Assembly: GCA_965231015.1 (NCBI GenBank)
Contig: OZ246408.1
Coordinates: 857,908-921,907, forward strand
DNA: 64,000 bases
Source of the DNA: an uncultured Gammaproteobacteria bacterium
GTDB taxonomy: Bacteria > Patescibacteriota > Patescibacteriia > UBA9934 > CAZDDW01
Direction: 5' to 3'
Part shown: piece after piece, positions 1-64,000 of the stretch
How positions within the stretch are numbered: the stretch's first letter is position 1
How the letters are laid out: each line of letters begins with the position of its first letter
Notes under the pieces: model-generated
What the model saw: only the letters and a program-made list of their open reading frames with translations
Database searches by the model: none
What the model was told of the DNA's origin: nothing
Made by a program: the position numbers and the translations under genes

Positions 1-644
1 TTATTGAATGGGAGAAAGAACGTTTTTAGCCCCTTCAACTCCGTTGTCATGTATATCAAATCCGTGTCTACAGCAAAATGAGCCAAGCATCGTTTGAACC
101 GTAGCAAGGGCTCTTTTGGATCTCGGTCAACTCGATATTGTTGCACGGCATTTTTAACGGTCTGACCGGTTAATTGATTTTTGAGTTCAACTGTAAAAAT
201 TGGCAGACCATTCAAAAACAAAACAATGTCAATAGAATTCTCATTCTGATCACTATAATGAACCTGACGCATAACACTAAAGATGTTTGCGTCATACAGT
301 CGCTGGCTTTCCGGATTCATACCGGAGTTTGGCTTGAAGTAGGCCAAGTCAATTTTTTGTCCATGATCGGAAAATCCGTTCCGCAACACATCCAAGGTTC
401 CACGTTCTCGAATCTCTTTATCTAAACGATTGAAAACTTTATCATTGATCTGGTCCCCGTGGATTTCCAGGAGGCGTCCATATTTTTCTGATTGTGTATT
501 TTCAATGAATTCTAAAACCAGTTCCGGATCCATACAGACATTCTTCATGTATGCACTCGCCGGCCGAGTTTGATACCCATTTTCCTCCGTGAGGAACTCC
601 TCAATAAATTCCTCAAACCCAATTTCTTTGATATTAGTAGTCAT
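1..644 (-). CDS. hsdR: Type I restriction enzyme R subunit (HsdR), N-terminal ~214 aa only; ORF runs open off the window start
   Basis: ATG at 644 (rc), reading frame open to position 1 with no stop; PD-(D/E)xK-like segment IDIVLFLNGLPIFTVELKN and HsdR-typical TFFLPFN motif; start overlaps stop of upstream ORF (ATGA-type coupling). Confidence 0.65.
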   Translation of the reverse strand, partial: MTTNIKEIGFEEFIEEFLTEENGYQTRPASAYMKNVCMDPELVLEFIENTQSEKYGRLLEIHGDQINDKVFNRLDKEIRERGTLDVLRNGFSDHGQKIDLAYFKPNSGMNPESQRLYDANIFSVMRQVHYSDQNENSIDIVLFLNGLPIFTVELKNQLTGQTVKNAVQQYRVDRDPKEPLLRFKRCLAHFAVDTDLIYMTTELKGLKTFFLPFN

Positions 645-646
645 AA

Positions 647-1363
647 TTATTTCTCATCCATCCAAGTAAAGTCTTGGTTTTGACATCTGATAGCTTTTTC
701 TGGACAATGAGCAGTTAATACTTCTAAGGATTGTTCTTCAAGTTTTTGTAGTTCACGATATTGTTTGTATTTACCTTCACCAATTCTAGTGTCTCCCACT
801 AACTCCTTTGGCATAATCGACAAATCGATCCATTTTGTCATAAGACTCAGAGCGATTAAGTCATAACGCAGTTGAGCTAATCGCTTCTTTAAAAATCGCT
901 CTTGTACTTCTTGGTTGTTGTGTTGCAAACCAAATTTATCATATTTTTCAATTTGTTCAATATCTAGCACAATTGTACTGATTTGGCTTTGCTCTTCAAT
1001 GGTATAAAATAAATCTAAATATTGACCACTTGCTAGAATGCGCTTTAAGTTTGGTGCGTTGTAAATTTTGCTTAGATATTTTGGAAAAGGTTTGAAGCCC
1101 TTTGTCGCTTCTTTGAGATCTGACATTACTTGTCCTAGATTAACAATATCTTCAAGGCTTGCAAAATATAGAGTTCTGATTTCAACTTTGATCACTTCTT
1201 TTAATCTGTGCCATTGTATCCGTTTTCGATTCCAGCTAATCCAATAAGTAACAACTGAGATAAATGCTGTGGCTGCAGCAATCCCAAAAGAAGCAATAGT
1301 CGCCCATTGTGTTACTAATTGAATTGTATCAACGGTTTCTTGGGCCATATTATTCCACAACAA
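647..1363 (-). CDS. hypothetical membrane-anchored protein (238 aa) embedded between hsdS and hsdR
   Basis: ORF with one predicted N-terminal TM helix (WATIASFGIAAATAFISVVTYWISW) then ~190-aa soluble domain; start overlaps hsdS 3' end by 14 nt, stop abuts hsdR start; no recognisable family. Confidence 0.55.
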   Translation of the reverse strand: MLWNNMAQETVDTIQLVTQWATIASFGIAAATAFISVVTYWISWNRKRIQWHRLKEVIKVEIRTLYFASLEDIVNLGQVMSDLKEATKGFKPFPKYLSKIYNAPNLKRILASGQYLDLFYTIEEQSQISTIVLDIEQIEKYDKFGLQHNNQEVQERFLKKRLAQLRYDLIALSLMTKWIDLSIMPKELVGDTRIGEGKYKQYRELQKLEEQSLEVLTAHCPEKAIRCQNQDFTWMDEK

Positions 1364-2708
1364 TCTTCCCAGTCACCGCGTGCGAAATCAGCGACGAGCG
1401 GTATTCTTGAATTAACCTGATCGACTTTTGGATTTTTTTGATAGCTCTATCAATCTCCAATGTTTTCTTATCTAAAAAATATGCAATGTTTTTTTGAATA
1501 GACGTACTGGGTACAGGTATTGATTCCGTAAAATATGATTTGACATCTAGATTCTGAATACCAGTTGTCTGCTTTATGAACTTTTTATTGACTCCTTTAA
1601 CGTACATAGCTCTATTGAGATATGTAAAGTACTTTGAGTCGACAGAATCATTTAATCGTATAGTTTCAATGAAATTTGAATTTACTGCGGTGTTGTTCAA
1701 ATCAAACTGGACAATTCTGCCAACTGGTGTCTTTTCTCCACCTCCAGACTTCTCAAGTAATAGATCACCAAGCTGCAGTTTTTTTGAGCTAAGATGATTC
1801 CTCGCTACATCTCGGAAAGTGTAACCCTCAGGCTTTAATCTAAGATTTGTATAAACAAAGTCAGCAACTCGGACACATAATGTTCCAGTTTCTTCAGTCG
1901 CTTCACCATCACCCCATGTTCCACCAAAGTGAGTGCTAATGAAATCCTTTTGCCTTTGGACATCCCACCCCTCTGGCATCTCGCCAATCCATTCAACACC
2001 CGAATCTTTCATCTTCACATTCGGATCCAGGCCTTTTGTAACAGCTTGCGTAATCAAAGCCGCGCGTTTTTCTTTCAGAAGCTCGATCTGCTTCTTTTTC
2101 TTTTTCTCCACCTCATCAATCACGGCCGTTTTTTCATCAAGAAAATCTGCAATGCGTTTTTGTTGATCTGCTGATGGAAGCAGAACGCCGAGTCGTTCAA
2201 AATCATGTCGTTTTACTTGAAGTGAATTTGGTCGAACCCCATAAAGTAGGCTGGTATATTTTTGAACATACTCATATGAACGTAATAAATAGTGAGCGAA
2301 ACGACTCTCGATCTTATTACTTAAATAGTAACTCTGATAGGCCGGGCTAACGTATCCGTCAAGGGCTGAAACTCCTAGTCCTTTAAAGTTCAACCACATA
2401 GTATTAACGACAAGTTGACCCTTATGAACAATGCGATAGTTACTATTATCTTCTGAGACTAATTGACCGTCATTTGTTGTCACATTCCTGGGCTCAACTC
2501 CTCGATACCCTGATACAGATAACGCAAGCTCAAAATCAGGGTGATCTTTAACGCGTTCATCACTTGCCCACATGACAAATTTTAATGGTTTAAAAATCCA
2601 GTCATTTGGAATATGCACAATCCATTCAACACCTGAATTTTTCATCTCCTTTTTGTCTCGTAATGTGTATTTCATATTTATTGCCACAAATTTACAAACC
2701 AATTCCAA
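1350..2708 (-). CDS. hsdS: Type I restriction-modification specificity subunit HsdS (two target-recognition domains)
   Basis: Duplicated TRD lead-in motifs GVEWIVHIPNDW / GVEWIGEMPEGW, conserved central and C-terminal coiled-coil repeats (LDEKTAVIDEVEKKKKKQIELLKEKRAALITQAVTGKL / YFLDKKTLEIDRAIKKIQKSIRLIQEYRSSLISHAVTGKI); alternative internal starts at 2675/2645 possible. Confidence 0.85.
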   Translation of the reverse strand: MELVCKFVAINMKYTLRDKKEMKNSGVEWIVHIPNDWIFKPLKFVMWASDERVKDHPDFELALSVSGYRGVEPRNVTTNDGQLVSEDNSNYRIVHKGQLVVNTMWLNFKGLGVSALDGYVSPAYQSYYLSNKIESRFAHYLLRSYEYVQKYTSLLYGVRPNSLQVKRHDFERLGVLLPSADQQKRIADFLDEKTAVIDEVEKKKKKQIELLKEKRAALITQAVTKGLDPNVKMKDSGVEWIGEMPEGWDVQRQKDFISTHFGGTWGDGEATEETGTLCVRVADFVYTNLRLKPEGYTFRDVARNHLSSKKLQLGDLLLEKSGGGEKTPVGRIVQFDLNNTAVNSNFIETIRLNDSVDSKYFTYLNRAMYVKGVNKKFIKQTTGIQNLDVKSYFTESIPVPSTSIQKNIAYFLDKKTLEIDRAIKKIQKSIRLIQEYRSSLISHAVTGKIVVE

Positions 2709-3070
2709 TCAAGACCGAAAAACGCCAGTAAACCAATGAGCAGGGCCAGGATAGCTAGAGCTGCTTGGAAATCATTTTTAACCCAACGCCAAAGACGATA
2801 TTTAATTTTGAGCTCACTTCTACCTGCATTTGTTATTCCAACGTAAATCCCTGGAATTCCGCCACCGCTTCTACCGTTCTGTTTAATTATGAAATTTTGT
2901 GACTCCAATGTATCACAGGCATGAGCGACACGGGATTTGAAATAGTCAACATGTTTTCTTACATCTTCTTTATACCCTCTATCAAGCAAGGCTTTTTTTA
3001 GATTAGAAACAGTAATCTTCATATCATCTCGTACTAACACCTTTAGAATGTCCTTGTGTAATTTTTCCAT
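2678..3070 (-). CDS. small protein (130 aa): N-terminal winged-helix-like region, C-terminal TM helix; embedded between hsdM and hsdS
   Basis: ORF begins 2 nt after hsdM stop and overlaps hsdS start by ~31 nt; C-terminal hydrophobic stretch AALAILALLIGLLAFFGL; no family recognised. Confidence 0.45.
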   Translation of the reverse strand: MEKLHKDILKVLVRDDMKITVSNLKKALLDRGYKEDVRKHVDYFKSRVAHACDTLESQNFIIKQNGRSGGGIPGIYVGITNAGRSELKIKYRLWRWVKNDFQAALAILALLIGLLAFFGLDWNWFVNLWQ

Positions 3071-3072
3071 AC

Positions 3073-5112
3073 CTACATCTGATCAATCAATGACTTAAGT
3101 TCTGATTCGACCTGCTCGATATCTTTCTGAATTTCATCCAGTGATCGTGGGGCTTCATACTTGTAGAAGAATCGTGTTACCGGGATTTCGTAGCCAACTT
3201 TTCCGACTTTATTATCCTTGTGATCCTTTTTACTTTCATCAATCCATGCATCAGCAACATAAGGTTTTACTTCTTCTTCAAAATAGTCGTTAACATCTTG
3301 ATTCAGTGGAACATTTTCCGTATCGCGTAAACTCGAATCAGCTTGCTGCTTGTCTTGGCTATCCAAAAAGACATCCGCTGTTTCATCATGCTCGGAAAGA
3401 GCATTAACGATTGCCTTTTTAAGCGGAGCGGGTAATTTGAGATCGTTATTTTTCCATATACCCTCAAGCAATTTTATGTATTCATTTCCATTCTTAAATA
3501 ACTCAGTGGACATCTCGCTAAGTGCTGAAATGATGCTGTCTTGAAGCTTAATTCCGGCTTCAATTTCTTCATTGCCTTTATCGCCTTTTTTCTTCGAAGT
3601 AGCCAGCTTTTGAAAAACCTGCTCCTCTTTTAGCGCTTCAACACGTTCTGGAGTTACCTGAAAATTGAGCCTTAGTGGGCGTTCGATTGTAATCTGACGG
3701 TATCCAAAACCTTCGTTGTTGAAGATTTTTGAGTATTCATTCTCTTCAAACTTTGAATATAGCTCAACAATCTTTTTTCTGTCTTCTTCGGTGATTTCAT
3801 TGCGTTTGTTGCCAAGACTTTTGCGCATCTTTTCAGACATGCCTCGAGCGTCAATGATTTGCACCTTGCCTTTGCGCTCGTCAGGCTTTCGGTTTGTTAT
3901 AAACCAGAGATAGGTTGGAATACCTGTATTGAAGAAAAGTTGATCTGGCAAGGCAATGATAGTCTCTAGCCAATCGTTCTCTAGAATCCAGCGTCGGATT
4001 TCACTTTCTCCGCTACCCGCATCTCCAGTGAAGAGTGGTGACCCGTTGAAGACAATGCCCAGACGCGATCCGCCTTCGTGCTCGGGTCGCATTTTTGAAA
4101 TGAGGTGTTGTAGGAATAACAACTGACCATCAGAAACCCGCGGTGTACCAGCTCCAAAACGACCGGCGTATCCACGTTCTTCTTCACGCTCGATTACTTG
4201 CTTGTCTTTTTTCCAATCTATACCAAACGGAGGGTTGGTGAGCATGTAGTCAAAGTCTTTACTGAAAAACTGATCATTAGAGAGGGTGGAGGCGATGGAA
4301 TGATCCTTTTCTCCGCCTTTGATATTATTCGGATCTTCACCCTTAATCAGCATATCCGCCTTACACATGGCATAGGTAACCGGGTTCAATTCTTGACCGT
4401 AAAGATAAATGTCAGCGTTACTTTTGATATCTTTCTTAATATGATCTTTGGCAACCGAGAGCATTCCACCAGTACCACAGGCACAGTCGTAAATGGTTTT
4501 AATCAGATGTTCTTTTTGAAGTTTTTTTTGGTCAGGGGCGAAGAGGACTTCAACCATGACTTTAATAACATCTCGTGGAGTGTAATGTTCTCCCGCGGTT
4601 TCGTTAGATTGTTCGGCAAACTTTCGAATAAGCTCTTCGAAGATTGAACCCATCTCATGATTGTCCACTCGGTCCGGGTGAAGATCAACCTTGTTGATGA
4701 TTTTGATAATTTCGTAAAGCAGATTACCACCTTCTAGGCGATCTAGCTGGCGGTCAAAGTCAAACTTCTCAATGATGTCAGTGATGTTTTCGCTAAACTT
4801 GCTCAGATAATCACGAAAGTTTTGTGCAATACCCGATGGATCCTCAAGTAAATTATTAAAATCATATTCTGAGATATTATAAAATCCAACTCCACTGGTT
4901 GCTTTCAGGATTGGGTCAAGATCATTAATTTCTCCACTGAGCTCGTTGTATTGCTCAAGTACAGCCTTCTTGGTTGGTGCAAGCAACAAATCCAAACGTC
5001 GAATCACGACCAAAGGGAGAATTACATCTTGGTACTCGTGCTGCTTCCAGCCACCTCGAAGAATGTCAGCGATATTCCAAATTAATTGTGCTTTTTCTTT
5101 GAAGTTGTTCAT
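3073..5112 (-). CDS. hsdM: Type I R-M N6-adenine DNA methyltransferase subunit HsdM (679 aa, with C-terminal extension)
   Basis: SAM-binding motif I DCACGTGGML and catalytic motif IV NPPFG; HsdM-N-like N-terminus; followed by hsdS and hsdR. Confidence 0.9.
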   Translation of the reverse strand: MNNFKEKAQLIWNIADILRGGWKQHEYQDVILPLVVIRRLDLLLAPTKKAVLEQYNELSGEINDLDPILKATSGVGFYNISEYDFNNLLEDPSGIAQNFRDYLSKFSENITDIIEKFDFDRQLDRLEGGNLLYEIIKIINKVDLHPDRVDNHEMGSIFEELIRKFAEQSNETAGEHYTPRDVIKVMVEVLFAPDQKKLQKEHLIKTIYDCACGTGGMLSVAKDHIKKDIKSNADIYLYGQELNPVTYAMCKADMLIKGEDPNNIKGGEKDHSIASTLSNDQFFSKDFDYMLTNPPFGIDWKKDKQVIEREEERGYAGRFGAGTPRVSDGQLLFLQHLISKMRPEHEGGSRLGIVFNGSPLFTGDAGSGESEIRRWILENDWLETIIALPDQLFFNTGIPTYLWFITNRKPDERKGKVQIIDARGMSEKMRKSLGNKRNEITEEDRKKIVELYSKFEENEYSKIFNNEGFGYRQITIERPLRLNFQVTPERVEALKEEQVFQKLATSKKKGDKGNEEIEAGIKLQDSIISALSEMSTELFKNGNEYIKLLEGIWKNNDLKLPAPLKKAIVNALSEHDETADVFLDSQDKQQADSSLRDTENVPLNQDVNDYFEEEVKPYVADAWIDESKKDHKDNKVGKVGYEIPVTRFFYKYEAPRSLDEIQKDIEQVESELKSLIDQM

Positions 5113-5963
5113 ATAAGTGGTTTGAATAGTTGTGTGTACTCATGGAGATGAAAAACTCTATGTCTATCTTTTCCGGTCACCTCTTTGAGAACGTTAAGTT
5201 TTACAAGCTCCTTAAACAATTCATTGATCGTCTGGTAAGTACTTTTCTCTTGATAGCTATTCTGAAGTTCCTTGATGGTAAACTGCGGCTTTTCCATCAT
5301 ACATGGTAACAGACCCTGAAAAAGATCTTTGCGTTGTTTGGCAAAGCCATTCGTCCGCTCCTTATATTTTCCATCTAGTGTCCTGATGTTGTGAAGTAGA
5401 CTGATGATTAATTCTGTCTGTTCCGCAACTTGTTGATTTGGGTCATGGGTGTTGTTCTGCATCCGTGAAAATATAAGAATGGGGGCCAAGAGAACACTTC
5501 GTTCGACAAGATACATGTTGGCAATCAAATCTGCCACTAGTTCATTGCCTTTATGAAATGGCGATATTTGTAAAAAATTCTGATATAACTGGATAGCGCT
5601 TTCGAAAATATTATCTTTCGAGTTGTGCTTGACTAACAACCTTTGCAGTGCCTTCTGTTTATCTTGGGAACGCCATTCACCCGGCTGGTAATTATATGTC
5701 TCTTTTTGCGAAAAGATCTGACGATGCAGTGAAGCGATGGCGTCTAAAAAATCTTCTCTGACCTTCGTCGGTTTAATAAAGGCAGTGATAAACCGCGATT
5801 CAGTCACTGGTAGCTGACCATGATTCTCATCAATTATTTGCTGTGTAAAAGCTAATTTAGCCAAAGAATAGCGCATTAATAGCGCAAATTGCGATGATTC
5901 TATCCATCCATTGATCTTCCCGATGTTGAGAAGTGCTAATTTTTCTGGCGCAATATGTTGCAT
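5109..5963 (-). CDS. Fic/Doc-family-like protein with degenerate active-site motif and C-terminal wHTH-like domain; first gene of the R-M operon
   Basis: Segment ISPFHKGNELVADLIANMYL aligns to the Fic HPFx[DE]GNGRxxR motif but with H->S, D->K, G->E, R->L substitutions; stop overlaps hsdM start (5109-5112). Confidence 0.45.
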   Translation of the reverse strand: MQHIAPEKLALLNIGKINGWIESSQFALLMRYSLAKLAFTQQIIDENHGQLPVTESRFITAFIKPTKVREDFLDAIASLHRQIFSQKETYNYQPGEWRSQDKQKALQRLLVKHNSKDNIFESAIQLYQNFLQISPFHKGNELVADLIANMYLVERSVLLAPILIFSRMQNNTHDPNQQVAEQTELIISLLHNIRTLDGKYKERTNGFAKQRKDLFQGLLPCMMEKPQFTIKELQNSYQEKSTYQTINELFKELVKLNVLKEVTGKDRHRVFHLHEYTQLFKPLI

Positions 5964-5977
5964 ATCTTATTCAGAGT

Positions 5978-6006
5978 TTGACAAAGATTACTGATTGTGA
6001 TAATAC
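5978..6006 (+). promoter_or_regulatory. sigma70-like promoter for the divergent DUF2130-like gene (TTGACA-N17-TAATAC), sharing its -10 hexamer region with the minus-strand promoter
   Basis: TTGACA at 5978-5983, 17-nt spacer, TAATAC at 6001-6006; overlaps the minus-strand -10 at 6000-6005. Confidence 0.45.
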
Positions 6007-6029
6007 CAAAAGGCTAATTAATTGTCAAG
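6000..6029 (-). promoter_or_regulatory. sigma70-like promoter for the Fic-hsdM-hsdS-hsdR operon (TTGACA-N17-TATTAT on minus strand)
   Basis: rc of 6024-6029 = TTGACA, 17-nt spacer, rc of 6000-6005 = TATTAT; ~28 nt upstream of Fic-like ATG at 5963. Confidence 0.5.
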
Positions 6030-6045
6030 TAAATACTCAAATAAT

Positions 6046-7263
6046 ATGACCGAACAAACTATAATTTGCCCTGAGTGTAGCGCAGAAATCCCCTTAAATA
6101 AAGCGCTTACAGGAAAAATTCATGCTGAGCTTCGCAAGGAAATGAACGCAGAGCTTCAGGACAAGAGGACTGAGCTTGCCCAAAAAGAAACACAATTTGC
6201 TAAACAGCAGGAGGATTTGCAAAAAACAATTGATGCCCGTGTAGCAAAGGAGCGAGCGGAAATTGCCAAGCAAGCGAAAGATGAGGCTACAAAAGTGCTT
6301 GATCTTCAACTCAAGGATCTCCAAAAAGCCAATGAAGAAAAGGGACAGGAGTTGAAAGCTATGAAGGAGGCCGAGTTAGAGCTTCGTAGGCAAAAACGTG
6401 AAATTGAAGCGCGAGAAAAAAACCTCCAGCTCGAGTTTGAACGCAAAATGGATACTGAACGAGAAAAAATTGCTGAAGATGTGAGAAAAGCTGCTGCAGA
6501 AGAGAGTCGGCTTAAGGTTGCAGAAAAGGACAAACAGATTGCCCAAATGAACAAAACGATTGTGGATCTAAAACGAAAAGGTGAACAAGGCTCCATGCAA
6601 ATCCAAGGTGACGTGCAAGAAGATGGCCTGAAGATTCAGCTGCAGAATATTTTCCCTATTGATACCATCGAGGATGTCCCGACTGGAATTAAAGGAGCTG
6701 ACTTGGTGCATCGCATACGAACCGACCTTGGTCAAGAAGCTGGTACGATTCTCTGGGAATCAAAAAATACTAGGGCATGGAATGGTGGCTGGGTGAAAAA
6801 ACTCAAGGATGACCAGGCGTCTGTTAAGGCTGATGCATGTATCTTAGTTTCTCAAGCATTACCTGATGGGATCGATGATTTTGGATATGTCGACGGAGTA
6901 TGGGTGTGCAAATATCGCTCAGCTGCGTCTTTGGCGTCTGTGCTACGCCACAGCGTTGTTGAAATCTCACAAGTTAAGCAGTCGTTAGTGGGTAAGGATC
7001 AAAAAATGGAGCTTCTTTATAACTATTTATCCGGAAGCGAATTCCGAAACCGTGTAGAAAACATCGTTTCTGCATTCACAGGCATGCAGTCGGATCTTGA
7101 AACCGAAAAGCGTTCCATACAGCGCACATGGAAGAAGCGTGAAAAAGAAATTGAACGTGTAATCACTAATACGTCTGGGATGTATGGAGACCTTCAAGGT
7201 CTCATTGGTGCTTCGCTTAAAACAATCCGGTCTCTCGAACTATCAAGTGGGGATGAAGATTAA
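6046..7263 (+). CDS. coiled-coil protein with N-terminal CxxC and C-terminal PD-(D/E)xK-like domain (DUF2130-like)
   Basis: ORF track start is TTG at 6022; first ATG at 6046 (MTEQTIICPECSAEIPL); ~180-aa K/E/Q-rich coiled coil; C-terminal GADLVHRI...ILWESKNT resembles D...ExK nuclease motif. Confidence 0.5.
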   Translation: MTEQTIICPECSAEIPLNKALTGKIHAELRKEMNAELQDKRTELAQKETQFAKQQEDLQKTIDARVAKERAEIAKQAKDEATKVLDLQLKDLQKANEEKGQELKAMKEAELELRRQKREIEAREKNLQLEFERKMDTEREKIAEDVRKAAAEESRLKVAEKDKQIAQMNKTIVDLKRKGEQGSMQIQGDVQEDGLKIQLQNIFPIDTIEDVPTGIKGADLVHRIRTDLGQEAGTILWESKNTRAWNGGWVKKLKDDQASVKADACILVSQALPDGIDDFGYVDGVWVCKYRSAASLASVLRHSVVEISQVKQSLVGKDQKMELLYNYLSGSEFRNRVENIVSAFTGMQSDLETEKRSIQRTWKKREKEIERVITNTSGMYGDLQGLIGASLKTIRSLELSSGDED

Positions 7264-7358
7264 GGAAACCCGAGATGGTTTAGGTGAGAAAATTTTCCTA
7301 TTCGATAGAATAATAATATAACTGTTAGTATTGGGTGAATGTGCCATAATGCCCGCGT

Positions 7359-7862
7359 ATGATGGAGCAAGCTGAACAACTGGTGCGCGAGCGGATTACG
7401 GGCACGCGCAAAGGCATGGACAAGCCGGCCTGCACGCATTCGTTCAATGTGCGGGATATTCTGGCGAGGCACGGGTTTTCCGGTGAGGTGCAACTGGCCG
7501 GGCTGTTGCACGATGTGATCGAGGACGGGGGCGTGAGTTTGGACGAGCTAACAGCGCTCGGGTTTGGCGATCGGGTGGTAGAGCTCGTTAATCTGGCTTC
7601 GCACGACCTCGCGGTCGAAGGCTCGTACGAGCGCTGGGTCAAAATGATCGCGCGGCTGATTGACGCGACTGACGCCGAGGCTTGGGCCATCAAGCTCGCT
7701 GACATCCGCGACAACCTGCGCGACAGCCATGCTATGCCGAACAAAGAACAACAACTCTTGCTCCGCGAAGTCAAGGTCCGGCTAATGCTGGAGCTAACTA
7801 AAAATTTCAATGACCTGTCCGGTCTGCGCCAAGAACTGGCAAACGAGCTTAAGGCAATCTAG
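7359..7862 (+). CDS. small HD-domain hydrolase of RelA/SpoT type (small alarmone hydrolase-like)
   Basis: HSFNV...LAGLLHDVIEDGGVSLDELTALGFGDRVVELVNLASHD matches the SpoT/RelA HD hydrolase core (H...LLHDvIED...FG..V..LV). Confidence 0.55.
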   Translation: MMEQAEQLVRERITGTRKGMDKPACTHSFNVRDILARHGFSGEVQLAGLLHDVIEDGGVSLDELTALGFGDRVVELVNLASHDLAVEGSYERWVKMIARLIDATDAEAWAIKLADIRDNLRDSHAMPNKEQQLLLREVKVRLMLELTKNFNDLSGLRQELANELKAI

Positions 7863-7896
7863 TTTTTACTATTCGTTCGAATTAGAGCAAAAACAA

Positions 7897-7916
7897 AGAA
7901 GCCCCGAAAGGCTTCT
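7897..7916. terminator. 7-bp hairpin (AGAAGCC-CCGAAA-GGCTTCT) between convergent genes
   Basis: Perfect inverted repeat; no clear U-tract. Confidence 0.3.
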
Positions 7917-7936
7917 GAAGTGAGGATAAAGAGTGG

Positions 7937-8287
7937 TCAAGGATCAGTAGGACAAAGTGCGAGATTGCGATTCTGGAGCTCACCACTCTGTTCGGCTTTG
8001 AAGGTGGCAGTGTAGGTGCCGTCGGCATTGGGAGTAAGTTCGGTCAGGAAGTGGCGCTTGTAGGCCTCAGGGTGTCCGACCGCCAGCTCCTTGGTGAAGC
8101 GGGTGTTGTTCATGAACATGCGCACGTTTTCGATGCACTTCACATGTTCGGTGTCGATCACGCACTCGGCCCATTCGAGCCGGTTCTGGCTTTGGCAGTG
8201 CAGGACCGGAAGTCCGATCATGATGCCGATAATCAGTAGCCCGCCGACCAGGCTGACCCAGATATTTTCTTGCTCGCGCTTTTCCAT
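7937..8287 (-). CDS. small membrane-anchored protein (start taken at MEKREQ..., N-terminal TM helix)
   Basis: ORF in GC-rich island; hydrophobic IWVSLVGGLLIIGIMIGLPVL; longer ORF-track start at 8365 less likely. Confidence 0.4.
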   Translation of the reverse strand: MEKREQENIWVSLVGGLLIIGIMIGLPVLHCQSQNRLEWAECVIDTEHVKCIENVRMFMNNTRFTKELAVGHPEAYKRHFLTELTPNADGTYTATFKAEQSGELQNRNLALCPTDP

Positions 8288-8485
8288 GACTACTCCTTCG
8301 AAAGATCGTGCCTCAAACCTAGCAGAAAAATGAACACTGGTCAAGCCCATAAATTGACAAACCAAGCTTAAATGCTATAGTTATTTTTGAGAGGAGAAAA
8401 CAGCGCTTCGCGGTGCCTTACACATACTGATCGCAGTGGTCATATTACTTCATTTCCTTCAAAATCGACGACTGGTTGGACTAAC

Positions 8486-8773
8486 ATGAACAAGAACGCC
8501 TATTTTAGCAGCCTGATCCGCGAGCACGGCTTTAGCCGAGTGGCACACCAGATCGTGTACGAGCACGAGCGGCCGAGCAGTTCCCGCGCTGACTACTGGC
8601 GCCTTGAATTCACTGCTCAGACTGAGGACGATATGTACGTGCAAGGCCAGTTCACATCCGTGGGCTCGTCTGCCGGACAGCCAGCGCAAATCACCGGTCA
8701 GGTCACGAACCTACAGCCGATTTCAGCACAACAGTACCAACGGCTGGTGGCTGAATACGGCGGATTGGACTAG
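8486..8773 (+). CDS. hypothetical protein (start at MNKNAYF)
   Basis: ORF in GC-rich island, no family recognised. Confidence 0.3.
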   Translation: MNKNAYFSSLIREHGFSRVAHQIVYEHERPSSSRADYWRLEFTAQTEDDMYVQGQFTSVGSSAGQPAQITGQVTNLQPISAQQYQRLVAEYGGLD

Positions 8774-8781
8774 GGGGAAAG

Positions 8782-9231
8782 ATGAACCTGTGGCTCAAAC
8801 TGCAACACCTGTTCAGCCGGCGCTTCCAGGCGCGTTGCGGACACCGGACTTACCGGCGTGATCGCATCCAGGCCTATGGCTACAGCACCATCGTCACGCT
8901 CAGGACCGAGCACGAAACCACTCCCTACTGCCACCGCTGCCTGGAAGCCATGACCGCGCTGTGCCCGATCTGCCATTCGTCAATCTTCATTGGTGAACCG
9001 GTGCGGATCGTGGTGCCGCTGCGCGAAGACTTCGAAGTTCAGGAGGGCATGCGCACCTTTGACATTGATCAAAACCACATCAAAATGGTGGCCTGCCTGC
9101 GTTGCGCGGATACCATTGCGCTGATCAGCGGCATCTGGGTACCGCCAGGGGTGGTCCAGCTGATCGAATCCCCGCTCGAGCATGCTTGGCGCACTGGACA
9201 GCCCACAGTGGCCGAAATCTACTACCACTAA
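8782..9231 (+). CDS. Cys-rich hypothetical protein (CHRC...CPIC zinc-ribbon-like)
   Basis: ORF with CxxC x2 spaced ~12 aa; GC-rich island. Confidence 0.4.
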   Translation: MNLWLKLQHLFSRRFQARCGHRTYRRDRIQAYGYSTIVTLRTEHETTPYCHRCLEAMTALCPICHSSIFIGEPVRIVVPLREDFEVQEGMRTFDIDQNHIKMVACLRCADTIALISGIWVPPGVVQLIESPLEHAWRTGQPTVAEIYYH

Positions 9232-9314
9232 CTCCCGAGCCCTTCCTGAAGGGCTCGTTTCTTTTTGACAAATTAAAAGCGACCCGCATGATAACAGGTC
9301 GCGATTACGTTGTG

Positions 9315-9740
9315 TTAGCGACAAAGGTAGTAGTCTAAATCCCAGTCATCAACCGGGTTACCACAGGTGTCTTGTTCCATGACACACTCCCAGTCGTTAG
9401 TGAGCAACTTGGAACGGTGATGTCGGGGATGATCTTCGAAATAACTGATCTCTTCGTCAGTCAAATTAAGCCGATCGCGCAGTTTATCGCGCTCGAACAG
9501 AATCGGGTCCGTTGATGAACATTCTCGGAACATCGAACTGCACAAGATGCACTTGCACATCTGTTCGTGTTCGTAGTGTAAGTCTGCGAGCAGATGTATC
9601 ACCTTCTGGTCATGCTTGTCTGGATTCGGTCCGCGCTCATACCACAGAAATATTCCCACGAATGGATCGATCAAGATTAGCAAATACACCCCAATGATTA
9701 GACAAGAAATTATTAGATCTTTCCAATCTTGACGACGCAC
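9315..9740 (-). CDS. small membrane-anchored protein, tandem paralog A
   Basis: N-terminal TM helix; shares ERDKLRDRLNLTDEEISYFED / ...DLDYYLCR with adjacent ORF (QRDQLRDRLQFTDVEYEEFVQ / ...SLDYEYFAR). Confidence 0.5.
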   Translation of the reverse strand: MRRQDWKDLIISCLIIGVYLLILIDPFVGIFLWYERGPNPDKHDQKVIHLLADLHYEHEQMCKCILCSSMFRECSSTDPILFERDKLRDRLNLTDEEISYFEDHPRHHRSKLLTNDWECVMEQDTCGNPVDDWDLDYYLCR

Positions 9741-9742
9741 AA

Positions 9743-10186
9743 CTACCTCGCGAAGTACTCGTAGTCCAGGCTACCGTCGGCCTTAGTGAAAGCCGGGGGC
9801 TTATCCGGACAATGCCAGCTGGCAAGCACCAACTGCTCGCGTGTGGAGTCAGCACGTTGCACGAACTCTTCATACTCGACGTCCGTGAACTGGAGCCGGT
9901 CGCGCAGCTGATCGCGTTGGGTCAAGGATTCGGCCGAAGTCGGAAGGTCTTCGAGGTCAGTACCGTAGTATTCGCAAGTACAGGCCAGGTAGAAGTTGTT
10001 GTGTACCTCGGCCAGCTCGTCGAGCACAGCCTGGTTATCCTCAGACAGTGGTGGTTGAGTCAGGCCGTGGATCAGACCAATCACCCCGCAGATCACGAAG
10101 ATGACAAAGATCCCACCGATGACGTACATTTCTTTACGCATACTCTCTCCCGGAAAAAGTTCTGAATTCAGCATAGCAAAAATCAC
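9743..10186 (-). CDS. small membrane-anchored protein, tandem paralog B
   Basis: Same architecture and conserved blocks as 9315..9740; 2-nt spacing between the two genes. Confidence 0.5.
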   Translation of the reverse strand: MIFAMLNSELFPGESMRKEMYVIGGIFVIFVICGVIGLIHGLTQPPLSEDNQAVLDELAEVHNNFYLACTCEYYGTDLEDLPTSAESLTQRDQLRDRLQFTDVEYEEFVQRADSTREQLVLASWHCPDKPPAFTKADGSLDYEYFAR

Positions 10187-10270
10187 GACTTTGTCAAGGT
10201 TATTTCCTTGACATCTATCACTCCCAGTGCTATACTACCGCCCGCGTTCATATCAACACGGGGAGAAAAC

Positions 10271-10438
10271 ATGAACGACCCGACAAACGAGATTCAAGAC
10301 GTACCGGCGGACGAACGTGTGTTCGTCTGCGACTGGGTACCAGGCAGTGCTCTGCGCATCTGCTTCGTGCCGCTCGAGCCTGACTCGCCCGAGCCCACAT
10401 CTTCGAACCCGGATCAGCAGACGGATCCCGAACTCTGA
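10271..10438 (+). CDS. small acidic hypothetical protein (55 aa)
   Basis: ATG at 10271 preceded by GGGGAGAAAAC RBS-like sequence. Confidence 0.3.
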   Translation: MNDPTNEIQDVPADERVFVCDWVPGSALRICFVPLEPDSPEPTSSNPDQQTDPEL

Positions 10439-10645
10439 ACCCCAACGCAAAACCGAGCCCACGACGAGCTCGGCCCGCCCGAGGAGTATGTGAACTAGGC
10501 ACGAACAACACACACTCAATCACCAGCCGGACCCGTCTTCAAGGGCCCGGCGCGTTTTTTTCTTTGTTAGATTAAAAACGAAATCCCCAAGGTGAATTCC
10601 TTGGGGGGGTGAGTTAGTCATCACGTATATAGTGGAAGAAAAGAC

Positions 10646-10942
10646 ATGAGTGGATGTAGCTCTGAAGAAAAGCGCGCCCTTTCGAGCAGCCTGGGTCGCT
10701 TTTTCCTGGCTGTTCTGATCGGCTATGGCAGTTGGCTGGCGCTCGCCTATATCACCGTCTTCTGGATCAAGCCCCAGAACCATCTTCCGGACGTTGCCAA
10801 CTACATCATCGGAGCCCTTTTCATGATTGCCCTAGTCTTCTTCCCCCGTGTATCCCTTCGAATCTTCGGGATTACCAAGAAGATCCAACGCAATCCCTTC
10901 ACCACCGATGACTCCACAACCAAAAACCGAGCTAACGACTAG
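10646..10942 (+). CDS. small membrane protein (2 predicted TM helices)
   Basis: Hydrophobic segments FFLAVLIGYGSWLALAYITVFWI and IIGALFMIALVFFP. Confidence 0.4.
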   Translation: MSGCSSEEKRALSSSLGRFFLAVLIGYGSWLALAYITVFWIKPQNHLPDVANYIIGALFMIALVFFPRVSLRIFGITKKIQRNPFTTDDSTTKNRAND

Positions 10943-10990
10943 CTCGGTTCTATTCTGTAAATCCCGTGGATTGATTTATTACTGATTTTC

Positions 10991-12154
10991 TCAACTTTCA
11001 ACTGCTCCCAATACTTTTTCGATCACTGTATCGCTTGGATAACGCTTAAATAAAACTAGGGTTTCAGCATGATCCAAATTGAAATCTGGCTCATTTAAAA
11101 AAACTACCGAAGCCCGATTGTTCGAAAAATCAATCATGGCCACCTCGCCGCCGCTTTCTACATACTCTTTCAAAGACGTCATCATCTCTCCTTCGCTACC
11201 TCGGTATATCGGCCAAAAGTAAGCCACCCCATCCTTTTTTAACAACCGATCCATCTCCTCCCAATACACCTGAAACTCTTTACTTTTCATATTCGGAAAC
11301 ATGTGCGTGGACAACGACCAAGAAGCAACTAATCGATCAAATGATTCGTCTTCAAATGGTGTAGCCGGGAAAGCAGCTTTGACAAGATCAGCGTACTGAT
11401 ACTTTTTTAAGAACCGGTGCTCGGTGATCAGACGTCGGATTAAATCCTCTTGTTTTTCCTGACCAAACCCTTTATCGCGCAACGCCTCTTTCAAAACCGC
11501 CGGTTCAATTACCGTTTTGACCAAATGTGTGTCAGCAAAACTACGTTCCAGTTTAACTGCATCATACCAAAGTTCTCGCAAAGCATTACTTTCTTCAGCT
11601 TCTTCATCGACACGCCCTCTTAATTCAGCAATGGCATGACGTAAATCGCCCAAAATTGCCGTAGCCTCTGGATATTTTTCTAGATCTTGTGCGTCAGCAA
11701 TGTTGTGTATCTGTTCCAAGGTTTCTTCAATCTGATGAACCAGGTCTGGAAATGCATCTTCCAAATATTTTGCCTTACTCTCCATCTGTTGACCCTTCCA
11801 TTCTAAATTACTCTCCAAATGTTCCTCGGTATAAACAAACTCCGCTTCATCACCTGACTCATAATCTAAATTGGTCACCCCTTCCCGATCCAAAGTCTGC
11901 CATGGATCCCCAATATTCAAAACTTTTCCTGATTCTGGGAACAATTCTTTTACCGGAACTAAAGACTCATTCTCGTAATCTTGTTCTACTCGTCCGGTCA
12001 AAGCCTTTTCCTTGGCATCAACCGCCACAACCTTATCTGCAATTTCTTTTTTTATCTGTTCGAAGCGCTCACGCTCAGCTTCAAAAGTCTGATCTTGTTG
12101 ATCGAGTTCAGTATCATGTTTTGAACGAACCCGACCCATGCCTTCAATATACAT
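10991..12154 (-). CDS. hypothetical protein with methyltransferase-like C-terminal region
   Basis: C-terminal FDRLVASWSLSTHMF ... LLKKDGVAYFWPIY resembles class I SAM-MTase motifs II/III, but no clear GxGxG motif I. Confidence 0.45.
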   Translation of the reverse strand: MYIEGMGRVRSKHDTELDQQDQTFEAERERFEQIKKEIADKVVAVDAKEKALTGRVEQDYENESLVPVKELFPESGKVLNIGDPWQTLDREGVTNLDYESGDEAEFVYTEEHLESNLEWKGQQMESKAKYLEDAFPDLVHQIEETLEQIHNIADAQDLEKYPEATAILGDLRHAIAELRGRVDEEAEESNALRELWYDAVKLERSFADTHLVKTVIEPAVLKEALRDKGFGQEKQEDLIRRLITEHRFLKKYQYADLVKAAFPATPFEDESFDRLVASWSLSTHMFPNMKSKEFQVYWEEMDRLLKKDGVAYFWPIYRGSEGEMMTSLKEYVESGGEVAMIDFSNNRASVVFLNEPDFNLDHAETLVLFKRYPSDTVIEKVLGAVES

Positions 12155-12163
12155 ATGAACAAA

Positions 12164-12895
12164 TTATTTAGTATACCTCTCCACAAACCTTTTCAAAATC
12201 TCCATTGGGACTTCGATTTTTTCTTTGGACACTGTTTCGATTAACTGCTCGGCATCTTCTGGTGGGAAGTAGCCGGCGTGTTTGTAGATATTAATCCGCT
12301 CAACAATTCCAGGAACGTCGAGTTCCGGATGAAACTGGGCAGCGTAGACGTTTTGTTTGATTCGAAACATTTGTACCAGACAAGTGTTCGAGCTGGCAAG
12401 AAGAACGGCCCCAGCCGGCAAGGAATTACAACCTTCTTTGTGTCCTACAAAAGCCTGGAACTCGGTTGGTAGTCCAGCGAGTATTGGATCTTTGATTCCG
12501 TCTTCGTTAATTTTAATGGTTACTCCACCAACCTCTTCTCCTTCTTCTTTGGACACCTTACCTCCCCCGTGAGCTGTCAAAAATCCTACTCCAAGACAAA
12601 CTCCCAAAAATGGAAAGTCCTGTTCCACAACTTGATCAAGCAAGGCAAACAAATCTTTAATCACTCGCTTCTGATTAGCATCTCTTCCACTGTCTTTATC
12701 CGTCATATTGTACGGACCACCACCCAGAATTATTCCTGAATAATTTTCCAACTTAACATCTGGAATCCCAATCTTTTCCATCCGAACCCTCTGGACGTCA
12801 AATACTTCAAGACCTCCATACTTTAAAAATGCATCAAACTCTCCTTTTGAAGCTTCTTCTTCTGGCCGTGACTGTAAAATCAAAAATGGTTTCAT
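12164..12895 (-). CDS. class I glutamine amidotransferase-like protein (GATase1)
   Basis: Catalytic triad context GVCLGVGFL ... AAQFHPELD. Confidence 0.8.
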   Translation of the reverse strand: MKPFLILQSRPEEEASKGEFDAFLKYGGLEVFDVQRVRMEKIGIPDVKLENYSGIILGGGPYNMTDKDSGRDANQKRVIKDLFALLDQVVEQDFPFLGVCLGVGFLTAHGGGKVSKEEGEEVGGVTIKINEDGIKDPILAGLPTEFQAFVGHKEGCNSLPAGAVLLASSNTCLVQMFRIKQNVYAAQFHPELDVPGIVERINIYKHAGYFPPEDAEQLIETVSKEKIEVPMEILKRFVERYTK

Positions 12896-12913
12896 AGGTT
12901 ATCAATATTCTAT

Positions 12914-12935
12914 CCCACATTCGCACGAATTTGGG
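12914..12935. promoter_or_regulatory. 22-bp imperfect palindrome CCCACATTCGCACGAATTTGGG, candidate ArsR-family operator upstream of the GATase1 gene
   Basis: Identical copy at 13307-13328 upstream of the ArsR gene; half-sites CCCAcATTCG / CGAATtTGGG. Confidence 0.45.
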
Positions 12936-12946
12936 GTATAAAAGTT

Positions 12947-13207
12947 TTAAAGTAAATCAATTATAACACGACTCGAGATTGGTATTTCTTTATTTATTGA
13001 ATAAAAAATTTCACGACGAACCTGCTCGGTTTGCACTATTCCTACCTGACGTAAAATCGACAAGTGCCGGCTCGTTGATTTAAACGATAGTTTAATAATT
13101 TCAGATATTTCAGTAACCGTGGTCATGCCTTCCTGTTTCAAATATCTGAGAATTAATAACCGCCGCTCATTAGCCAATGCTTTTATTATTTTAGTCATGT
13201 TTTTCAT
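12947..13207 (-). CDS. ArsR/SmtB-family HTH transcriptional regulator
   Basis: LANERRLLILRYL...TVTEISEIIKLSFKSTSRHLSILRQVGIV matches ArsR HTH. Confidence 0.8.
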   Translation of the reverse strand: MKNMTKIIKALANERRLLILRYLKQEGMTTVTEISEIIKLSFKSTSRHLSILRQVGIVQTEQVRREIFYSINKEIPISSRVIIDLL

Positions 13208-13306
13208 AAATAAAAACTCACCTAAATTAATGGGGAGTCTTATCTATAAAACGAACTTACCATGTTTTTTATTACATGTCAATCGAGGTATGAAGACACT
13301 ATATCC

Positions 13307-13328
13307 CACATTCGCACGAATTTGGGAT
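13307..13328. promoter_or_regulatory. second copy of the 22-bp palindrome, candidate autoregulatory operator of the ArsR gene
   Basis: Exact repeat of 12914-12935 (with ~4 flanking identical nt). Confidence 0.45.
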
Positions 13329-13337
13329 ATATCAACT

Positions 13338-14114
13338 CTATTCCACTAGGCTAGCGATTCGTAGGCTCGTGGCAGGAATAGTGGGAAAGTGACAGACCAT
13401 CAATGATTCGACGAGATCATGGAATTCTAGAATGAGCTCACCCTTGATGGCGGGTTTGAGTAAATCATCCGGGGTTTCTTTGATACTGAAACGAAGAAGC
13501 TTCAGGGCTTCATCCGATATATCTCGGGCCGAGAACCAACGCTCTTCATCAGCTCGGCAACAATTATCACACACAATTCCACCTTTGAGGGCGTGCCAGC
13601 GAAAGGTGTTTGGCGTGACTGAGCGCCGACAAGAGATACAATGTCCGAGCTCAGGTCGATATCCGGAAAGATCGAGCAGTTTCAAGGCGAAACTTGCCAG
13701 CAGGTAACCGGAGCGCTCGGCCGAGACCTCGGGCATGGATCCGATGAACTCGAGCCAGCTAGTGAGTTCAGTGTAAAGGACAGGATCAGTTTCTTCAGCC
13801 CGGGTTCCGATATCGACTAGATGCAAGACTTGTCGAGCTAGTAACATCTTGTTCAAGTCCGAGCAAATGGGATGATAGGCCGCAAGTCGCTCTACTCCAG
13901 CCACAGTGTCGTAAACCCGACCTCGTACTACGAGCAGATCGAGCACAGCAAACGATTCCAAGTGCGGACCGAGCTTGGCTTGCATCTTGCGCGAACCGCG
14001 GGCCTGGAGCGATAGTTTGCCCCTGTCCTCAGTCAAAACAGAATAGACGCGATCCACTTCCCTGTGCTCGCGCCTCCCTAACACTATTCCTTTGGTTCGA
14101 AACAGAGTAGACAT
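13338..14114 (-). CDS. recO: DNA repair protein RecO
   Basis: N-terminal OB-fold region MSTLFRTKGIVLGRREHREVDRVYSVLTEDRGKLSL and C-terminal zinc motif CISCRR...CDNCC. Confidence 0.8.
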   Translation of the reverse strand: MSTLFRTKGIVLGRREHREVDRVYSVLTEDRGKLSLQARGSRKMQAKLGPHLESFAVLDLLVVRGRVYDTVAGVERLAAYHPICSDLNKMLLARQVLHLVDIGTRAEETDPVLYTELTSWLEFIGSMPEVSAERSGYLLASFALKLLDLSGYRPELGHCISCRRSVTPNTFRWHALKGGIVCDNCCRADEERWFSARDISDEALKLLRFSIKETPDDLLKPAIKGELILEFHDLVESLMVCHFPTIPATSLRIASLVE

Positions 14115-14511
14115 TTATTTTGTTTCATCAAACCAAGCCTGTAAAATAATCGCTGCTGCGATAGCATCTTCTTCAGCGGTAGCTCCGATTTCTTTTTGTG
14201 AACGGATTGCTTCAGCGGTGGTGTAACGCTCATCGATTTCCTGAACCGGGATCGAGACCTCGGCCTGAAGCTTTTTAACAAACTCGCGGGTTTTCTTGAG
14301 CTGCTCCGAGACACATCCTTCTACGGTCGACAACGGAGCTCCGACCACAACCTCATCAATCTGTTCTTCTCGGATTATCTCGACGATTCGTTGTACGGGC
14401 GAACGGCCGTTCGCCCGTACGCGTACAACCTCAAGCGGCACAGCCACTCTGGCCTCGTCCCCAAGCGCCAAACCAATCTTTTTATCTCCGTAATCAATTC
14501 CTAGATAGCGC
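14115..14511 (-). CDS. ruvX: YqgF/RuvX Holliday-junction-resolvase-like nuclease
   Basis: MRYLGIDYGDKKIGLALGD N-terminal signature; start taken at MRYLG. Confidence 0.85.
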
Positions 14512-14580
14512 ATACTGTCAAAGAAGCAACGAAGCAACGAAGCAAGCTTGTTTCTTTGTTTCGTTGTTTTATTGATTGAA

Positions 14581-15357
14581 TCATAATTCTGGCTGCGGGG
14601 TTAAAGTCTCAAACCCGTCAGCGGTCACCACAACCGTTACCTCAAAATGAGCTGAAAGGGAACCGTCCATTGTCGCACAAGTCCATCCATCATCAAGAGT
14701 TGTGATTTGATAATCTCCAGCAGTAATCATGGGCTCAATCGCCAAGCACATTCCTTCTACCATTTTAATTTTGGGCAAACTTGGATCAATAAAATTAGGA
14801 ATGCGCGGATCTTCGTGCACCGCGTGTCCAACCCCGTGCCCCACAAGCGAACGTACAATCCCAAAACCGGTTGGAGCCACAAACTTTTCAATGGCCGCAC
14901 CAATATCCCCAATTTCATTGCCGGGTTTTACTGCATCAAGCCCGGCGTGCAACGCATCCCGAGTTACTTCAATTAACTTTTCGGCTTCGTCCGTTATTTC
15001 ACCTACCGGCACGGTCACAGCCATATCAGTGTACATACCCTTATACTTACACCCAAGATCAAGCCCAATAATATCTCCATCTTTTAACTCAATGTCTCGC
15101 AAAGCCGGCCCGTGCACAATTTCATCATTGACCGAAGCACAAAGCGAAGACGGAAACGGATCCGTATCATGATGTCCGCTAAATTGTAAAAACGATGGTT
15201 CTCCACCGGCGATACGCATTGCTTTGGTAGCGGCTAAATCAAGCTCTGGCAGTTTGACACCGGGCTTGACCGCCCTGGCCGCGGCCTCAAGAGAACGCGA
15301 CAGAATCTCTCCACCTTCGCGCATAATAGTTATTTCTTCTGCTGATTTTCTTTTTGC
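14581..15357 (-). CDS. map: methionine aminopeptidase type I
   Basis: Metal-binding residues and motifs (DIIGLDLG, VGHGVGHAVHEDP, GMCLAIEPM). Confidence 0.9.
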   Translation of the reverse strand, partial: AKRKSAEEITIMREGGEILSRSLEAAARAVKPGVKLPELDLAATKAMRIAGGEPSFLQFSGHHDTDPFPSSLCASVNDEIVHGPALRDIELKDGDIIGLDLGCKYKGMYTDMAVTVPVGEITDEAEKLIEVTRDALHAGLDAVKPGNEIGDIGAAIEKFVAPTGFGIVRSLVGHGVGHAVHEDPRIPNFIDPSLPKIKMVEGMCLAIEPMITAGDYQITTLDDGWTCATMDGSLSAHFEVTVVVTADGFETLTPQPEL

Positions 15358-15361
15358 CATA

Positions 15362-15991
15362 TTATTCAATCGCGGCTTTTATTTTTTTATAAACATTTTC
15401 AATACTACCTGACCCATCAATTTTTTTTAGAATTCCCATTTCCTTAAATTTTTCAACAAGTGGCTCTGTATCTTCATGGTAAATTCGTAACCGTTCGCGA
15501 ATCGCCTCTGGCTTGTCGTCGCTCCTCTGAAGCAGAGACCCGCCACAATCATCACAAATATCTGCCACCTTGGGACGATTGTAATCAAGGTGATAAATTT
15601 TGCCACAACCTCCACAAATTTTGCGTCCAGACAGCCGACGCACAGATTCGGCTTCATCAAGCTCAATCAAGATGGCTAAATCAGGTTGATCAAAATCCAA
15701 GTATTGATTCAGTTGGTTTATATTACGCGGGTAACCATCAAGAATATACCCGTTAACTACATCGGCTTCCTTGATTCTATTGGCCACCATTTCACTTGTG
15801 ATGTAATCCGGTACTAGTTTACCATCTTTAATAAGAGCCTGCACTTTAATGCCAAGCTGAGTGCCGGATCCAATTTCAGCTCGAAATAAATCTCCGGTTG
15901 AAACCTGTGGAATACCAAGGTCTTCTGATAATTTTTGAGCCTGGGTTCCCTTTCCTACCCCCTGCGGCCCCATGAAAACAAATTTATTCAT
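15362..15991 (-). CDS. adk: adenylate kinase with zinc-binding lid
   Basis: P-loop GPQGVGKGTQ; lid CGGCG...CDDCG. Confidence 0.95.
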   Translation of the reverse strand: MNKFVFMGPQGVGKGTQAQKLSEDLGIPQVSTGDLFRAEIGSGTQLGIKVQALIKDGKLVPDYITSEMVANRIKEADVVNGYILDGYPRNINQLNQYLDFDQPDLAILIELDEAESVRRLSGRKICGGCGKIYHLDYNRPKVADICDDCGGSLLQRSDDKPEAIRERLRIYHEDTEPLVEKFKEMGILKKIDGSGSIENVYKKIKAAIE

Positions 15992-16058
15992 ATGAAGCTA
16001 GTTTATACTAAAAAACAAGGTCTTTCAACCTCGTTTTTATCATTTGACATTTATCATT

Positions 16059-17321
16059 CTAGTACTCGTACTCTCGCATAGCAATTTGCCCCTCAATCTG
16101 TTTGATCATGTCAATAATCACGGATACCACAATCAGGATTGAGGTTCCACCAATGACGAGCTGTGAAGTTCCGGTAAACTGCTGAACCACAATCGGTAGT
16201 ACAGCGATAACAGACAAAAATACGGCACCACCAATCAAAATTCGGTTCTTGACCCATTCAAGATAATCAGCTGTTGGTTCACCCGGCCGAATTCCCGGAA
16301 TAAAAGCTCCTTGCTTTTGCAAATTTTCAGCCACCCGATCCGGATGGAAAACAACTGAAGCGTAAAAGAAAGTGAAACCAAAAACCAAACCGAAGTAAGT
16401 GAGTCCGTAAATCAACTGATTCTGGAAAGCCTGCATGATCCATGTGGCTGCTGAACGTAACCATTCGGTTTCGGCATTCACAAAAAACTGGGCAACCATG
16501 GTTGGGAACAGTACCAAAGAAATAGCAAAGATGATAGGAATAACTCCAGCCATGTTTACTCTGATTGGCAAATGTGAAGCCACCCCGCCAAGCAACCTAC
16601 TACCTGAAAGACGGCGGGCATACTGAATTGGAATGTTACGCTGACCTTCATTTATCACCACCACGGTCACGATTGTGACTATGGTTACAGCTGTGAACAA
16701 AATCAAAGTAAAGAGCTCCGAGCCATCAAAGGTAACAAAGGTTCGTTGGAAGAAAGTTGGTAGACCGGCAATAATTCCAGCGAAAATCATAAGTGAAATC
16801 CCGTTTCCTATGTTGCGCTCACTAATAAGCTCTCCGAGCCACATCAGGAAAATGGTTCCGGCGGTCATAATCACGAGTGCGGAAATAATGTTTAATCCCA
16901 CAAACGCTACTTCATTACCAAGCTGCTGATTAAGAAGAGCCATTAATCCGTATCCTTGTAAAATCGCAAGTGGCACCGTGGCCAAACGAGTCCACTGATT
17001 GATTTTTTTTCGTCCAGCCTCTTCTTTTTGCATTTCTTCAAGTTTAGGCACAATCATCCCCAGAAGCTGGAAAATAATTGATGAGGTAATATACGGAGCA
17101 ACTCCCAGAGCCACTACAGAAAAATTATCAAGAGTTCCACCGGAAAAGATATTAAGAAGCCCAAAAAACTGGCTACCTTCAAAAAGTGACTGCAAGGCTT
17201 CTGTATTCACTCCCGGAATCGGGATGTGAGCAGCAAATCTGAAGATTACCAGCATGGCAATGACAAACAGAATACTATTTCTAAGTTCTGGAATTTTGAT
17301 GATCTTGCGAAGGCTAATCAT
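16059..17321 (-). CDS. secY: preprotein translocase subunit SecY
   Basis: 10-TM profile, conserved N-terminal segment IPIPGV, position after rplO. Confidence 0.95.
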
Positions 17322-17346
17322 AGCAAGTTAGCTTCGTTCTAGTAAT

Positions 17347-17796
17347 TTAGGCTACCACTGACCCACCGGAGGCTTCAATCTTTTCACGGGCTGAAGCTGA
17401 AACCTGACATCCTTTCACGGTCAGTTTAATCTTAATCTCTCCGTTACCGAGCACTTTCACTCCGTCCTTGGTATCTTTCACCAAACCTTTATTCTTTAAG
17501 GCGGCCGGATTTACAGTAGCTCCATCTTTGAATCCTTTTCCAAGATCAGCCACATTAACAACGGCCTTTTTGGCGTGTGGACTCTTAAATCCCCTTGTTT
17601 TCGGAATATTTAACATTATGGCACGAAGACCCTTCAACTTCAAACCGGACTTACCGCCTGAACGAGCTCGCTGCCCCTTCATTCCTCGACCAGAGTATTT
17701 GCCACGGTTAGAACCCCAACCACGACCAACTCGTTGCTTGGTCTTTTTCGCACCCTTAGCAGGGCGCAGGTTACTCATGTTTAATTCTTCGGCCAT
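17347..17796 (-). CDS. rplO: 50S ribosomal protein L15
   Basis: GRGWGSNRGKYSGRGMKGQ motif; directly follows rpsE (no L30 gene). Confidence 0.9.
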   Translation of the reverse strand: MAEELNMSNLRPAKGAKKTKQRVGRGWGSNRGKYSGRGMKGQRARSGGKSGLKLKGLRAIMLNIPKTRGFKSPHAKKAVVNVADLGKGFKDGATVNPAALKNKGLVKDTKDGVKVLGNGEIKIKLTVKGCQVSASAREKIEASGGSVVA

Positions 17797-17802
17797 ATAA
17801 AT

Positions 17803-18522
17803 TTACTTCTTGTCTTCTTTCTTAACTGGCTTCTTGTCCGCCTTAGATTTAGCAGTGACGGATTTGGCTGCTGGTTTCTTGGCTTCAGTATTTTTTCCCG
17901 CCATCTTCTTCGTGGCGGAATCCCGCCATGTAGCTGGGCGGGGCTTTGGAGCAGCTTTCTTCTTATTCTCTTTCTTTTCAGAATCTGTCTTTACTCCTTC
18001 CGGAACCTTTAAAGCTTCCAGGGCTTCCAGGGTTGCTTTAGCAATGTTGATTTTGTTGTTACAGCCCTTAATTTTACTGACGGCGTTTGGTACTCCGGCC
18101 AAATCCAACACTACTCGAATAGCTCCACCGGCTTTAAGCCCGGTTCCTTTAGGAGCAGGTTTTAAAAGCACAATGGCAGCTCCGAACTTGTGTTCGATTG
18201 CGTGCGGAATAGTTTCATCAATAAGCGGTACAGTTAGCAGCGTCTTCTTGGCCTGACGAAAAGCTTTATCAACGGCAATGGCCACATCAGCCCCCTTGGC
18301 TAACCCCACACCAACACGACCCTTACGGTCTCCAATAACAAGGCAAGCCCGGAAACTCAAACGCTTACCACCGGCAGTCACACGAGTAACTCGAGCTAAA
18401 TCCAAAATCTTCTGCTCAAACTCACGAGGTTCTTGGTGTCGCTTTCCCCGGCGCGGCTTGCGCTTGCCAGTGAATCGTTTTTTATTACCCGGCTTCACCG
18501 GATTGTTTTTCTTATCTTCCAT
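17803..18522 (-). CDS. rpsE: 30S ribosomal protein S5 with ~70-aa Lys/Ala-rich C-terminal extension
   Basis: S5 core (GRVGVGLAKGADVAIAVDKA...GAIRVVLDLAGV), K-rich tail. Confidence 0.9.
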   Translation of the reverse strand: MEDKKNNPVKPGNKKRFTGKRKPRRGKRHQEPREFEQKILDLARVTRVTAGGKRLSFRACLVIGDRKGRVGVGLAKGADVAIAVDKAFRQAKKTLLTVPLIDETIPHAIEHKFGAAIVLLKPAPKGTGLKAGGAIRVVLDLAGVPNAVSKIKGCNNKINIAKATLEALEALKVPEGVKTDSEKKENKKKAAPKPRPATWRDSATKKMAGKNTEAKKPAAKSVTAKSKADKKPVKKEDKK

Positions 18523-18526
18523 AGGA

Positions 18527-18895
18527 TTAAATTTTCAGTCCTGCTTCACGAGCTGCATCAGCTAAAGCCTTTACCCGTCCGTGGTATTTGAAACTACCTC
18601 GATCAAAGATTGCCTCATTTATACCGGCTTCCTTAGCTTTTTCAGCGGTTAATTTTCCTAAAGCTGCTGCAACTTGAATTGGTTTTTTACCCTTGCGTTC
18701 CGCTTCTGGCAAATGCTTGTCAGAAACCGCCAACAGGGTCTTTCGGGCATCGTCATCAATCGCTTGCACAGAAAGATGCTTAAGGCTCCGAAAAACAGAA
18801 AGCCGTGGTCGCTTGGCAGTACCATGAAGCTTAGCCCTGGTTCGAAGCCGGCGACGTTCAGCTAACTTTCTTTTGTTCTCAATTTTCTTACTCAT
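18527..18895 (-). CDS. rplR: 50S ribosomal protein L18
   Basis: RLSVFRSLKHLSVQAIDD ... GRVKALADAAREAGLKI. Confidence 0.9.
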   Translation of the reverse strand: MSKKIENKRKLAERRRLRTRAKLHGTAKRPRLSVFRSLKHLSVQAIDDDARKTLLAVSDKHLPEAERKGKKPIQVAAALGKLTAEKAKEAGINEAIFDRGSFKYHGRVKALADAAREAGLKI

Positions 18896-18898
18896 ATT

Positions 18899-19456
18899 TT
18901 ATTCAGCTGCTTTAGCGGCCTTTCCTGCCTTGCGGCGAACGACCTCATCAGCATACTTAATACCTTTACCCTTATAAGGCTCTGGCTTTCTAATCTTTCG
19001 CATCCGAGCAGCCACTTCTCCGACCATCTGACGGTCAGCCCCACTGACGGTTACGTTATTCTTTTCAATCGCTACATTGATTCCTTCTGGTACCTTAAAT
19101 TCAACCGGGTGCGAATAACCAACATCAAAAACCACATCCTTTCCCTTCATATTGACTTTATATCCAACTCCCACAACTTCTAAAGACTTGCTAAATCCCT
19201 CTGTTACTCCGGTGACCAAATTAGCAATGTTAGCCCGTACTGTCCCCCACATAGCTTTAGCTACCGGGTCTCCTGCATCAATCGGGTTGACTACTACAGC
19301 CTTACCTTCTTCCAAATCCTGAAGCTCAACCTTCACGACCGGGTGTAATTCAGTCTTCAAAGTTCCGTTCGGTCCCTTAACTTCAACAGCTTCGTCAGAG
19401 AGTTTGACCTCAACGCCGGCAGGAATCATGACTGGTTGTTTTCCAATTCGTGACAT
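18899..19456 (-). CDS. rplF: 50S ribosomal protein L6
   Basis: MSRIGKQPVMIPAGVEVK start; two L6 repeats. Confidence 0.9.
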   Translation of the reverse strand: MSRIGKQPVMIPAGVEVKLSDEAVEVKGPNGTLKTELHPVVKVELQDLEEGKAVVVNPIDAGDPVAKAMWGTVRANIANLVTGVTEGFSKSLEVVGVGYKVNMKGKDVVFDVGYSHPVEFKVPEGINVAIEKNNVTVSGADRQMVGEVAARMRKIRKPEPYKGKGIKYADEVVRRKAGKAAKAAE

Positions 19457-19463
19457 AACCAAA

Positions 19464-19856
19464 TTAATAAACTTCACAAATTATTTCTCCACCAAGATGA
19501 CGCTTCCGAGCCTCCTTGTTGGTCATCAAACCATTCGGTGTGGAAATAATGGCCACTCCCATGTCAGACAGCACTCGTGGCAATTCATTATGTTTTGCAT
19601 AAATCCGTCGTCCCGGTCGGCTGATTCGAGACATTTTGGTAATCACTGAATCTTTACCCTTATACTTAAGCTCAATTACCAACTCTTTAAAACTACCACT
19701 TTCTTTTTCACTTACCTTACCCACGTATCCCTCGCGCTCTAAAATTTTTGCCATGGCAAACTTTAACTTTGAGTATGGCAAAGCCACTTCCTTCTTATTA
19801 GTTGCGGAAGCATTGCGAATGCGAGTTAACATGTCAGAAATAGGATCAGTCATCAT
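19464..19856 (-). CDS. rpsH: 30S ribosomal protein S8
   Basis: MMTDPISDMLTRIRNA signature. Confidence 0.95.
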   Translation of the reverse strand: MMTDPISDMLTRIRNASATNKKEVALPYSKLKFAMAKILEREGYVGKVSEKESGSFKELVIELKYKGKDSVITKMSRISRPGRRIYAKHNELPRVLSDMGVAIISTPNGLMTNKEARKRHLGGEIICEVY

Positions 19857-19862
19857 ACCTTT

Positions 19863-20048
19863 TTACCAACTTGATTTTTTAATTCCAGGGATCTCACCCT
19901 TGTTGGCCAGCTCTCGAAAACAAATACGGCACAGTTTAAAATCACGCATATACCCACGATTTCGACCGCAACGCCAACATCGGTTCACTTTTCTAGTCAT
20001 GAACTTCGGATTTTTCTTAGATTTTGCAATCTGTGCTTCAGTGGCCAT
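19863..20048 (-). CDS. rpsN: 30S ribosomal protein S14 type Z (zinc-binding, 61 aa)
   Basis: [23 protein letters not shown]. Confidence 0.95.
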
Positions 20049-20050
20049 AA

Positions 20051-20614
20051 TTATTTGTCTTGTTTTTTAAATGGGAACCCCAGGGCTTTAAACAGAGTCA
20101 ATCCCTGTTCATGATTTGGGGCACTGGTTGTAATGTTAACTTCCAATCCGTGCAAAGATTCAATCTCATCCGGGTTAATTTCAGGAAAGGCAATATGTTC
20201 CTTAAAACCGTATGAAAAGTTTCCATTATCGTCAACAGCTGACTCTTTTATCCCTCGAAAGTCTGTCACACGGGCAAAAGTAACATTAACCAGTTTGTAC
20301 AAAAAGTCCCACATTTTAGGACCACGCAGGGTCACCTTCATTCCTACTACCATTCCTTCACGAATGTTAAAGCCGGCAATAGACTGACGGGCCTTTGTTT
20401 TAATCGGCTGTTGACCGGTGATCCGACGCAGAGTATCCTCGGCCACTTCCTGCATTTTCTGATCCATCTTGCTCTGATTCAAACCAACGTTCAAAGTCAT
20501 TTTTTCGATTCGCGGCACAGCCATGTGGTTATCATAACCATACTCTTTTTTAAGAGCCGGGATTACTTCCTTAGCAAATTGTTCTTTTAAAATAGCTGAC
20601 ATATTATTCTGCAT
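20051..20614 (-). CDS. rplE: 50S ribosomal protein L5
   Basis: L5 family sequence, operon position. Confidence 0.95.
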
Positions 20615-20936
20615 CTTCTACTTTACCATTTGAATGTACCACGCGAATTTTTTTACTTTTTCCATCCGCTTCTAAAGTTTTATAACCTACCCGACCGGTA
20701 GCTCCGGTTTTTGTTGAAACCAATTTTACATTGGAAATGTGAACTGGGACCGGAAATTGAATTTTTTGACCAGGCTGATCACGGCGCGGACTACGCAGGT
20801 GCCGAGTGGCCATATTCAAACCTTCCACCACAACTTTTTCAAGCTTAGGGAAAACCTGAATCACCTTACCCTCTTTTCCTTTGTCTTTTCCGGCAGTGAT
20901 TTTTACCTTGTCTCCGGTTTTGATCTTCAAAGCCAT
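20604..20936 (-). CDS. rplX: 50S ribosomal protein L24
   Basis: KIKTGDKVKITAGKDKGKEGKV KOW motif. Confidence 0.9.
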   Translation of the reverse strand: MALKIKTGDKVKITAGKDKGKEGKVIQVFPKLEKVVVEGLNMATRHLRSPRRDQPGQKIQFPVPVHISNVKLVSTKTGATGRVGYKTLEADGKSKKIRVVHSNGKVEDAE

Positions 20937-20940
20937 AGGT

Positions 20941-21312
20941 TTATAAAACTTCAGGAGCTAATGAAATAATCTTACTGTATCCGGCAGCGCGAAGTTCACG
21001 AGCCACTGGACCAAAGATACGAGTTCCTTTTGGTTCTTTGTTTTCTTTATCAATAATAACTGCTGCGTTTTCATCAAAACGGATGTATGAACCGTCGGCT
21101 CGTCGAGTCTCCTTTTTAGTTCGTACAATTACCGCCTGAACCACATCAGATTTCTTAACCGCTGAATGTGGTACGGCTTCTTTGACAACCGCGGTAACCA
21201 CGTCACCAATTCTAGCGTAGCGTTTCTTGTATCCACCGAGTACTCGAATAACTTTGAGGCGTTTTGCCCCGGTGTTATCGGCTACCATTAATCGTGATTC
21301 TTGCTGGACCAT
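20941..21312 (-). CDS. rplN: 50S ribosomal protein L14
   Basis: [27 protein letters not shown]. Confidence 0.95.
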
Positions 21313-21313
21313 A

Positions 21314-21580
21314 TTATTTTACTATTGATACCAGTCGCCATCGCTTATCCTTGGATAACGGACGACACTCTTCAAAGACAATCTTATCTCCGACCTTTAA
21401 TTCATTTTTTTCATCATGAACTTTAAATTTATTCGAGCGAACGTAACGCTTCAGGTACTTCGGATGGATCACCGTTCGTTCAACCTGAACCAAAGCTGTT
21501 TTATCCATCTTGGTTCCCACTACTTCACCGGTTAAACGGCGGTGTGTGTTTTTCTTCTTTTCTTCGCTCATATTATTCAC
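21314..21580 (-). CDS. rpsQ: 30S ribosomal protein S17
   Basis: [31 protein letters not shown]. Confidence 0.9.
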
Positions 21581-21794
21581 TTACTTTTTCACTTACTGCA
21601 ACTTGTCCCAAGGCGGTTTTAACTCGTGCGATCTCCCGCTTCACCTGTCGTACCTCTCGTACCTGAGCCAACTGGTTAGAAGCCAACTTAAACTTCAACT
21701 CATTCAATCGCTCAGTAAGCTCGGCGAGAGTTTTCTCTAGATCAGTCTTAGATTTTCCCTGAAACTTCTTAATCTGCATATGTTTAATTATCAA
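21573..21794 (-). CDS. rpmC: 50S ribosomal protein L29
   Basis: helical L29 profile, operon position between rplP and rpsQ. Confidence 0.85.
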
Positions 21795-22200
21795 GTCCGA
21801 TAATTTTAGTCTTCATCGGCAACTTGTGTGAAGCCAAACGCATGGCTTCTTCGGCTACGTCGTCTGGAACACCATCGATTTCAAACATAACTGTTCCTGG
21901 ACGAACCGGTACCATGTAATAGTCAACCGCACCTTTTCCTTTACCCATTGGCACCTCGGCACCCTTGGCTGTAACCGGATGATCAGGAAAGATTCGAATC
22001 CAGATAGATCCGCCACGCTTAACGTATCGAGTAATGGCTCGTCGAGCCGCCTCAATTTGACGCGAAGTTACCCAAGATTCTGTCTGAGCCTTAAGACCAA
22101 TCTTCCCAAAGGCAAGTTTAGTCTTGTTGGTAGCCAATCTTTTGCCGCTGGCGCGACCCTTGTGCCACTTTCTGTGTTTGACTTTTTTTGGCATCAACAT
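21784..22200 (-). CDS. rplP: 50S ribosomal protein L16
   Basis: [16 protein letters not shown] start. Confidence 0.95.
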
Positions 22201-22209
22201 ACGCGTGGG

Positions 22210-22878
22210 TTAGGCGGTCTTGTCAATTTTTTTATTATCTTCTTCAAAGACTTCGCCTCGGTTAATCCAGACCTTTACTCCAATTGTACCGTAGGTGGTC
22301 CAAGCCCTTACTCTCGCAAAGTCAATATCGGCTCGCAAGTTGTGCAAAGGAATACTACCATCTGAAATCTGCTCGGTTCGGGCAATGTCAGCACCGTTTA
22401 ATCGTCCGGCCACTGACACCTTCACACCCTTGGCTCCGGCTTTCATGACCCGTTCAATAGCTTGCTTCATACTGCGTCGGAACGGCATACGCTTTTCAAG
22501 CTCCGAAGCAATTTGCTGAGCCACAATCCTGGCCGAGAGCGAAGGCTTAGACACCTCTTGTACGTTTAGATTAATGTTAATTTTTCTACCGCGAAAATAC
22601 TTTTTCATTAATTTCTTTTTTAGGTCTTCAATCCCGGCTCCGGATCGACCAATGATAAATCCAGGCTTTGAGGAGTGAATGGTCACGGTAATACTTTTTG
22701 TTGCCCGTTCAATAACCACATGATCAACTGAAGCATCTTTCAATTCCTTTTCTAAGAAAGTCCGAATCTTGTGATCTTCTTCAAGCAGAGTCGGGAAGTC
22801 CTTGTTGGCAAACCAATTAGAATCCCAGCCACGAATAGTGGCAATACGGAAGGCTTTTGGATTTACTTTTCTACCCAT
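22210..22878 (-). CDS. rpsC: 30S ribosomal protein S3
   Basis: MGRKVNPKAFRIATIRGWDSNWFA; KH domain. Confidence 0.95.
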   Translation of the reverse strand: MGRKVNPKAFRIATIRGWDSNWFANKDFPTLLEEDHKIRTFLEKELKDASVDHVVIERATKSITVTIHSSKPGFIIGRSGAGIEDLKKKLMKKYFRGRKININLNVQEVSKPSLSARIVAQQIASELEKRMPFRRSMKQAIERVMKAGAKGVKVSVAGRLNGADIARTEQISDGSIPLHNLRADIDFARVRAWTTYGTIGVKVWINRGEVFEEDNKKIDKTA

Positions 22879-22880
22879 AA

Positions 22881-23441
22881 TTACTTTTTATCAGTTTGTC
22901 CGGCACCGCCGGACTTAGTAGTCTTTGTGGTTTTTTTGGCTGGAGCCTTTTTGACAACCGGTTTCTTAGCTGCTGGTTTCTTAGTTTTCCCGCCATCTTC
23001 AGCTTGGCGGGATCCTGCCACGCCTTTTGTCGGCGGGACTTTCTTAGTTTCTTTCTTTTCACTTTTAACTTCCTTGCCAACCTTTGTATCTTTTACATCT
23101 TTTGCATCCTTTCCATCACTCAACACCACCAAAATGTGCGAGGTTCGCTTTCGGATCGGAAATGCTCGACCATGAGCGCGAGGCTTCCAACGCTTAATAG
23201 TCGGTCCCTCATCAGCCATAATGGTTTTCACTACCAGGTCTTCTTCTTTCAGGTTGAAATTATGAACCGCATTGGCCGCAGCAGAATTGATCAGCTTCAA
23301 TACCGGCTTGGCCGCTGCTTTGTTCATAAACTGAAGCTGGTTTCGAGCTTCAGCCAACTTATTACCCCGCACAACATCAACCACCAACCGCACTTTACGC
23401 GGTGACATTCGAATAAATTTTGCGGTTGCTTTAACGTCCAT
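22881..23441 (-). CDS. rplV: 50S ribosomal protein L22 with ~70-aa Lys-rich C-terminal tail
   Basis: L22 core then KKxxKK-rich extension. Confidence 0.9.
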   Translation of the reverse strand: MDVKATAKFIRMSPRKVRLVVDVVRGNKLAEARNQLQFMNKAAAKPVLKLINSAAANAVHNFNLKEEDLVVKTIMADEGPTIKRWKPRAHGRAFPIRKRTSHILVVLSDGKDAKDVKDTKVGKEVKSEKKETKKVPPTKGVAGSRQAEDGGKTKKPAAKKPVVKKAPAKKTTKTTKSGGAGQTDKK

Positions 23442-23444
23442 ATC

Positions 23445-23720
23445 TTATTTCTGTTCTTTAGCCATTTTACCGCCATGACCCACAAACTTCCGAGTTGGCG
23501 CAAATTCACCTAGCTTATGACCAACCATGTTCTCAACAATCTTCACCGGCACATGAGTTCGTCCGTTGTGTACGGCAATGGTAAAGCCAACCATCTCTGG
23601 AGTGATGGATGAGGCTCGAGCCCAGGTCTTGATAACAGTTTTATCTCCCTGTTTCAAAGCCGTAATCTTTTTCTGTAATTTGGCGTCCACGTATGGACCT
23701 TTCTTTAAACTACGTGACAT
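23445..23720 (-). CDS. rpsS: 30S ribosomal protein S19
   Basis: [12 protein letters not shown]...HNGRTHVPV. Confidence 0.95.
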
Positions 23721-23731
23721 AATTGTTTTTA

Positions 23732-24574
23732 TTAGCGGCGCTTCTTCTTACGTCTTTCAATAATAAGCGCATCAGACGGTTTTTTACGGCGGGTTTTTAC
23801 TCCGAGAGCCGGCTTACCGGTTGGAGTCTTAGGGTGCTTCATACCAATAGCATTTGCACCTTCACCACCACCGTGGGGGTGGTCTACCGGGTTCATTACC
23901 TTACCACGAACAGTAGGTCGAAAACCGCGGTGACGCATTCTACCAGCTTTACCCCAGCGAATCAAACGTCGGTCAGGATTAGAGGTCTGACCAATGGTAG
24001 CCATACATGTTTTTGGCACCATCCGCACTTCTCCACTTGGGAGCTTCAAGGTTGCGTTCTTTCCTTCAACAGCCATAATCTGGGCTGTGGTACCGGCACC
24101 GCGCACCATCTGGCCACCCTTCCCTGGCTCAATCTCGATGTTGTAAACACCGATACCGGCAGGGATGTGCTCTAAGGCAAAACGGTTTCCAAGTTTAATC
24201 TCGCCTTTCTTTTGGCTAGACACAACTTCATCACCGGCCTTGAGCCCGATTGGGGCCACCATATAGCGCTTTTCACCATCTGCATAGTGCAAGAGGGCGA
24301 TGCGGGCGCCACGGCCTGGATCATACTGAATCTCAACCACCTTGGCTGGGACATCAAATTTATCTCGCTTAAAATCGACCACACGAACTTGTCGTTTAGC
24401 TCCGCCGCCACGGTGGCGTACGGTAATCTTCCCCTGGTTGTTACGTCCAGCCTTTTGCTTTTTTGATTTCAAAAGCTTTTTCACAGGCTTAGCCTTTGAA
24501 TCCACGTCCACAAAGGCGTCCACACTTGAAATGCGACGACCCGGGGTAGTTGGTTTGTAGCGTTTAACTGGCAT
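23732..24574 (-). CDS. rplB: 50S ribosomal protein L2 (start at ATG 24574; ORF-track GTG at 24592 less likely)
   Basis: [14 protein letters not shown] start; GHPHGGGEG motif. Confidence 0.95.
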
Positions 24575-24642
24575 AATTTTGGCTCGTCGCACGTCGCACG
24601 TCGTTTAGCAACGACGGGCGATTTGCTACGGGCGATTTTCTT
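24575..24642 (-). repeat. (GACGTGC)n heptamer repeat plus conserved hairpin module (CGUCGUU-loop-AACGACG, GCGAUUUGC) between rplW and rplB
   Basis: Transcript sense reads CGACGUGCGACGUGCGACGAG; same module at 26371-26440; heptamer also at 55679-55706. Confidence 0.5.
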
Positions 24643-25098
24643 TTATACTCCTTCGTAAACATCAATCTTAGTTCCTTTTGGCAAAGTCACAATGGCTTTT
24701 TTCCAATCGTTCTGACGACCTTGCACTCGACCAAAGCGAACCTTCTTTCCCTTATAATTGGCAATATTAACCTTGACCGGCTGAACGCCATACATGGCCT
24801 TGATTGCCTGAGCCACCTGAACCTGATTTGCATTCCTCTTAACCACGAATACGTACTGTCCGGCATCCGCTAAAACGGCTGACTTTTCAGTTACATGAGG
24901 GCGGATAATCACATTCTCCAAACCTTCGATCATGGTTCCTTTTGGTCGAATTGAACCCTCAGCCTTCTCGGTTTTCTTAGCTTTTTTTGCCTTCTTGACC
25001 TTATCAGTCTTATCAGACTTCTTGGTATTCTCAGCCTTCTTGCCCTCAGCTACCTCTTGCTCTTTTTGCTTGCGAAATTTGTCGAAAAATCCAGCCAT
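24643..25098 (-). CDS. rplW: 50S ribosomal protein L23 with Lys-rich N-terminal extension
   Basis: L23 core at C-terminus (IIRPHVTEKSAVL...); start taken at MAGFFDKF overlapping rplD stop. Confidence 0.9.
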   Translation of the reverse strand: MAGFFDKFRKQKEQEVAEGKKAENTKKSDKTDKVKKAKKAKKTEKAEGSIRPKGTMIEGLENVIIRPHVTEKSAVLADAGQYVFVVKRNANQVQVAQAIKAMYGVQPVKVNIANYKGKKVRFGRVQGRQNDWKKAIVTLPKGTKIDVYEGV

Positions 25099-25099
25099 A

Positions 25100-25738
25100 T
25101 TACTTAGTAGCTTTATAGGTTTCGTTAACGAGAGCAGCTGCATCCTTACTGATAAGAATGTAGTCGTGAGAAAGAACGTCGACTACGTTCAAACTCTTGG
25201 CTCCGATCGTGCTAAGCTTGGGGATGTTGCGAGCGGCTCGCTTCACCACCTGATTAGCCGGATCAATAACCACCAAGGTTTTTTTGCCTGCGTTTGGTAA
25301 TTTACCAAGTAAATTAGCAAAAACTTTGGTCTTGGCCTCGGACAGCTCCAAAGTATCCACGACCACAAATCGGTCATGAGCCACCTTGTCACTCAAGGTC
25401 ATGGCCAAAGCTTTTCGCTTGGCTTTCTTGTTAATTTTACGAGAAAAATTCTGATTCTTACTAGGTCCAAAAGTTACTCCACCACTTCGCCACAAAGGAG
25501 AACGAATGGTACCGGCTCGAGCTCGGCCAGTTCCCTTCTGACGCCATGGCTTACGACCACCGCCTCGAACCTCTGATCGGTCTTTGGCGTGAGCAATAGC
25601 CTGACGAGCGTTGGCCTGTTGAATCACCACTGCTTCGTGAACCAAATTTGGATCAACTACAACTTCAAACATATCCTTAGCCAGTTCCATTTCACCGGTT
25701 GCCTCACCTTTCTGATTGTAGACTTTTACTTTTGCCAT
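25100..25738 (-). CDS. rplD: 50S ribosomal protein L4
   Basis: L4 family sequence, operon position. Confidence 0.95.
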   Translation of the reverse strand: MAKVKVYNQKGEATGEMELAKDMFEVVVDPNLVHEAVVIQQANARQAIAHAKDRSEVRGGGRKPWRQKGTGRARAGTIRSPLWRSGGVTFGPSKNQNFSRKINKKAKRKALAMTLSDKVAHDRFVVVDTLELSEAKTKVFANLLGKLPNAGKKTLVVIDPANQVVKRAARNIPKLSTIGAKSLNVVDVLSHDYILISKDAAALVNETYKATK

Positions 25739-25743
25739 ATTAT

Positions 25744-26370
25744 TTAGTTACCCCAAATATTCTTACCGGTTCGGGAACGAACAAAAACTAAACTGTTTCG
25801 TGCCCCTGGAACAGCACCTTTTATCGCCAAAGTGTTGGTTTTTGGATCAATCGCGACAACCTCTAAATTCTTGACAGTTACTCGATCATTTCCCATACGA
25901 CCTGGCATACGAGTTCCTTTCAAAACTCGCTGTGGACCCTGAGCTCCAATGGAACCTGGCATTCGTAACTGATCTTTGTGACCGTGAGATGCAGGACTTC
26001 CATGAAAACCGTGTCGCTTCACAACACCTTGAAAACCCTTTCCTTTTGAAGTACCGACAATGTCTACCTTATCACCTTCTTCAAACAGATTGACTTTAAT
26101 TTTGTCTCCCGGTTTTAGATCCGTTTCATCAACTCTGAACTCACGAGTTAAACCTACCGGACCAAACTCCTTAGCCCGTGATACCTGAGCTTTGTTGACC
26201 TTTTTGGTTTCACCGAATCCAACCTGAACCGCTGAATATCCGTCTTTGTCTTTAGTTCGCACATCAGTAACAACACATGGGCCAGCCTGAATCAAGGTAA
26301 CCGGAATTACGGTACCGTCTTCCTTGAAGATCTGACTCATTTCGAGTTTTTTACCAATGATGAATTTCAT
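25744..26370 (-). CDS. rplC: 50S ribosomal protein L3 (start at ATG 26370)
   Basis: MKFIIGKKLEMSQIF start typical of L3. Confidence 0.95.
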   Translation of the reverse strand: MKFIIGKKLEMSQIFKEDGTVIPVTLIQAGPCVVTDVRTKDKDGYSAVQVGFGETKKVNKAQVSRAKEFGPVGLTREFRVDETDLKPGDKIKVNLFEEGDKVDIVGTSKGKGFQGVVKRHGFHGSPASHGHKDQLRMPGSIGAQGPQRVLKGTRMPGRMGNDRVTVKNLEVVAIDPKTNTLAIKGAVPGARNSLVFVRSRTGKNIWGN

Positions 26371-26440
26371 AAGAGATCGCACGTGGCACGTCGTTCAAAA
26401 CGACGAGCGATTTGCGACAAGCGACGTGCTTTTTCCAGCT
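26371..26440 (-). repeat. second copy of heptamer-repeat + hairpin module immediately upstream of rplC start
   Basis: Transcript sense GCACGUCGCUUGUCGCAAAUCGCUCGUCGUUUUGAACGACGUGCCACGUGC; aligns with 24575-24642 element. Confidence 0.5.
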
Positions 26441-26782
26441 TCTTAACACAAAAGCCAGAGATCGTTTTACAGAAATTTATAAAACAGTCTCTGACCCCAT
26501 GCGGCTATTGGGTTGCTGATGTGATTTATTGAAAACTTGTCTCCTACCCAATCTCTAGAAGCTGCAGGAAGGTTTTCGCGACTTATGCCCGCCCGTAATT
26601 CACGCGATCTTTCTTCTTGGTTCTAAGGTTGGTGTTTCTTTGGTGTTTCTACTGATAATTCTTTCAAAATTCTTCACCCTACAAGGCGTGGGGTAACAAA
26701 TTCGGAGATGTACTTAATGGTACATTGACGGATTTGTGGGGCCCCGCAACGAAGTAGGTGGAGTAATTTCGGGAGAATTGTA

Positions 26783-27169
26783 TTACATTTTTATTTCTAC
26801 GTCAACCCCTGCCGGTAAATTCAAACTCATCAATGAATCAACTGTTTTTTCGCTTGGGTTAACGATATCGATCAAACGCTTGTGCACACGCATTTCGTAC
26901 TGATCACGACTGGTTTTGTGAACGAAGGTAGACCGGTTCACGGTATACTTACGCTTTTCAGTTGGTAATGGAATTGGACCCAAAACCTTAGCCCCGGTTC
27001 GCTCAGCAGTTTTGATAATGGTTGCTGTAGCCTGGTCGATGATCTTGTGGTCGTAAGCACGAATCTTAATTCGAATTCGCTGCTTGGTTTTGTCTTCAGT
27101 TTTGTTGGTTGCTTTGTCAGTCACAAATTTCTTCGAAAGAACAGGTTCAATGTTAGCGAGGCGAGCCAA
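26783..27169 (-). CDS. rpsJ: 30S ribosomal protein S10 with ~28-aa N-terminal extension (start codon uncertain; TTG at 27167-27169 in ORF track)
   Basis: [31 protein letters not shown] core; no in-frame ATG near the canonical start. Confidence 0.9.
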
Positions 27170-27182
27170 AAGGCTCGCCTCG
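27157..27182 (-). promoter_or_regulatory. 11-bp GC-rich hairpin (CGAGGCGAGCC-AAAA-GGCTCGCCTCG) spanning the tuf-rpsJ junction / putative rpsJ start
   Basis: Perfect inverted repeat; no U-tract. Confidence 0.35.
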
Positions 27183-27192
27183 AAAACTTGAT

Positions 27193-28383
27193 TTAATTAA
27201 CAATCTTGGTTACTACACCAGCTCCAACAGTTCGTCCACCTTCACGAATAGCAAAACGCTGCTGTTCCTCAAGAGCAATCGGCTGGATAAGCTTAACGGT
27301 TGCACCATTAATGGTGTCACCTGGCATAGCCATTTCTACTCCTTCTGGCAAGGTTACTTCACCGGTAACGTCAGTAGTTCGGATGTAGAACTGTGGCTTG
27401 TAACCCTTAAAGAATGGCTTGTGTCGTCCACCCTCTTCTTTGGTAAGAGCATACAGTTCACACTCAAACTCGGTATGTGGGGTTACAGTACCAGGAGCAG
27501 CCAAGACCTGACCACGCTCAACTTCATCCTTCTTGGTTCCACGGAGCAGGATTCCAGCGTTGTCACCGGCCTGACCTTGATCAAGAGTCTTGTTAAACAT
27601 TTCCACACCAGTAACAGTGGTCTTGGTAGTGTCTTTAATACCAACCATTTCAACTTCCTCACCGGTCTTAACAATTCCACGCTCGATTCGTCCAGTTACA
27701 ACTGTTCCACGTCCCTCAATTGAGAAAACGTCTTCAATCGGCATCAGGAATGGCTTATCAACGTCACGTTGTGGTTCAGGAATATATTCATCAAGCTTGG
27801 CAAGTAGTTCTTTAATTGGCTTGGCAGCCTCTTCGTCTGAAGGATTCTCAAGAGCCTTAAGAGCAGAACCACGAATAATTGGAGTTTCATCTCCTGGGAA
27901 TTCGTACTGCTTAAGAAGGTCTCGAATTTCTTCTTCAACCAGGTCAATAAGCTCCGGGTCATCTACCATGTCAACTTTGTTTAAGAAAACAACAATGGCA
28001 GGAACACCAACCTGACGAGCGAGCAAAATATGCTCACGAGTCTGTGGCATTGGACCATCAGCTGCTGACACAACGAGAATTGATCCGTCCATCTGAGCAG
28101 CACCGGTAATCATGTTTTTTACGTAGTCGGCGTGTCCTGGACAGTCAACGTGAGCGTAGTGACGCTTATCGGTTTCGTACTCAACGTGAGAAGTAGCAAT
28201 GGTAATTCCACGCTCTTTTTCTTCCGGAGCGTTGTCAATCTGGTCAAAACCCTTGGCCTGACCACCACCCATGACAGAAGCCACGGCGGTAATAGCCGCA
28301 GTAAGAGTGGTTTTACCGTGGTCAACGTGACCAATGGTACCCACGTTTACGTGCGGTTTTGATCGTTCAAATGTATCGGCCAT
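27193..28383 (-). CDS. tuf: elongation factor Tu
   Basis: [23 protein letters not shown]-motifs. Confidence 0.98.
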
Positions 28384-28444
28384 AAATTTGGCTAAAATTG
28401 GTTATTAATATAGTTAAATAATTGCCTTTTTTGTAGGCGGCACT

Positions 28445-28473
28445 AGTATAACAAAAAGCCTAAAACAATGCAA
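28445..28473 (-). promoter_or_regulatory. sigma70-like promoter for tuf (TTGCAT-N17-TATACT on minus strand)
   Basis: rc of 28468-28473 = TTGCAT, rc of 28445-28450 = TATACT; ~55-nt leader to tuf ATG. Confidence 0.45.
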
Positions 28474-28513
28474 GCCCCAATTCCCCATGTTTTCCACCTA
28501 GAATTAGGGAATT

Positions 28514-28891
28514 TTACTCCACTGGTTCGAGGTAGAATTGCTCGTCTTCGCCGTCATCGTTCTCTTCTGTACTTTCTTCACTTAAATTAGCTAAATTTTC
28601 GTTCGGAAAAGCTTCATCAGTCAAGTTTGGGCTATATGATGGAGATTCTGGCTCATAATTTGGAGTTTGAACCGGGGGTTCTGGAGTTGGTGGAACTGGC
28701 TGAGTGGTCTGTTCCAGAGCTAAATCATCATCAAAATAGTCGAATTCCGCGGTTCCCAGGGCCTCAATAATAGCCTCATACTCATCAAAATCCATGATAA
28801 CAACAGCCTGTTCCCCTTCCGGGTCAGTCACCACCATGCGGTCGCCAGTGCGGCGAACCAGGTCTAAAATGCGCTTAAATTGGTTATTCAT
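28514..28891 (-). CDS. acidic protein: Phd/YefM-antitoxin-like N-terminal ~50 aa + disordered Pro/Glu-rich C-terminal tail
   Basis: FKRILDLVRRTGDRMVVTDPEGEQAVVIMDFDEYEAIIEAL resembles YefM/Phd fold; no adjacent toxin gene. Confidence 0.35.
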   Translation of the reverse strand: MNNQFKRILDLVRRTGDRMVVTDPEGEQAVVIMDFDEYEAIIEALGTAEFDYFDDDLALEQTTQPVPPTPEPPVQTPNYEPESPSYSPNLTDEAFPNENLANLSEESTEENDDGEDEQFYLEPVE

Positions 28892-29254
28892 ATTAGGCTT
28901 ATCTTACCGATTTTTAGGGGATTGTCAAGGGAAGGCTTGGAAGGTCAGGAAGGCCCAGCCTTCTTGGCCTTCTCTCGCCCGTGGTTCCCTAACCGGACCC
29001 GCGGGTGTTTTTTGTTTCCGCTACTTCGAGCACGACGGAGGTTAATGGACATTTTTGACCGTTCCGGTCAGACGGGGTGACGAGGACTGTTTGAAGCCGA
29101 GCGTCCACCAAAACAAAAAAAGCGAGGCAAGTCCCGCAGTCAAGAGAAAAATGTTCATTTTCTACCTCCGGCGAGCACAGAAAGGCGGCCGGTTTCTTTT
29201 TTCCGGTTTTCTTTGCCGGTCCAAAGAAAACCGGGCTATTTTTCCAACTCGAAA

Positions 29255-29277
29255 GCCCCAGGGTTAGACCCTGGGGC
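29255..29277 (-). terminator. 10-bp hairpin GCCCCAGGGT-TAG-ACCCTGGGGC downstream of GC-island gene 29326..30609
   Basis: Perfect stem; followed on minus strand by UUUCGAGUUGG (weak U-tract). Confidence 0.35.
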
Positions 29278-29325
29278 TGACGTGGATCTCCCACGAGGGG
29301 AGATAATGTGAGGAGGGTTGGTAGT

Positions 29326-30609
29326 CTACTTGACCTGCTCGGTCTTGTAGACCGTGCAGGTCTTGTAGGTACCAGTGGCGTCCTTGCTGTTGCGAGCGCA
29401 ACGACGGTCAACGCCGTCCGGGCACTCGAAGAGCAAGATGTGGTGGTCCAACAACTGGTAGCTCTGGCAGGTGGTCGATTCCTGATCGACCAGCTCGGAG
29501 CTCGACGTGCACTCGTCGGCGTGAGCCGGCGGATTCTTGCTCCCGTAGTCCATGATCGGCACGAGGAGCGCGAAGGCCAGCACAGCTGCGGCCACCGCGG
29601 CCTTGGCCACGGTACGACCGACCTGACGCGGCTGGCGCGTCGACATGATCTCGGTGATCTCGGTCTCGTCGTAGGTGACGTCGTCGTCCGGGTCCAGGCT
29701 CTCGATGACGGGCTCGGTGGCGGCCAGGCGTGCCTGGGCCATCAAACCATCCTCGATCCCGTTCACTCGACCCTTGAGCGCGTCGTGTTCGTCAGTCTGG
29801 ATCCGGATGATCTCGCGAAGCTCCGCGAGGTCTCGCTCCGACATCTGTCGGACGAACTCGGCGATCATCTCGGTCTCTTCTGATCGCACCTCGGCCTCGG
29901 TTCGGACAGTTCCGGCCAGATCCGTGAGACGCTGATCGATCTGTGCGATCTGCCGCGAACGGTCGGCGCCGTGCTCGAACAGTCGCTTGATGTCGGCGTG
30001 ATGCTCGGCCGTACGGGTCTTGAGCCCCGTCACGTCGCGGCCGTGTCCGTCCACGCGGTTCGTCAGCTTCTCCGCATCAGCTCGGATCTCGGTCCGCTCT
30101 TTGTCGGCCCGGTTGATCTGCGTCACCATATGCCGGGTCAGATGAACGAACGCTCGCTGGCGCTCTGCCAGCTCGAGCCGCTGGCGTCGAGCCGTCCGTT
30201 GCTCGTCCTCGATCGCCTTGAGCTTGTTGTGCACCTTCAGGTTCAAGTTCCCGAGTTGTCTCTTGATCCCGGCCCGCTCGTCGTTGGCGATCTTCCGGCC
30301 GGTGAGGAGCTTGGCCAGCTCCTTACGGAACTCGTCGAAGTCCTGCCTGAGCTTGGGAACCTCGCGCCGCTCGATCTGCTTGATCCTGGCTTTCAGGGTC
30401 TTCTGCTTGCGCACGAGCAGATTCAACTCCTCGTCCACATCGAGCTCCAGCACGAGGTCGTCCAGCTCTTCACCAAGGTCGACATCATCCGCATCGTCCG
30501 GCTCGGCACCACAGAACTCGGGCACATCGATGTAGCTCTGACTGGCTCGTTCGGTCTCGCACCTGTTCAAGGTCTCGAGCCAATGAGCAGCCTGCTTATC
30601 ACTCGTCAT
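29326..30609 (-). CDS. coiled-coil protein with C-terminal TM anchor and Cys-rich extracytoplasmic tail (start at MTSDKQ, RBS GGGAGGAGGAA)
   Basis: Long E/R/K-rich heptad region, hydrophobic AAVAAAVLAFALLVPIM, terminal Cys cluster; G/C-ending codon bias. Confidence 0.5.
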   Translation of the reverse strand: MTSDKQAAHWLETLNRCETERASQSYIDVPEFCGAEPDDADDVDLGEELDDLVLELDVDEELNLLVRKQKTLKARIKQIERREVPKLRQDFDEFRKELAKLLTGRKIANDERAGIKRQLGNLNLKVHNKLKAIEDEQRTARRQRLELAERQRAFVHLTRHMVTQINRADKERTEIRADAEKLTNRVDGHGRDVTGLKTRTAEHHADIKRLFEHGADRSRQIAQIDQRLTDLAGTVRTEAEVRSEETEMIAEFVRQMSERDLAELREIIRIQTDEHDALKGRVNGIEDGLMAQARLAATEPVIESLDPDDDVTYDETEITEIMSTRQPRQVGRTVAKAAVAAAVLAFALLVPIMDYGSKNPPAHADECTSSSELVDQESTTCQSYQLLDHHILLFECPDGVDRRCARNSKDATGTYKTCTVYKTEQVK

Positions 30610-30873
30610 CGGGGGTTCCTCCTCCCGTTGTTGGTTGCAAATTTTAAATGCCACTGCCCTACTTTTAAGCCAAAACTGGGCTTAATTTCGAACTAAGTAA
30701 ATTATCAGAAAAAGGGTAGTTTGTCAACCCCCTGTCGTACGGGACTGACCTCGTTCAACAAGGTCAAGAGTTATCCTATAATTAGAAGCCCCCGACACAA
30801 GCGTCACACATTCGTTCGTGTGAGCCCATGTCAGGGGCAGAGCCGCCGAGATCTTCGGCGGGAAGGGGGTTTT

Positions 30874-31938
30874 TTAGGACTGGGGGTGAAGCGCGTTCCA
30901 GTCCGCTTCGAGTGCCTGGAGCATCTCGTCGCGGTGCGGGAACGCCTGATCCACGAGCCGCAGCTCGTAGTGGGCGCGCTTGACGCGCGCTTCGGACTTG
31001 GTCTTGTCGAACCGGGTCGACAGCGTGGCGATCGCCCACTTGTAACGAGCGATCTGATCCGCGCCGGAGTGACCTCGACCGGCGTCCACGTACCGGTTCA
31101 AATACGTGAGCTCCATCTCGCCGAGGCTCGTCTTGATCTCGGAGACCGTCTTGTCCTCCTGCTGGAGGACCCCGAGCTTGAACTCGAGGTCACGGAAGTC
31201 GGCTCCCGCGGCCCGCCAGTGGCTTGCGAGCACGGTCCCGGATTCGAGGGAATCGAGCCCGATGGCCGTCACGACCTCCGGGTCGGCGTTGCGGATGGCG
31301 GTCACGACCTGGAACACGACGTTCGGGTCGGCCGTGGCGTGCGCCATGATCGCCGGCAGCTCCGGACACTCCGGGAGCAGACCGAGCTGGGTCGGCACCT
31401 CGACGGGCATACCCGCGGCCACGTAGGCCGCGAACACGTTGGACCAGTTCTGGAGGTAAATGGGTACCTCCTGCTCCCCGGCCACCACGGCGCCGTCACG
31501 ATCGAACTCGCGGAGCATGACCGTGACGATGTTCGGTCCGACTTCGCGCGGGAGCTGGGGCCAGCCGGTCGTGTCGATCGACTCGAACAGCTTGGCCGCG
31601 GCGTAGTAGGGCCGCAGCTTCTTCAGGGCCCTGGCGTTCATCTCGTCCACGTGAACCTGCGGGTCCACGGGAACTTCGATCGCGGGTTCAGGCTCGGACT
31701 TGGGCTCGACCGCGGGTGCGGGTGCGGCCGGACTCGCCGGCTGTCCGGTGGCCGTCTCGACGACCTGCTCGGGCTGCTCCACAGCCCGCTTGTTCTTGAC
31801 CGCCTTGACGATCAAGAAGGTCGCGGTCAGTCCGACCATGATCAAGAACACCACCAGACCGCCGACGGCGGGCCACATCCAGCGCGGCAGCGGTGCCTCT
31901 TCCGTGAGAACGGGGGATGAAACATGTTCCGTGGTCAT
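30874..31938 (-). CDS. membrane-anchored hypothetical protein (start at MTTEHV; N-terminal TM helix WMWPAVGGLVVFLIMVGLTATFLIV)
   Basis: Longest ORF in this GC-rich segment, sensible composition; antisense 399-aa ORF is R/G/L-rich. Confidence 0.5.
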   Translation of the reverse strand: MTTEHVSSPVLTEEAPLPRWMWPAVGGLVVFLIMVGLTATFLIVKAVKNKRAVEQPEQVVETATGQPASPAAPAPAVEPKSEPEPAIEVPVDPQVHVDEMNARALKKLRPYYAAAKLFESIDTTGWPQLPREVGPNIVTVMLREFDRDGAVVAGEQEVPIYLQNWSNVFAAYVAAGMPVEVPTQLGLLPECPELPAIMAHATADPNVVFQVVTAIRNADPEVVTAIGLDSLESGTVLASHWRAAGADFRDLEFKLGVLQQEDKTVSEIKTSLGEMELTYLNRYVDAGRGHSGADQIARYKWAIATLSTRFDKTKSEARVKRAHYELRLVDQAFPHRDEMLQALEADWNALHPQS

Positions 31939-32105
31939 CTCTTCCTCCTTGCTATTTTGGGCCCTTTCGGGCTCCCGTTTTGGGGCCCGTACAGGGCGAA
32001 TCAAAGCGTCCGAGGGTGAAAAATTTCACCTGTTACGAACGACGTAATGTATCATATTTTAGCCAAAAAGTCAACCCCTAAAGGTTGTTTTTGGCCAAAA
32101 TATAA

Positions 32106-32136
32106 CTAAAAAGGGGTACCCACAAGGGGCACCCCT
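32106..32136 (-). terminator. rho-independent terminator immediately downstream of fusA
   Basis: minus-strand AGGGGUGCCCCUUGUGGGUACCCCU hairpin followed by UUUUUA. Confidence 0.5.
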
Positions 32137-32154
32137 ACAATAATTTCCTTTTCC

Positions 32155-34245
32155 TTACTCCGCTTTCTTGCTTCCCCGCTTTTCAATAATCTCATCTGCC
32201 ACATTCTTTGGCACATCTTCATAGTGATCAAATTCCATGCTGTAGCTGGCACGACCCTGGGTAATACTTCTAAGCTCCGTAGCGTAACCAAACATTTCAG
32301 CCAGTGGAACATGAGCCTCAACAACCTTCATGTTTCCCCGGTCTCGCATTTCCTGAATTTGAGCCCGTTTTGCGTTCAAGTCTCCGACCACAGTTCCCAT
32401 AAACTCTTCCGGGGTCACAACTTCAACCGCCATGATCGGCTCAAGCAAAGTAATTCCAGCATTCTTGGCCGCAGCCTGAAAAGCCATAGAACCGGCGATC
32501 TTAAAGGCGGCTTCAGACGAGTCAACTTCGTGATAGCTTCCGTCATATACAGTACACTTGATGTCGAGCACCGGATATCCGGCCAGAACTCCGCGTTCCA
32601 TAGCTTCCTTAACACCCTTTTCAATAGGTCCAATAAATTCCTTTGGAATCACACCACCCTTAATTTCATCATAAAACTCAAACCCGGTTCCCTGCTCAAG
32701 CGGTTCCAAGCGTAACCAACAGTGCCCATACTGTCCACGGCCACCTGATTGGCGGACAAATTTTCCTTCAGCCTCAGCGGTTTTCTTAATACTTTCTTTG
32801 TAGGCCACTTGCGGAGCACCCACGTTGGCCTCCACTTTGAACTCACGTTTCATGCGATCCACGATAATGTCCAAGTGCAGCTCTCCCATTCCGGAAATGA
32901 TGGTCTGGAGAGTATCATCATCAGTTCTCACCTGGAAGGTTGGATCTTCTTCGGCTAACTTGGTAAGCGCCACACCCATCTTTTCCTGGTCAGCTTTGGT
33001 CTTTGGCTCAATCGCCACAGAAATAACCGGTTCTGGGAAAGTAATGGATTCAAGCACTACTGGATTATCCGGGTCACACAAAGTCTGACCGGTTGTAGTG
33101 TTCTTAAGTCCTACCACAGCAGCAATATCTCCGGCATAAATTTCATCGATTTCCTCACGCGAGTTAGCGTGCATTCGCAGCAATCGACCAATTCGTTCCT
33201 TGTTTCCGGTTGAAGCATTCAAAACATACGATCCTGACTTCAAGACGCCGGAATAAACTCGGACAAAAGCCAGTTTTCCAACGAAAGGATCGGTTGCAAT
33301 CTTGAAAGCCAAAGCCGCAAACGATTCTTCATCACTCGCATGGTGCTCAATCTTTTTCTCTTCATCATCCGGATCAGTTCCCTCAACTGCCGGTACCTCA
33401 AGTGGGCTTGGCAGGTAATCAACCACGGCATCAAGCAAAGGCTGAACTCCCTTATTTTTCAGAGCTGACCCACAGAACACAGGAATAAGTTGCAAGCTAA
33501 CCACAGCTTTGTGTAATACCTTTTTTAAATCTTCATGAGGGATATCTTCGCCGGACAAATACTTTTCCATTAAGGCTTCATCATTTTCTACAATGGCTTC
33601 AATCAACTTGCCACGCCATTCTTCTGCGGTTGCCTTCATGTCCTCCGGAACATCAACCACGTCCATATCTTTTCCAAGGTCATCATTGTAAATAGTGGCC
33701 TTCATGGTTAGAAGATCAATGATTCCCTTAAAGTTATCTTCAGCACCGATTGGTAGTTGAGCTGGCAGGGCCTTGGTAGTCAATCGTTCGTGGATTGAAT
33801 CCAAGTCTGCAAAGAAGTCAGCTCCAGTTCGATCAAGTTTATTGATATAACAAATTCGCGGCACGTTGTATTTATCAGCCTGGTGCCAAACAGTTTCTGA
33901 CTGTGGCTCAACACCGGCCACACCGTCAAACACAACCACACCACCGTCGAGCACACGCAAAGAACGCTCCACCTCAACAGTGAAGTCAACGTGTCCCGGG
34001 GTGTCGATAATGTTCACACGGTGATCTTTCCAAAAACAGGTAGTCGCCGCAGAGGTAATGGTAATTCCACGCTCCTGCTCCTGCTCCATCCAGTCCATTT
34101 CCGCTTCACCTTCGTGCACCTCACCGATTTTATGCTTCTTGCCGGTGTAGAAAAGCACACGCTCGGTCACGGTTGTTTTACCAGCATCAATGTGAGCAAT
34201 GATTCCGATGTTACGAGTTTTTTCAAGAGAATATTCTCGAGGCAT
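32155..34245 (-). CDS. fusA: elongation factor G
   Basis: [18 protein letters not shown]-motifs; 696 aa. Confidence 0.98.
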
Positions 34246-34283
34246 ATTGAGTAATTTTCAATTTACTAAGTTTCAATTTTCAA

Positions 34284-34748
34284 TTATCTTGCAAAGTGGG
34301 CAAACGCTCGGTTGGCCTCAGCCATCCTCTGCACGTCTTCTTTCTTTTTAACAGCGTCGCCTTCGTTGTTAGCAGCAGCCATGAGTTCATCAGCTAATCT
34401 TTCTGCCATAGGCCGACCACTTTTTGATCGAGCCGCAGACAGGATCCAACGATAGGCTAAGGTGAGCCGACGCTCACCCCGCACCGGGTGCGGAATCTGA
34501 TAGTTAGCTCCACCAACTCGACGTGAACGAACCTCAAGGGCCGGTCCCACGTTCTTAATGGCGGCCTCGAAGACTTCGACCGGATCTTTTTTGGTTTTAT
34601 CCGCAATAATATCAAAACAATTATAGACCACCTGACGAGCAGTGGTCTTTTTTCCGTCATACATGACGTAATTAATCAGCTTGGCAATTTCCAGATTGCC
34701 AAACTTTGGATCCGGATTTAACCGGCGTTTAGAGGCACGTTTTCCACG
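34284..34748 (-). CDS. rpsG: 30S ribosomal protein S7
   Basis: [18 protein letters not shown] start, S7 profile. Confidence 0.95.
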
Positions 34749-34827
34749 CATAGTATTCTTCAAGTTACCGCTTACTTCCCCCGTGGAACAAGGTACTCGG
34801 CAACTGACAGTTAGTAATTAGTGAGTG

Positions 34828-35250
34828 TTAACTCTTTTTTGGCTTTTTAGTTCCGTACTTGCTTCGTCCCTGATTTCTTCCTTCAACTCCGGCGGTATCA
34901 TATACTCCACGGACAATGTGATATCGCACACCTGGCAGGTCAGGCACTCGGCCACCTCGAAGAAGCACAATTGAGTGCTCCTGAAGGTTGTGACCTTCCC
35001 CTGGGATATAAGCAGTAACTTCAGTTCCGTTAGAGAGCCGAACACGAGCAATCTTTCGGATAGCTGAGTTTGGTTTCTTTGGGGTAGTTGTGGTCACCTT
35101 CACACAAACTCCACGTTTAAACGGACTACCTTTGGGAAGATTGGTAGTTTTTCGGTGCAGAGTATCCAAAGTATACTGCATGGCAGGTGACTTACTCTTG
35201 GTTTTGGTTGTCTTCCGCCCTTTGCGGATCAATTGACTAGTAGTAGGCAT
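34828..35250 (-). CDS. rpsL: 30S ribosomal protein S12
   Basis: [12 protein letters not shown]...PKKPNSA..RVRL. Confidence 0.95.
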
Positions 35251-35313
35251 AATTTCAATATATCTCGAAGTGCCGAAATATTAACACAAGGCTAAATTTA
35301 GGTCAACCCCGAA

Positions 35314-35994
35314 TTATCCAGCAAATATTAAAGACAGGAATGATAAACAATTGGTGCCCACAAGAGCCGAACAGGCCGCAAAGGAAGGCACACTAATAAA
35401 GGCAAAAATTGGAATATTGGTAATAATAGCTATTAAAACTGCGATCAAAAGAATGGTTGGCCCTTTTTGTAAAACAAAAGCGCGAAGTTTGGTGTATTTT
35501 GGTGCGTCAAAAATCGCTAGAAACAACTTAGAACCATCAAGCGGGTGAATCGGAATGATATTAAAAAGCAACAAAAACATGTTGATTAAGATAAACAACA
35601 CCAAAAAAATAACCAACAAATTTAACTCAGTGAAGACATTTGCTGCTAAAAGTCCTCGTAAAACAAGGGCTGAAACAATAGCGAGGATCAAATTAGAAGC
35701 CGGTCCGGCCAAACCCACAATAACCGAGTCCCACTTTGGATTCTTTAAATTATTAGGGTTATACGGTACAGGCTTTGCCCAACCAAAACCGAGCAACAAC
35801 AAAGGAATAAAACCAAACCAATCAATATGGGACAACGGATTCAAAGTAAGCCGCCCGGCCCGCTCGGCAGTCAGATCTCCGCGCCATTTAGAAGCTGCAG
35901 CGTGGGAAAATTCATGTACGGTCAAAGCCATCAAAATGGCTACTACCCACACAACACCCACTGCCGGATCATTGAAAAAAAAATTAAGAAACAT
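35314..35994 (-). CDS. site-2 protease family zinc metalloprotease (peptidase M50)
   Basis: HEFSHA (HExxH) and NIIPIHPLDGSK motifs in polytopic membrane protein. Confidence 0.8.
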   Translation of the reverse strand: MFLNFFFNDPAVGVVWVVAILMALTVHEFSHAAASKWRGDLTAERAGRLTLNPLSHIDWFGFIPLLLLGFGWAKPVPYNPNNLKNPKWDSVIVGLAGPASNLILAIVSALVLRGLLAANVFTELNLLVIFLVLFILINMFLLLFNIIPIHPLDGSKLFLAIFDAPKYTKLRAFVLQKGPTILLIAVLIAIITNIPIFAFISVPSFAACSALVGTNCLSFLSLIFAG

Positions 35995-36070
35995 ACGTCA
36001 GGTATTCTACACGACTTGCCAAAAATGGTCGACCATGATATTCTCTCGTCGTTCGTTAATTGAATTTTAT

Positions 36071-36298
36071 ATGGCTCAATTTTGTGATTTTTGTGGCCGT
36101 GGCCCGCTGACAGCTCAAAATCGAAGCAAGTCAATGGTGGCTACCCGCAAACGAATGAAGATAAACTTGCAGAACAAAACCATTGATGGGAAAAAAGTAA
36201 AAGTTTGCACTAAATGTCTTAAAACCCAGAGCAAGGGAAAGACTCTGAAGCAGACCGAAACAAAATCAGTGGGTACACGCAGCAAGAGAGGCAAATAG
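36071..36298 (+). CDS. rpmB: 50S ribosomal protein L28
   Basis: MAQFCDFCGRGPLTAQNRSKSMVATRKR... matches L28; only the 3' part of ORF 35555..36298 is real. Confidence 0.85.
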   Translation: MAQFCDFCGRGPLTAQNRSKSMVATRKRMKINLQNKTIDGKKVKVCTKCLKTQSKGKTLKQTETKSVGTRSKRGK

Positions 36299-36322
36299 GA
36301 AAACCGCGGAAGTCCGCGGTTT

Positions 36323-37060
36323 TTACTTTGATTTTTTCACTACTTTTTCAATAAACAAATTTGGAATACGGTTAGCGTGCGGTGAACGCATTAATTTTTT
36401 TTCTACTTCCTTGCGTTCGCCTGAATTAAAAAAATATTTTCTTTCGTAGTACGTTAAACGGATCACCACATCCGAATGATCTAATTCAGGATGAAACTGA
36501 AAGGCATAAATTGGTTCACCCGGAAAAACAAACGCTTCACAGCACTTATTTGCAGAGCTAACCAATTCAATAGCTCCATCCGGCACTTTTGTCACAGAAT
36601 GATTATGCCCAATTTGCACATGAAAAGATCCTGGCAACTCACCAAGCAACTGATCCGTTACTGCGTGAAGGGTTTTTTTCATTTCAATTGAACCAATTTC
36701 TTTTAAATTATCATCTTGTACTACAGTTCCTCCAAAAGCAAGAGCTGCCACTTCATGTCCGTAACCAATAGCTAATAAAGGAATTTGCTTCGCCCGAATA
36801 ATTTTTAAAAGTTCCATAATTTGAGGCAAGCTTTCTGGATGACCTCCCCCTTTAACATAACGGCCAGTCCCAGCCAGGATCACAGCATCCTTACCTTCCA
36901 ACAAGTGCTCTCCAATTTCATCAGTGAAAACATTAACGCGAAAAAAATTTTCCTGTGGCACGTCAATCATTCGGTCAAAACACAAAAATTCATGTTCACT
37001 CATTTCATCATCACGCGCTTGCAGGAAAAGAATTTTAATATTGTCTTTTTCTTTGCTCAT
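36323..37060 (-). CDS. GATase1-like protein, paralog of 12164..12895 with nucleophile Cys replaced by Tyr
   Basis: LLAIGYGHEVAALAFGG aligns to FLGVCLGVGFLTAHGGG (C->Y); AFQFHPELD retained. Confidence 0.7.
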   Translation of the reverse strand: MSKEKDNIKILFLQARDDEMSEHEFLCFDRMIDVPQENFFRVNVFTDEIGEHLLEGKDAVILAGTGRYVKGGGHPESLPQIMELLKIIRAKQIPLLAIGYGHEVAALAFGGTVVQDDNLKEIGSIEMKKTLHAVTDQLLGELPGSFHVQIGHNHSVTKVPDGAIELVSSANKCCEAFVFPGEPIYAFQFHPELDHSDVVIRLTYYERKYFFNSGERKEVEKKLMRSPHANRIPNLFIEKVVKKSK

Positions 37061-37112
37061 AGGTCTTCCAAGACGCTAGCAGATTTTTTGGTTTTTGTCC
37101 ATTGTTCGGGTC

Positions 37113-37138
37113 TAAAAAACGCGCCTGTGCGCGTTTTT
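37113..37138 (-). terminator. rho-independent terminator (AAAAAACGCGC-ACAG-GCGCGUUUUUU) at 3' end of ncRNA candidate
   Basis: perfect GC stem flanked by A-run and U-run. Confidence 0.6.
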
Positions 37139-37440
37139 TATTCATCCATCCAAGATGGTCGCGTCGACCCCCTGTGGGCTTGTCGAACCACACGGAATCG
37201 ACACACCATCTTACGCCATAATGCGGTAAGCACGCCGACGTATTGGAGCTTCGCCAGATTGGGCTGCAATGGCTCTTTCCCAATATGGGTGTATCCCGCT
37301 TCCAAGTCACGGTGGGTGCAGCCGTAGCCACAGGACCGTGTTGGATGCGGTGCGAACCGCTTTCAGATCTTACCCCGCGCGGACGGGGGTCCAATCTTAG
37401 TTTTGAAAGTTAATGCCCGTTGCAGTTACCAATCTGTGAA
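37139..37440 (-). ncRNA. structured ncRNA candidate (~260-300 nt, ~56% GC); RNase P RNA-like helix layout but unclassified
   Basis: Minus-strand extended -10 TGTTATAAT (rc of 37448-37456) upstream and intrinsic terminator downstream. Nested long-range helices AAGAUUGG/CCAUCUU and GACCCCC/GGGGGUC, hairpin GCGGU-UCGC-ACCGC, long-range 7-bp CCUGUGG/CCACAGG pairing next to 3' end (P4-like). Canonical RNase P motifs not clearly present; no tmRNA tag ORF. Confidence 0.4.
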
Positions 37441-37477
37441 GCATTGATATTATAACATATATTTAGCTAAATCAAGG

Positions 37478-37505
37478 ACTAAAATAGAGGGTTTATACCC
37501 CTCTA
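37478..37505 (-). terminator. rho-independent terminator downstream of the M20 peptidase gene
   Basis: AUAGAGGG-loop-CCCUCUAU hairpin followed by UUUUAGUCC on minus strand. Confidence 0.5.
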
Positions 37506-37543
37506 TTCCACAACTTTTTCCCCAGGTTTATCAACAGCTAAAC

Positions 37544-38635
37544 TTATTTTTGACTGGACCTATGCTTAAGAAAAGCTTCAATGAATTTAGCCAACCGAAC
37601 CAATTGACGCACCGGCTGCTCCTCAAAACGGCTGTGCATTTTACGCGCACCATACCCGGTATTAACTGTTACGATTCCCTTGCCATTAAAAATATTGGCA
37701 TCGGCTCCGGCGTTAGAAACATTCTGTTTTGTCTTCCATCCAAGCAACTTGTGAACTGAACGGATTTCTTTAATCAGTGGATCAGTCATTTTAAACTGAT
37801 AGCCGGGTAGCTCGAAACTGACCTCGAGCTTCGAGCTAACCACATGTTGTTTTTTGATTCGAAACAACTCGGCCTTTACCTTGTTGTTTAATTGATCAAG
37901 TCTTGTTTTACGAAGGCTCCGAATTTCCCCCCTCACCATACACTCATCCGGAACAATATTACTCGCTTCCCCCCCTTCGATCCGACCAAAGTTCATGGTT
38001 GTATCTTTATCGACACGACCAAGTTTGAAACTTGATATAAAATCAGCGGCAGCAGCAATAGCGTTACGTCCGTCTTCCGGATGTGCCCCGGCGTGAGCAG
38101 ATTTGCCTTTGAAGTTCACGGTGAACATGGTGGCATAGGGTGAAGCCAGAACTACAGTCGGCACATCAGTTCCGCGATCAAAACACAAAGCTTGTTTTGA
38201 TTTCAATTTGGAAGTGTCTAGCTCGCGGGCTCCAAACAAACCAATCTCCTCTTGAACCGTAATAACGATTTCGGTTGCTGGAAACTTTTCACCGTCTTCC
38301 TTAAGCGAAGTCAGGGCCTCAATAATTCCAGCTATAGCAGATTTATTATCCGCGCCACAAACTCCCTTGCCCCAGTTACCAATCACCCCATTACGAACGG
38401 TCGGAGTTGACCCACCGTTATTTAAAACTGTATCCATGTGCGCAGCCAGCATAATAGGTCGTCCAGAACCATTAATCTTCCCAATAATGTTTCCCATCTT
38501 GTCCTGACAGAGAGAATTACAAAACGGCTTTAACTGCCGCATAATTTCTTTGGCAATCTTAGCTTCTTTAAGTGAGGGACTATCAATCCCTCCGAGTTTA
38601 ATGAAATTTTTAGTGATTCGTTTTTGGTTGATCAT
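37544..38635 (-). CDS. M20-family metallopeptidase (peptidase T / tripeptidase-like); start at MINQKR
   Basis: HMDTV, GADNKS, EEIG metal-binding motifs. Confidence 0.8.
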   Translation of the reverse strand: MINQKRITKNFIKLGGIDSPSLKEAKIAKEIMRQLKPFCNSLCQDKMGNIIGKINGSGRPIMLAAHMDTVLNNGGSTPTVRNGVIGNWGKGVCGADNKSAIAGIIEALTSLKEDGEKFPATEIVITVQEEIGLFGARELDTSKLKSKQALCFDRGTDVPTVVLASPYATMFTVNFKGKSAHAGAHPEDGRNAIAAAADFISSFKLGRVDKDTTMNFGRIEGGEASNIVPDECMVRGEIRSLRKTRLDQLNNKVKAELFRIKKQHVVSSKLEVSFELPGYQFKMTDPLIKEIRSVHKLLGWKTKQNVSNAGADANIFNGKGIVTVNTGYGARKMHSRFEEQPVRQLVRLAKFIEAFLKHRSSQK

Positions 38636-38643
38636 AGTTTTAA

Positions 38644-38672
38644 AAAGTAGATGGCTGCGCGCAGTGGGCCTA
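38644..38672 (-). terminator. GC hairpin (GCUGCGCG...CGCGCAGC) + U-run downstream of ATP-grasp-like gene
   Basis: inverted repeat 38644-38672 followed on minus strand by CAUCUACUUUUUAAAA. Confidence 0.4.
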
Positions 38673-38748
38673 CTACGCGCAGCCGGAGGATCGAGACGAA
38701 GGAGAGTTACACCTCGTATCTTCACTATAGCACAGCGGGGCGCTTTGG

Positions 38749-40068
38749 CTAAGGAGTGAGTTCTGATTGATCAGCTTGTTCGACTTCGAGAGCATAGAGC
38801 TCCTGAAGCGATCCGGCGATCATGTACATGCTAACCTTGCCCTCAGCAAGTGAAGCCGCATTTGCCAAAGCAATCCCGGGCTTTCCATCACCCTGATAAG
38901 CTCGGCCATTCAAAACATTATCCACCACGTCCTTGTAGGCCATGCCTTTTGGAACCTGGGTGTTCAGAAGCGTCACCGCCACGTTGCCACCGAAGCGATC
39001 AATGACCTGCATGGCACAAGCCGCCGCACTGTCAGCCGCGATCTTGCGAGCGTTGACTTCGAGCACGAAGACAACAACCTCGCCTGCGTGGTGCACCACG
39101 ATCAGATCGACTCCGATAGTGCGTGGACGATCAACCCCAATGCCGAGCTGAACCGCCTGCCGACCGATCACGTCTACAATGGGTCGGGCGACGATCCATT
39201 CCTTGGCCGGAATAACAGACTCGCCAAACGCGGTACGGTCACCAATGTGGGCGTCTCCGTCCGTGAGCTGTTCGGCCGAAAACAACACCCGATGTCGATC
39301 CTTTTCTACGAGAAGCACCACGGCTACCTCGTGCATGTCAAAGCGGTCTCGCGGATATCCAGCCTCAGCAATCAACCCGTGGTGCAGGTGAGTACGCAGA
39401 AAATCACTAACTTCGGCCCTGTCCTTCTCCGGAGTCCATCGAAGGATACCATCTCCCCCATCAAAGCCCGGTCGCTTCAAAAAGATGGTGTCCGTCTCGG
39501 GCAAACCACGATCGGCCACGTCATGCTCAATGAGACGGCGCACTCGTTTGATCTCTTCGATCGTGCTCACAAAACGCCAAGGAGCAAATACTCCGGTTCC
39601 GTTGGCAAGCACTCGAGCTTCCAATTTATCATCGAGCTTGACGGCAATCTTGGGGTGAGGCGCAGTGATCTGTTCGGGACGCAGACCAAGTGCCTGGGGT
39701 AGCTGCTCAACATCACGACGGATGAAAAAGTCCAAGTCATGTCCGGCTTCAGTAAAACTCTGCATGATTCGCAGTAATTCCGGTGAGTCGGTAATAGCCT
39801 GGCTGATGTTAGCCTCACTAACCAGGATGAGATCTTTGGCCCCGACCTGCATTCGCTGATGATCAGTATGACAGGCCTCGATGTTTGATCGGGCTTGTTC
39901 ATTTGCTACACAGACCGCGGCTACATGCGGGTAGATCATACCGCGGCTCGGGTACCCGGGCAGAAGTCCCGAGATCCCGTGCAGAAAATGAAACGGATAC
40001 ATGTCGTGAACGTGCACCTCGGGATTGAGATACACCTGATCCAACAAGGCTCGTTTGTTAGAATCCAT
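38749..40068 (-). CDS. ATP-grasp-like protein (putative carboxylate-amine ligase); start at MDSNKR
   Basis: C-terminal LIVVHHAGEVVVFVLEVNARK resembles ATP-grasp Mg/ATP-binding strand (vlEvN). Confidence 0.4.
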   Translation of the reverse strand: MDSNKRALLDQVYLNPEVHVHDMYPFHFLHGISGLLPGYPSRGMIYPHVAAVCVANEQARSNIEACHTDHQRMQVGAKDLILVSEANISQAITDSPELLRIMQSFTEAGHDLDFFIRRDVEQLPQALGLRPEQITAPHPKIAVKLDDKLEARVLANGTGVFAPWRFVSTIEEIKRVRRLIEHDVADRGLPETDTIFLKRPGFDGGDGILRWTPEKDRAEVSDFLRTHLHHGLIAEAGYPRDRFDMHEVAVVLLVEKDRHRVLFSAEQLTDGDAHIGDRTAFGESVIPAKEWIVARPIVDVIGRQAVQLGIGVDRPRTIGVDLIVVHHAGEVVVFVLEVNARKIAADSAAACAMQVIDRFGGNVAVTLLNTQVPKGMAYKDVVDNVLNGRAYQGDGKPGIALANAASLAEGKVSMYMIAGSLQELYALEVEQADQSELTP

Positions 40069-40227
40069 GTTATTCTGGGCCCCCTGTTTTGTTGTATGGT
40101 CCTTGACTTTTAACAAAGTCACAAATAAGTAAAAACAATTTTTAACCATTTGTGAATTTGTTAAACAGTCGGCCGCGGACTCAAGGTTCATTTATGAAAC
40201 CCTGGGTCCGCGAACCGAGAAGACTAG

Positions 40228-41469
40228 TCACCAGTTGAGCTCGGCGTGACGCTCGTACACCGCATCCCGCACCCGAGCCATGCTGTCAAAATCCGGACCA
40301 AAAGTCGCGAAGTAACAACTTCCGCACTGTGGCAGGAAGTTATAAGGGACAAGCCCGAGCCGGGTCTGCACGGTGAGCAACTGATCTGCGAAGGCGTTCA
40401 GAATCTCGGAGTAGTCAATGTCCTGCGGAATCTTCATGTTGCGATTATCAAAAGCCGCCACCCGACCGTACAGGAAATAGCTGGCCGTCACCGGATAGTA
40501 GGTGGCCGTGGCTCGACCATCGACCTCGCAGGTGGCCACCTCCCCGGTCGTGAAGTTGATCATGTGGTCAGCCCCACCGCGGCCGAAAAAACCCATTGCC
40601 TTCAAACACGCAATAGACTTTTCCGTAGCACACATGACCTTCTTGTAGATCTTGGACGGCAGATTCTTTGGCAAAGTGAAGCTACCGGCGAAATCCGTTT
40701 CGTCACCATCGGTCAAGATGTGCTGACCAAATACACCAAGAATCTCATGGGCTCCCCTCGGGTAAATTACGAACGGGGTCGAGATATCCTGGTCGTGCGG
40801 GAAGTATTCCTGAACCACTACCAGTTCGTCAGTCAGATTTCTGAGTCGCTCATCCTCTTCGCTCGTGACATTGAACTGTCCAAGACTGCTAGCCTGGCTG
40901 GTCGGCTTGATTCGTACCTTCTCGAAACGCCCAAGACTGAGCAAGTGGCGCACGAGTGAGCCAACATGAGCCGGTGTGGTGAAACCGCCCACCGGCACCC
41001 GCAGACCCTTAATGCTCCGACCTACCGTTTTGAAACCAGCTCCGTTTCGAAAATAGCACTCACCCATATTCTGCTGAAACACATCCTTGCTGTTGGCCTG
41101 CCGGCATGTTTTGAACGGCGGCAAGTTCACAGGTACATCCAGCCAACAAAATGCTTCACGTAGCCGTGTGGTACGACCGGAAAAAAATTCAATGTCAGAC
41201 CGGCGAAGCACCTCCAAATGGGCTTGCTTTTCCACAGACACGCTCCGACTCAATCCGGCATCATGAATTCGCAGTCGAATGAGGTGATCTGGCGGACAGC
41301 AAAGACCAAGTGAAGCCAAATGAGGCAGTTCGGGCAAATCGTCCTCTCCGACCACCAACAGATAATTGTTTGGCCCAGTCGCTATCGCGGCTCGACGCCA
41401 GTACTCCATCAACTGCCAAGGCATGTTGTCGATAGAATCGACAGTATCATGAGCCAACACGATGGTCAT
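40228..41469 (-). CDS. second ATP-grasp-like / GspS-like hypothetical protein; start at MTIVLAHD
   Basis: ELVVVQEYF and GADHMINFTTGEVATCEVDGR segments reminiscent of ATP-grasp core; weak. Confidence 0.35.
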   Translation of the reverse strand: MTIVLAHDTVDSIDNMPWQLMEYWRRAAIATGPNNYLLVVGEDDLPELPHLASLGLCCPPDHLIRLRIHDAGLSRSVSVEKQAHLEVLRRSDIEFFSGRTTRLREAFCWLDVPVNLPPFKTCRQANSKDVFQQNMGECYFRNGAGFKTVGRSIKGLRVPVGGFTTPAHVGSLVRHLLSLGRFEKVRIKPTSQASSLGQFNVTSEEDERLRNLTDELVVVQEYFPHDQDISTPFVIYPRGAHEILGVFGQHILTDGDETDFAGSFTLPKNLPSKIYKKVMCATEKSIACLKAMGFFGRGGADHMINFTTGEVATCEVDGRATATYYPVTASYFLYGRVAAFDNRNMKIPQDIDYSEILNAFADQLLTVQTRLGLVPYNFLPQCGSCYFATFGPDFDSMARVRDAVYERHAELNW

Positions 41470-41919
41470 TAAAACCCCCTGGTGATTAGTTGTATTTAAA
41501 AGAGCAAGATTACTCTCCCCAAGTGAAGACGCGCTCAAATGGGGCACCGATTCCCGTTAGAAGGGACGAGCGCTTGTAAAAAGCTGCTCAGCCAGTTCGA
41601 CTGGCATTGGTGAACACGTCTTCGCTTGGAAAGGCCACTTAGTAAAACAAAACTGCCGCACTTCATTTAGCGCGGCAGTTGAAATCAAACTAACAGGAAC
41701 TAGTTTATTCAACCACCGACGCACCAATGACAAAGTAAAAAGCGCGGCAATTGTGCCAGAGCATAATGGTCTTGTCAATTGATACGTGGGAATTTTTCAT
41801 ATTTCAATGGATAAAATGATACCCTACGCTTAAATACGTGTCAAATAGGCTTATCTACACCTCTTGAAAAAAATACACATATGGACTATAATGAGGCCAA
41901 AATTAGATATACTCTATTT

Positions 41920-42516
41920 ATGGCAAAAGACAGACCAAGCCCAAAACAGGAGACCACCTATCTAATGGTCAAGCCGGATGGTGTTCGTCGCGGCATCATT
42001 GGTGATATTGTAAAGCGAATTGAAGAACGTGGCCTTAAGATTGTTGCCATGCGCATGGAACAAGCTGACCACGACAAGATGGACAACCATTATCCTAAGG
42101 ATGAAGAGTGGATCGCTCGAGTTGGAGGAAAGACCTTGAAGACTTACGAAAAAGCCGGATGGGATGCTAACGAAGAACTCGGCACCGATGACCCGCTAGA
42201 AATTGGAAAAATGGTTCGAGGATGGTTGATTGACTTCATGACTTCAGCCCCAGTTGTAAAAATGGCTGTGCAAGGAGTCCGAGCCGTTGATATGGTTCGA
42301 AAAATTGCTGGACCGACTATTCCAGCTGACGCTGACATGGGAACCATTCGTGGTGACTACTCAATCGACAGTCCGTTGATCGCCAACGAAGAAAAACGAC
42401 CAATCTTGAACATTGTGCATGCGTCTGAAACACCAGAAGAAGCAGAGCACGAGTTGAAGCACTGGTTTGAAGAAGATGACATTTGCGAATACAGTCGCAT
42501 GGACGAGAACATGTAA
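41920..42516 (+). CDS. ndk: nucleoside diphosphate kinase with ~40-aa internal insertion
   Basis: TYLMVKPDGVRRGIIGDI, IRGDY, NIVHASE motifs. Confidence 0.85.
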   Translation: MAKDRPSPKQETTYLMVKPDGVRRGIIGDIVKRIEERGLKIVAMRMEQADHDKMDNHYPKDEEWIARVGGKTLKTYEKAGWDANEELGTDDPLEIGKMVRGWLIDFMTSAPVVKMAVQGVRAVDMVRKIAGPTIPADADMGTIRGDYSIDSPLIANEEKRPILNIVHASETPEEAEHELKHWFEEDDICEYSRMDENM

Positions 42517-42581
42517 GAATGTCAAATTGATAAATATCAAATGTCAAAAAAGGCGGGGTGCAAAACCTGTCTTTTTGGTTT

Positions 42582-44978
42582 CTAAAACATCAACGGGTTA
42601 GCTTTGACCGTATACTCTATCCCGTCGGTAATCATAAGAACGTCTCCGTCTATGTCTGTTCGATATAATTTTGTTTCGTTGTTTTGATACCGAGCTACAA
42701 CTGCCGGATGCGGGTGACCGTATGAATTCTCGCCTACTGTAATGACTCCAATCTCAGGATCAACCACTTGAATGAACTCGACTGAACTTGAAGTTAGGCT
42801 TCCTTGGTGTGGAACTTTCAGCACATCAACGTCTCCGATCGAATATGCAAGTTCGTTTTCCTGCTCAACATACATATCACCAGTCAGAAGTACTGAACTT
42901 TCTTCATAATCAACTCGCAATACTATTGAAGTCTCGTTAATATCCGAAGCATTTTTATTTTCAAATGATTCCTCTGGCCAAAGGGCTTGAATTGTAATTG
43001 AACCGATTGAGATGTCCTGTGGATAATCAACCAAGATGAGTTCAGACGGTTCAAGCTTCACTCGGCTCAACCATTCTTCATAAATATTTGATCCATAATT
43101 CACTCCGGTCATCACAATCTGATCTACCTGATAGCGTTCCAGTACCTCGACGAGTCCTGAAACGTGATCCGCATGCGGATGTGTAAGCACCACCATGTCA
43201 AGCGAACGATCCCAGGCCGGCATGACGGTCCCCAGTTTTGAAAGCACAACCTCGCCTGGTCCCCCGTCCACAAGGATCTGTTCCCCGTCCGGGGTTTCAA
43301 TGAAGATGGCGTCTCCTTGCCCGACGTCAAAAAACCAAACTCGCATTTTATCTCCGGTGTTTAAACTGGTTCCGGCTGTATCAAAAGACCCAAACAAGAT
43401 CGAGAAAATTATCAAAAAAGAAATTGAAACTGAAGCGAGGACCGGACGGCGCCGATCAATCACAGATTCATAATCAGGTTTTGGTTTTTGAAATAATATT
43501 CCAATCACTAATAACAATAACAAGGCAGCAAGCGCGGCCACAATTTCTTGAAATGGAATTTGCACCAAGGCGTTTGGAATAGCCGCAAACCAGCGAACAA
43601 CATAAAGCACGATCGAAAGAAGTGACCAAGCCGGAACAACCAAAATCGAAGCGACTCCAGTTGAAACAAAGCTCACAGCAATTGCTAAAGCCCCAAGAGC
43701 CATGGTGTACGGCACAAGTGGCAGCACAAGCAGATTAACCAGAACCGAAACTATCGAGACTGCTCCGAATTGCCAGATAAGAATCGGTAAAGACATGCCA
43801 GTGGCTGCAACTGTGGAGACAATGGCTTCACGAAAACCGCCGGTCGTCGGAATGAATTGGAACCAGTGCTCAATACGCGGCACAAGTAACACGAGTCCGA
43901 TGGTGGAAACAAATGAGAGTTGGAACCCAACATCATCGAGCAATAGGTACGGATTCACTGCAAGCATCACCACCGCAGTGAGCGCCAGAATGTTTCGCAC
44001 TGACGCTGTTGAACTCGCGCGTCCCAGACCACGACCAAACAAAACTACGAGCCCCATGATTCCAGCACGTGTCACAGCTGGATCCAATCCGCTCATGATC
44101 ACGTAGATCCCGATCATGGCTGCCACAATAGCGAGCGCGGTTTTGCGACGAAACACCAGAGCCACGAGAGCCAAAAACAAAAAACGAGAAAAGATTGAGA
44201 CATTGTAACCCGATGCGGCGAGAATGTGCGAGGTGCCAGTTGATACAAAGTCATCGCGAATGTCGGATGAGAGTGAGCCCTTGCCTCCGAATAATAACCC
44301 GGCAAGAAAGGTTGACTGTGGTTCTGAAAAAATTTGCTCAGTTTTGTTGAGCACGCTACGTTTGAAACCAAAAATTACTCCGCGCCAACCGTCACTGGTT
44401 CTTTCTTGAATACTTAAAGATTCCGGTCGCCAACAAACCGCCAACACCCCACGTGAACGCAAATATTTGTCATAAGCAAACCCTTCAAACGGCTCTGGAA
44501 CTTCTAGCTGACACCGAAAAGCAATCTGGTCTTCGTATTCAAGCTGCGGATACTTGGGAGCCCAAATCATTACTTGCCCAAGCGAATGAGTCTGACCAAT
44601 TACAACATCATCAATCACCACCTGCTGAGCTTCTGCCTTTTCAACCACTTCATCTGAAATTATCCCCTCAACCCTTATCTGACGATTCACAGAGTCAGAC
44701 ACAAGATTAGCTTCAACTGGAAATGAGGTTTCGGAAAAACGCCACAGACCCAAAATAAAAAATAAGCACACAAGCAACAAGACTCGGGCTGGCTTATTGG
44801 ACCACATAATAATTACAACTGCTGCAATAATAAAAATCGGTACAATCAACCAAAGGCTTGGCAGAGCAACCTCATTTAATGCCCCGATCAATATTCCAAA
44901 CAAAAAACCAAGCAGCACTACAAAGAGTGACTTGGACTTAGAATTAACCATGTCGTAAACCCATTCCTTCATAATCAA
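42582..44978 (-). CDS. comEC: ComEC/Rec2-family DNA internalisation protein (membrane competence domain + metallo-beta-lactamase domain)
   Basis: multiple TM helices; VLTHPHADHVSGL HxHxDH motif. Confidence 0.85.
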   Translation of the reverse strand: MIMKEWVYDMVNSKSKSLFVVLLGFLFGILIGALNEVALPSLWLIVPIFIIAAVVIIMWSNKPARVLLLVCLFFILGLWRFSETSFPVEANLVSDSVNRQIRVEGIISDEVVEKAEAQQVVIDDVVIGQTHSLGQVMIWAPKYPQLEYEDQIAFRCQLEVPEPFEGFAYDKYLRSRGVLAVCWRPESLSIQERTSDGWRGVIFGFKRSVLNKTEQIFSEPQSTFLAGLLFGGKGSLSSDIRDDFVSTGTSHILAASGYNVSIFSRFLFLALVALVFRRKTALAIVAAMIGIYVIMSGLDPAVTRAGIMGLVVLFGRGLGRASSTASVRNILALTAVVMLAVNPYLLLDDVGFQLSFVSTIGLVLLVPRIEHWFQFIPTTGGFREAIVSTVAATGMSLPILIWQFGAVSIVSVLVNLLVLPLVPYTMALGALAIAVSFVSTGVASILVVPAWSLLSIVLYVVRWFAAIPNALVQIPFQEIVAALAALLLLLVIGILFQKPKPDYESVIDRRRPVLASVSISFLIIFSILFGSFDTAGTSLNTGDKMRVWFFDVGQGDAIFIETPDGEQILVDGGPGEVVLSKLGTVMPAWDRSLDMVVLTHPHADHVSGLVEVLERYQVDQIVMTGVNYGSNIYEEWLSRVKLEPSELILVDYPQDISIGSITIQALWPEESFENKNASDINETSIVLRVDYEESSVLLTGDMYVEQENELAYSIGDVDVLKVPHQGSLTSSSVEFIQVVDPEIGVITVGENSYGHPHPAVVARYQNNETKLYRTDIDGDVLMITDGIEYTVKANPLMF

Positions 44979-46263
44979 TCTCTGACTCTGAAAGTCCTAA
45001 ATCAGACAACAAATTCTTCCCATCAATCACCACCGGTTGATTCATTGACTCTGCTATTTTTTGAAAATCAACCGCTCGGAACTCCGGCCATTCGGTTAAC
45101 ACGAGTAATACATCAGCTTTATTAGCCGCCTCAAACGCACTTTGTGCGTATTCGATTCGAGAACCGAAAATTTTTCGCGCATTGTTTTCAGCTTGCGGGT
45201 CATAAGCCACAATATCAGCCCCGTCTGCATAACATTTCGAGATCACGTCAATCGCCGCAGACTCACGAACATCATCCGTTCCATTTTTAAAAGCCAACCC
45301 CCAAACCGCAATTCGCCTTCCGTTTAAGTCACCTATTTTAGACCGAACTTTCGAAACAAAACGCTCTCGTTGTCGGTTATTCACCTCAATAACTGAACCA
45401 AGTAATTGAAAGTCATATCCATCTGAACCTGCTATCTGATACAGGGCTGAAACATCCTTGGGGAAGCAAGACCCGCCATAACCTATTCCGGCCTTTAAGA
45501 AGGACTCACCGATCCGTTTATCAAGCCCAATAGCGTGAGCGACTTCGCGCACGTCGGCTCCGTTTTGTTCTGCCACGTTAGCAATCTCGTTAATAAAACT
45601 GATCTTGGTAGCTAAAAATGCATTAGCTGCGTACTTGGCAAGTTCTGCTGATTCTGGACTCATCACCAGTTTAGTGCACTCAATGGGTTTATATAATTCC
45701 ATGATTAGGTCGCCTGCCCAAATCTCATCTACTCCGACCACTATTCGGTCCGGCTTGATAAAATCGTTGATAGCTGAACCTTCTCGTAAAAATTCTGGAT
45801 TCGATGCAACCACAATCGAGACCAACTTAGGATCCCGCCCAGCATCAGTTATGGCTTGATCGATTATCTTTTTAACCCTTCGAGAAGTCCCAACTGGCAC
45901 GGTTGATTTATCAATGACGTAAGCATTGTGATCAATATTCGATCCAATCTCGCGAGCCACGTTTTCTACAAAACTCAAATCTACTTTTCCGGTCTCAAGA
46001 GGTGGCGTGCCGACACAAATAAAAATAAAAGAGGCTTCATGCACTCCTTCGGCTAACGTCGTTGTAAATCGTAAGGTTTTATTTTTTACCCCCTCGGCTA
46101 CAAGCTCGGCTAAGCCCGGTTCATAAAACGGAACCTGACCGGCCTCGAGCTCGGCAATCTTTTCTTCATTATTATCAACACAAACTACCTTATGCCCAAA
46201 AGACGCCAAACACGCCCCGGTCACGAGTCCCACATATCCTGTACCAATGATTGCGATATCCAT
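44944..46263 (-). CDS. UDP-glucose/GDP-mannose 6-dehydrogenase family nucleotide-sugar dehydrogenase
   Basis: MDIAIIGTGYVGLVTGACLA Rossmann start; GGSCFPKD catalytic Cys motif. Confidence 0.85.
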   Translation of the reverse strand: MDIAIIGTGYVGLVTGACLASFGHKVVCVDNNEEKIAELEAGQVPFYEPGLAELVAEGVKNKTLRFTTTLAEGVHEASFIFICVGTPPLETGKVDLSFVENVAREIGSNIDHNAYVIDKSTVPVGTSRRVKKIIDQAITDAGRDPKLVSIVVASNPEFLREGSAINDFIKPDRIVVGVDEIWAGDLIMELYKPIECTKLVMSPESAELAKYAANAFLATKISFINEIANVAEQNGADVREVAHAIGLDKRIGESFLKAGIGYGGSCFPKDVSALYQIAGSDGYDFQLLGSVIEVNNRQRERFVSKVRSKIGDLNGRRIAVWGLAFKNGTDDVRESAAIDVISKCYADGADIVAYDPQAENNARKIFGSRIEYAQSAFEAANKADVLLVLTEWPEFRAVDFQKIAESMNQPVVIDGKNLLSDLGLSESEIDYEGMGLRHG

Positions 46264-46297
46264 AGGCCGCCACCTTACCAAAAAAATTGACCCTCGT

Positions 46298-47479
46298 CTA
46301 ATCGAGCTGATTCATAAGAAGCGACGCAATCGCTCCGACAATAAAGGCAATGTAAAGTGGGACAAAAAGAAGCAGAACAAAAACGAGAGCAATCGAAATC
46401 ACGCGCCCCAGACAGATCGCCATTTCACGGATCACGGTATATTCGTCCACGTAATGTCCGGCGTCAGCCGCGCGTTCGTACATCAAAACATCAAAAGGTG
46501 TCCGTAGCACAATCAAAGCAAAATTATGAAAAGTGGAGGCAATGAAAATCGTAAAAGCAGTGTTGACGAACATCTTGGCCAGATAACCAAAAGCATACAA
46601 ACCAGAACCCCACTTCATCATTTTGTGACGAGGATGTTTGTCTGCCCAATTTCCCATTACAATACGCAAAATGACGCCAACCAGAACAATCACTGAAGTG
46701 AGCGCTCCAACCTCAAGATAGTTTCCCTGTAAGATCTCAAAAATAAACACCGGCCAAATCAATGCTCCCACAGTAATCTCGGCACCTTCTGCGGCGTAGG
46801 CCGTAACCATTCGTCGGTTCTTTTTACTAAAAAATTCTTTGAAGGTTTGCCAATAGGTAAAAGAATACTCTTCTTCAAACTTTTTTGTAAAAAAGAGCGG
46901 CATAATGGAAGAAATAATAATCGCAGCCGCAACCAAAAACAATGAATCATAATCGTACCAAGCCAGAATAAAGCCTGCCGCTAAAGGCATCACAACACTG
47001 ACCACTGAAGAAAGTCCATTTAGGAGTCCAAGGGTTCGACCTCGTTTTCCTTTTTCGGTCAACTCGGCAAACTCAGTGTGAAACGGAGTCCAATAAAGCA
47101 TCCGCCAAGCATTTTGCAAAACTGAAGCTGTGATCAAAAACCAAATCGCAAAATTGGGATCCCAAAAAGAAAAGACCAAATAGAAACCGGTCACAAATAC
47201 CACCGCCAACATTTTACTTGTTCGCAAACCGATCTTAGACATGATCATAGCACCGGGTGCCATCAAGAAAAAGCTTGCTAAAAATGTAAAGAAGTAGTAA
47301 CCGAGCAGGTAATCAGTCGAATTATTAAATTGCTCGTAAAGAAAGATTGGCAAGAACAGCCCGAGCAGACCGGCACCGATTTGAATGATCAACCGGTTAG
47401 AGTAGAGCAAAGATAGTCCCGGTGAAAGATGCGGGACTATATGAAAACGGCTGTATCCTTTTAATTTCCTCCAAGGCAT
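46298..47479 (-). CDS. MFS-type transporter
   Basis: ~12 hydrophobic segments. Confidence 0.7.
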   Translation of the reverse strand: MPWRKLKGYSRFHIVPHLSPGLSLLYSNRLIIQIGAGLLGLFLPIFLYEQFNNSTDYLLGYYFFTFLASFFLMAPGAMIMSKIGLRTSKMLAVVFVTGFYLVFSFWDPNFAIWFLITASVLQNAWRMLYWTPFHTEFAELTEKGKRGRTLGLLNGLSSVVSVVMPLAAGFILAWYDYDSLFLVAAAIIISSIMPLFFTKKFEEEYSFTYWQTFKEFFSKKNRRMVTAYAAEGAEITVGALIWPVFIFEILQGNYLEVGALTSVIVLVGVILRIVMGNWADKHPRHKMMKWGSGLYAFGYLAKMFVNTAFTIFIASTFHNFALIVLRTPFDVLMYERAADAGHYVDEYTVIREMAICLGRVISIALVFVLLLFVPLYIAFIVGAIASLLMNQLD

Positions 47480-47483
47480 TAAT

Positions 47484-49877
47484 TTATAGTACGAAGTTAA
47501 TCATGCGACCGGGAACGTAGACCGTCTTTTTGACCTGCTTCCCTTCTAAGTATTTTTGAACGTTAGTGTCAGCCTGGGCGCGTTCAGATGCTTCTTCTTC
47601 AGGCAAATCTGGGGCAACCTCAATAGTGGCACGCAACTTGCCATTGACTTGCACCGGTAAATTCACGAGTTCGTCTTTGGCGAGTTCTTCATCAAACTCT
47701 GGCCAGGGTTGTTCGGTCACCGAATTTGGGTGTCCGGTCTTTTCCCAGAGTTCCTCGGCAATGTGTGGTGCAAATGGGTTTAACAAAACAATCAGGCCAT
47801 CAAAAACTTCAGCTGGTACAGCCTCAGCCTTTTGCATTTCGTTTACGAGAATCATCAACGCCGAGATGGCCGTATTAAACTTGGTTTCTTCAATATCCTT
47901 ACCGACTTTCTTGATAGTCTTGTGCAGCAAGCGGACTAAATCTTTGTTTTCAACTTCGTCTGAAACGTCACTTTGCAAATTCCAAACTTTTTCCAAAAAG
48001 CGTCGCACTCCAACTACTCCGTTAGTGCTCCAAGGAATGGCTTCTGAAAACGGACCCATAAACATTTCATAAACCCGAAGTGTATCAGCGCCATACTGCT
48101 CAACTACTTCATCCGGGTTTACCACATTTCCCCAAGACTTACTCATCTTGCGACCGTCTTCTGCTAATACCAGACCGTGACTTGTTCGTTTGGCATACGG
48201 CTCAGTAGTTGGCACAAGACCTCGATCAAACAAAAACTTGTTCCAAAAACGTGAGTACAACAAGTGTAAAGTTGTGTGCTCCATTCCACCATTATACCAA
48301 TCAACCGGCATCCAGTACTTGAGCTTGTCGCTCGCCGCAAATTGCACGTCGTTCTTTGGATCACAGTAACGCAAGAAGTACCAGCTTGATCCGGCCCAGT
48401 TTGGCATGGTGTCGGTTTCGCGTTCTGCTTCCCCACCGCACTCTGGACACGTTGTCTTCACCCAATCGTCAATTGCGGCCAGCGGCGACTCGCCAGAATC
48501 GGTCGGTTCATACTTTTCAACCTCAGGCAATTCAACTGGCAACTGATCATCCGGCACAGCCACCCAACCACATTTGTCACAATGCACGAGTGGAATCGGC
48601 TCACCCCAGTAGCGCTGGCGGGAGAACACCCAATCACGCAATTTAAAATTTGTTTCAGCCTGACCGAGTTTATTTTTTTCTAACCAATCAATGATTTTCT
48701 TCTTGGCTTCTCCAACATTTTGACCATCTAACATTTCTGAGTGTACCAACTTCCCGTCCCCAATATAAGCTTCCTTTTCGATGTTCCCTCCTGAGATTAC
48801 TTCTCGAATCGGTAAATCAAATTTCTTAGCAAACTCATAATCACGCTCATCATGTGCCGGCACAGCCATAATCGCTCCGGTTCCATACCCCATCATGACA
48901 TAATCCGCCACCCACACCGGAATCTTTTCTCCATTCACCGGATTCACCGCATACGCCCCGGTGAACACTCCGGTCTTTTCTTTAGTATCATCCCCACGAT
49001 CGATCTCGGTCATAGCAGCAGCTTTTTGACGGTACTGTCTCACTTCATCGCGGTGCTCATTTCTCGTAATCTTGTCCAAGAGTCCGTGCTCTGGAGCCAG
49101 CACCATGTAGGTTGCGCCAAATAATGTATCAGGGCGAGTAGTAAAGACTTCGATCTGTTGATTCGAGTCAGCAACTTCAAACTTTACTCGAGCTCCTTCA
49201 TTCCGCCCGATCCAATTTATTTGTTGAGCCTTGATCTTATCCAGGTAATCAAGTCCATCCAAGTCTTCGATCAATCTGTCCGCGTACTTGGTAATCGCGA
49301 TCATCCATTGTTCCTTATCCCGCTTTTCTACTTCGCCGTGACACCGTTCACACTTTCCATCCACTACTTCTTCATTGGCCAGTCCAATCTTACAAGACAG
49401 ACACCAATTAATTGGTTGACCGGCTTTGTAAGCCAGTCCGGCTTTGAAAAACTGAATGAATTGCCACTGCGTCCATTTATAATAATCCGGATCAGTGGTA
49501 TTTACTTCGCGTGACCAATCAAAAGAAATTCCGAGCGACTTCAACTGTCGTCGAAAAGTATCGATATTTTCACGTGTCACTTCTTGAGGCTTGCGACCGG
49601 TTTTGATAGCAAAGTTTTCGGTTGGCAAACCGAAGGCATCCCAACCAATTGGATACAAAACGTTGTATCCCTCCATGCGGCGTTTGCGGGCTACCACATC
49701 AAGTGCTGAATAACTGCGCGGGTGTCCTACATGAAGTCCGGCTCCGGACGGATACGGAAACTCAATCAAACAAAAAAACTTAGGCTTCTTTGAGCCATCC
49801 TCGGCTTGATAAAAATTCTTTTCCTCCCAAAACTTCTGCCACTTGGGCTCAATTTCATGATGATTATATCTGTCCAT
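47484..49877 (-). CDS. leuS: leucyl-tRNA synthetase
   Basis: HVGH (HIGH) and KMSKS motifs; N-terminal IEPKWQKFWEEKNFY. Confidence 0.95.
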   Translation of the reverse strand: MDRYNHHEIEPKWQKFWEEKNFYQAEDGSKKPKFFCLIEFPYPSGAGLHVGHPRSYSALDVVARKRRMEGYNVLYPIGWDAFGLPTENFAIKTGRKPQEVTRENIDTFRRQLKSLGISFDWSREVNTTDPDYYKWTQWQFIQFFKAGLAYKAGQPINWCLSCKIGLANEEVVDGKCERCHGEVEKRDKEQWMIAITKYADRLIEDLDGLDYLDKIKAQQINWIGRNEGARVKFEVADSNQQIEVFTTRPDTLFGATYMVLAPEHGLLDKITRNEHRDEVRQYRQKAAAMTEIDRGDDTKEKTGVFTGAYAVNPVNGEKIPVWVADYVMMGYGTGAIMAVPAHDERDYEFAKKFDLPIREVISGGNIEKEAYIGDGKLVHSEMLDGQNVGEAKKKIIDWLEKNKLGQAETNFKLRDWVFSRQRYWGEPIPLVHCDKCGWVAVPDDQLPVELPEVEKYEPTDSGESPLAAIDDWVKTTCPECGGEAERETDTMPNWAGSSWYFLRYCDPKNDVQFAASDKLKYWMPVDWYNGGMEHTTLHLLYSRFWNKFLFDRGLVPTTEPYAKRTSHGLVLAEDGRKMSKSWGNVVNPDEVVEQYGADTLRVYEMFMGPFSEAIPWSTNGVVGVRRFLEKVWNLQSDVSDEVENKDLVRLLHKTIKKVGKDIEETKFNTAISALMILVNEMQKAEAVPAEVFDGLIVLLNPFAPHIAEELWEKTGHPNSVTEQPWPEFDEELAKDELVNLPVQVNGKLRATIEVAPDLPEEEASERAQADTNVQKYLEGKQVKKTVYVPGRMINFVL

Positions 49878-50050
49878 ACCCTGTAGTACAACTTCGGACT
49901 TGAGTCGTCAGTTATTTCCAGTTAACGTTGCAAAGTAAACAACCTAAATTGGTTTTCAGCAATCGTGGATTAAATCTACCCGGATACTCAACATCCGAAG
50001 TTGTCCTACCGGGCATACGCTTCCGATCGTATCATAAATAAGCCTAAAAT

Positions 50051-50085
50051 TAAAGAGTGGACCGAACCGGACCACTCGCTTTTTC
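50051..50085 (-). terminator. rho-independent terminator downstream of rhodanese-like gene / upstream of leuS leader
   Basis: GAGUGGUCCGGUUCGGUCCACUC hairpin followed by UUUAAUUUUAGG on minus strand. Confidence 0.5.
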
Positions 50086-50090
50086 TTTGC

Positions 50091-50432
50091 CTAACTACCT
50101 CCGCCGAACTCTAGCGGAAAACCGTTATCCAACCAGGCTCTAAATCCATCTTTTAATAATTTTACGTTAGTGTATCCAAGTTTGAGAAGCTCTTCGTATG
50201 GTTGGCCGTATTTTTCCGACTCTTCCATTTCAACATGAATCACCATGTTGGTATCTTTGTCCGGATAGATTTCAGTTAAATTTTTTACAAAATCATTCTC
50301 AAACGGGACGTTAACTGCGCCCGGGATATGGTTATGCTCAAAATCGTGCGCATCACGCGCATCAACCACCTCGATCTCATGTTTATCAACGAGCTCTTTG
50401 AGCTCCGGAGCAGTTATGTAGTTTTGTGACAT
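50091..50432 (-). CDS. rhodanese-like domain protein lacking the catalytic cysteine
   Basis: DARDAHDFEHNHIPGAVNVP and C-terminal GYTNVKLLKDGFRAW; active-site loop MVIHVEMEESEKYG has no Cys. Confidence 0.65.
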   Translation of the reverse strand: MSQNYITAPELKELVDKHEIEVVDARDAHDFEHNHIPGAVNVPFENDFVKNLTEIYPDKDTNMVIHVEMEESEKYGQPYEELLKLGYTNVKLLKDGFRAWLDNGFPLEFGGGS

Positions 50433-50459
50433 AGGCCTTATTGATTATTGTCACTGATA

Positions 50460-51695
50460 CTATATCACGTTTTTCTCTTTCATTGCAGACTCGATTCGCT
50501 CCATGGCTACAATAAATGCTGCGCGTCGCATGTCAATCTTGAGTTCCTCGGCCTTATTCCAAACCGCGTTGAATGCTTCCTGCATGATCGGTTTAAGCTT
50601 GGCAAAAACCTCCTCTTCACTCCAATGTTCCCCTTTCAAGTTCTGATCCCACTCAAAGTAACTCACGGTCACACCGCCAGCGTTAGCCAGAATGTCTGGA
50701 GCAACATGAATTCCTTTTTGGAATAAAACCTCATCGGCTTCTGGAGTAGTTGGCCCGTTAGCGAGCTCGACGAGAACTTTAGCTTTAACTCGATCTGCAT
50801 TCTCGGCAGTGATCACGTTTTCCAAAGCAGCAGGCACCAAGACGTCACATTCTGTTTCGAACACTTGCATCGGATCACTAATTGTTTCCCCGCCAGCAAA
50901 TTCACTGACCGGGTTTCGAGCTGTCTTGTGTTCAACAAGCGCTGGAATATCAAGCCCATCAAAATTTGTAACGCCACCTCGGGAATCAGCTACAGCCACA
51001 ACTTTGAATCCAGCTGCGTGCATTAAGCTGGCCATGTGCATTCCCGCGTTCCCAAAACCATGAATCGCCACAGTTGCACCGTCAGTAATCCCAACCTTGG
51101 CTTTTAACTCTTCAAACACGTAGAATCCGCCTTGTGCGGTTGCAGTTCCCCGGCCCTCGCTTCCACCATTTTCAATCGGCTTACCTGTAATCACAGCTCC
51201 ACTAGTGTCGCCGGTAATCTTGCTGTACTCGTCAGCCATCCAGGCCATAATCTGCGGGGTGGTGTAAACGTCTGGGGCAGGAATATCTTTGTCCGGTCCA
51301 ATCACTGGCACCATTCCGCGGATCCAACCACGAGACAATTTTTCAAGCTCAGTTTCCGAAAGCTCTTTCGGGTTCACCGTGATACCGCCCTTTCCGCCAC
51401 CAAGCGGGATGTTTACTACCGCACACTTTAAAGCCATCCAAAAAGACAAAGCTTTTACTTCATTGATGTCAGTATCCTGATGATAGCGAATTCCACCCTT
51501 GTACGGACCTCGAGCTGAATTGAATTGAACTCGATACCCCTCATAAATTTCTAGACTCCCATCGTTACGACGAAGCGGAATGTTAATTCTAACTTCTCGT
51601 TCTGGTGATGCTAACGCTTTTAGAAAATCATCTGAAAAGTCAGCGGCTTTTGCAGCTCGAGACAACTGCTCGAGTGCATTGGTAAATGGATTCAT
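50460..51695 (-). CDS. gdhA: Glu/Leu/Phe/Val dehydrogenase family (glutamate dehydrogenase)
   Basis: PLGGGKGGI glycine-rich catalytic motif; Rossmann GFGNAG. Confidence 0.9.
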   Translation of the reverse strand: MNPFTNALEQLSRAAKAADFSDDFLKALASPEREVRINIPLRRNDGSLEIYEGYRVQFNSARGPYKGGIRYHQDTDINEVKALSFWMALKCAVVNIPLGGGKGGITVNPKELSETELEKLSRGWIRGMVPVIGPDKDIPAPDVYTTPQIMAWMADEYSKITGDTSGAVITGKPIENGGSEGRGTATAQGGFYVFEELKAKVGITDGATVAIHGFGNAGMHMASLMHAAGFKVVAVADSRGGVTNFDGLDIPALVEHKTARNPVSEFAGGETISDPMQVFETECDVLVPAALENVITAENADRVKAKVLVELANGPTTPEADEVLFQKGIHVAPDILANAGGVTVSYFEWDQNLKGEHWSEEEVFAKLKPIMQEAFNAVWNKAEELKIDMRRAAFIVAMERIESAMKEKNVI

Positions 51696-51696
51696 A

Positions 51697-52620
51697 TTAT
51701 TCTATTTCTTCTAAGTATCGTTTAGCATCAAGCGCGGCGGCGCAACCATCTCCGGCGGCCCACACAGCTTGACGATATACCCAGTCACGAACATCCCCGG
51801 CTGCGAACACACCCGGAATATCTGTGGCGGTAGTGTCAGGCTTGGTTTTAATATATCCTTTTTGTAATTCAAGTTGGTCAGAAAAAATTTCTGTACTCGG
51901 CTTGCGGCCAATGGCCACAAATAATCCTTGTACATCCAGTTCTGTCTCTTCATTGGACTGATTATTGATTATCTTCAGCTTGGTGATTCCTTTTTCATCT
52001 CCCAAAATTTCTTTCACTTCAGTGTTGTACATGAATTCAATTTTTTGATCATCTTCCGCTCGCTTTTGCATAATCTCTGAGGCTTTTAACTCATCTCCCC
52101 GAACTAAAACTGTTACCTTAGACGCAAAACGAGTCAGAAACGTGGCTTCTTCCATAGCAGAATCTCCTCCGCCTACCACAGCAATTTCTTTATCCTTGAA
52201 AAAGAACCCATCACAGGTGGCACAAGCCGATACTCCTCGTCCGCGATATTCGTTTTCACCCGACACACTAAGCCAGCGAGCTTCAGCCCCGGTAGCAATA
52301 ATCACACTTTTGCCTTGATATTCAGCTTCGGCAGTCTTAACTAGCTTAGGATCTCCTTTAAGATCAACTGACTCAACCGTTTCGGCCACCACCTTGGTTC
52401 CAAAACGCTCTGCCTGCTTTTTAAAATTCTCCATTAATTCCGGACCCATAATCCCTTCCGGAAACCCTGGATAGTTTTCTACTTCCGTGGTGGTCATGAG
52501 TTGTCCGCCGATCTGCCCACCCCCGAACAACAAAACTCGAAGATCAGCCCGCGAAGCATAAATCGCGGCCGTGTAGCCGGCTGGACCGGAACCAATAATA
52601 ATAATGTCGTATAGCTCCAT
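51697..52620 (-). CDS. trxB: thioredoxin-disulfide reductase
   Basis: IIIGSGPAGYTAA FAD site; CATC redox motif. Confidence 0.9.
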   Translation of the reverse strand: MELYDIIIIGSGPAGYTAAIYASRADLRVLLFGGGQIGGQLMTTTEVENYPGFPEGIMGPELMENFKKQAERFGTKVVAETVESVDLKGDPKLVKTAEAEYQGKSVIIATGAEARWLSVSGENEYRGRGVSACATCDGFFFKDKEIAVVGGGDSAMEEATFLTRFASKVTVLVRGDELKASEIMQKRAEDDQKIEFMYNTEVKEILGDEKGITKLKIINNQSNEETELDVQGLFVAIGRKPSTEIFSDQLELQKGYIKTKPDTTATDIPGVFAAGDVRDWVYRQAVWAAGDGCAAALDAKRYLEEIE

Positions 52621-52647
52621 ATGTCCAAAATAAATTTTTAGAGCACC

Positions 52648-52959
52648 CTAGAGGTGCTTAGAGATTTTCTCTTCAAGAACATCTTTTCCCATTGCTCCAG
52701 CAAACTGATCAACTACCTGGCCGCCTTTAAAAATCATAAAAGTTGGAATTGAAAGAATATTGTGCTCCTGAGCCAGAGCCTGATTCTCATCTACATTCAC
52801 CTTCACCACTTTAGCCTTGCCTTCCATATCTTTACTAAGCTCCTCCACAATCGGAGCCATCATTTTACATGGACCACACCAGGGAGCCCAAAAATCTACG
52901 AGCACTGGCATATCAGCACTCATTACCTCGTCTTGAAAGTTGTCTTGAGTAACTTCCAT
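52648..52959 (-). CDS. trxA: thioredoxin
   Basis: WAPWCGPCK. Confidence 0.95.
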   Translation of the reverse strand: MEVTQDNFQDEVMSADMPVLVDFWAPWCGPCKMMAPIVEELSKDMEGKAKVVKVNVDENQALAQEHNILSIPTFMIFKGGQVVDQFAGAMGKDVLEEKISKHL

Positions 52960-52978
52960 AAAAATTCATTTAATTTTT

Positions 52979-55009
52979 TTATCGTTTAGAAACGCCTTCA
53001 ATTTTCAACTGACGCTGTTTTTGTTCTTCAGTATAAATCTCTAAAATATCACCCACATCAGCCTTTACCTTTCCTTTGTATTGAATACCACACTCCTGTC
53101 CTTTCAAAACCTCTGAGGTATCCTGTTTATTAGCTTGCAATTTAAGCATCTCTGCTTCACCAATAATATCCTCTCCGCGCATTATGCGCAACTTTGAGTC
53201 TTTTACTGCTGTTCCCTCGATAACCTTACCCCCGATAATAAAGCCATTGTCCAACTTCTTAAAGTTGGCCAGGACTTCAGCCTTACCATGTTCCTTCACA
53301 ATCGTTTCCATTGGCATGATCTTTTCTATGCGTTCAATCACGTCTTCAAAAAGTTTATAAATCACAGAAACTTCCTTGATCTCCACTTCTTTATCTCGAG
53401 CCAATTCCGCGGCTGTTGCTGAAGGGGTGACATTGAAAGCATAAATCACTGCATCACTGGCTTCTGCATTCATAACCTCAACATCAGTAACTGAACCAAG
53501 ACCCTTGTTAATCACATTAACCTCCACATCCGGATTCTTTTGAACTTTTTCCAGCATGCCAAGCACTGCTTCAAGTGAACCTAACACATCAGCTTTGATA
53601 ATGATATTTAGTTCCGGTTTTTTGTCTTCCTCATCTTCTGTTGCAACGTGTTGAGTTTTAGCCGCCCCTAATTCTTCAAACACGGCCGTCTTGGCTGTCT
53701 TTAACCGGTCTTTCTTCAAATCCTTAATATTATCTGGAACCTCCACAATATCACCCACGGTCGGAGCAGCCTTAAACCCTAAAATACGAATTGGGGTTGA
53801 CGGCGGAGCCTCTTTTACGTCTCGACCTAGATAATTTTTCATCGACTTCACTCGTCCATACAAAACACCATGTAAACCAAGTGTATCTCCTACTTTTAAT
53901 GTCCCGGTCTGAATCAAAACCGTGGCCACAGGTCCGGCTCCGGCATCAATCTGCGAATCAATCACAGTACCAATTGCCGGACGATCCGGATTAGCCACAA
54001 TTTTGTCTTTTTCCAAGTCAGCCACCAAAAGCAACATATCAAGCACCTCATCAATTCCTTGCATTTGTTTGGCAGAAATCGGTACCATGATGGTTTTGCC
54101 ACCCCAATCTTCCGGGGTAAGACCGTATTCAGCCAGTTGCCCCTTAACCATATCAATATTATTTGGAGCTTTATCAATTTTATTAAGAGCAACAATAAAC
54201 GGCATCCCTGAAGCCTTAATAATATCGATTGCCTCCTTAGTCTGGGGCTGAACCCCATCGTCAACCGCCACAACGAGAATGGCAATATCTGCCACCTTGG
54301 CACCTCGTGAACGCATGACCGTAAAAGCTTCGTGTCCCGGGGTATCAATAAAAGTAAGAGGGTGATTTTTGCGCTCCACCTGGTACGCTCCAATATGCTG
54401 AGTGATTCCACCAGCCTCTTCATCAACTACGTTAGTAGAACGGATAGCGTCCAAAAGTTTAGTTTTTCCATGATCAACGTGCCCCATTACCACTACAACC
54501 GGTGGGCGCGGCTTAACAGTCTCTTCAGCTGACATTATTTCTTCAGCTCTTTCTTGGGCCTCTACCTGTTCTTCGGTCTCTTGACTCTCACCTGCCGATA
54601 CAGCCTCAAATCCAAGATCACCAGCAAGAATAGAAGCGGTTTCAAAATCGATCTTATCATTCAACGAAAGCAACATTCCGGCCTTCATGATTTCCTGCAT
54701 GACGCGAGCGACCGGCAAATTCAAATAACCGGCCAATTCCCGAACAGTGGTTGAAGAAGGTAATTCCACTTGTGGCACATCCTTGGGTGATTCTTCCACG
54801 TCAGTTTCTACTTGGGTTTTTTGTAAATCTCTTTTAGCCTTTAATCTTTCTCGCTTCCGATATTCTGCCCAGGCCTCAATAATCTGATGAGCAATTCGGT
54901 CATCAACTTTAATGGCCCGACGACCAATACTAAAACCAAGCTCCGGTAATTTATCCCGTAGCTCTTCAGGGTTTACGTTCAGTTTTCTGGCTAGTTCAGT
55001 TACGTTCAT
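52979..55009 (-). CDS. infB: translation initiation factor IF-2 (short N-terminal region)
   Basis: [20 protein letters not shown]1 motif; 676 aa. Confidence 0.95.
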   Translation of the reverse strand: MNVTELARKLNVNPEELRDKLPELGFSIGRRAIKVDDRIAHQIIEAWAEYRKRERLKAKRDLQKTQVETDVEESPKDVPQVELPSSTTVRELAGYLNLPVARVMQEIMKAGMLLSLNDKIDFETASILAGDLGFEAVSAGESQETEEQVEAQERAEEIMSAEETVKPRPPVVVVMGHVDHGKTKLLDAIRSTNVVDEEAGGITQHIGAYQVERKNHPLTFIDTPGHEAFTVMRSRGAKVADIAILVVAVDDGVQPQTKEAIDIIKASGMPFIVALNKIDKAPNNIDMVKGQLAEYGLTPEDWGGKTIMVPISAKQMQGIDEVLDMLLLVADLEKDKIVANPDRPAIGTVIDSQIDAGAGPVATVLIQTGTLKVGDTLGLHGVLYGRVKSMKNYLGRDVKEAPPSTPIRILGFKAAPTVGDIVEVPDNIKDLKKDRLKTAKTAVFEELGAAKTQHVATEDEEDKKPELNIIIKADVLGSLEAVLGMLEKVQKNPDVEVNVINKGLGSVTDVEVMNAEASDAVIYAFNVTPSATAAELARDKEVEIKEVSVIYKLFEDVIERIEKIMPMETIVKEHGKAEVLANFKKLDNGFIIGGKVIEGTAVKDSKLRIMRGEDIIGEAEMLKLQANKQDTSEVLKGQECGIQYKGKVKADVGDILEIYTEEQKQRQLKIEGVSKR

Positions 55010-55049
55010 AAGTGCGGCTAGTGTACAAAAAATGAGCTAAAAAGTCAAT

Positions 55050-55340
55050 TATAAAGGGGCGGTTAAGTTGGAATCGGACCAAGCTTAACCGCCCCGGCGC
55101 GTGTGGCTGACGCAAGACAACTGCATCAACCGGGCAACGAACCGTCGAAGTGGGAGGAATCGCGGCTCGTAAAGAACTTGGGAAGGTGCGGCAGGGAGCG
55201 GGGTATCCCTGCCGCACCCGGGTGAGTCCGGTGAGGGAGCCGGACGTAGGAGCCTGGAATGGTCGGGGCAACCGGAGAGCACGCCAAGCGCCCGTGTATC
55301 GCTCTCCGGCGCCCCTGCACCATGTCGCTAAATTAACGCT
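55050..55340 (-). ncRNA. structured ncRNA candidate (~285 nt, ~62% GC) in infB/truB divergent intergenic region; class unresolved
   Basis: Consensus -35 TTGACA on minus strand (rc of 55359-55364) preceded by AT-rich heptamer repeats. 16-bp hairpin (55055-55094) followed on minus strand by UUUAUAAUU = intrinsic terminator. Perfect 13-bp hairpin GGUGCGGCAGGGA/UCCCUGCCGCACC (55185-55218); 9-bp CCGGAGAGC/GCUCUCCGG helix; no coding potential. Confidence 0.35.
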
Positions 55341-55365
55341 AACACCCACCTATAATTATGTCAAG

Positions 55366-55405
55366 ATACTTTATACTTTATACTTTATACTTAATACTTT
55401 ATACT
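55366..55405. repeat. tandem heptamer repeat (ATACTTT)x5.5 immediately upstream of truB ATG
   Basis: atacttt atacttt atacttt atactta atacttt atact. Confidence 0.6.
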
Positions 55406-55413
55406 GCTCACAT

Positions 55414-56109
55414 ATGCAAGGCTTTATTTTAATTGACAAACCAACTGACTGGACCAGCCACGATGTTGTGAATCGAGTTCGAAAGCTGACCGGCGAACGC
55501 AAAGTCGGCCACGCCGGCACCCTGGATCCGTTTGCGACCGGGTTGCTGATTATTGGGGTTGGAAAAAAATACACTAAACAACTAGGTGAACTGATTGGGC
55601 TCAACAAAGAATACGAGGCAACGTTTGTTCTTGGTGCCACGAGCGCTACCGATGACCCGGAAGGACCAATCACTGAACGACGTGCGACGTGCGACGTGCG
55701 ACGTGCCCAAATCGAGGAGGCCATGAAAAAATACATGGGCGAAATCGACCAAGTTCCTCCGCGTTTTGCTGCCATTAAAAAAGACGGCAAGAAGTTATAC
55801 GAAAAAGCTCGAGCTGGAGAAGAATTTGAACCTGAATCTCGCAAGGTCAGAGTCGATGAATATGAGCTTCTCAAAACATCAGACGATAATCACAAATTAA
55901 AAGTCCGGATCAAATGTGGATCCGGGACCTATATTCGAGCTTTAGCGCGAGACTTAGGAAACGATCTTGGAGTCGGCGGTTATGTAAGTGAGCTTAGACG
56001 AACTAGGGTGGGAGACTTTGATGTTTCCGATTCAACACCCCTTGAGGAACTCGCCCCTAACAACATCGAGTCAAAAATTTTTCAAAAAGAAGAAGCGGGA
56101 TCCCGGTAG
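55414..56109 (+). CDS. truB: tRNA pseudouridine(55) synthase TruB, containing an in-frame (GACGTGC)x4 repeat
   Basis: MQGFILIDKPTDWTSHDVVNRVRKL...GHAGTLDP catalytic Asp motif; repeat encodes ERRATCDVRRAQ. Confidence 0.9.
   Translation: MQGFILIDKPTDWTSHDVVNRVRKLTGERKVGHAGTLDPFATGLLIIGVGKKYTKQLGELIGLNKEYEATFVLGATSATDDPEGPITERRATCDVRRAQIEEAMKKYMGEIDQVPPRFAAIKKDGKKLYEKARAGEEFEPESRKVRVDEYELLKTSDDNHKLKVRIKCGSGTYIRALARDLGNDLGVGGYVSELRRTRVGDFDVSDSTPLEELAPNNIESKIFQKEEAGSR
55679..55706 (+). repeat. (GACGTGC)x4 heptamer repeat inside truB coding sequence
   Basis: same heptamer family as rplB/rplC upstream modules, in transcript sense. Confidence 0.6.
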
Positions 56110-56128
56110 GATTCCGCTTCGGAAGAAA

Positions 56129-56232
56129 TGGTGAGGCCAGATGGAATCGAACCATCGACCGCTGGGGCTCCTCTGGACCATCTAGAACTTGACGACCCAT
56201 ACCCAGTGCTCTACCAGCTGAGCTATAGCCTC
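56129..56232 (-). tRNA. tRNA gene (104 nt, CCA-encoded) with ~28-nt insertion/intron-like segment in the anticodon-loop region; isotype undetermined
   Basis: acceptor GAGGCUA/UGGCCUC, U8A9, D-arm GCUC-AGCUGGUA-GAGC, anticodon stem CUGGG/CCCAG separated by 35 nt instead of 7, variable CGGUC, T-arm GAUGG-UUCGAUU-CCAUC, discriminator A + CCA. Confidence 0.55.
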
Positions 56233-56251
56233 ACTTAAAAGTACTTTTTGT

Positions 56252-56322
56252 GTTGCGGTCAAGTCATGCCGGCCAGATGTGCCAGGGGGAGGTCACATGT
56301 GACCCAAGGACCTGACCGCAAC
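56252..56322. promoter_or_regulatory. nested palindromic structure (10-bp outer stem GTTGCGGTCA/TGACCGCAAC enclosing perfect 14-nt palindrome GGTCACATGTGACC) just upstream of the tRNA
   Basis: inverted repeats read directly. Confidence 0.3.
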
Positions 56323-56662
56323 GAAACAATTTATACCAAACTCTCAAAAAACTGTCAAGCCCAGCTAAAATAGGCCTGTTTTTGGTTCCCTTGCCAAAAA
56401 GAAAAAAGCGTGCTAGTGTGCTTTTGTAATTAATGATTATATTATTGAAGGTCGGTTGATTTTTGAGGATACGAAAAATCCCTGAAACGGACGTGTACGA
56501 ACGAAACATTATGACGTTTAACTTCAACTTTTTGAAACTTTCGTCGAGCCTGACTCGACTAAAGCGACAATTGAACGCCTTAAACTAAGGGACAGCGAGT
56601 CCTAATTTTTCGTACCTAGATATCCCGTCGAGGGACAATCCGACCTCCAAGCTAAAAACTCT

Positions 56663-58192
56663 ATGGATCCAATTTTTGCCATAGCTGCTCTTGGGGGACT
56701 TTTGTTAGGGCTTATTGGTGGATACGCCATTCGCAAAACCGTAGCGAAGGGTAATTTGAATTCCGCTGAAGCCAAGGTAGACAAAATGCTGGCCGAGGGT
56801 AAAGCTAAATATCAGGAAGTTCTCCTAAAGGCTAAAGAAAAAGCCATTGCTATTATTGATGAGGCTAAAAAAGAAGAACGGGATCGCCGACGCGAACTTC
56901 AGGAAACTCAAAAGCGTTTAGAAAAACGTGAATCACTGTTTGATAAAAAAATTATCGAGGTTGAATCAAAGCAGGGTGAAATTGAGAAGAAAGCCAAACG
57001 AATTGAAGAAATCAAGACTCAAATTAAAGACTTGCACGCTCAAGAAATGGCCAAACTGCAAGAAGTAGCCGGCATGAGTCAGGACGATGCAGCCAAACGA
57101 CTTTTTGAACTGGTTGAAAAAGATCAGCAAGAAGCTCTGATGAGTCGAGTAAGAAAATTAGAACAAATGACTGAGGAGGAGCTAGAGCGCGAGAGCCGTA
57201 AACTGGTTTCCTTGGCCATCACTCGTTACGCTTCTTCCCAAGCTACTGATACCACCACCACATCTGTTGATCTACCAAGTGATGAGATGAAGGGTCGTAT
57301 CATTGGAAAAGAAGGTCGAAATATTAAAGCATTGGAACAATTAACCGGGTGCGAAATCATTGTGGATGACACTCCGGAGATGATCACTATCAGCGGTTTC
57401 TCCCCTATCCGTCGCCAGGTAGCCAAACGAGCTCTTGATATTTTGATCAAGGATGGGCGCATTCATCCGGCTCGCATTGAGGAAGCGGTTGGCGAGGCCA
57501 AAAAGAGTTTGGCACTCGATATCAAAAAGGCTGGTGAAGATGCACTGTATGAACTTGGCATCCCGGTTTCATCTATTGATCCGAAACTTGTGTCAATTCT
57601 GGGTCGTCTGCGCTTTAGAACTAGCTATGGACAAAACGTCTTGCAACACTCAATTGAGGTGGCTCAACTTTCAGCCTTGATTGGTGAGGAATTGGGAGCG
57701 GACGTGGCCATCTGTCGCAAAGGCGGATTGTTCCATGACGTTGGAAAAGCGGTTGATCATGACATGCAGGGAGCTCATCCTGAAATTGGTTATAACATCA
57801 TGAAAAAGTTTGGCCTTCCAGAAGAGATCTGCTATCAATCAATCGCCCACCACGAAGACCGACCAAAAACAATTGAAGGGGCTATCATTAAAGCCGCTGA
57901 CGCGATTTCCGGTGCTCGCCCAGGAGCTCGAAAACAGACACTGGAACAATTTATTCAACGCATGGAAGAGCTGGAACAAACTGCTAGTCAGTTCCCTGGA
58001 GTGGAAAAAGCCTACGCTATTCAAGCCGGACGCGAAATACGTGTCTTTGTGACTCCACAAGAAGTAGACGATTTTACTGCTTACAAGATGGCTAAGGAAA
58101 TTGCCAGTAAAATTGAATCTGAACTACAATACCCTGGAGAAGTTAAAGTGACTTTGATCCGAGAAACTCGAGTAGTTGAATATGCCAAATAA
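56663..58192 (+). CDS. rny: ribonuclease Y
   Basis: N-terminal TM anchor, coiled coil, KH domain (GRIIGKEGRNIK), HD domain (HSIEVA...HDVGK). Confidence 0.95.
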   Translation: MDPIFAIAALGGLLLGLIGGYAIRKTVAKGNLNSAEAKVDKMLAEGKAKYQEVLLKAKEKAIAIIDEAKKEERDRRRELQETQKRLEKRESLFDKKIIEVESKQGEIEKKAKRIEEIKTQIKDLHAQEMAKLQEVAGMSQDDAAKRLFELVEKDQQEALMSRVRKLEQMTEEELERESRKLVSLAITRYASSQATDTTTTSVDLPSDEMKGRIIGKEGRNIKALEQLTGCEIIVDDTPEMITISGFSPIRRQVAKRALDILIKDGRIHPARIEEAVGEAKKSLALDIKKAGEDALYELGIPVSSIDPKLVSILGRLRFRTSYGQNVLQHSIEVAQLSALIGEELGADVAICRKGGLFHDVGKAVDHDMQGAHPEIGYNIMKKFGLPEEICYQSIAHHEDRPKTIEGAIIKAADAISGARPGARKQTLEQFIQRMEELEQTASQFPGVEKAYAIQAGREIRVFVTPQEVDDFTAYKMAKEIASKIESELQYPGEVKVTLIRETRVVEYAK

Positions 58193-58976
58193 AACACTTC
58201 TCGTTTTTGGAGACATTATTGGCCGCCTTGGCCGGGAAACCCTCGCTCGCGAGCTTCCCGGCCTTTTGGCTGAACACAAACCGGATCTTGTTGTTGCCAA
58301 CGCGGAAAACTTGGCGCACGGCTTTGGGGTCACTAAAAAAATTATTGAAAAATTAAGAGATGCAGGGATAGACATTTTTACAAGCGGTAATCACATTTGG
58401 TCCAATCCCGGCTTTCAGGATTGTTTAGATGAACCTGAACTTGCTAAGCGTATAATCCGGCCACTCAATGACCTTTGCTCTGAAGGCCTGGGTTATACTG
58501 TAATTGAAAAAAATACTGATCGGTTTCTTATCATTAATTTATCCGGTACCGTCTTCATGAACCAGGAATATCCAAGCCCGTTTTATGCCGTTGACAAGGT
58601 ATTAAAAGATTTAAAGGACGAAAAATTTGATGCAATCCTGGTTGACTTTCACGCTGAGGCAACAAGTGAAAAAGCCGTGCTTGGACTTTACCTGGATGGA
58701 CGGGTGACCGGATTTTACGGCACACATACTCATGTTCCCACAGCAGATGAAAGAATCCTACCCCAAGGAACAGCTTTCATCACGGATATCGGCATGGTTG
58801 GAGTTCACAATGAAGCCATTGGTGGTCGTTATGATATGATTGTTGAAGAAATGAAAGATGGTAGATTGGGAAAATATGAAGTACCAGAAAAGGGTTCTGT
58901 AGAAATCAACGGACTTGTTGTTAAAGCTCAAGACGGGTTAGCCAAAGAGGTAAAAAGAATTCGCAAAATCGTATAA
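58182..58976 (+). CDS. ymdB: YmdB-like metallophosphoesterase (2',3'-cyclic-nucleotide phosphodiesterase family)
   Basis: LLVFGDIIGRLGRE...VVANAENLAHGFG...SGNHIW; conserved position after rny. Confidence 0.8.
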   Translation: MPNKTLLVFGDIIGRLGRETLARELPGLLAEHKPDLVVANAENLAHGFGVTKKIIEKLRDAGIDIFTSGNHIWSNPGFQDCLDEPELAKRIIRPLNDLCSEGLGYTVIEKNTDRFLIINLSGTVFMNQEYPSPFYAVDKVLKDLKDEKFDAILVDFHAEATSEKAVLGLYLDGRVTGFYGTHTHVPTADERILPQGTAFITDIGMVGVHNEAIGGRYDMIVEEMKDGRLGKYEVPEKGSVEINGLVVKAQDGLAKEVKRIRKIV

Positions 58977-59055
58977 TCCGCTAAGTCTTGCATAATTATC
59001 AGTATTCCGCTATAATAACACAAGAAATTAAAACTACACTTAATCCTTTTTCAAT

Positions 59056-59349
59056 ATGAACAAAGCAGAGCTTGCCGCGCGTATAGCCGACAAAACCAAT
59101 GTTCCCAAGAAAACGGCCGAAGAGTTTGTCGAGGCATTTCAAGAAATCGTCACCCGAACTCTCATGGAAGGGGGCGAAGTAACCATTGCCGGGTTTGGAA
59201 CCTTTTCTGCCCGCACCCGCAAAGGCCGCATTGGTGTAAATCCTCAAAATCCTTCAGAAAAAATTGAAATTCCACCGGTTGTTGTCCCGAAATTCAAAGC
59301 CGGTAAGGCACTTAAAGATTCTCTCAAGGGAAAGCGAGAAATCATATAA
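59056..59349 (+). CDS. hup: DNA-binding protein HU
   Basis: MNKAELAARIADKTNVPKKTAEEFVEAF...GFGTFSARTRKGRIGVNPQN. Confidence 0.95.
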   Translation: MNKAELAARIADKTNVPKKTAEEFVEAFQEIVTRTLMEGGEVTIAGFGTFSARTRKGRIGVNPQNPSEKIEIPPVVVPKFKAGKALKDSLKGKREII

Positions 59350-59411
59350 GCAGATAATTTAAAACGAGCCTCCAATTCGGAAGCTCGTTTTGATTTTACT
59401 GAAACCGTAAT

Positions 59412-59966
59412 CTATTCAGCACCGCGCATGGTTGCAAAAATCTCAGCAAAGTTCTCGACTTCGTATAAGAAGACGGAGAAGATTAGCAGTCCGTTTTTGT
59501 GTTCGTGCAAATAGTGGATTTTATTGTTACTGACAGAAGTTGTGTTTTCCATTTCAGTAACCATAAATCCGCCCTGATTTATTTTCTCTTCACGCAAAAT
59601 TTCTGTTCCACCGGCATATTCGTTATTAAGGGCGGCTTTAAATTCGTCCATGTTCATGCCTTCAGCAAAATACACAAAAACGATTGGATCATCTTTTTCT
59701 CCTCGAGTGGGATCAACCAATGACAAAATGAAACGCATCTCCTGGTCAAGATATTTGGTAGTGTCATCAATCTCCTTTTCTTTCAAATTATACATTCCCG
59801 GATATTGAAAAGAAAAACCAAACTCTTCATTGGAGTATGCCGGCCAAGTTGGAACTGTAGTGGCGGTCTCATACGGAGTTTCTTCCCCCTTACATCCTGC
59901 TCCCATCCCAACCACCAGGGCAAGAGCCGCGAAAGCCAAAACGACTTTTTTCATATTATTCTTCAT
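59412..59966 (-). CDS. putative lipoprotein
   Basis: signal peptide + lipobox VGMGAGC. Confidence 0.55.
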   Translation of the reverse strand: MKNNMKKVVLAFAALALVVGMGAGCKGEETPYETATTVPTWPAYSNEEFGFSFQYPGMYNLKEKEIDDTTKYLDQEMRFILSLVDPTRGEKDDPIVFVYFAEGMNMDEFKAALNNEYAGGTEILREEKINQGGFMVTEMENTTSVSNNKIHYLHEHKNGLLIFSVFLYEVENFAEIFATMRGAE

Positions 59967-61227
59967 TTAGATATGTTTCGATCTCACTTTCAAGATCGTT
60001 TAATTTAACTAGTCTGGTTTCATCACTACTTCGATACTTCCATTCAACTGAATCCTCAGCCAAAGTCTTTTCTGAGACAACGAGTCGTAGTGGGATTCCG
60101 ATCAAATCAGCGTCAGCAAACTTAGCCCCGGCCGAGGTGTCCCGCTCGTCCCACAGTACCTCGACTCCTTCTTCTTCCAAGTCATCGTGCAAAGCGCTGG
60201 CCACTTCTTCGATCCGACCTTGAACTGTTTCATCTTTCGAACTCAAAGTCACAATCTCAATATCAAATGGGGCCACGGTCTTTGGCCACACTATTCCCTT
60301 TTCATCATGATGGACCTCAGTGATTGACCCAACCAAACGAGAAATACCGATTCCATAACAACCCATGATAAGCCGGATTGGTTTTCCATCTTCACCTGCC
60401 ACATCAAAGTTAGTAGCATCAGTGTATTTTGTTTCGAGTGGAAAAATATTACCGACCTCAATAGATTTAATAGCCTCGATTTTTCCCTTGCCGCAACTTG
60501 GGCACTTATCACCATTTTCGTGTTCAACTAACTCCTTATTCTTGGCGTAATCACATGAATCACACCCAAAGACAATATCTTCTCCGTATGGAGTCGCAAC
60601 CTGAAACTCGTGTGTTACAAGATCAGTGAACGACCCTCCGCCCGCTTCAACAATTCTGGCATCCAACCCACATCGGTCAAATACATTCAAATACGCTTCT
60701 TTAGACTTTTCGTAATAATCTTCAAAGTCGGCTTCATTAAGATGGAAGCTATACATATCTTTCATAACAAACTCTCGACCTCGAAGCAGACCAGACTTTG
60801 CCCGGGCTTCATTTCGAAACTTTGTCTGAATCTGATACATGGATACAGGAAAATCTTTGTAAGATTTTACATATGTCTTAACAAGAGGTGTAACAACTTC
60901 TTCATGAGACCAGCCGAGGGCATAGTCCTTTTTTCCGTATCCTTCGGTTTTGAAAGCAACTTCTTCCTCCCATCGTCCGGTTCGTTCCCATTCAGATTTA
61001 GGGATTAGGGCTGGCATTAAAATTTCCTGGCCGTCAATGGCATCCATTTCATCACGGACAATATCTTTAACTCGTTCGAGCACACGAAGTCCGAGCGGAA
61101 GGTAGGTATAAATCCCAGCCGCAAGTTGATTAATAAATCCTCCCTGAAGCAGAAGTCTGGCGTTAGCTGAATTTGCGTCAGTTGGCTTCATTTTATTAGT
61201 TTTTCCGAAAAGTTTTGAGTATTTCAT
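59956..61227 (-). CDS. proS: prolyl-tRNA synthetase (short bacterial type lacking editing insertion)
   Basis: class II aaRS motifs (FRNEARAKSGLLRGREFVMKDMYSF; GCYGIGISR). Confidence 0.9.
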   Translation of the reverse strand: MKYSKLFGKTNKMKPTDANSANARLLLQGGFINQLAAGIYTYLPLGLRVLERVKDIVRDEMDAIDGQEILMPALIPKSEWERTGRWEEEVAFKTEGYGKKDYALGWSHEEVVTPLVKTYVKSYKDFPVSMYQIQTKFRNEARAKSGLLRGREFVMKDMYSFHLNEADFEDYYEKSKEAYLNVFDRCGLDARIVEAGGGSFTDLVTHEFQVATPYGEDIVFGCDSCDYAKNKELVEHENGDKCPSCGKGKIEAIKSIEVGNIFPLETKYTDATNFDVAGEDGKPIRLIMGCYGIGISRLVGSITEVHHDEKGIVWPKTVAPFDIEIVTLSSKDETVQGRIEEVASALHDDLEEEGVEVLWDERDTSAGAKFADADLIGIPLRLVVSEKTLAEDSVEWKYRSSDETRLVKLNDLESEIETYLNEE

Positions 61228-61296
61228 ACGCGGCTATACTACCAAAATCAGGACTCGGCGGCAAGCCCGGCAGAGCCGGGTCTGGCTTCGCCAGAC

Positions 61297-61324
61297 AAAA
61301 AATCCGTTTTTTGAACGGATTTTT
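61297..61324 (-). terminator. rho-independent terminator downstream of tRNA-Arg
   Basis: AAAAAAUCCGUU-loop-AACGGAUUUUUU on minus strand. Confidence 0.65.
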
Positions 61325-61401
61325 TGGTACAGGCGGAAGGATTCGAACCCTCGGCCTTCTGGTCCGAAGCCAGACGCTCTATCCAGCTGAGCTACGCCTG
61401 C
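61325..61401 (-). tRNA. tRNA-Arg (anticodon UCG), CCA encoded
   Basis: GCAGGCG acceptor, D-arm GCUC-AGCUGGAUA-GAGC, anticodon loop CUUCGGA, T-arm GAGGG-UUCGAAU-CCUUC. Confidence 0.85.
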
Positions 61402-61677
61402 ATGGTTTCCAGTTTCGATCTTCGGAATCGATTAATTTGAGCCTATCCCAATTCTTTTTTGAGGATTAATTTCATAAATTCGAGCAGATTGATTCAAATA
61501 ATTTTTGAGTCAATACAATTGTATTGGTGAGAAAATTTTTGGATCAAGATGCAAAATTTTGGAATTCAGACCAAAAACGGAATTTGGGAATAGGTTCAAT
61601 TTGTAGCCGCAGTATAGCGAAGATATTGACATTTGTCAACCAATCAGGTATATTCGTGGCACGCAAGGACAAATATT

Positions 61678-61755
61678 GCCCTGTTAGCTCAGCCTGGTTA
61701 GAGCAGTTGCCTCTTAAGCAAACGGTCGTAGGTTCAAATCCTACACAGGGCACCA
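61678..61755 (+). tRNA. tRNA-Lys (anticodon CUU), CCA encoded
   Basis: GCCCUGU acceptor, D-arm GCUC-AGCCUGGUUA-GAGC, anticodon loop CUCUUAA, T-arm GUAGG-UUCAAAU-CCUAC, ACAGGGC-A-CCA. Confidence 0.85.
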
Positions 61756-61788
61756 AAAAACCACGGGTTTATTCCCGCGGTTTTTTTC
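61756..61788 (+). terminator. rho-independent terminator after tRNA-Lys
   Basis: AAAAAACCACGGG-UUUAUU-CCCGCGGUUUUUUU. Confidence 0.6.
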
Positions 61789-62347
61789 TTGTCCCGTTTG
61801 GCGGGATGTTTGTTCTCGAATACACACAACCGCAATACTCTTGCCGGTATACGTCGAATTCTTTTGCGAGTAACTGAGACAGGTCTTCTCCTCCACCTTT
61901 CTTCCAATCTCGATCCACAAACTCGATCCCATACTCTTGGGCCGCTTCGAACCCGATCGGATTTACCTTGGTAGCCGACTTTCGTCGACCGACCGTGAGC
62001 GTGGTCGCAAACGCGTCGTATCCGTGTTCAGAAGCGTAACATGCGGTGGTACCGAGCCGGTGACTAAAACAGAGACTGCATCGATTTTCACCCTCTCGAT
62101 CCGAAGCATGACCCCGAACCGCTTCGAACCAACCCTGCGGATTATATTCTACTTCGATCAAAACCAGATCAAGCTCACGTGCCATTTCTCGAACCGATTC
62201 CAACCGTCGGACATACTCCTCTTTCGGATGGATGTTTGGATTAAAATAAAAAAGGTCAAGGTCATAATCATGCACCAACCTCCTGGGCACCCATGATCCA
62301 CAGGTGCCACAACAAACATGTAATAACAGCTTTGGTTTCATTACCAA
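61769..62347 (-). CDS. queH: epoxyqueuosine reductase QueH (DUF208 family)
   Basis: N-terminal KLLLHVCCGTCGS Cys cluster typical of QueH. Confidence 0.7.
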   Translation of the reverse strand: MVMKPKLLLHVCCGTCGSWVPRRLVHDYDLDLFYFNPNIHPKEEYVRRLESVREMARELDLVLIEVEYNPQGWFEAVRGHASDREGENRCSLCFSHRLGTTACYASEHGYDAFATTLTVGRRKSATKVNPIGFEAAQEYGIEFVDRDWKKGGGEDLSQLLAKEFDVYRQEYCGCVYSRTNIPPNGTRKKPRE

Positions 62348-63036
62348 CCCTTCTTTTCAATGGCATTCGCGGCCGCATCAACTTGTGCCTCATGTTTACT
62401 AGTCCCCTCTCCTTCAGCCACGAGCTCCTTTCCAAGATATACTCCAACCACAAATTTTTTATTATGATCCGGTCCGGTTTCTTCCATAACCTTATAACTT
62501 GGAGTAACCCCGAATTTGTCCTGAGCCGCTTCCTGAAAACGGCTTTTTGGATCAATATATAATTTTTGCTCCAAAACCCTGGGCAACTCTGACAAAATTG
62601 TGCGTCCGATAAAATCTTTTGACACGTCCCAGCCATGATCAACATAAATGGCTCCAATTATCGCCTCAAGAGCATTGGCCAAAATGTAACGCCTGGCTTT
62701 GGTGCTTGTATCCTTGGCCTCCCCCTTAGACAAATACATATATTCGTTCACGCCTAAGTTGTTGCAAACATCGGCACACATTTCCGCGTTTACAAGAGCC
62801 GCTCGCCAATTAGTTAACTCTCCTTCGGGATTATCATAATTATCATAAAGATGCTCGGTTACCACGAGCTCTAAAACCGCGTCTCCTAAGAACTCGAGAC
62901 GCTCATTGTGCCCCAAATGAAAACTTGGGTGTTCATTGATATATGAACGATGAACAAGCGCTTGGCGCAGCGTATCCTTATCCTGAAACGTCACACCGAG
63001 AGCTTCTTCCAACGCACTTAGATCTTTTTCTGACAT
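62341..63036 (-). CDS. rnc: ribonuclease III
   Basis: ERLEFLGDAVLELVVTEHLY catalytic signature; C-terminal dsRBD. Confidence 0.95.
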   Translation of the reverse strand: MSEKDLSALEEALGVTFQDKDTLRQALVHRSYINEHPSFHLGHNERLEFLGDAVLELVVTEHLYDNYDNPEGELTNWRAALVNAEMCADVCNNLGVNEYMYLSKGEAKDTSTKARRYILANALEAIIGAIYVDHGWDVSKDFIGRTILSELPRVLEQKLYIDPKSRFQEAAQDKFGVTPSYKVMEETGPDHNKKFVVGVYLGKELVAEGEGTSKHEAQVDAAANAIEKKGW

Positions 63037-63066
63037 GTGATTTGGTTAATGATAGATAAATAATGG

Positions 63067-63573
63067 TTAATTGGACTCCTTTGGATCTCCTGAGTCTTTT
63101 GAATCCTTTGTCTCCTTTTTCTTAGGCGGCTCCTTATCTACTTTCTTTTCTTCTCCATTCTTTAACATGTCTTTATAAATTGCTCCGAGTACCCCATTTA
63201 TGAAACGTCCTGAAGCCTCACCACCGAAACTCTTTCCAAGCTCAATCGCTTCATTGATCGCCACCTTGCTAGGTACGTTTTCTGAAAATTTGAGTTCATA
63301 TGTTCCAAGTCGCAAAATATTTCGATCAATCGTCGTAATAGTTTCAAGTGGCCAGTCCGGAGCAAATTGTGTAATCAAACTGTCGATCTCATCTTGGTTA
63401 TTTAAAACTCCCTCGACCAATTCCATAATAAAACCGCCGTCGTCAAACTGCGGAGCAAATTCTTGTTTATTGTTCTCTACAAATTCTGGGATTCGATCTG
63501 TTGGTTGTTCCAAAAAATCCCACTGATATAAAGATTGAAGGGCAATGTTTCGGGCAAGGTGTCGATTGGACAT
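63067..63573 (-). CDS. nusB: transcription antitermination factor NusB with K/E-rich C-terminal extension
   Basis: MSNRHLARNIALQSLYQWDF N-terminus. Confidence 0.85.
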   Translation of the reverse strand: MSNRHLARNIALQSLYQWDFLEQPTDRIPEFVENNKQEFAPQFDDGGFIMELVEGVLNNQDEIDSLITQFAPDWPLETITTIDRNILRLGTYELKFSENVPSKVAINEAIELGKSFGGEASGRFINGVLGAIYKDMLKNGEEKKVDKEPPKKKETKDSKDSGDPKESN

Positions 63574-63637
63574 AAATGTACGTAAGAACTAAGGGGCTTA
63601 TTGATTAAAGGATACCACAGAAAGCTAAAACCGGGAA

Positions 63638-63949
63638 TTACTTCCCCGGCTTGTCAGCTTTGGTATTGGCTGCTTGATTAACCTGAGCTTTTTTCTCTGC
63701 CTCAGCACTAGCGGTCTCAATGTCAGCTGGAGCTTCGGCTTTGGCCTCGCGGCGCATCGCTCGTTCGGCTTCTCGACTGGTATCCACTACCTGCTTTTTA
63801 CTGTAAAAACCACAGTTTTCACAAGCGTGGTGTGGCTGCACCGGCTTATCACACTTAGGACAACTTGTAATAGTAGCTGAACTAAGAGCGTGATGGGCCC
63901 GGCGACGGCGGGTTTTTCCATGAGTTTGTCGTCTTACAGGTACGGACAT
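63638..63949 (-). CDS. rpmF: 50S ribosomal protein L32 with C-terminal extension
   Basis: MSVPVRRQTHGKTRRRRAHHAL...CPKC...CENCGFY. Confidence 0.85.
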   Translation of the reverse strand: MSVPVRRQTHGKTRRRRAHHALSSATITSCPKCDKPVQPHHACENCGFYSKKQVVDTSREAERAMRREAKAEAPADIETASAEAEKKAQVNQAANTKADKPGK

Positions 63950-64000
63950 ACAAATTGATTCAAATTATTGTGGCAGAATAGTATCAATTTAGCTAAATTT

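What the first reader, a model, noticed from the sequence alone, without database searches (positions are those of the whole stretch)
37113..37456. GC-rich structured ncRNA candidate 1 with extended -10 promoter and intrinsic terminator; RNase P RNA-like helix layout
The 480-nt intergenic region holds a ~300-nt block at ~56% GC with no ORF. On the minus strand it starts after TGTTATAAT and ends at a textbook terminator. It has nested terminal helices (AAGAUUGG/CCAUCUU and GACCCCC/GGGGGUC) and a hairpin GCGGU-UCGC-ACCGC. A long-range 7-bp CCUGUGG/CCACAGG pairing sits beside the 3' strand, preceded by ACAAG (compare RNase P ACAGAA-P4). This mimics the P1-P2-P3-P4 arrangement of RNase P RNA, but canonical motifs (GGAAAGUCC, AGGGCAGG) are not evident and ~260 nt is short. 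I found no tmRNA tag ORF.
Basis: partly seen in the sequence, partly recalled or inferred. Interest (0 to 1): 0.6.

Follow-up and report, generated by a model that had tools for sequence, protein, structure and literature searches.

The report
New structured RNA gene in CPR bacterium
The flagged stretch is a real, conserved, highly folded non-coding RNA of about 300 bases from a small group of ultra-small (Uhrbacteria-like) bacteria. It matches no known RNA family and is not RNase P RNA. It always sits next to an enzyme-like gene that has lost its catalytic cysteine.

Summary
Window 37114-37442 (minus strand) is a GC-rich, ORF-free, very stable RNA (z = -8.4) with an extended -10 promoter and an intrinsic terminator.

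Eleven homologous loci from Uhrbacteria-like CPR bacteria carry it, and covariation supports one fold. A roughly 25-bp long-range helix P1 closes a four-way junction (H1, H2, H3) with conserved joining strands. An optional hairpin H4 follows, then a long hairpin H5 capped by an invariant CGACAAG loop.

Elsewhere they sit at chance, and the same bases pair locally. Rfam 15 gives no match at E<=10, and ARAGORN finds no tmRNA.

The RNA always precedes a class-I glutamine amidotransferase (GATase) homologue whose catalytic Cys is Gly in all 18 family members. That gene has its own promoter in six lineages, and I found no antiterminator pairing. Three phased DnaA-box-like sites lie upstream of the RNA promoter in all ten lineages.

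Best reading: a stand-alone RNA of a new family, probably acting with the neighbouring pseudo-enzyme. Its function is untested.

The parts
37504..37536 (-). Three DnaA-box-like 9-mers in direct repeat with exact 12-nt phasing: TGTTGATAA 37528-37536, TGGGGAAAA 37516-37524, TGTGGAATA 37504-37512. Putative regulatory array upstream of the RNA promoter.
   Evidence: The same three-box array, 12-14 nt apart, lies 70-107 nt upstream of the RNA 5' end in all 10 lineages (L035 has a perfect TTATCCACA). There are 15 matches with <=1 mismatch against 0.5 in shuffles. It is the only such array in the 64-kb window, and shuffled windows give none.
37481..37504 (-). Terminator-like hairpin of the upstream M20 peptidase gene (AGAGGGGTATAAACCCTCT + TTTT). 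It separates that gene from the RNA promoter.
   Evidence: An equivalent hairpin is present in L002, L004, L006, L037 and L045 (sequences).
37449..37457 (-). Extended -10 promoter TGTTATAAT of the RNA gene. The predicted start is about 37442-37444.
   Evidence: TGnTATAAT is invariant in all 10 lineages at a fixed distance (12 nt from the T of TATAAT to the G of GCUUC) from the first base of P1.
37415..37442 (-). P1 5' strand (GCUUC-A-CAGAUUGG-UAA-CUGCAA-C-GGGC).
   Evidence: It pairs with 37248-37273; helices 1-3 are 84-95% paired, and 7 of 24 pairs show changes on both sides (for example CUGUGA/UUACAG in L006, GGUUGG/CCAACC).
37398..37414 (-). J1, an A/U-rich joining strand with a semi-conserved UUUCAA.
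37365..37397 (-). H1, a hairpin of variable sequence and length.
   Evidence: All 8 counted pairs (helices 4 and 5) change on both sides. The base is AGAUU/GAUCU in the window, GAGAC/GUCUC in L004 and GGUUC/GAACC in L035.
37351..37364 (-). J2, carrying the near-invariant CGGUUCGC.
   Evidence: CGG(U/C)UCG is present in all 11 sequences that cover it.
37296..37350 (-). H2, a long irregular hairpin with a GGC/GCUG inner stem. The tip is variable, and L006, L035 and L043 carry an extra hairpin there.
   Evidence: helices 7-10. The inner stem is 93.6% paired. The outer stems covary (UCCAA/UUGGA, UUGUCAG/CUGGCAA, GCGAUACG/CGUAUUGC).
37290..37295 (-). J3 (GAUACA in the window, consensus GGUAUA).
37279..37289 (-). 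H3, a short hairpin (CCC-AUAUU-GGG).
   Evidence: helix 11. It covaries as CCC/GGG, CCAAA/UUUGG and UAUC/GAUA.
37248..37278 (-). J4 (AAAGA) plus the P1 3' strand (GCCAUUGCAGCCCAAUCUGGCGAAGC). This is the most conserved block of the RNA.
37213..37241 (-). H4, an optional hairpin. It is present in window, L002, L004, L006, L037, L042 and L045, absent in L033, L035, L043 and L039, and replaced in L007.
   Evidence: The stem covaries (ACGUC/GGCGU, ACCAC/GUGGU, CACUC/GAGUG).
37152..37212 (-). H5, a long hairpin whose 10-nt loop UUCGACAAGC (37178-37187) holds the invariant CGACAAG.
   Evidence: 96.5% of cells are paired against 41-57% when the partners are slid, and 8 of 16 pairs change on both sides. 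L002 and L006 carry an ~85-nt insertion that adds further hairpins, one capped by UCCGACAAG. In L006, L007, L033, L035, L039 and L043 the H5 stem is followed directly by a U-run.
37114..37139 (-). Intrinsic terminator of the RNA gene (stem CGCGC/GCGCG flanked by an A-run and a U-run).
   Evidence: A separate terminator of unrelated sequence occupies the same place in L002, L004, L037, L042 and L045.
37073..37101 (-). Predicted separate promoter of the downstream gene (TGGACA, 17-nt spacer, extended -10 TGCTAGCGT).
   Evidence: TGnTAnnnT with a -35-like hexamer 17 nt upstream is present in window, L002, L004, L006, L042 and L045. L039 has TTGACA-N17-TAACAT in front of purC.
36323..37060 (-). 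Neighbouring gene: a class-I glutamine amidotransferase (GATase) homologue lacking the catalytic cysteine (IGYGHE instead of G-x-C-x-G). It is always immediately downstream of the RNA, with purC inserted between them in one lineage.

Best explanation
This is a stand-alone gene for a structured non-coding RNA of about 300 nt, and it belongs to no described family.

Transcription and ends:
- Transcription starts about 37442-37444, from an invariant extended -10 promoter.
- That promoter lies downstream of a phased array of three DnaA-box-like sites.
- Transcription ends at the terminator at 37114-37139. In short-form relatives it ends at the H5 stem itself.

Fold:
- The 5' end pairs with the middle of the RNA in a ~25-bp interrupted helix (P1).
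- P1 closes a four-way junction of three hairpins. The joining strands are the most conserved bases: CGGUUCGC, GGUAUA, GGGAAAGAGCC.
- Downstream, hairpin H5 displays an invariant CGACAAG loop. Two lineages carry extra copies of this loop.

Shown: the transcript signals, the fold, its conservation, and its constant position next to one gene family.

Inferred: the RNA acts in trans as a folded particle. The junction would form a compact core, and the CGACAAG loop(s) would be the recognition element for a partner. The most likely partner is the product of the adjacent Cys-less GATase-fold gene, or the pathway it belongs to. DnaA may tune its expression.
For: Structure and conservation:
- z = -8.4 for the fold.
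- Ten homologues fold independently into the same P1/H1/H2/H3/(H4)/H5 architecture.
- Domain 1: 58 pairs, 80.2% of cells paired against 31-41% when slid, 26 pairs with double changes against 5-13, and 0 of 500 shuffles reach the covariation score. The MAFFT-only alignment shows the same helices.
- H5: 96.5% paired against 41-57% when slid.

Separate transcription unit:
- An invariant TGnTATAAT sits at a fixed distance from P1.
- There is a terminator after H5 in every lineage.
- A -35/17-nt/extended -10 promoter lies between the RNA terminator and the next gene in six lineages, and a canonical TTGACA-N17-TAACAT precedes purC in L039.
- L042 has ~290 nt and a further hairpin element between the RNA and the gene.
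- The RNA is most elaborate (H4, H5 insertions) exactly where it is insulated from the gene.

Not a terminator/antiterminator switch: the P1 3' strand pairs no better with the H5 5' strand than with shuffles (8 of 9 lineages weaker).

H5 is functional, not just a terminator: its stem and loop sequences are conserved, and the loop motif is duplicated in L002 and L006.

Link to the neighbour:
- The RNA is immediately upstream of the same ortholog group in 11 of 11 lineages, while both outer neighbours change.
- All 18 members of that group have Gly for the catalytic Cys, whereas the nearest relatives and the tandem paralogue keep Cys.
- The group collapses into a single 50%-identity cluster among 1.84 billion representatives.

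Single copy in the window.
Against: - There is no expression data, so the 5' and 3' ends are predicted only.
- Only 10 full and 2 partial homologues are available, and all are related, so covariation counts are not independent events. Alignment A5 was fitted to the model.
- Constant placement upstream of one gene family on the same strand is the classic signature of a cis-regulatory leader.
- In four short-form lineages only 22-45 nt separate the H5 U-run from the start codon. The promoter there (TGnTAnnAAT) is weaker evidence.
- Nothing tested here shows any contact between the RNA and the GATase-like protein or DnaA.
- Distribution outside the GATase-anchored loci could not be assessed. The two large pattern scans returned only chance hits plus one known locus.
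Confidence: 0.55

Rival explanations
1. It is a cis-acting leader of the GATase-like gene. This could be a large riboswitch whose four-way junction binds a metabolite. It could also be a protein-dependent attenuator, in which the gene product or another protein binds the CGACAAG loop of H5 and sets termination at the H5 U-run, as PyrR does on pyr leaders.
For: - The RNA is always upstream of, and co-oriented with, the same gene family in 11 of 11 lineages.
- The most conserved bases lie in the junction, as in riboswitch aptamers.
- In L006, L007, L033, L035, L039 and L043 the H5 stem plus U-run is itself the terminator. In four of these it lies 22-45 nt before the start codon.
- The neighbouring genes suggest amide or nucleotide metabolism: a GMP-synthase-subunit-A-like fold, purC, an M20 amidohydrolase and ATP-grasp-like proteins.
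Against: - Six lineages have a second, unrelated terminator and then a well-formed promoter before the gene. L042 has ~290 nt and another element in between. The RNA is nevertheless fully conserved in those lineages.
- There is no conserved antiterminator pairing.
- The H5 stem and loop are conserved in sequence and expanded in two lineages, which is unlike an expression platform.
- No known riboswitch model matches.
Confidence: 0.25
2. It is a strongly diverged, shortened RNase P RNA, of the kind reported for some CPR genomes.
For: - The size (about 250-330 nt) is in the range of the smallest bacterial RNase P RNAs.
- GGGAAAGAGCC loosely recalls the CR-I motif GGAAAGUCC, and ACAAG precedes a helix strand.
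- CPR RNase P RNAs can fall below Rfam thresholds and need manual refolding (PMC8172020).
Against: - The proposed P1, P2 and P4 pairings are not kept in homologues, at 2-5 of 7 pairs.
- The supported fold pairs the 5' end with the middle of the RNA, and the 3' third is a local hairpin.
- The GGGAAAGAGCC-adjacent strand pairs with the 5' leader, not with a 3' strand preceded by ACAGAA.
- No P7-P12 specificity domain is present.
- No RNase P model scores above about 11-13 bits in the window or in L043. Matches of 12.9 bits were listed, and nothing was listed. Note that the diverged CPR forms in PMC8172020 were recovered with RF00010 at a 5-bit threshold, so a match between 5 and ~11 bits is not excluded here.
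- The family is confined to a very small clade and tied to one accessory gene, which is unlike an essential universal RNA.
Confidence: 0.03
3. The locus is primarily a DnaA-binding element, either a titration or reactivation site or an accessory origin-like site. The transcript would then serve that role, for example by transcriptional activation or R-loop formation, rather than acting as a folded RNA.
For: A unique three-box, 12-nt-phased DnaA-box-like array is conserved in all ten lineages next to a very strong promoter.
Against: - There is no GC-skew switch, and the flanking genes are co-directional.
- Extensive compensatory base changes show selection on the RNA fold itself.
- Whether the boxes bind DnaA is untested.
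Confidence: 0.05

Closest known systems
Orphan large structured bacterial ncRNAs (raiA motif RNA, OLE, ROOL, GOLLD; Rfam families)
   Same: A stand-alone gene with its own promoter and terminator. It is about 200-600 nt, has a multi-helix fold strongly supported by covariation, has conserved joining strands, has a narrow phylogenetic range, and its biochemical function is unknown.
   Different: No sequence or structure match to any of them. It is much rarer, being known only from about 11 CPR lineages. It is strictly linked to one neighbouring gene family, which those RNAs are not.
Junction-type riboswitch aptamers with a terminator expression platform (e.g. SAM-I, lysine, NiCo/czcD, yybP-ykoY)
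   Same: A P1 helix closes a multi-way junction whose joining strands are the most conserved bases. A hairpin plus U-run follows. It is always upstream of one gene family.
   Different: The P1-closed domain is about 195 nt, larger than these aptamers. No antiterminator alternative is present. A separate promoter for the gene exists in most lineages. The 'terminator' hairpin has a conserved and duplicated loop.
Bacterial RNase P RNA (Rfam RF00010/RF00011), including the diverged CPR forms of PMC8172020
   Same: Similar size to the smallest members, GC-rich in an AT-rich genome, strong promoter and terminator, and an A-rich GGGAAAG element next to a long-range helix.
   Different: Different topology. 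There is no P1/P2 pairing of the two ends, no P4 pseudoknot, no S-domain and no CR-I to CR-V. No model score was listed.
PyrR / pyr leader type of attenuation (an enzyme-fold protein binding a conserved hairpin loop in a leader RNA)
   Same: A conserved hairpin loop sits upstream of a gene for an enzyme-fold protein that may have lost catalysis. The hairpin can act as the terminator.
   Different: This is an analogy only. No binding has been shown, the RNA is far larger than a PyrR binding loop, and the gene appears to have its own promoter.

Membership tests
Bacterial RNase P RNA (type A/B) | Match to the covariance models RF00010/RF00011 (diverged CPR forms were still recovered with RF00010 at a lowered threshold, PMC8172020) | tested here: not met
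   There is no RNase P hit at gathering score or at E<=10. Hits down to 12.9 bits were listed for other families, and none for RNase P in the window or in L043. A match between 5 and ~11 bits cannot be excluded with this tool.
Bacterial RNase P RNA (type A/B) | P1/P2 helices pairing the 5' and 3' ends | tested here: not met
   The proposed P1 pairs 7/7 in the window and 2-4/7 in nine homologues. P2 pairs 3-5/7. The 3' strands pair locally in H5.
Bacterial RNase P RNA (type A/B) | Long-range P4 helix flanked by CR-I (GGAAAGUCC) and CR-V (ACAGAA) | tested here: not met
   CCUGUGG/CCACAGG pairs 3-5/7 outside the window and L002. CCACAG instead covaries with the adjacent GUGUGG (UGCUG/CAGCA, UGCCU/GGGCA). 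The GGGAAAGAGCC-adjacent strand pairs with the 5' leader.
Bacterial RNase P RNA (type A/B) | Specificity domain (P7-P12 with CR-II/CR-III) | tested here: not met
   The covariation-supported fold has only three hairpins inside P1, and none carries those motifs.
Bacterial RNase P RNA (type A/B) | pre-tRNA 5' cleavage; a single essential copy per genome | not testable with these tools
   There is no biochemical assay, and the rest of the 1.0-Mb contig could not be fetched.
tmRNA | tRNA-like ends plus a tag reading frame | tested here: not met
   ARAGORN finds only three tRNAs in the window. There is no Rfam tmRNA hit.
SRP RNA / 6S RNA | Match to the Rfam models; a rod-like fold with domain IV motifs (SRP) or a central bubble (6S) | tested here: not met
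   no hit. The fold is a four-way junction plus hairpins.
Transcription-terminating riboswitch | Constant position in front of one gene family, on the same strand | tested here: met
   11 of 11 lineages. purC lies in between in L038/L039.
Transcription-terminating riboswitch | The RNA is the 5' UTR of the regulated gene, with no promoter in between | tested here: not met
   Six lineages have a second terminator followed by a -35/17-nt/TGnTAnnnT promoter, and L039 has TTGACA-N17-TAACAT. This is inconclusive for four short forms. It rests on sequence only, with no transcript data.
Transcription-terminating riboswitch | Mutually exclusive terminator and antiterminator pairings | tested here: not met
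   The duplex energy between the P1 3' strand and the H5 5' strand is no better than shuffled controls (weaker in 8 of 9 lineages).
Transcription-terminating riboswitch | Ligand binding by the aptamer | not testable with these tools
   This needs in-line probing or ITC.
Stand-alone structured ncRNA gene | Own promoter and own terminator, conserved with the RNA | tested here: met
Stand-alone structured ncRNA gene | Secondary structure maintained by compensatory changes; no conserved ORF | tested here: met
   Insertions and deletions between homologues fall in hairpin tips and are not multiples of three.
Stand-alone structured ncRNA gene | A discrete stable transcript in cells | not testable with these tools
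   No transcriptome data are available here.

The most novel reading that the evidence does not exclude
The RNA and the adjacent Cys-less GATase-fold protein arose together in one small Uhrbacteria-like clade and work as a ribonucleoprotein. The protein would have lost glutaminase chemistry and would now bind the CGACAAG loop(s). The four-way-junction core would supply a sensing or catalytic function, and production of the particle would be coupled to DnaA status through the phased box array. This would be a previously undescribed RNA-pseudoenzyme system in CPR bacteria.
Probability: 0.2. Interest if true: 0.8.

Novelty: categorically new. Interest (0 to 1): 0.55.

Why it matters
Large, intricately folded bacterial RNAs are rare, and those whose function has been worked out have mostly proved to be ribozymes, riboswitches or parts of ribonucleoprotein machines. 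CPR/Patescibacteria have tiny genomes and little room for dispensable sequence, and almost nothing is known about their non-coding RNAs beyond diverged rRNA and RNase P RNA.

This locus gives a concrete, experimentally tractable candidate. It combines a ~300-nt RNA with a well-supported fold, a defined conserved loop motif, and a candidate protein partner that is a pseudo-enzyme. It also has a putative DnaA-controlled promoter.

The interest is limited by the very narrow distribution and by the absence of any functional test.

Tried and rejected
- **Rfam 15.** The whole window at gathering scores gave only three tRNAs. Permissive E<=10 scans of 701 nt, of the 307-nt core and of the L043 homologue gave only terminator-driven noise or nothing.
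- **ARAGORN for tmRNA.** None found.
- **Genome-contig scan** with AGAGCCATTRCAGSCCARYC. Of 24 hits, 23 were chance matches and one was the already known L008 contig. Later homologues showed that the motif varies, so the pattern was too strict.
- **Metagenome-contig scan** with a promoter-plus-leader pattern that fits all ten known sequences. It gave two chance hits.
- **Viral-contig scans** and BLAST against phage and plasmid collections. Nothing real was found, so the RNA is not a mobile-element RNA in those sets.
- **Complementary targets** of the CGACAAG loop in the window. No enrichment.
- **oriC reading of the DnaA-box array.** No GC-skew switch, and the genes are co-directional.
- **Antiterminator search.** Negative.
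- **Identity of the two conserved upstream proteins.** No Pfam, NCBIfam or PDB sequence match. Profiles gave only weak ATP-grasp hints. The single-sequence AlphaFold model was unusable at pLDDT 35, so no fold search was run.
- **Literature.** No paper in the held library describes such an RNA in Uhrbacteria or CPR.
Full report
**What is there**

On the minus strand, the 483-nt gap lies between an M20-family peptidase gene (37544-38725) and a class-I glutamine amidotransferase (GATase) homologue (36323-37060). It holds a block of 53-58% GC in a 40-45% GC background. TGTTATAAT lies at 37449-37457, and a hairpin with flanking A- and U-runs lies at 37114-37139. The 335-nt stretch between them folds at -150.9 kcal/mol against -107.1 +/- 5.2 for dinucleotide shuffles (z = -8.4). 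So the raw observation is real: a GC-rich, ORF-free, strongly structured segment with promoter-like and terminator-like ends.

**Source organism and homologues**

Names attached to the closest protein relatives point to Candidatus Uhrbacteria / Patescibacteria. The window comes from a 1.0-Mb NCBI contig. I looked up contigs that encode homologues of the downstream protein. This recovered the same RNA in ten further lineages:
- Full length: L002, L004, L006, L007, L033, L035, L037, L043 and L045.
- Partial: L042, and L038/L039.

The proteins of these lineages are only 51-90% identical to the window's. The RNA is single-copy in the window and in each locus.

**The fold**

MFE folds of the ten full-length sequences, computed independently, give one architecture.
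- A long interrupted helix P1 forms between the 5' leader (GCUUC / CAGAUUGG / CUGCAA / GGC) and the central block (GCC / AUUGCAG / CCAAUCUG / GAAGC).
- P1 closes a four-way junction with a variable hairpin H1, a long hairpin H2 and a short hairpin H3.
- The joining strands carry the most conserved bases: CGGUUCGC, GGUAUA and GGGAAAGAG.
- An optional hairpin H4 follows.
- A long hairpin H5 ends the RNA. Its 9-10-nt loop holds an invariant CGACAAG.

On a MAFFT-only alignment, RNAalifold recovers P1 and the H2 inner stem, with 10 of 29 pairs showing compensatory change. The model-based alignment of domain 1 covers 12 sequences and 58 pairs:

| Measure | Observed | 3' partners slid |
|---|---|---|
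| Cells paired | 80.2% | 31-41% |
| Pairs with changes on both sides | 26 | 5-13 |
| Covariation score | 0.237 | 0.06-0.09 |

No shuffle out of 500 reaches the observed covariation score.

For H5 (9 sequences, MAFFT only), 96.5% of cells pair against 41-57% when slid. Eight of 16 pairs change on both sides. One apical pair occurs as five different standard pairs. In L039 the lower stem reads UGUAUCGG/CCGGUGCA instead of UGUGUCGA/UCGACGCG.

Caveats: the sequences are few and related, and alignment A5 leans towards the model.

I mapped the three long-range pairings onto the alignments:

|---|---|---|
| AAGAUUGG/CCAUCUU | 7/7 | 2-4/7 |
| GACCCCC/GGGGGUC | 7/7 | 3-5/7 |
| CCUGUGG/CCACAGG | 7/7 (also L002) | 3-5/7 |

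About 2.6 of 7 pairs is expected by chance. L002, the closest relative, already changes four bases of the first 5' strand with no change in the 3' strand. All three 3' strands are parts of H5. H5 pairs locally in 24 of 27 helix-by-lineage blocks, with a single mismatch in the other three. The RNase P-like P1-P2-P4 layout is therefore an accident of this one sequence.

**Known families**

- Rfam 15 gives only three tRNAs at gathering scores over the whole window.
- Permissive scans list only weak matches driven by the terminator hairpin.
- Scans of the 307-nt core and of the divergent homologue L043 list nothing at E<=10.
- Matches of 12.9 bits were listed, so any RNase P, tmRNA, SRP, 6S, T-box or riboswitch similarity lies below roughly 11-13 bits.
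- This matters because CPR RNase P RNAs are known to be diverged, yet were still recovered with RF00010 at a lowered (5-bit) threshold (PMC8172020). A match between 5 and ~11 bits cannot be excluded with this tool.
- ARAGORN finds no tmRNA.
- The topology also differs from RNase P RNA. The 5' end pairs with the middle of the RNA, the 3' third is a local hairpin, and there is no specificity domain.

**Transcription unit**

TGnTATAAT is invariant, and the first base of P1 lies at a fixed distance from it in all ten lineages. The 3' end comes in two forms.
- Long forms (window, L002, L004, L037, L042, L045): H5 is followed by a separate terminator of unrelated sequence.
- Short forms (L006, L007, L033, L035, L039, L043): the H5 stem is followed directly by a U-run and serves as the terminator.

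Between the RNA's terminator and the next start codon, six lineages have a -35-like hexamer, a 17-nt spacer and TGnTAnnnT. L039 has TTGACA-N17-TAACAT before purC. L042 has about 290 nt, including another promoter-hairpin-terminator element.

The four remaining short forms share TTTTTTATGnTAnnAAT, which is a weaker promoter candidate. In L035 and L043 there is no Shine-Dalgarno sequence in the 22 nt before the ATG.

A search for an antiterminator found pairing of the P1 3' strand with the H5 5' strand no better than shuffled controls (weaker in eight of nine lineages).

Taken together, the RNA is best read as its own gene. It is fully conserved, and even more elaborate, in lineages where it is insulated from the downstream gene. 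That is hard to reconcile with a purely cis-acting role.

**Context**

The outer neighbours change between lineages.
- Upstream of the RNA: an M20 peptidase, an unknown protein, or a GATase paralogue.
- Downstream of the GATase-like gene: an M50 protease, a NUDIX protein, or a MurA-like protein.

The RNA nevertheless always directly precedes one ortholog group of GATase homologues, with purC inserted in one lineage.
- The protein's closest solved relatives are GMP synthase subunit A.
- All 18 members read IGYGH(E/Q), where class-I GATases have G-x-C-x-G. The catalytic Cys is Gly, while the His and Glu are kept.
- The tandem paralogue found upstream of the RNA in four lineages keeps Cys, as do most of the nearest outgroup proteins.
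- Among 1.84 billion 50%-identity representatives the ortholog group is a single cluster. The next relative is only 35% identical.

So a rare pseudo-enzyme and a rare RNA are always adjacent. This is the basis for proposing a functional partnership, but it is inference only.

**DnaA-box array**

In all ten lineages, three DnaA-box-like 9-mers lie 70-107 nt upstream of the RNA 5' end. They match TGTGGATAA with at most two mismatches, and L035 has a perfect TTATCCACA. They stand in direct repeat 12 nt apart (14 nt for the first interval in L035, L043 and L007). There are 15 matches with at most one mismatch, against 0.5 in shuffles.

It is the only such array in the window, and shuffled windows give none. 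It travels with the RNA whatever the upstream gene is. There is no GC-skew switch and the genes are co-directional, so this is not oriC. A DnaA-controlled promoter is the simplest reading, but it is untested.

**H5 insertion**

L002 and L006 are not each other's closest relatives, yet they share a homologous ~85-nt insertion in the H5 tip. It adds three hairpins, one again capped by UCCGACAAG. The window, a close relative of L002, lacks it. Repetition of the loop motif suggests a recognition element for a partner rather than a passive terminator loop. No enrichment of complementary sites was found in the window.

**Verdict**

The feature is real and is a new RNA family as far as the tools can tell. 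The RNase P interpretation is rejected. The most likely mechanism is a trans-acting folded RNA tied to the adjacent Cys-less GATase-fold protein and possibly DnaA-regulated, held with moderate confidence. A cis-regulatory leader remains a serious rival, especially for the short forms.

Distribution beyond the protein-anchored loci could not be established. The two large pattern scans returned only chance hits and one known locus.

Noticed in passing
window 36323-37060 (-); alignment A9: The GATase homologue downstream of the RNA has Gly in place of the catalytic Cys (IGYGHE) in all 18 family members. The tandem paralogue in L006, L007, L035 and L037 keeps Cys, as do most of the nearest outgroup proteins checked (about 30 of 40). 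The family is a single 50%-identity cluster among 1.84 billion representatives.
   Followed up: yes
window 37504-37536 (-), and the equivalent position in L002, L004, L006, L007, L033, L035, L037, L043, L045: There are three phased (12-nt) DnaA-box-like sites upstream of the RNA promoter. The array is unique in the window and conserved in all ten lineages, and there is no GC-skew switch, so it is not oriC.
   Followed up: partly
window 56132-56232 (-): tRNA-Arg(UCU) carries about 34 extra nucleotides in the anticodon arm. They fold as an extension of the anticodon stem, and ARAGORN and Rfam delimit the gene differently. This is too short for a group I intron, and its nature is unexplained.
   Followed up: partly
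window 38749-40191 (-) and 40228-41547 (-); homologues L007:459-1760 and L004:1214-2431: Two conserved proteins of 405-480 aa lie upstream of the RNA locus and have no Pfam, NCBIfam or PDB sequence match. There are weak profile hints of an ATP-grasp fold (an EVNAR-type motif; E = 0.13-1.4). The single-sequence AlphaFold model was unusable (pLDDT 35).
   Followed up: partly
L042:245-500: About 200 nt are inserted between the RNA terminator and the GATase promoter. The insert has its own TTGAAA-N17-TACGAT promoter, a long hairpin (GCUUCAGAGUCGAUCGAG... / ...CUCGAUCGACGCUGCAAGC) and a terminator. It may be a second small RNA or a degenerate partial duplicate of the RNA.
   Followed up: no
L002:2775-2860 and L006:2785-2870: A homologous ~85-nt insertion sits in the tip of H5. 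It is shared by two lineages that are not sisters and is absent from the window, which is L002's close relative. This implies repeated loss or transfer of an RNA module.
   Followed up: partly
L035:2982-3003, L043:773-794, L037:2930-2957: The GATase-like genes start 6 nt after a TGnTAnnn(T/A) element and have no Shine-Dalgarno sequence, which suggests leaderless mRNAs. The annotated GTG start of the L037 gene is probably wrong, and an ATG 46 nt upstream restores the conserved N-terminus.
   Followed up: partly
L038:199-1152 and L039:264-1217: In one lineage a SAICAR synthase gene (purC) with a canonical promoter and a strong Shine-Dalgarno sequence sits between the RNA and the GATase-like gene. 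With NDK and NUDIX genes nearby in other loci, this hints at a nucleotide-metabolism context.
   Followed up: no

Follow-up and report, generated by a model that had tools for sequence, protein, structure and literature searches.

A candidate gene for a structured small RNA in the GC-rich block between infB and truB of a patescibacterial genome

The locus between infB and truB

The window, i.e. the whole 64-kb stretch of DNA (64,000 nt) analysed here, contains at positions 55050–55340 a block of 62.5% GC, compared to 43.7% at 54700–55040, 46.6% at 55345–55700 and 45.9% over the window as a whole. The block is flanked by the divergently oriented genes infB (52979–55009, minus strand) and truB (55414–56109, plus strand, with its real start at ATG 55414). 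A first-pass annotation had placed the block between these two genes and proposed a structured non-coding RNA candidate in a ~290-nt GC-rich block of a divergent intergenic region. Folding of the minus strand yielded −149.9 kcal/mol (z = −7.96) and folding of the plus strand −141.6 kcal/mol (z = −4.92), with none of 100 dinucleotide shuffles equalling the native value on either strand. The individual helices described in that annotation could all be recovered. Its perfect 13-bp hairpin is the inverted repeat 55185–55197/55206–55218, which gives 14 pairs when G·U is included, its 16-bp terminator hairpin on the minus strand consists of a perfect 12-bp repeat (55056–55067/55084–55095) and 4 further pairs past one bulged base, and its 9-bp helix with a 20-nt loop (55272–55280/55301–55309) sits inside a longer 16-bp helix, H1, of which it forms the core. 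The perfect TTGACA is likewise present, on the minus strand. A second copy of the element was not found within the 64-kb window.

The features used in the following are listed from the truB side to the infB side, where L002 denotes a related locus described below.

55366–55405, no strand assigned: tandem heptamer array, ATACTTT × 5.7, found with TRF between the truB start and the P1 −35
55359–55364, minus strand: −35 hexamer TTGACA of the putative promoter P1, from direct reading and conservation in relatives
55336–55344, minus strand: putative extended −10 of P1, TGT TAGCGT, matching TGnTAnnnT 17 nt past the −35
55047–55329, minus strand: predicted RNA of ~280 nt, 63% GC, with ends placed from the P1 −10 (+7 nt) and the U-tract
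55259–55323, minus strand: predicted closing stem AUGGU/ACCAU around H1 (16 bp, 55265–55315), 21 of 21 pairs forming in the window and in L002
55226–55245, minus strand: predicted hairpin H3, GUCCGG, loop CUCCCUCA, CCGGAC, with all six pairs invariant between the window and L002
55184–55219, minus strand: predicted hairpin H4 of 14 bp, loop UACCCCGC, corresponding to the 13-bp hairpin mentioned above, with single-stranded UCCCAAGUUC after it
55137–55170, minus strand: predicted hairpin H5 of 4 + 7 bp, loop UUCCUCCCACU, all pairs kept in L002
55105–55131, minus strand: predicted hairpin H6 of 11 bp, the most variable part, a hairpin also in L002
55047–55095, minus strand: predicted intrinsic terminator H7 of 12 + 4 bp, loop UCCGAUU, then UUUAUAAUU, −26.7 kcal/mol
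55020–55048, minus strand: putative infB promoter P2, TTGACT, 17 nt, TACACT, from consensus scan and conservation, bounding the RNA and lying outside it

A predicted transcription unit on the minus strand

We consider the block best read as one minus-strand unit composed of P1, an RNA of ~280 nt and a terminator, with start and end placed from these signals. The putative P1 is kept at the equivalent place in 10 related loci, though the flanking sequence is unalignable. Its architecture, TTGAC[AG], a 17-nt spacer and TGnTAnnnT, is found in the window as well as in L002, L004, L005 (twice), L006, L008, L012, L018 and L020, while the spacer measures 18 nt in L010; the 17-nt spacer and TG extension are thus present in 9 of the 10 related loci. 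At the terminator position, all element-bearing relatives carry a GC-rich hairpin with a U-rich tail. A simple consensus scan flags only the infB and truB promoters, and neither P1 nor the terminator, since the −10 of P1 is non-consensus (TAGCGT agrees with TATAAT at 3 of 6 positions) and the terminator stem is bulged. The case for both signals is consequently made by their conservation across relatives and not by the scan.

The −10 of P2 ends 10 nt upstream of the infB ATG at 55009, its TTGACT starts 8 nt past the terminator hairpin, and a conserved P2 precedes infB in all relatives, even where the element is absent. Since infB thereby has its own putative promoter downstream of the terminator, the block would constitute a separate transcription unit. 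It displays the two signals looked for in a stand-alone sRNA gene, a predicted promoter (TTGACA, 17 nt, TGtTAGCGT) and a predicted 16-bp GC-rich hairpin followed by UUUAUAAUU. This U-tract is short, and read-through into infB is therefore possible.

Beyond TTGACA, the first-pass annotation had noted five AT-rich heptamers and regarded them as UP-like. The array itself is real, but a role as AT-rich UP element is doubtful, since the tandem arrays at this position in relatives, with a period of 7–8 nt, are built of other, GC-richer units such as GGTACAG or AGGTACA. The array overlaps the truB promoter flagged by the consensus scan, which places this promoter 8 nt upstream of the truB ATG.

Assignment to the minus strand is based on the better fold, the G·U pairs, the G-poor unpaired bases, P1 and the terminator with its U-tract. 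In the minus-strand reading, G·U pairs occur in five helices and the unpaired bases comprise 22 A, 43 C, 13 G and 36 U. Two C-to-U changes in L002 lie opposite G and would become A·C mismatches if the element were read on the plus strand.

Conservation and secondary structure

One related genome carrying the element is represented by L002, whose IF2 is 90% identical to that of the window and in which the element occupies the same site. L003 has the identical sequence from a second sequencing run, leaving only two distinct sequences of this element type. Excluding gaps, the element is 88% identical between the window and L002, with 35 substitutions over ~300 aligned positions, compared to identities at fourfold-degenerate sites of 49% in infB, 43% in truB, 58% in trx and 50% in trxB. 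The spacer between the truB start and P1 mostly differs between the two genomes. The search for homologous regions in related genomes, suggested in the first-pass annotation, hence gave one relative with the element, and no sequence similar by blastn in the others.

The predicted fold is multi-branched, with seven separate helices in both the minimum-free-energy and the centroid structure. For the comparison with L002 we used a curated structure of 68 pairs, comprising the closing stem AUGGU/ACCAU, H1, H3, H4, H5 and H7. All 68 pairs can form in both genomes and 64 of them never vary. Only 6 substitutions fall into the 136 stem columns, as opposed to 29 in the ~165 other aligned columns, and all 6 keep pairing, as two double changes and two changes to G·U. 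One of the double changes is compensatory in H7 (U-A to A-U). The other is found in H4 (A-U to U·G), next to one change from G-C to G·U, and H5 contributes a change from C-G to U·G. Of the length differences, a 6-nt insertion in L002 lies within the internal loop of H5, and its 9-nt duplication is confined to the loop of the closing stem/H1 domain. The linker UCACCC directly 3′ of H3 is conserved. In H6, L002 has ~9 differences and indels, and a hairpin of 9–10 bp forms at the same place in a shifted register.

With two sequences, the covariation signal is not significant against shuffles (126 of 500). When the window's own minimum-free-energy fold is taken instead of the curated structure, L002 breaks 8 of the 14 changed pairs (P = 0.12), the broken pairs lying in H6, in a closing stem predicted for the window only and in minor pairs. 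L002 does not preserve that closing stem, GGUGC/GCGCC, for which AUGGU/ACCAU was substituted. The strong evidence for selection is consequently the conservation well above the neutral rate, not covariation. As judged from this comparison, the helices and the unpaired C-rich segments CUCCCUCA, UCACCC, UCCCAAGUUC and UUCCUCCCACU are under purifying selection.

Coding potential

The public gene call stretches TruB to 319 aa (P0121), from GTG 55150 across the block. The other listed TruB proteins are shorter, with 204–281 aa and mostly under 260 aa, and the TruB Pfam domain begins at residue 23 when counted from ATG 55414. The annotation's statement that the block holds no plausible ORF has to be amended, since open frames of 65–117 aa do cross it, but none of these frames is conserved, and frames of this length are expected at 63% GC. 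The longest of them, a 117-aa minus-strand ORF at 54996–55349, has no Pfam match. Indels between the window and L002 measure 1, 1, 1, 2, 2, 6 and 9 nt, and stop codons are present in the matching frame of L002. Counted by codon position, substitutions number 10/13/9 in one candidate frame and 6/5/7 in the other, while the flanking genes display 91–97% identity at codon positions 1 and 2 and 44–69% at position 3. A protein-coding remnant in relatives, which had been named as an observation that would speak against an RNA, was therefore not encountered. A leaderless small ORF from AUG 55323 was also considered and rejected, since a 1-nt indel renders its products of 66 aa (window) and 70 aa (L002) unrelated.

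Comparison with known RNA families

A search of the whole window with Rfam 15 at the gathering score returned three tRNAs only, in agreement with ARAGORN, which finds three tRNAs in the window and neither a tmRNA nor a tRNA in the block. On 54950–55480, a search at E ≤ 10 gave matches at chance level only, the best one being mir-1538 (E = 0.16), and models for SRP RNA, 6S RNA, tmRNA, RNase P RNA, riboswitches and T-boxes did not match. The sole cis-regulatory match in this region was a chance-level one to nhaA-I (12.9 bits, E = 5.3). Seven related loci at the gathering score and the elements of L004, L005 and L006 at E ≤ 10 yielded no family beyond chance. Chance-level matches across all these searches were to mir-1538, FinP, BjrC80, isrK and snoRNAs. 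The Rfam scan that the first-pass annotation had recommended as a check thus leaves the element without a family.

Three of the classes which that annotation had left open, SRP RNA, 6S RNA and tmRNA, thereby lose their support, and only its CPR-specific RNA survives. The hallmark of SRP RNA is the domain IV helix, in which a GNRA/GGAA tetraloop is combined with symmetric and asymmetric loops that are conserved (AGCAGC side). The block lacks this GGAA-tetraloop/AGCAGC motif as well as a match to the SRP model, and the faint likeness to domain IV that had been noted belongs to a plus-strand reading, i.e. the wrong strand, in which GUCCGG-UGAGGGAG-CCGGAC has an 8-nt loop devoid of these motifs. 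In 6S RNA, of ~180 nt, a single long irregular helix opens into a large bubble at its centre, which mimics an open promoter; the multi-branched fold predicted here is not such a rod and does not match the 6S model. tmRNA combines a tRNA-like acceptor/T-arm domain, built from its two ends, with a tag reading frame; no tRNA-like ends could be read in the block, and ARAGORN and Rfam were negative. For RNase P RNA, the P4 core GGAAAGUCC ... ACAGAAnnCGGCUUA is absent on both strands and Rfam gave no match, and a look-alike on the plus strand, GGGAGGAAUCGCGG, has no 3′ partner. A T-box sequence was not found on reading either.

The equivalent site in related genomes

The relatives identified by IF2 assign the organism of the window to Candidatus Uhrbacteria, Patescibacteria. 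In all relatives fetched, the gene order rny, truB and, divergently, infB, trx, trxB, gdh is kept. The sequence between P1 and P2 is not conserved in the same way, which characterises this slot as fast-changing. The units found there (280–540 nt) are GC-rich and run from past P1 to a hairpin and U-rich tail just before P2, and blastn of the units of L004, L005, L006, L010/L011, L012 and L020 against the window RNA gave no similarity. Some of them resemble each other. L004 and L020 have a common unit of ~500 nt, 68–70% identical over two segments totalling ~330 nt, with 24 of 110 predicted pairs changing on both sides, and another unit is common to L010/L011 and L012 (76% identical over 221 nt). 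L005 apparently contains two tandem promoter-to-terminator units, and the unit of L006 comprises ~410 nt. In L008, P1 abuts P2 directly (TAGTTT CAATTTTA TTGACT) with nothing between them, and in L010 the unit is interrupted by an ISL3 transposase gene; in these two genomes the element is accordingly dispensable. The more distant Uhrbacteria L021 and L022, with IF2 57–60% identical, have intergenic regions of 140–190 nt with P2 only. The closest TruB relative, L018 (77% identical), lies on a contig that stops exactly at P1, with the element region off the contig. Taken together, these sequences characterise the P1–P2 slot as a clade-specific, fast-changing and apparently dispensable site, and the version present in the window is, among the sequences compared, known from two genomes only.

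Searches outside this group added little. An IF2 search of genome contigs returned only a 40%-identical Ignavibacterium locus, which was of no help. A metagenome scan with the pattern CCCTCA-N6-TCACCC-N25-50-CCTTCCCAAG gave five chance matches on unrelated eukaryote-like contigs that are otherwise dissimilar, and scans of viral contigs gave nothing or a bare 21-nt match.

By eye, one module recurs in all units: after a small hairpin and a linker rich in C (e.g. UCACCC, ACACCC, CCCCCUCU) comes a long GC helix, with GG(G/U)NGNGG at the start of its 5′ arm, and then UUCC and an A/U-rich tail. We constructed a covariance model of this module using L004, L005, L012 and L020 alone and trimmed its inner loops manually. 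On both strands of the 64-kb window, its top match is H4 with the tail (55172–55227, minus strand, 19 bits, E = 0.0017). With filters off, neither of the matches to H4 of L002 (11.1 bits, second in that locus) and to the long hairpin of L006 (9.9 bits, the top one there) is significant, and the terminator of L002 is scored by the model as well (14.7 bits). A covariance model of the 5′ half, built from the window and L002 and run against all loci, matched only L006, without significance (E = 0.95). Shared ancestry of the window RNA and its positional analogues is no more than suggested by these module matches.

Discussion

In this study, we explored a GC-rich block between infB and truB by folding, comparison with relatives and searches against known families. 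These sequence comparisons support the existence of a gene, its minus-strand location and its non-coding character. With modest confidence, we consider it probable that the block is a minus-strand small non-coding RNA gene with its own promoter P1 and terminator, restricted to one narrow lineage and acting as a free RNA, and the structured RNA proposed in the first-pass annotation is in this respect upheld, on the minus strand and extending from the TTGACA promoter to the 16-bp terminator hairpin. We propose a model in which RNA polymerase would start at P1, at ~55329 as judged from the promoter position, and synthesise ~280 nt of RNA with the computed fold of a 5′ closing stem with the long helix H1, hairpins H3–H6 and the terminator hairpin H7. 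Transcription would then end at H7 and the U-tract, 8 nt short of the P2 −35, and infB would be transcribed separately from P2 as an almost leaderless message. The product would be a free stable RNA, either pairing with G-rich targets through its C-rich loops or serving as a protein ligand, for which any partner named would be a guess.

The unpaired segments that are identical in both genomes are C-rich, and one exact CCUCC is found among them; this pentamer is complementary to the GGAGG of ribosome-binding sites that occur at other places in the window. By our estimate, chance alone would place about one CCUCC in an RNA of such length and C content. Complementarity of the RNA to the 5′ ends of infB and truB did not exceed that of shuffled controls.

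Several other explanations of the block have to be weighed against a small RNA gene. That it encodes protein, either as an N-terminal extension of TruB from GTG 55150 or as the 117-aa minus-strand ORF, we regard as close to untenable. Gene callers did produce the 319-aa TruB, open frames of 65–117 aa exist, and tblastn aligns the 117-aa ORF to L002 with 64% identity; but translation of neutral sequence would be expected to show 64% amino-acid identity when the nucleotides are 88% identical, the frames are broken by indels and L002 stop codons, the third-position bias of the flanking genes is missing, and neither the shorter TruB proteins elsewhere, nor the domain start at residue 23 from ATG 55414, nor the lack of a Pfam match for the ORF fits a coding role. 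Hardly more credible is a highly diverged housekeeping RNA (6S, SRP, tmRNA or RNase P RNA) missed by Rfam in this phylum. 6S RNAs are hard to detect by sequence, the predicted promoter is strong, the size is in range, and the genome is small, with copies of such RNAs not found in the 64-kb window. However, none of these families was matched in the block even at E ≤ 10, or in the related loci, ARAGORN was negative, the fold is multi-hairpin, and one would not expect an essential RNA to be missing in L008, L021 and L022 and to be interrupted by a transposase in L010. A functional RNA on the plus strand, which might be a long leader of truB or a G-rich RNA exposing GGAGG/GGA in its loops, appears highly improbable. 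Although the plus strand folds better than its shuffles as well, and its loops would bear Shine-Dalgarno-like GGGAGG motifs, its fold is weaker than that of the minus strand, the minus-strand G·U pairs and C-to-U changes turn into A·C mismatches, and the consensus scan finds neither a plus-strand promoter ahead of the block nor a terminator beyond it, with truB having a promoter of its own. We further consider it very unlikely that the block is a functionless relic of GC-rich DNA, foreign or mobile in origin, that had inserted at a site prone to insertions, and whose hairpins would be remnants of element ends. The almost wholly different P1–P2 sequences among relatives, one empty site (L008), one site with an ISL3 transposase (L010), a GC content far above that of the genome and AT-rich junctions in which a short target duplication, e.g. 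TTTA, might go unnoticed would be in line with such an origin. A relic would nevertheless not be expected to retain 88% identity to L002 where neutral sites are at ~50%, with stems conserved 4-fold better than the rest and with compensatory changes; moreover, the window contains the element only once, the metagenome and viral scans yielded no match to it, and terminal inverted repeats were limited to AT-rich chance matches.

The remaining alternative concerns the mode of action of the RNA. In a cis-acting infB leader, P1 would be a distal infB promoter, and the folded RNA and terminator would be an attenuator responding to a translation factor, temperature or a ligand. We regard this as unlikely, yet with points in its favour, since the element is co-oriented with infB and directly upstream of it, since P1 abuts P2 in L008 and thus probably once drove infB, since leakage is plausible at the short U-tract, and since AUGGU, ACCAU and UGGUC at the top of the terminator have a small three-way complementarity. 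An infB switch is rendered unlikely by the lack of an antiterminator, the conserved P2 and relatives that have infB but not the element. The best alternative pairing of the terminator 5′ arm amounts to −18.9 kcal/mol, compared to −26.7 kcal/mol for the 16-bp terminator stem, is not the same in L002 and would disrupt no more than the 4 uppermost terminator pairs, while infB would be served by P2 also in L008, L021 and L022, where the element is absent. A leader of riboswitch, T-box or ribosomal-protein type was rejected on the same grounds, with no family match, no competitive antiterminator and a conserved P2 in between. Since both the helices and the C-rich unpaired segments seem to be under selection, a free stable RNA is the most likely product, and the element more likely acts as such than as an infB switch.

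A wider reading, which we judge quite unlikely, joins the RNA of the window and the 280–540 nt units of sister Uhrbacteria into one fast-evolving, clade-specific family of large structured RNAs that would have the core of small hairpin, C-rich linker, long GC helix and UUCC tail in common, with variable domains added, acting in translation initiation, for instance as a ribosomal or tRNA ligand mimic for IF2 or TruB, or as an anti-Shine-Dalgarno decoy. If this were the case, the RNA would represent a new class of functional RNA and not a one-off sRNA, and the site would offer an accessible case in which to study how RNA structure evolves very fast at a constant genomic position.

Even as a stand-alone sRNA of a single narrow lineage, the candidate would be among the first lineage-specific non-coding RNAs documented in the Candidate Phyla Radiation. 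To our knowledge, almost no regulatory RNAs have been described in these bacteria, whose genomes are tiny, and our literature search on non-coding RNAs of Patescibacteria and CPR gave no description of such an RNA. The putative gene adjoins those for initiation factor 2 and tRNA pseudouridine-55 synthase, and sister genomes have different, larger structured RNAs in the same slot. The over-extended 319-aa TruB is furthermore an example of how public annotation can hide an RNA inside a protein call.

Relation to described systems

On the present sequence evidence, the RNA would be classified as a stand-alone bacterial structured sRNA of no known family and of very narrow distribution. It resembles the orphan GC-rich RNAs (those of the Breaker-lab GC-IGR approach, e.g. 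raiA, and OLE, ROOL and GOLLD) in that a GC-rich segment stands out from an AT-richer genome and combines numerous stable predicted helices with its own putative transcription signals and no coding signal. In contrast to these, it does not match their Rfam models and is found in two genomes only, it is smaller than OLE, ROOL and GOLLD, and its covariation support is thin. Among the C-rich-loop sRNAs of Firmicutes are RsaE/RoxS, the UCCC-motif Rsa RNAs and the RNAIII hairpins. The RNA of the window would likewise be stand-alone and terminator-ended, and its loops CUCCCUCA, UUCCUCCCACU and UCCCAAG could pair with GGAGG-type sites, but there is no sequence or structural homology and its length is 3 times that of RsaE, which makes this an analogy only.

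Two further systems compare in genomic arrangement. SreA and SreB of Listeria are riboswitch-derived sRNAs released from 5′ leaders by premature termination, and here, too, a transcript from an upstream promoter would end at a terminator before the gene and become a free RNA. Unlike these, the window element belongs to no ligand-binding family, has no antiterminator, and is followed by a separate promoter past the terminator. In Escherichia coli, metY stands at the head of the operon metY-rimP-nusA-infB, again with a stable-RNA gene directly upstream of and co-oriented with infB, and with termination or processing before the protein genes. The predicted RNA of the window is not a tRNA, nusA and rimP are absent here and infB has its own putative promoter, and the terminator loop UCCGAUU resembles a T-loop only loosely.

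The divergent promoters and their genes

In this analysis, a short tandem array with a period of 7–8 nt was found between the truB start and the -35 element of P1, the promoter of the predicted structured RNA gene (RNA element), in all relatives checked. Positions in the window and in three related loci are as follows:

window 55366–55405, tandem array
L002 783–802, tandem array
L008 2317–2352, tandem array
L012 1869–1903, tandem array

The repeated units differ among the window and its relatives (ATACTTT, GGTACAG, AGGTACA and CATGAAAT): the repeat character of this stretch is kept, the unit sequence is not. The array could be a regulator-binding array serving the divergent promoters.

The public TruB call, P0121, comprises 319 aa from a GTG at 55150 and spans the RNA element (window 55150–56109). 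The true TruB start is the ATG at 55414, giving a protein of 231 aa. The 272-aa TruB call of L008 looks similarly over-extended. A promoter scan placed the truB promoter (TTTATA, 17 nt, TATACT) at window 55377–55416, its end lying 8 nt upstream of the ATG, and truB, like infB, looks near-leaderless.

For infB, only 9–10 nt separate the -10 element of its own promoter P2 from the ATG (window 55007–55048), and the same spacing was observed in L002, L005, L006 and L020. With this spacing, hardly any leader is expected on the infB transcript in the window and in these four loci, and a Shine-Dalgarno sequence is absent. Unlike in the window, the infB leaders of L008, L021 and L022 are 30–75 nt long. 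Since dependence on IF2 is a known trait of leaderless translation, the near-absence of a leader could bear on the control of infB.

The terminator loop

The loop of H7, the intrinsic terminator hairpin of the RNA element, reads UCCGAUU (window 55068–55082), is closed by a G–C pair and matches the T-loop pattern U-N-N-R-A, but carries a C at the place of U55 in tRNA. This T-loop-like sequence adjoins truB, which encodes the pseudouridine synthase acting on U55. The loop is kept in L002 only, and its T-loop likeness beside this gene may be coincidence.

Insertions and tandem units in related loci

In L010, an ISL3-family transposase gene (1244–2230) lies within the positional analogue of the RNA element, placed between P1 and the 3' part common to L011 and L012. 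L012 itself carries an insert of ~150 nt between P2 and the infB ATG (~2345–2495), which is bounded by terminal inverted repeats (GGATACGAACTACGAAA / TTTCGTAGTTCGTATCC) and looks like a miniature transposable element. L005 displays two promoter-to-terminator units in succession (1790–2465), whose P1-type promoters begin at positions 76 and 399 of the intergenic region. Because the terminal hairpin of the first unit lies directly 5' of the second -35 element, two tandem RNA genes may occupy this slot.

Other features of the window

Rfam assigns the tRNA-Arg(TCT) at 56132–56232 (minus strand) a length of 101 nt, ARAGORN one of 88 nt. Its sequence contains an insertion of ~25 nt in the anticodon region, which may be an intron or another insertion. 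A 101-nt tRNA is found at the equivalent position of L004 (766–866).

Two neighbouring minus-strand ORFs at 29326–32004 (ATG near 30609 and near 31941) feature strong GGAGG ribosome-binding sites and a GC content of 62–73%, compared to 46% for the genome. Neither had a match in Pfam or Rfam, and the pair may consist of foreign or orphan genes.

A further GC-rich block lies at 10190–10560 and looks like a small-protein gene rather than an RNA, with the following elements:

promoter, TTGACA, 17 nt, TGCTATACT
GGGGAG ribosome-binding site and small ORF from the ATG at 10272
near 10525–10560, terminator-like hairpin

Follow-up and report, generated by a model that had tools for sequence, protein, structure and literature searches.

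The element at positions 56129-56232 of the window (the whole stretch of 64,000 nucleotides analysed here) is a gene of tRNA type with a well-formed cloverleaf body and an anticodon loop of 35 nt. The earlier note had described a tRNA-type gene with an insertion of about 28 nt at this place, and its coordinates proved exact, the coding strand being the minus strand. Our best explanation, to which we give about an even chance, is an insertion-disabled, probably expressed and non-decoding accessory tRNA gene in a slot of rapid turnover between truB and rny, that is, a relic without a dedicated function. That the RNA would be unable to decode as it stands is well supported, as far as sequence can tell.

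The tRNA-like gene and its flanking signals

The features recognized at the locus are as follows.
56353-56358, minus strand: promoter-like -35 hexamer TTGACA, read directly; a TGTCAA/TTGACA block stands at the equivalent place in relatives
56330-56335, minus strand: -10 hexamer TATAAA, 17 nt after the -35 hexamer, read directly
56245-56329, minus strand: leader hairpin of about 85 nt between the promoter-like site and the tRNA-like gene, from an inverted repeat and MFE
56129-56232, minus strand: tRNA-like gene, 104 nt including the encoded CCA, from the Rfam match and the sequence
56202-56232, minus strand: 5' body with acceptor strand GAGGCUA, U8 and A9, D arm, A26 and anticodon-stem half CUGGG, from the Rfam alignment
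56167-56201, minus strand: anticodon 'loop' of 35 nt (7 + 28 nt), from folds
56132-56166, minus strand: 3' body with CCCAG, variable loop, T arm GAUGG-UUCGAUU-CCAUC, acceptor strand UGGCCUC and discriminator A73, from the Rfam alignment
56095-56117, no strand assigned: terminator-like hairpin overlapping the truB stop codon, with one A.C mismatch on the minus strand, read directly and unlisted by the scan tool

In RNA order, the gene reads GAGGCUA-UA-GCUC-AGCUGGUA-GAGC-A-CUGGG-(35 nt: UAUGGGUCGUCAAGUUCUAGAUGGUCCAGAGGAGC)-CCCAG-CGGUC-GAUGG-UUCGAUU-CCAUC-UGGCCUC-A-CCA, with G1 at 56232, A73 at 56132 and CCA at 56131-56129 on the minus strand. The earlier note had listed U8, G18G19, the T-loop UUCGAUU, a discriminator A and an encoded CCA, and all of these are present on reading the sequence; its statement that the halves CUGGG and CCCAG stand 35 nt apart, without U33, was found to be accurate on both counts. 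The body is canonical, with a 7-bp acceptor stem (one of the seven pairs being G.U), a 4-bp D stem, a 5-bp T stem, U8, G18G19, a UUCRA T-loop and a discriminator base. A canonical anticodon loop of 7 nt with U33 and a purine at 37 is lacking, the loop being 35 nt long with A at position 33. Rfam model RF00005 matches the gene end to end (model positions 1-71) with 56.6 bits and an E value of 1.5e-9 for the window, a score far above chance expectation (the gathering score is 29 bits), and models an insertion of 34 nt within the anticodon loop that CUGGG and CCCAG enclose. Host tRNA genes were surveyed within the 64-kb window, and its two ordinary tRNAs, Arg-TCG and Lys-CTT, reach 68-69 bits with the same model, so that the deficit of about 12 bits corresponds to about the cost of the loop. 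By similarity to 79 tRNAs from the loci compared, the best isotype is Lys-CTT, through generic likeness of the D arm and variable loop only.

ARAGORN returned three mutually inconsistent calls, including Arg-TCT of 88 nt and, with introns allowed, Leu-CAA with an 8-nt intron; because these calls disagree, and each of them rests on mismatched stems, there is no consistent anticodon. Taken at face value, such outputs would make the gene a standard tRNA with another fold, either a class II Leu-CAA with a long variable arm and an 8-nt intron or an 88-nt Arg-UCU, which we hold to be extremely improbable: the two models contradict one another, their stems are G.U-rich or mismatched, and one of them needs an unpaired 25-nt 'variable arm'. 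The covariance model prefers the five Watson-Crick pairs CUGGG/CCCAG together with a normal CGGUC variable loop, and the D arm GCUC-AGCUGGUA-GAGC is of the class I type. A standard class II fold was what the earlier note had proposed to look for as a refutation, and this check was negative, the covariance model giving class I with an anticodon-loop insertion; a class II tRNA would have its extra nucleotides paired in a long variable arm and keep an anticodon loop of 7 nt, and here the variable loop has 5 nt and the extra bases lie in the anticodon loop.

The rule of the automated promoter scan demands T at position 6 of the -10 hexamer, and TTGACA-17-TATAAA was therefore unlisted and read by eye; the transcription start implied by it would lie near 56323. 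The leader hairpin that follows has an MFE of -45.5 kcal/mol (z = -5.8, with 0 of 200 shuffles as stable) and comprises a perfect 14-bp palindrome, GGTCACATGTGACC, at 56291-56304, and imperfect terminal inverted repeats of 21 nt. It belongs to no Rfam family and has no second copy in the window or in any compared locus, and the leaders of the relatives are 12-26 nt long, without such a hairpin. Candidate identities are a small palindromic insertion, an operator and a small RNA freed by RNase P. At the other end, UUCUUCUUUUU follows the 56095-56117 hairpin on the minus strand, which makes it the likely terminator of the tRNA-like transcript; relatives show cleaner terminators at the equivalent place.

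The insert and the question of splicing

The insert is predicted to form a G.U-rich hairpin of 9 bp (56199-56174) with an 8-nt loop, AAGUUCUA, and with unpaired flanks of 2 nt on the 5' side (UA) and 7 nt on the 3' side (GAGGAGC). Folded under a constrained outer stem, it is as stable as shuffled inserts (z = -0.03; 45% of shuffles reach its stability), and the whole tRNA-like RNA gives z = -1.2 against shuffles. Several candidate identities of the insert were discarded. A kink-turn in the 2x7 internal loop was rejected by eye, only one G.A pair being possible; the Shine-Dalgarno-like AGGAG within the unpaired GAGGAGC is not common to the tRNA-like genes of the related locus L003 and has a chance expectation of about 3%. 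When the insert was compared by BLAST with the window and every locus, chance 11- to 14-mers alone came up, leaving it unique in the window and not a copy of any DNA searched, and the idea that it is a decayed copy of the T arm of the same gene (GGUCG...UUC...) was unconvincing at about 12 matches in 26.

The earlier note had considered a novel short intron, and this idea went unsupported: no contiguous deletion produces a canonical loop, no bulge-helix-bulge (BHB) brackets the insert, and no ribozyme or intron family matches it. Among the 18 products of 28-nt block deletions from the 45-nt anticodon arm, none is a 7-nt loop with U33, position 33 being A or another base that is not U, and the same single-excision trial on two L003 genes gave no canonical product at any offset. 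An exhaustive strict scan for a helix-flanked 3-4-3 BHB at the insert junctions found none; the sole strict BHB in the RNA is internal to the insert and would remove 13 nt. In one of the L003 genes (L003-A), a strict-looking BHB would yield a CCA anticodon, but with a 5-nt loop or a stem of only 4 bp, and such motifs are expected by chance at a rate of 1-5 per RNA. Besides tRNA, no Rfam intron or ribozyme family matches at the gathering score or at E <= 5.

The tRNA introns known from Patescibacteria are group I introns in the anticodon loop at position 35/36; they follow a U, have G as their last base and leave a loop of 7 nt once removed, and they have been found with RF00028 (PMC13011429). 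In our gene no boundary pair meets all three of these requirements, and the core of such an intron, for which some hundreds of nt would be expected, is equally missing, the insert having 28 nt and no Rfam match other than tRNA; this length cannot hold a group I or group II core. It is well supported, in sum, that the insert belongs to no known type of intron.

Splicing of one genuine short intron, or of two, by an unrecognised or protein-based route could still give a working tRNA, perhaps with a loop lacking U33 such as UAUGGGC/U (Pro-UGG-like, with A33). The first seven loop bases, UAUGGGU, do resemble the tRNA-Pro(UGG) loop UUUGGGA, from which they differ at positions 33 and 38, a Pro(GGG) gene occupies the slot of another relative, and an insert of exactly 28 nt occurs in two genes. 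Viruses offer a further parallel. A generic pattern (TAGCTCA..AGAGC..38-62 nt..GGTTCGA) has at least 120 viral matches in IMG/VR (L089-L208), and many of the listed matches are tRNA genes whose anticodon loop spans 19-43 nt and opens with a canonical YU-NNN-R, as expected for 37/38 introns (e.g., CUGUAG, CUUAUA). These long-loop tRNAs are Tyr-GUA-, Ile-UAU- and Asn-GUU-like, other listed matches having long variable arms. However, it is the YU-NNN-R prefix that marks 37/38 introns in the viral tRNAs; all of those with short inserts keep it, and our gene is without it.

Splicing is further opposed by the failure of all 18 deletions to restore U33, by junctions without a BHB, by a length far below that of group I or II ribozymes, none of which is found in Rfam, and by sibling genes in the slot with 6-nt loops or a D-loop insertion, which splicing does not explain. 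The identity elements point the same way, since the gene has G1-C72 as against C1-G72 in the tRNA-Pro genes of the compared loci, and U at D-loop position 20 as against the A20 expected for Arg. The bacterial ProRS recognises G72 and A73. In the data consulted on 95 complete Patescibacteria genomes, a set that may not include the present one, the tRNAs that tRNAscan-SE failed to find were exclusively those for Asn or Asp (PMC13011429), which argues against hidden essential tRNAs of other isotypes. We judge a working spliced tRNA to be improbable.

The truB-rny slot in related genomes

The genes surrounding the element encode RNase Y, YmdB, IF-2, TruB and HisRS, and the best homologs of RNase Y belong to Candidatus Uhrbacteria / Patescibacteria; the host, whose contig measures 1.0 Mb, is accordingly a member of Candidatus Uhrbacteria. 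The tRNA-like gene is flanked by the truB stop codon on one side and the rny promoter/leader on the other, with transcription directed at truB. The slot additionally holds variable small ORFs, including RHH/ParD-like (below threshold) and zinc-ribbon ones. An att site or integrase scar was considered and dismissed, as no direct repeats of tRNA fragments stand at the island ends. We surveyed the equivalent interval from 11 related loci, with RNase Y 72-85% identical, and found the following contents.
L001/L002, L004, L214, L215 and L216: slot empty (5 loci of 11)
L003: two tandem tRNA-like genes, one with a 35-nt anticodon loop (L003-A, 104 nt in total) and one with a 22-nt loop (U73, Gly-like)
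L211/L212: tRNA-like gene with a 6-nt anticodon loop, GGGUUC
L213: gene of 104 nt whose D-loop has 37 nt and whose anticodon loop, UCUUAA, has 6 nt
L210: Pro(GGG) at 1527-1602, minus strand, whose anticodon stem carries a bulged U and whose first pair is G1-C72
L087: Val(CAC) and Gly(GCC), the latter without a normal discriminator/CCA end

Eight distinct genes occupy the slot, and five of them deviate grossly from a normal tRNA, with anticodon loops of 35 nt (two genes), 22 nt and 6 nt and, in the fifth, a D-loop of 37 nt. Outside the slot, the anticodon arm is canonical in 75 of the 76 tRNAs found across 1.3 Mb of loci from CPR bacteria and Firmicutes; compared as 5/8 against 1/76, the difference gives a Fisher p of 1e-5. 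Beyond generic tRNA features, the slot genes do not align with one another and have no insert in common. Their acceptor stems are wholly different in sequence and all still paired, and every gene has promoter-like hexamers and a terminator of its own. The gene of the window and L003-A are independent and each carry exactly 28 extra nt in a total of 104 nt, the length also of the L213 gene. For the L003 inserts, the predicted fold is slightly more stable than that of shuffled versions (p about 0.03-0.04). In L210, G1-C72 (against C1-G72 in the tRNA-Pro genes of other loci) and the bulged U are a further sign that the genes of the slot may be foreign or degenerate. The earlier note's other proposal, an insertion-inactivated tRNA or a tRNA-like element, is supported by an intact body, a non-decoding anticodon arm and a slot that in relatives is empty or holds other aberrant genes of tRNA type.

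No ortholog with the present insert was found in related loci, viral collections, a phage database or proteins. Pattern scans of viral contigs for the tRNA-like gene gave 0 matches, BLAST against the phage database recovered generic tRNA fragments only, a protein search with the concatenated spurious ORFs across the element had 0 matches, and by BLAST neither the rest of the window nor any fetched locus shares the insert. An RNase Y profile search of genome contigs brought up relatives with at most 64% identity among the matches listed.

Several other observations concern the neighbourhood. The rny leader of about 270 nt (56400-56662) is conserved in L001, L003, L004, L087, L210, L211, L213 and L216, with the invariant blocks ATGCTAG, TATGRCGTT, AAGCSACAA..AACG and TAAGG-hairpin-TTTTTCGT, the last being terminator-like (56589-56603 plus a T-run). 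It has no Rfam match, a metagenome pattern scan with it gave one match, by chance, and its sequence suggests a conserved attenuator or a 5' UTR with an autoregulatory role. In L003 (2309-2560), three tandem units spaced 80-91 nt apart and containing TATCAT..AACCGATCGGCAACTTAGTGATTGCA lie between the tRNA-like genes and the rny leader. The truB ORF was called mechanically at 55150-56109 with 319 aa; TruB_N begins at residue 111 and the TruB proteins of relatives have 204-272 aa, and the true start is probably some 50-115 codons downstream of 55150. Heptamer repeats of ATACTTT (55366-55412) lie between infB and this likely start, and tandem CGACGTG heptamers occupy 55673-55712 in the long ORF containing truB, with an inverted copy of that repeat region (27-28 nt, 93% complementary) 31 kb away at 24576-24608. 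Elsewhere in the window, two minus-strand ORFs at 29326-30654 and 30874-32004 (442 and 376 aa) have 60-67% GC as compared with about 45% for the genome and sit between fusA (EF-G, 32155-34245) and tuf (EF-Tu, 27193-28383). Their translations, with many charged and hydrophobic stretches, have no Pfam match and no Rfam match was obtained; the pair (29300-32000) is probably a foreign insertion between fusA and tuf.

Relic or tRNA mimic, and comparison with known systems

As a relic, the element would be an accessory tRNA gene knocked out by a 28-nt insertion in its anticodon loop. It would be transcribed from TTGACA-17-TATAAA, RNase P would cut before G1, with U at -1, and the product, with its encoded CCA and intact elbow, would be a stable RNA of tRNA shape. 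The anticodon arm would be about twice the normal length, provided that the hairpin predicted for it forms, and would hold no usable anticodon, so that the RNA would stay outside translation. The gene would then be a leftover of fast tRNA-gene gain and decay at the truB/rny slot. The dispensability of the slot, the lineage-private aberrant genes, their heterogeneous lesions and an insert without a structural signal favour this reading. Against it count the perfect stems and universal tertiary nucleotides of all aberrant slot genes, whose lesions concentrate in the anticodon arm, as well as the retained promoter-like hexamers and terminator-like hairpin; CPR genomes of about 1 Mb are, moreover, usually thought to be low in dead DNA. 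Perfect bodies combined with anticodon-arm lesions are the pattern that selection for a tRNA-shaped, non-decoding RNA would give, but the pattern is partly a detection bias because only well-preserved bodies are detectable.

This bears on the possibility, which we regard as real though doubtful, that the gene encodes a functional tRNA mimic. Its conserved 'top half' (acceptor stem, T arm, D-loop/T-loop elbow and CCA) would serve as a handle for RNase P, the CCA-adding enzyme, TruB or a stabilising fold, and the anticodon arm would be free to vary or would carry a payload; the RNA might then decoy nucleases that target tRNAs, direct the processing that frees the 85-nt hairpin RNA upstream, or carry aminoacyl groups outside the ribosome. 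The excess of genes with perfect bodies and abnormal anticodon arms in the slot speaks for it, as do the promoter-like site and terminator of each slot gene, the acceptor stems that differ completely and all pair, and the exceptionally stable hairpin directly upstream in the same presumed transcript, but the slot is empty in so many relatives, no single slot gene is conserved across species, and the leader hairpin is missing in relatives. Likewise, the recurrence of the 28-nt insert and the 104-nt length in a streamlined genome and the variable small ORFs of the slot, as in accessory islets, would fit a mimic, whereas the lesions are mixed (insertions of 28, 28 and 15 nt, 1-nt deletions and a D-loop insertion) and do not follow one design, the structure of the present insert is no better than chance, no G3:U70 or other anticodon-independent identity set is visible by eye, and no conserved partner gene adjoins.

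The more far-reaching proposal is that the slot of this Uhrbacteria lineage holds a family of expressed, deliberately non-decoding tRNA mimics, in which the top half is selected and the anticodon arm discarded or replaced, acting as conflict decoys or as RNase P handles for adjacent small RNAs. We think this unlikely. In one proposed variant, the rapid turnover of the mimic RNAs would result from a role in conflict, e.g., as decoys for phage or host nucleases that attack anticodons or tRNAs.

If the gene is a relic, it calls for caution in annotation, as intron-aware finders give it three identities, and it should not be counted as an intron-containing Patescibacteria tRNA; it would also show that, at one site in a CPR genome of 1 Mb, tRNA genes are gained and decay rapidly. 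Should the slot genes instead be functional, bacteria would possess a class of tRNA-shaped RNAs under selection not to decode, with a bearing on tRNA mimicry outside translation in organisms with minimal genomes.

Among known systems, the closest to the insertion-disabled gene that we favour are tRNA pseudogenes and pseudo-tRNAs, such as tRNA-Other of Bacillus cereus and the tRNA-like genes in accessory tRNA arrays, some of which are expressed and have regulatory roles. Like them, the gene is tRNA-derived with its cloverleaf kept, would take no part in normal decoding, the loss of its decoding features being inferred from sequence, and is dispensable and patchy, with unrelated genes or none in the equivalent interval of close relatives. 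Unlike the usual pseudo-tRNAs, it has a 28-nt lesion exactly in the anticodon loop and is one of several differently damaged genes that replace each other at the same truB | rny slot of a CPR lineage.

With the group I tRNA introns of Patescibacteria, the insert shares the phylum and the site in the gene, the anticodon loop; unlike these self-splicing ribozymes, it has 28 nt, no match to a ribozyme model and no boundary that restores a U33 loop. Archaeal and eukaryal BHB introns of tRNA, usually at 37/38, are likewise short inserts in the anticodon loop that are able to pair with their neighbours, but here a bracketing BHB and the YU-NNN-R prefix are absent and the host is a bacterium, in which, from 64 kb of its genome, we know of no splicing enzymes. 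Finally, plant mitochondrial t-elements and the MALAT1 mascRNA are tRNA-like processing elements, and the present gene could resemble them as a tRNA-shaped module beside a structured RNA, the 3' end of which RNase P could define; the upstream hairpin occurs in this genome only, and the comparison is one of pure analogy.
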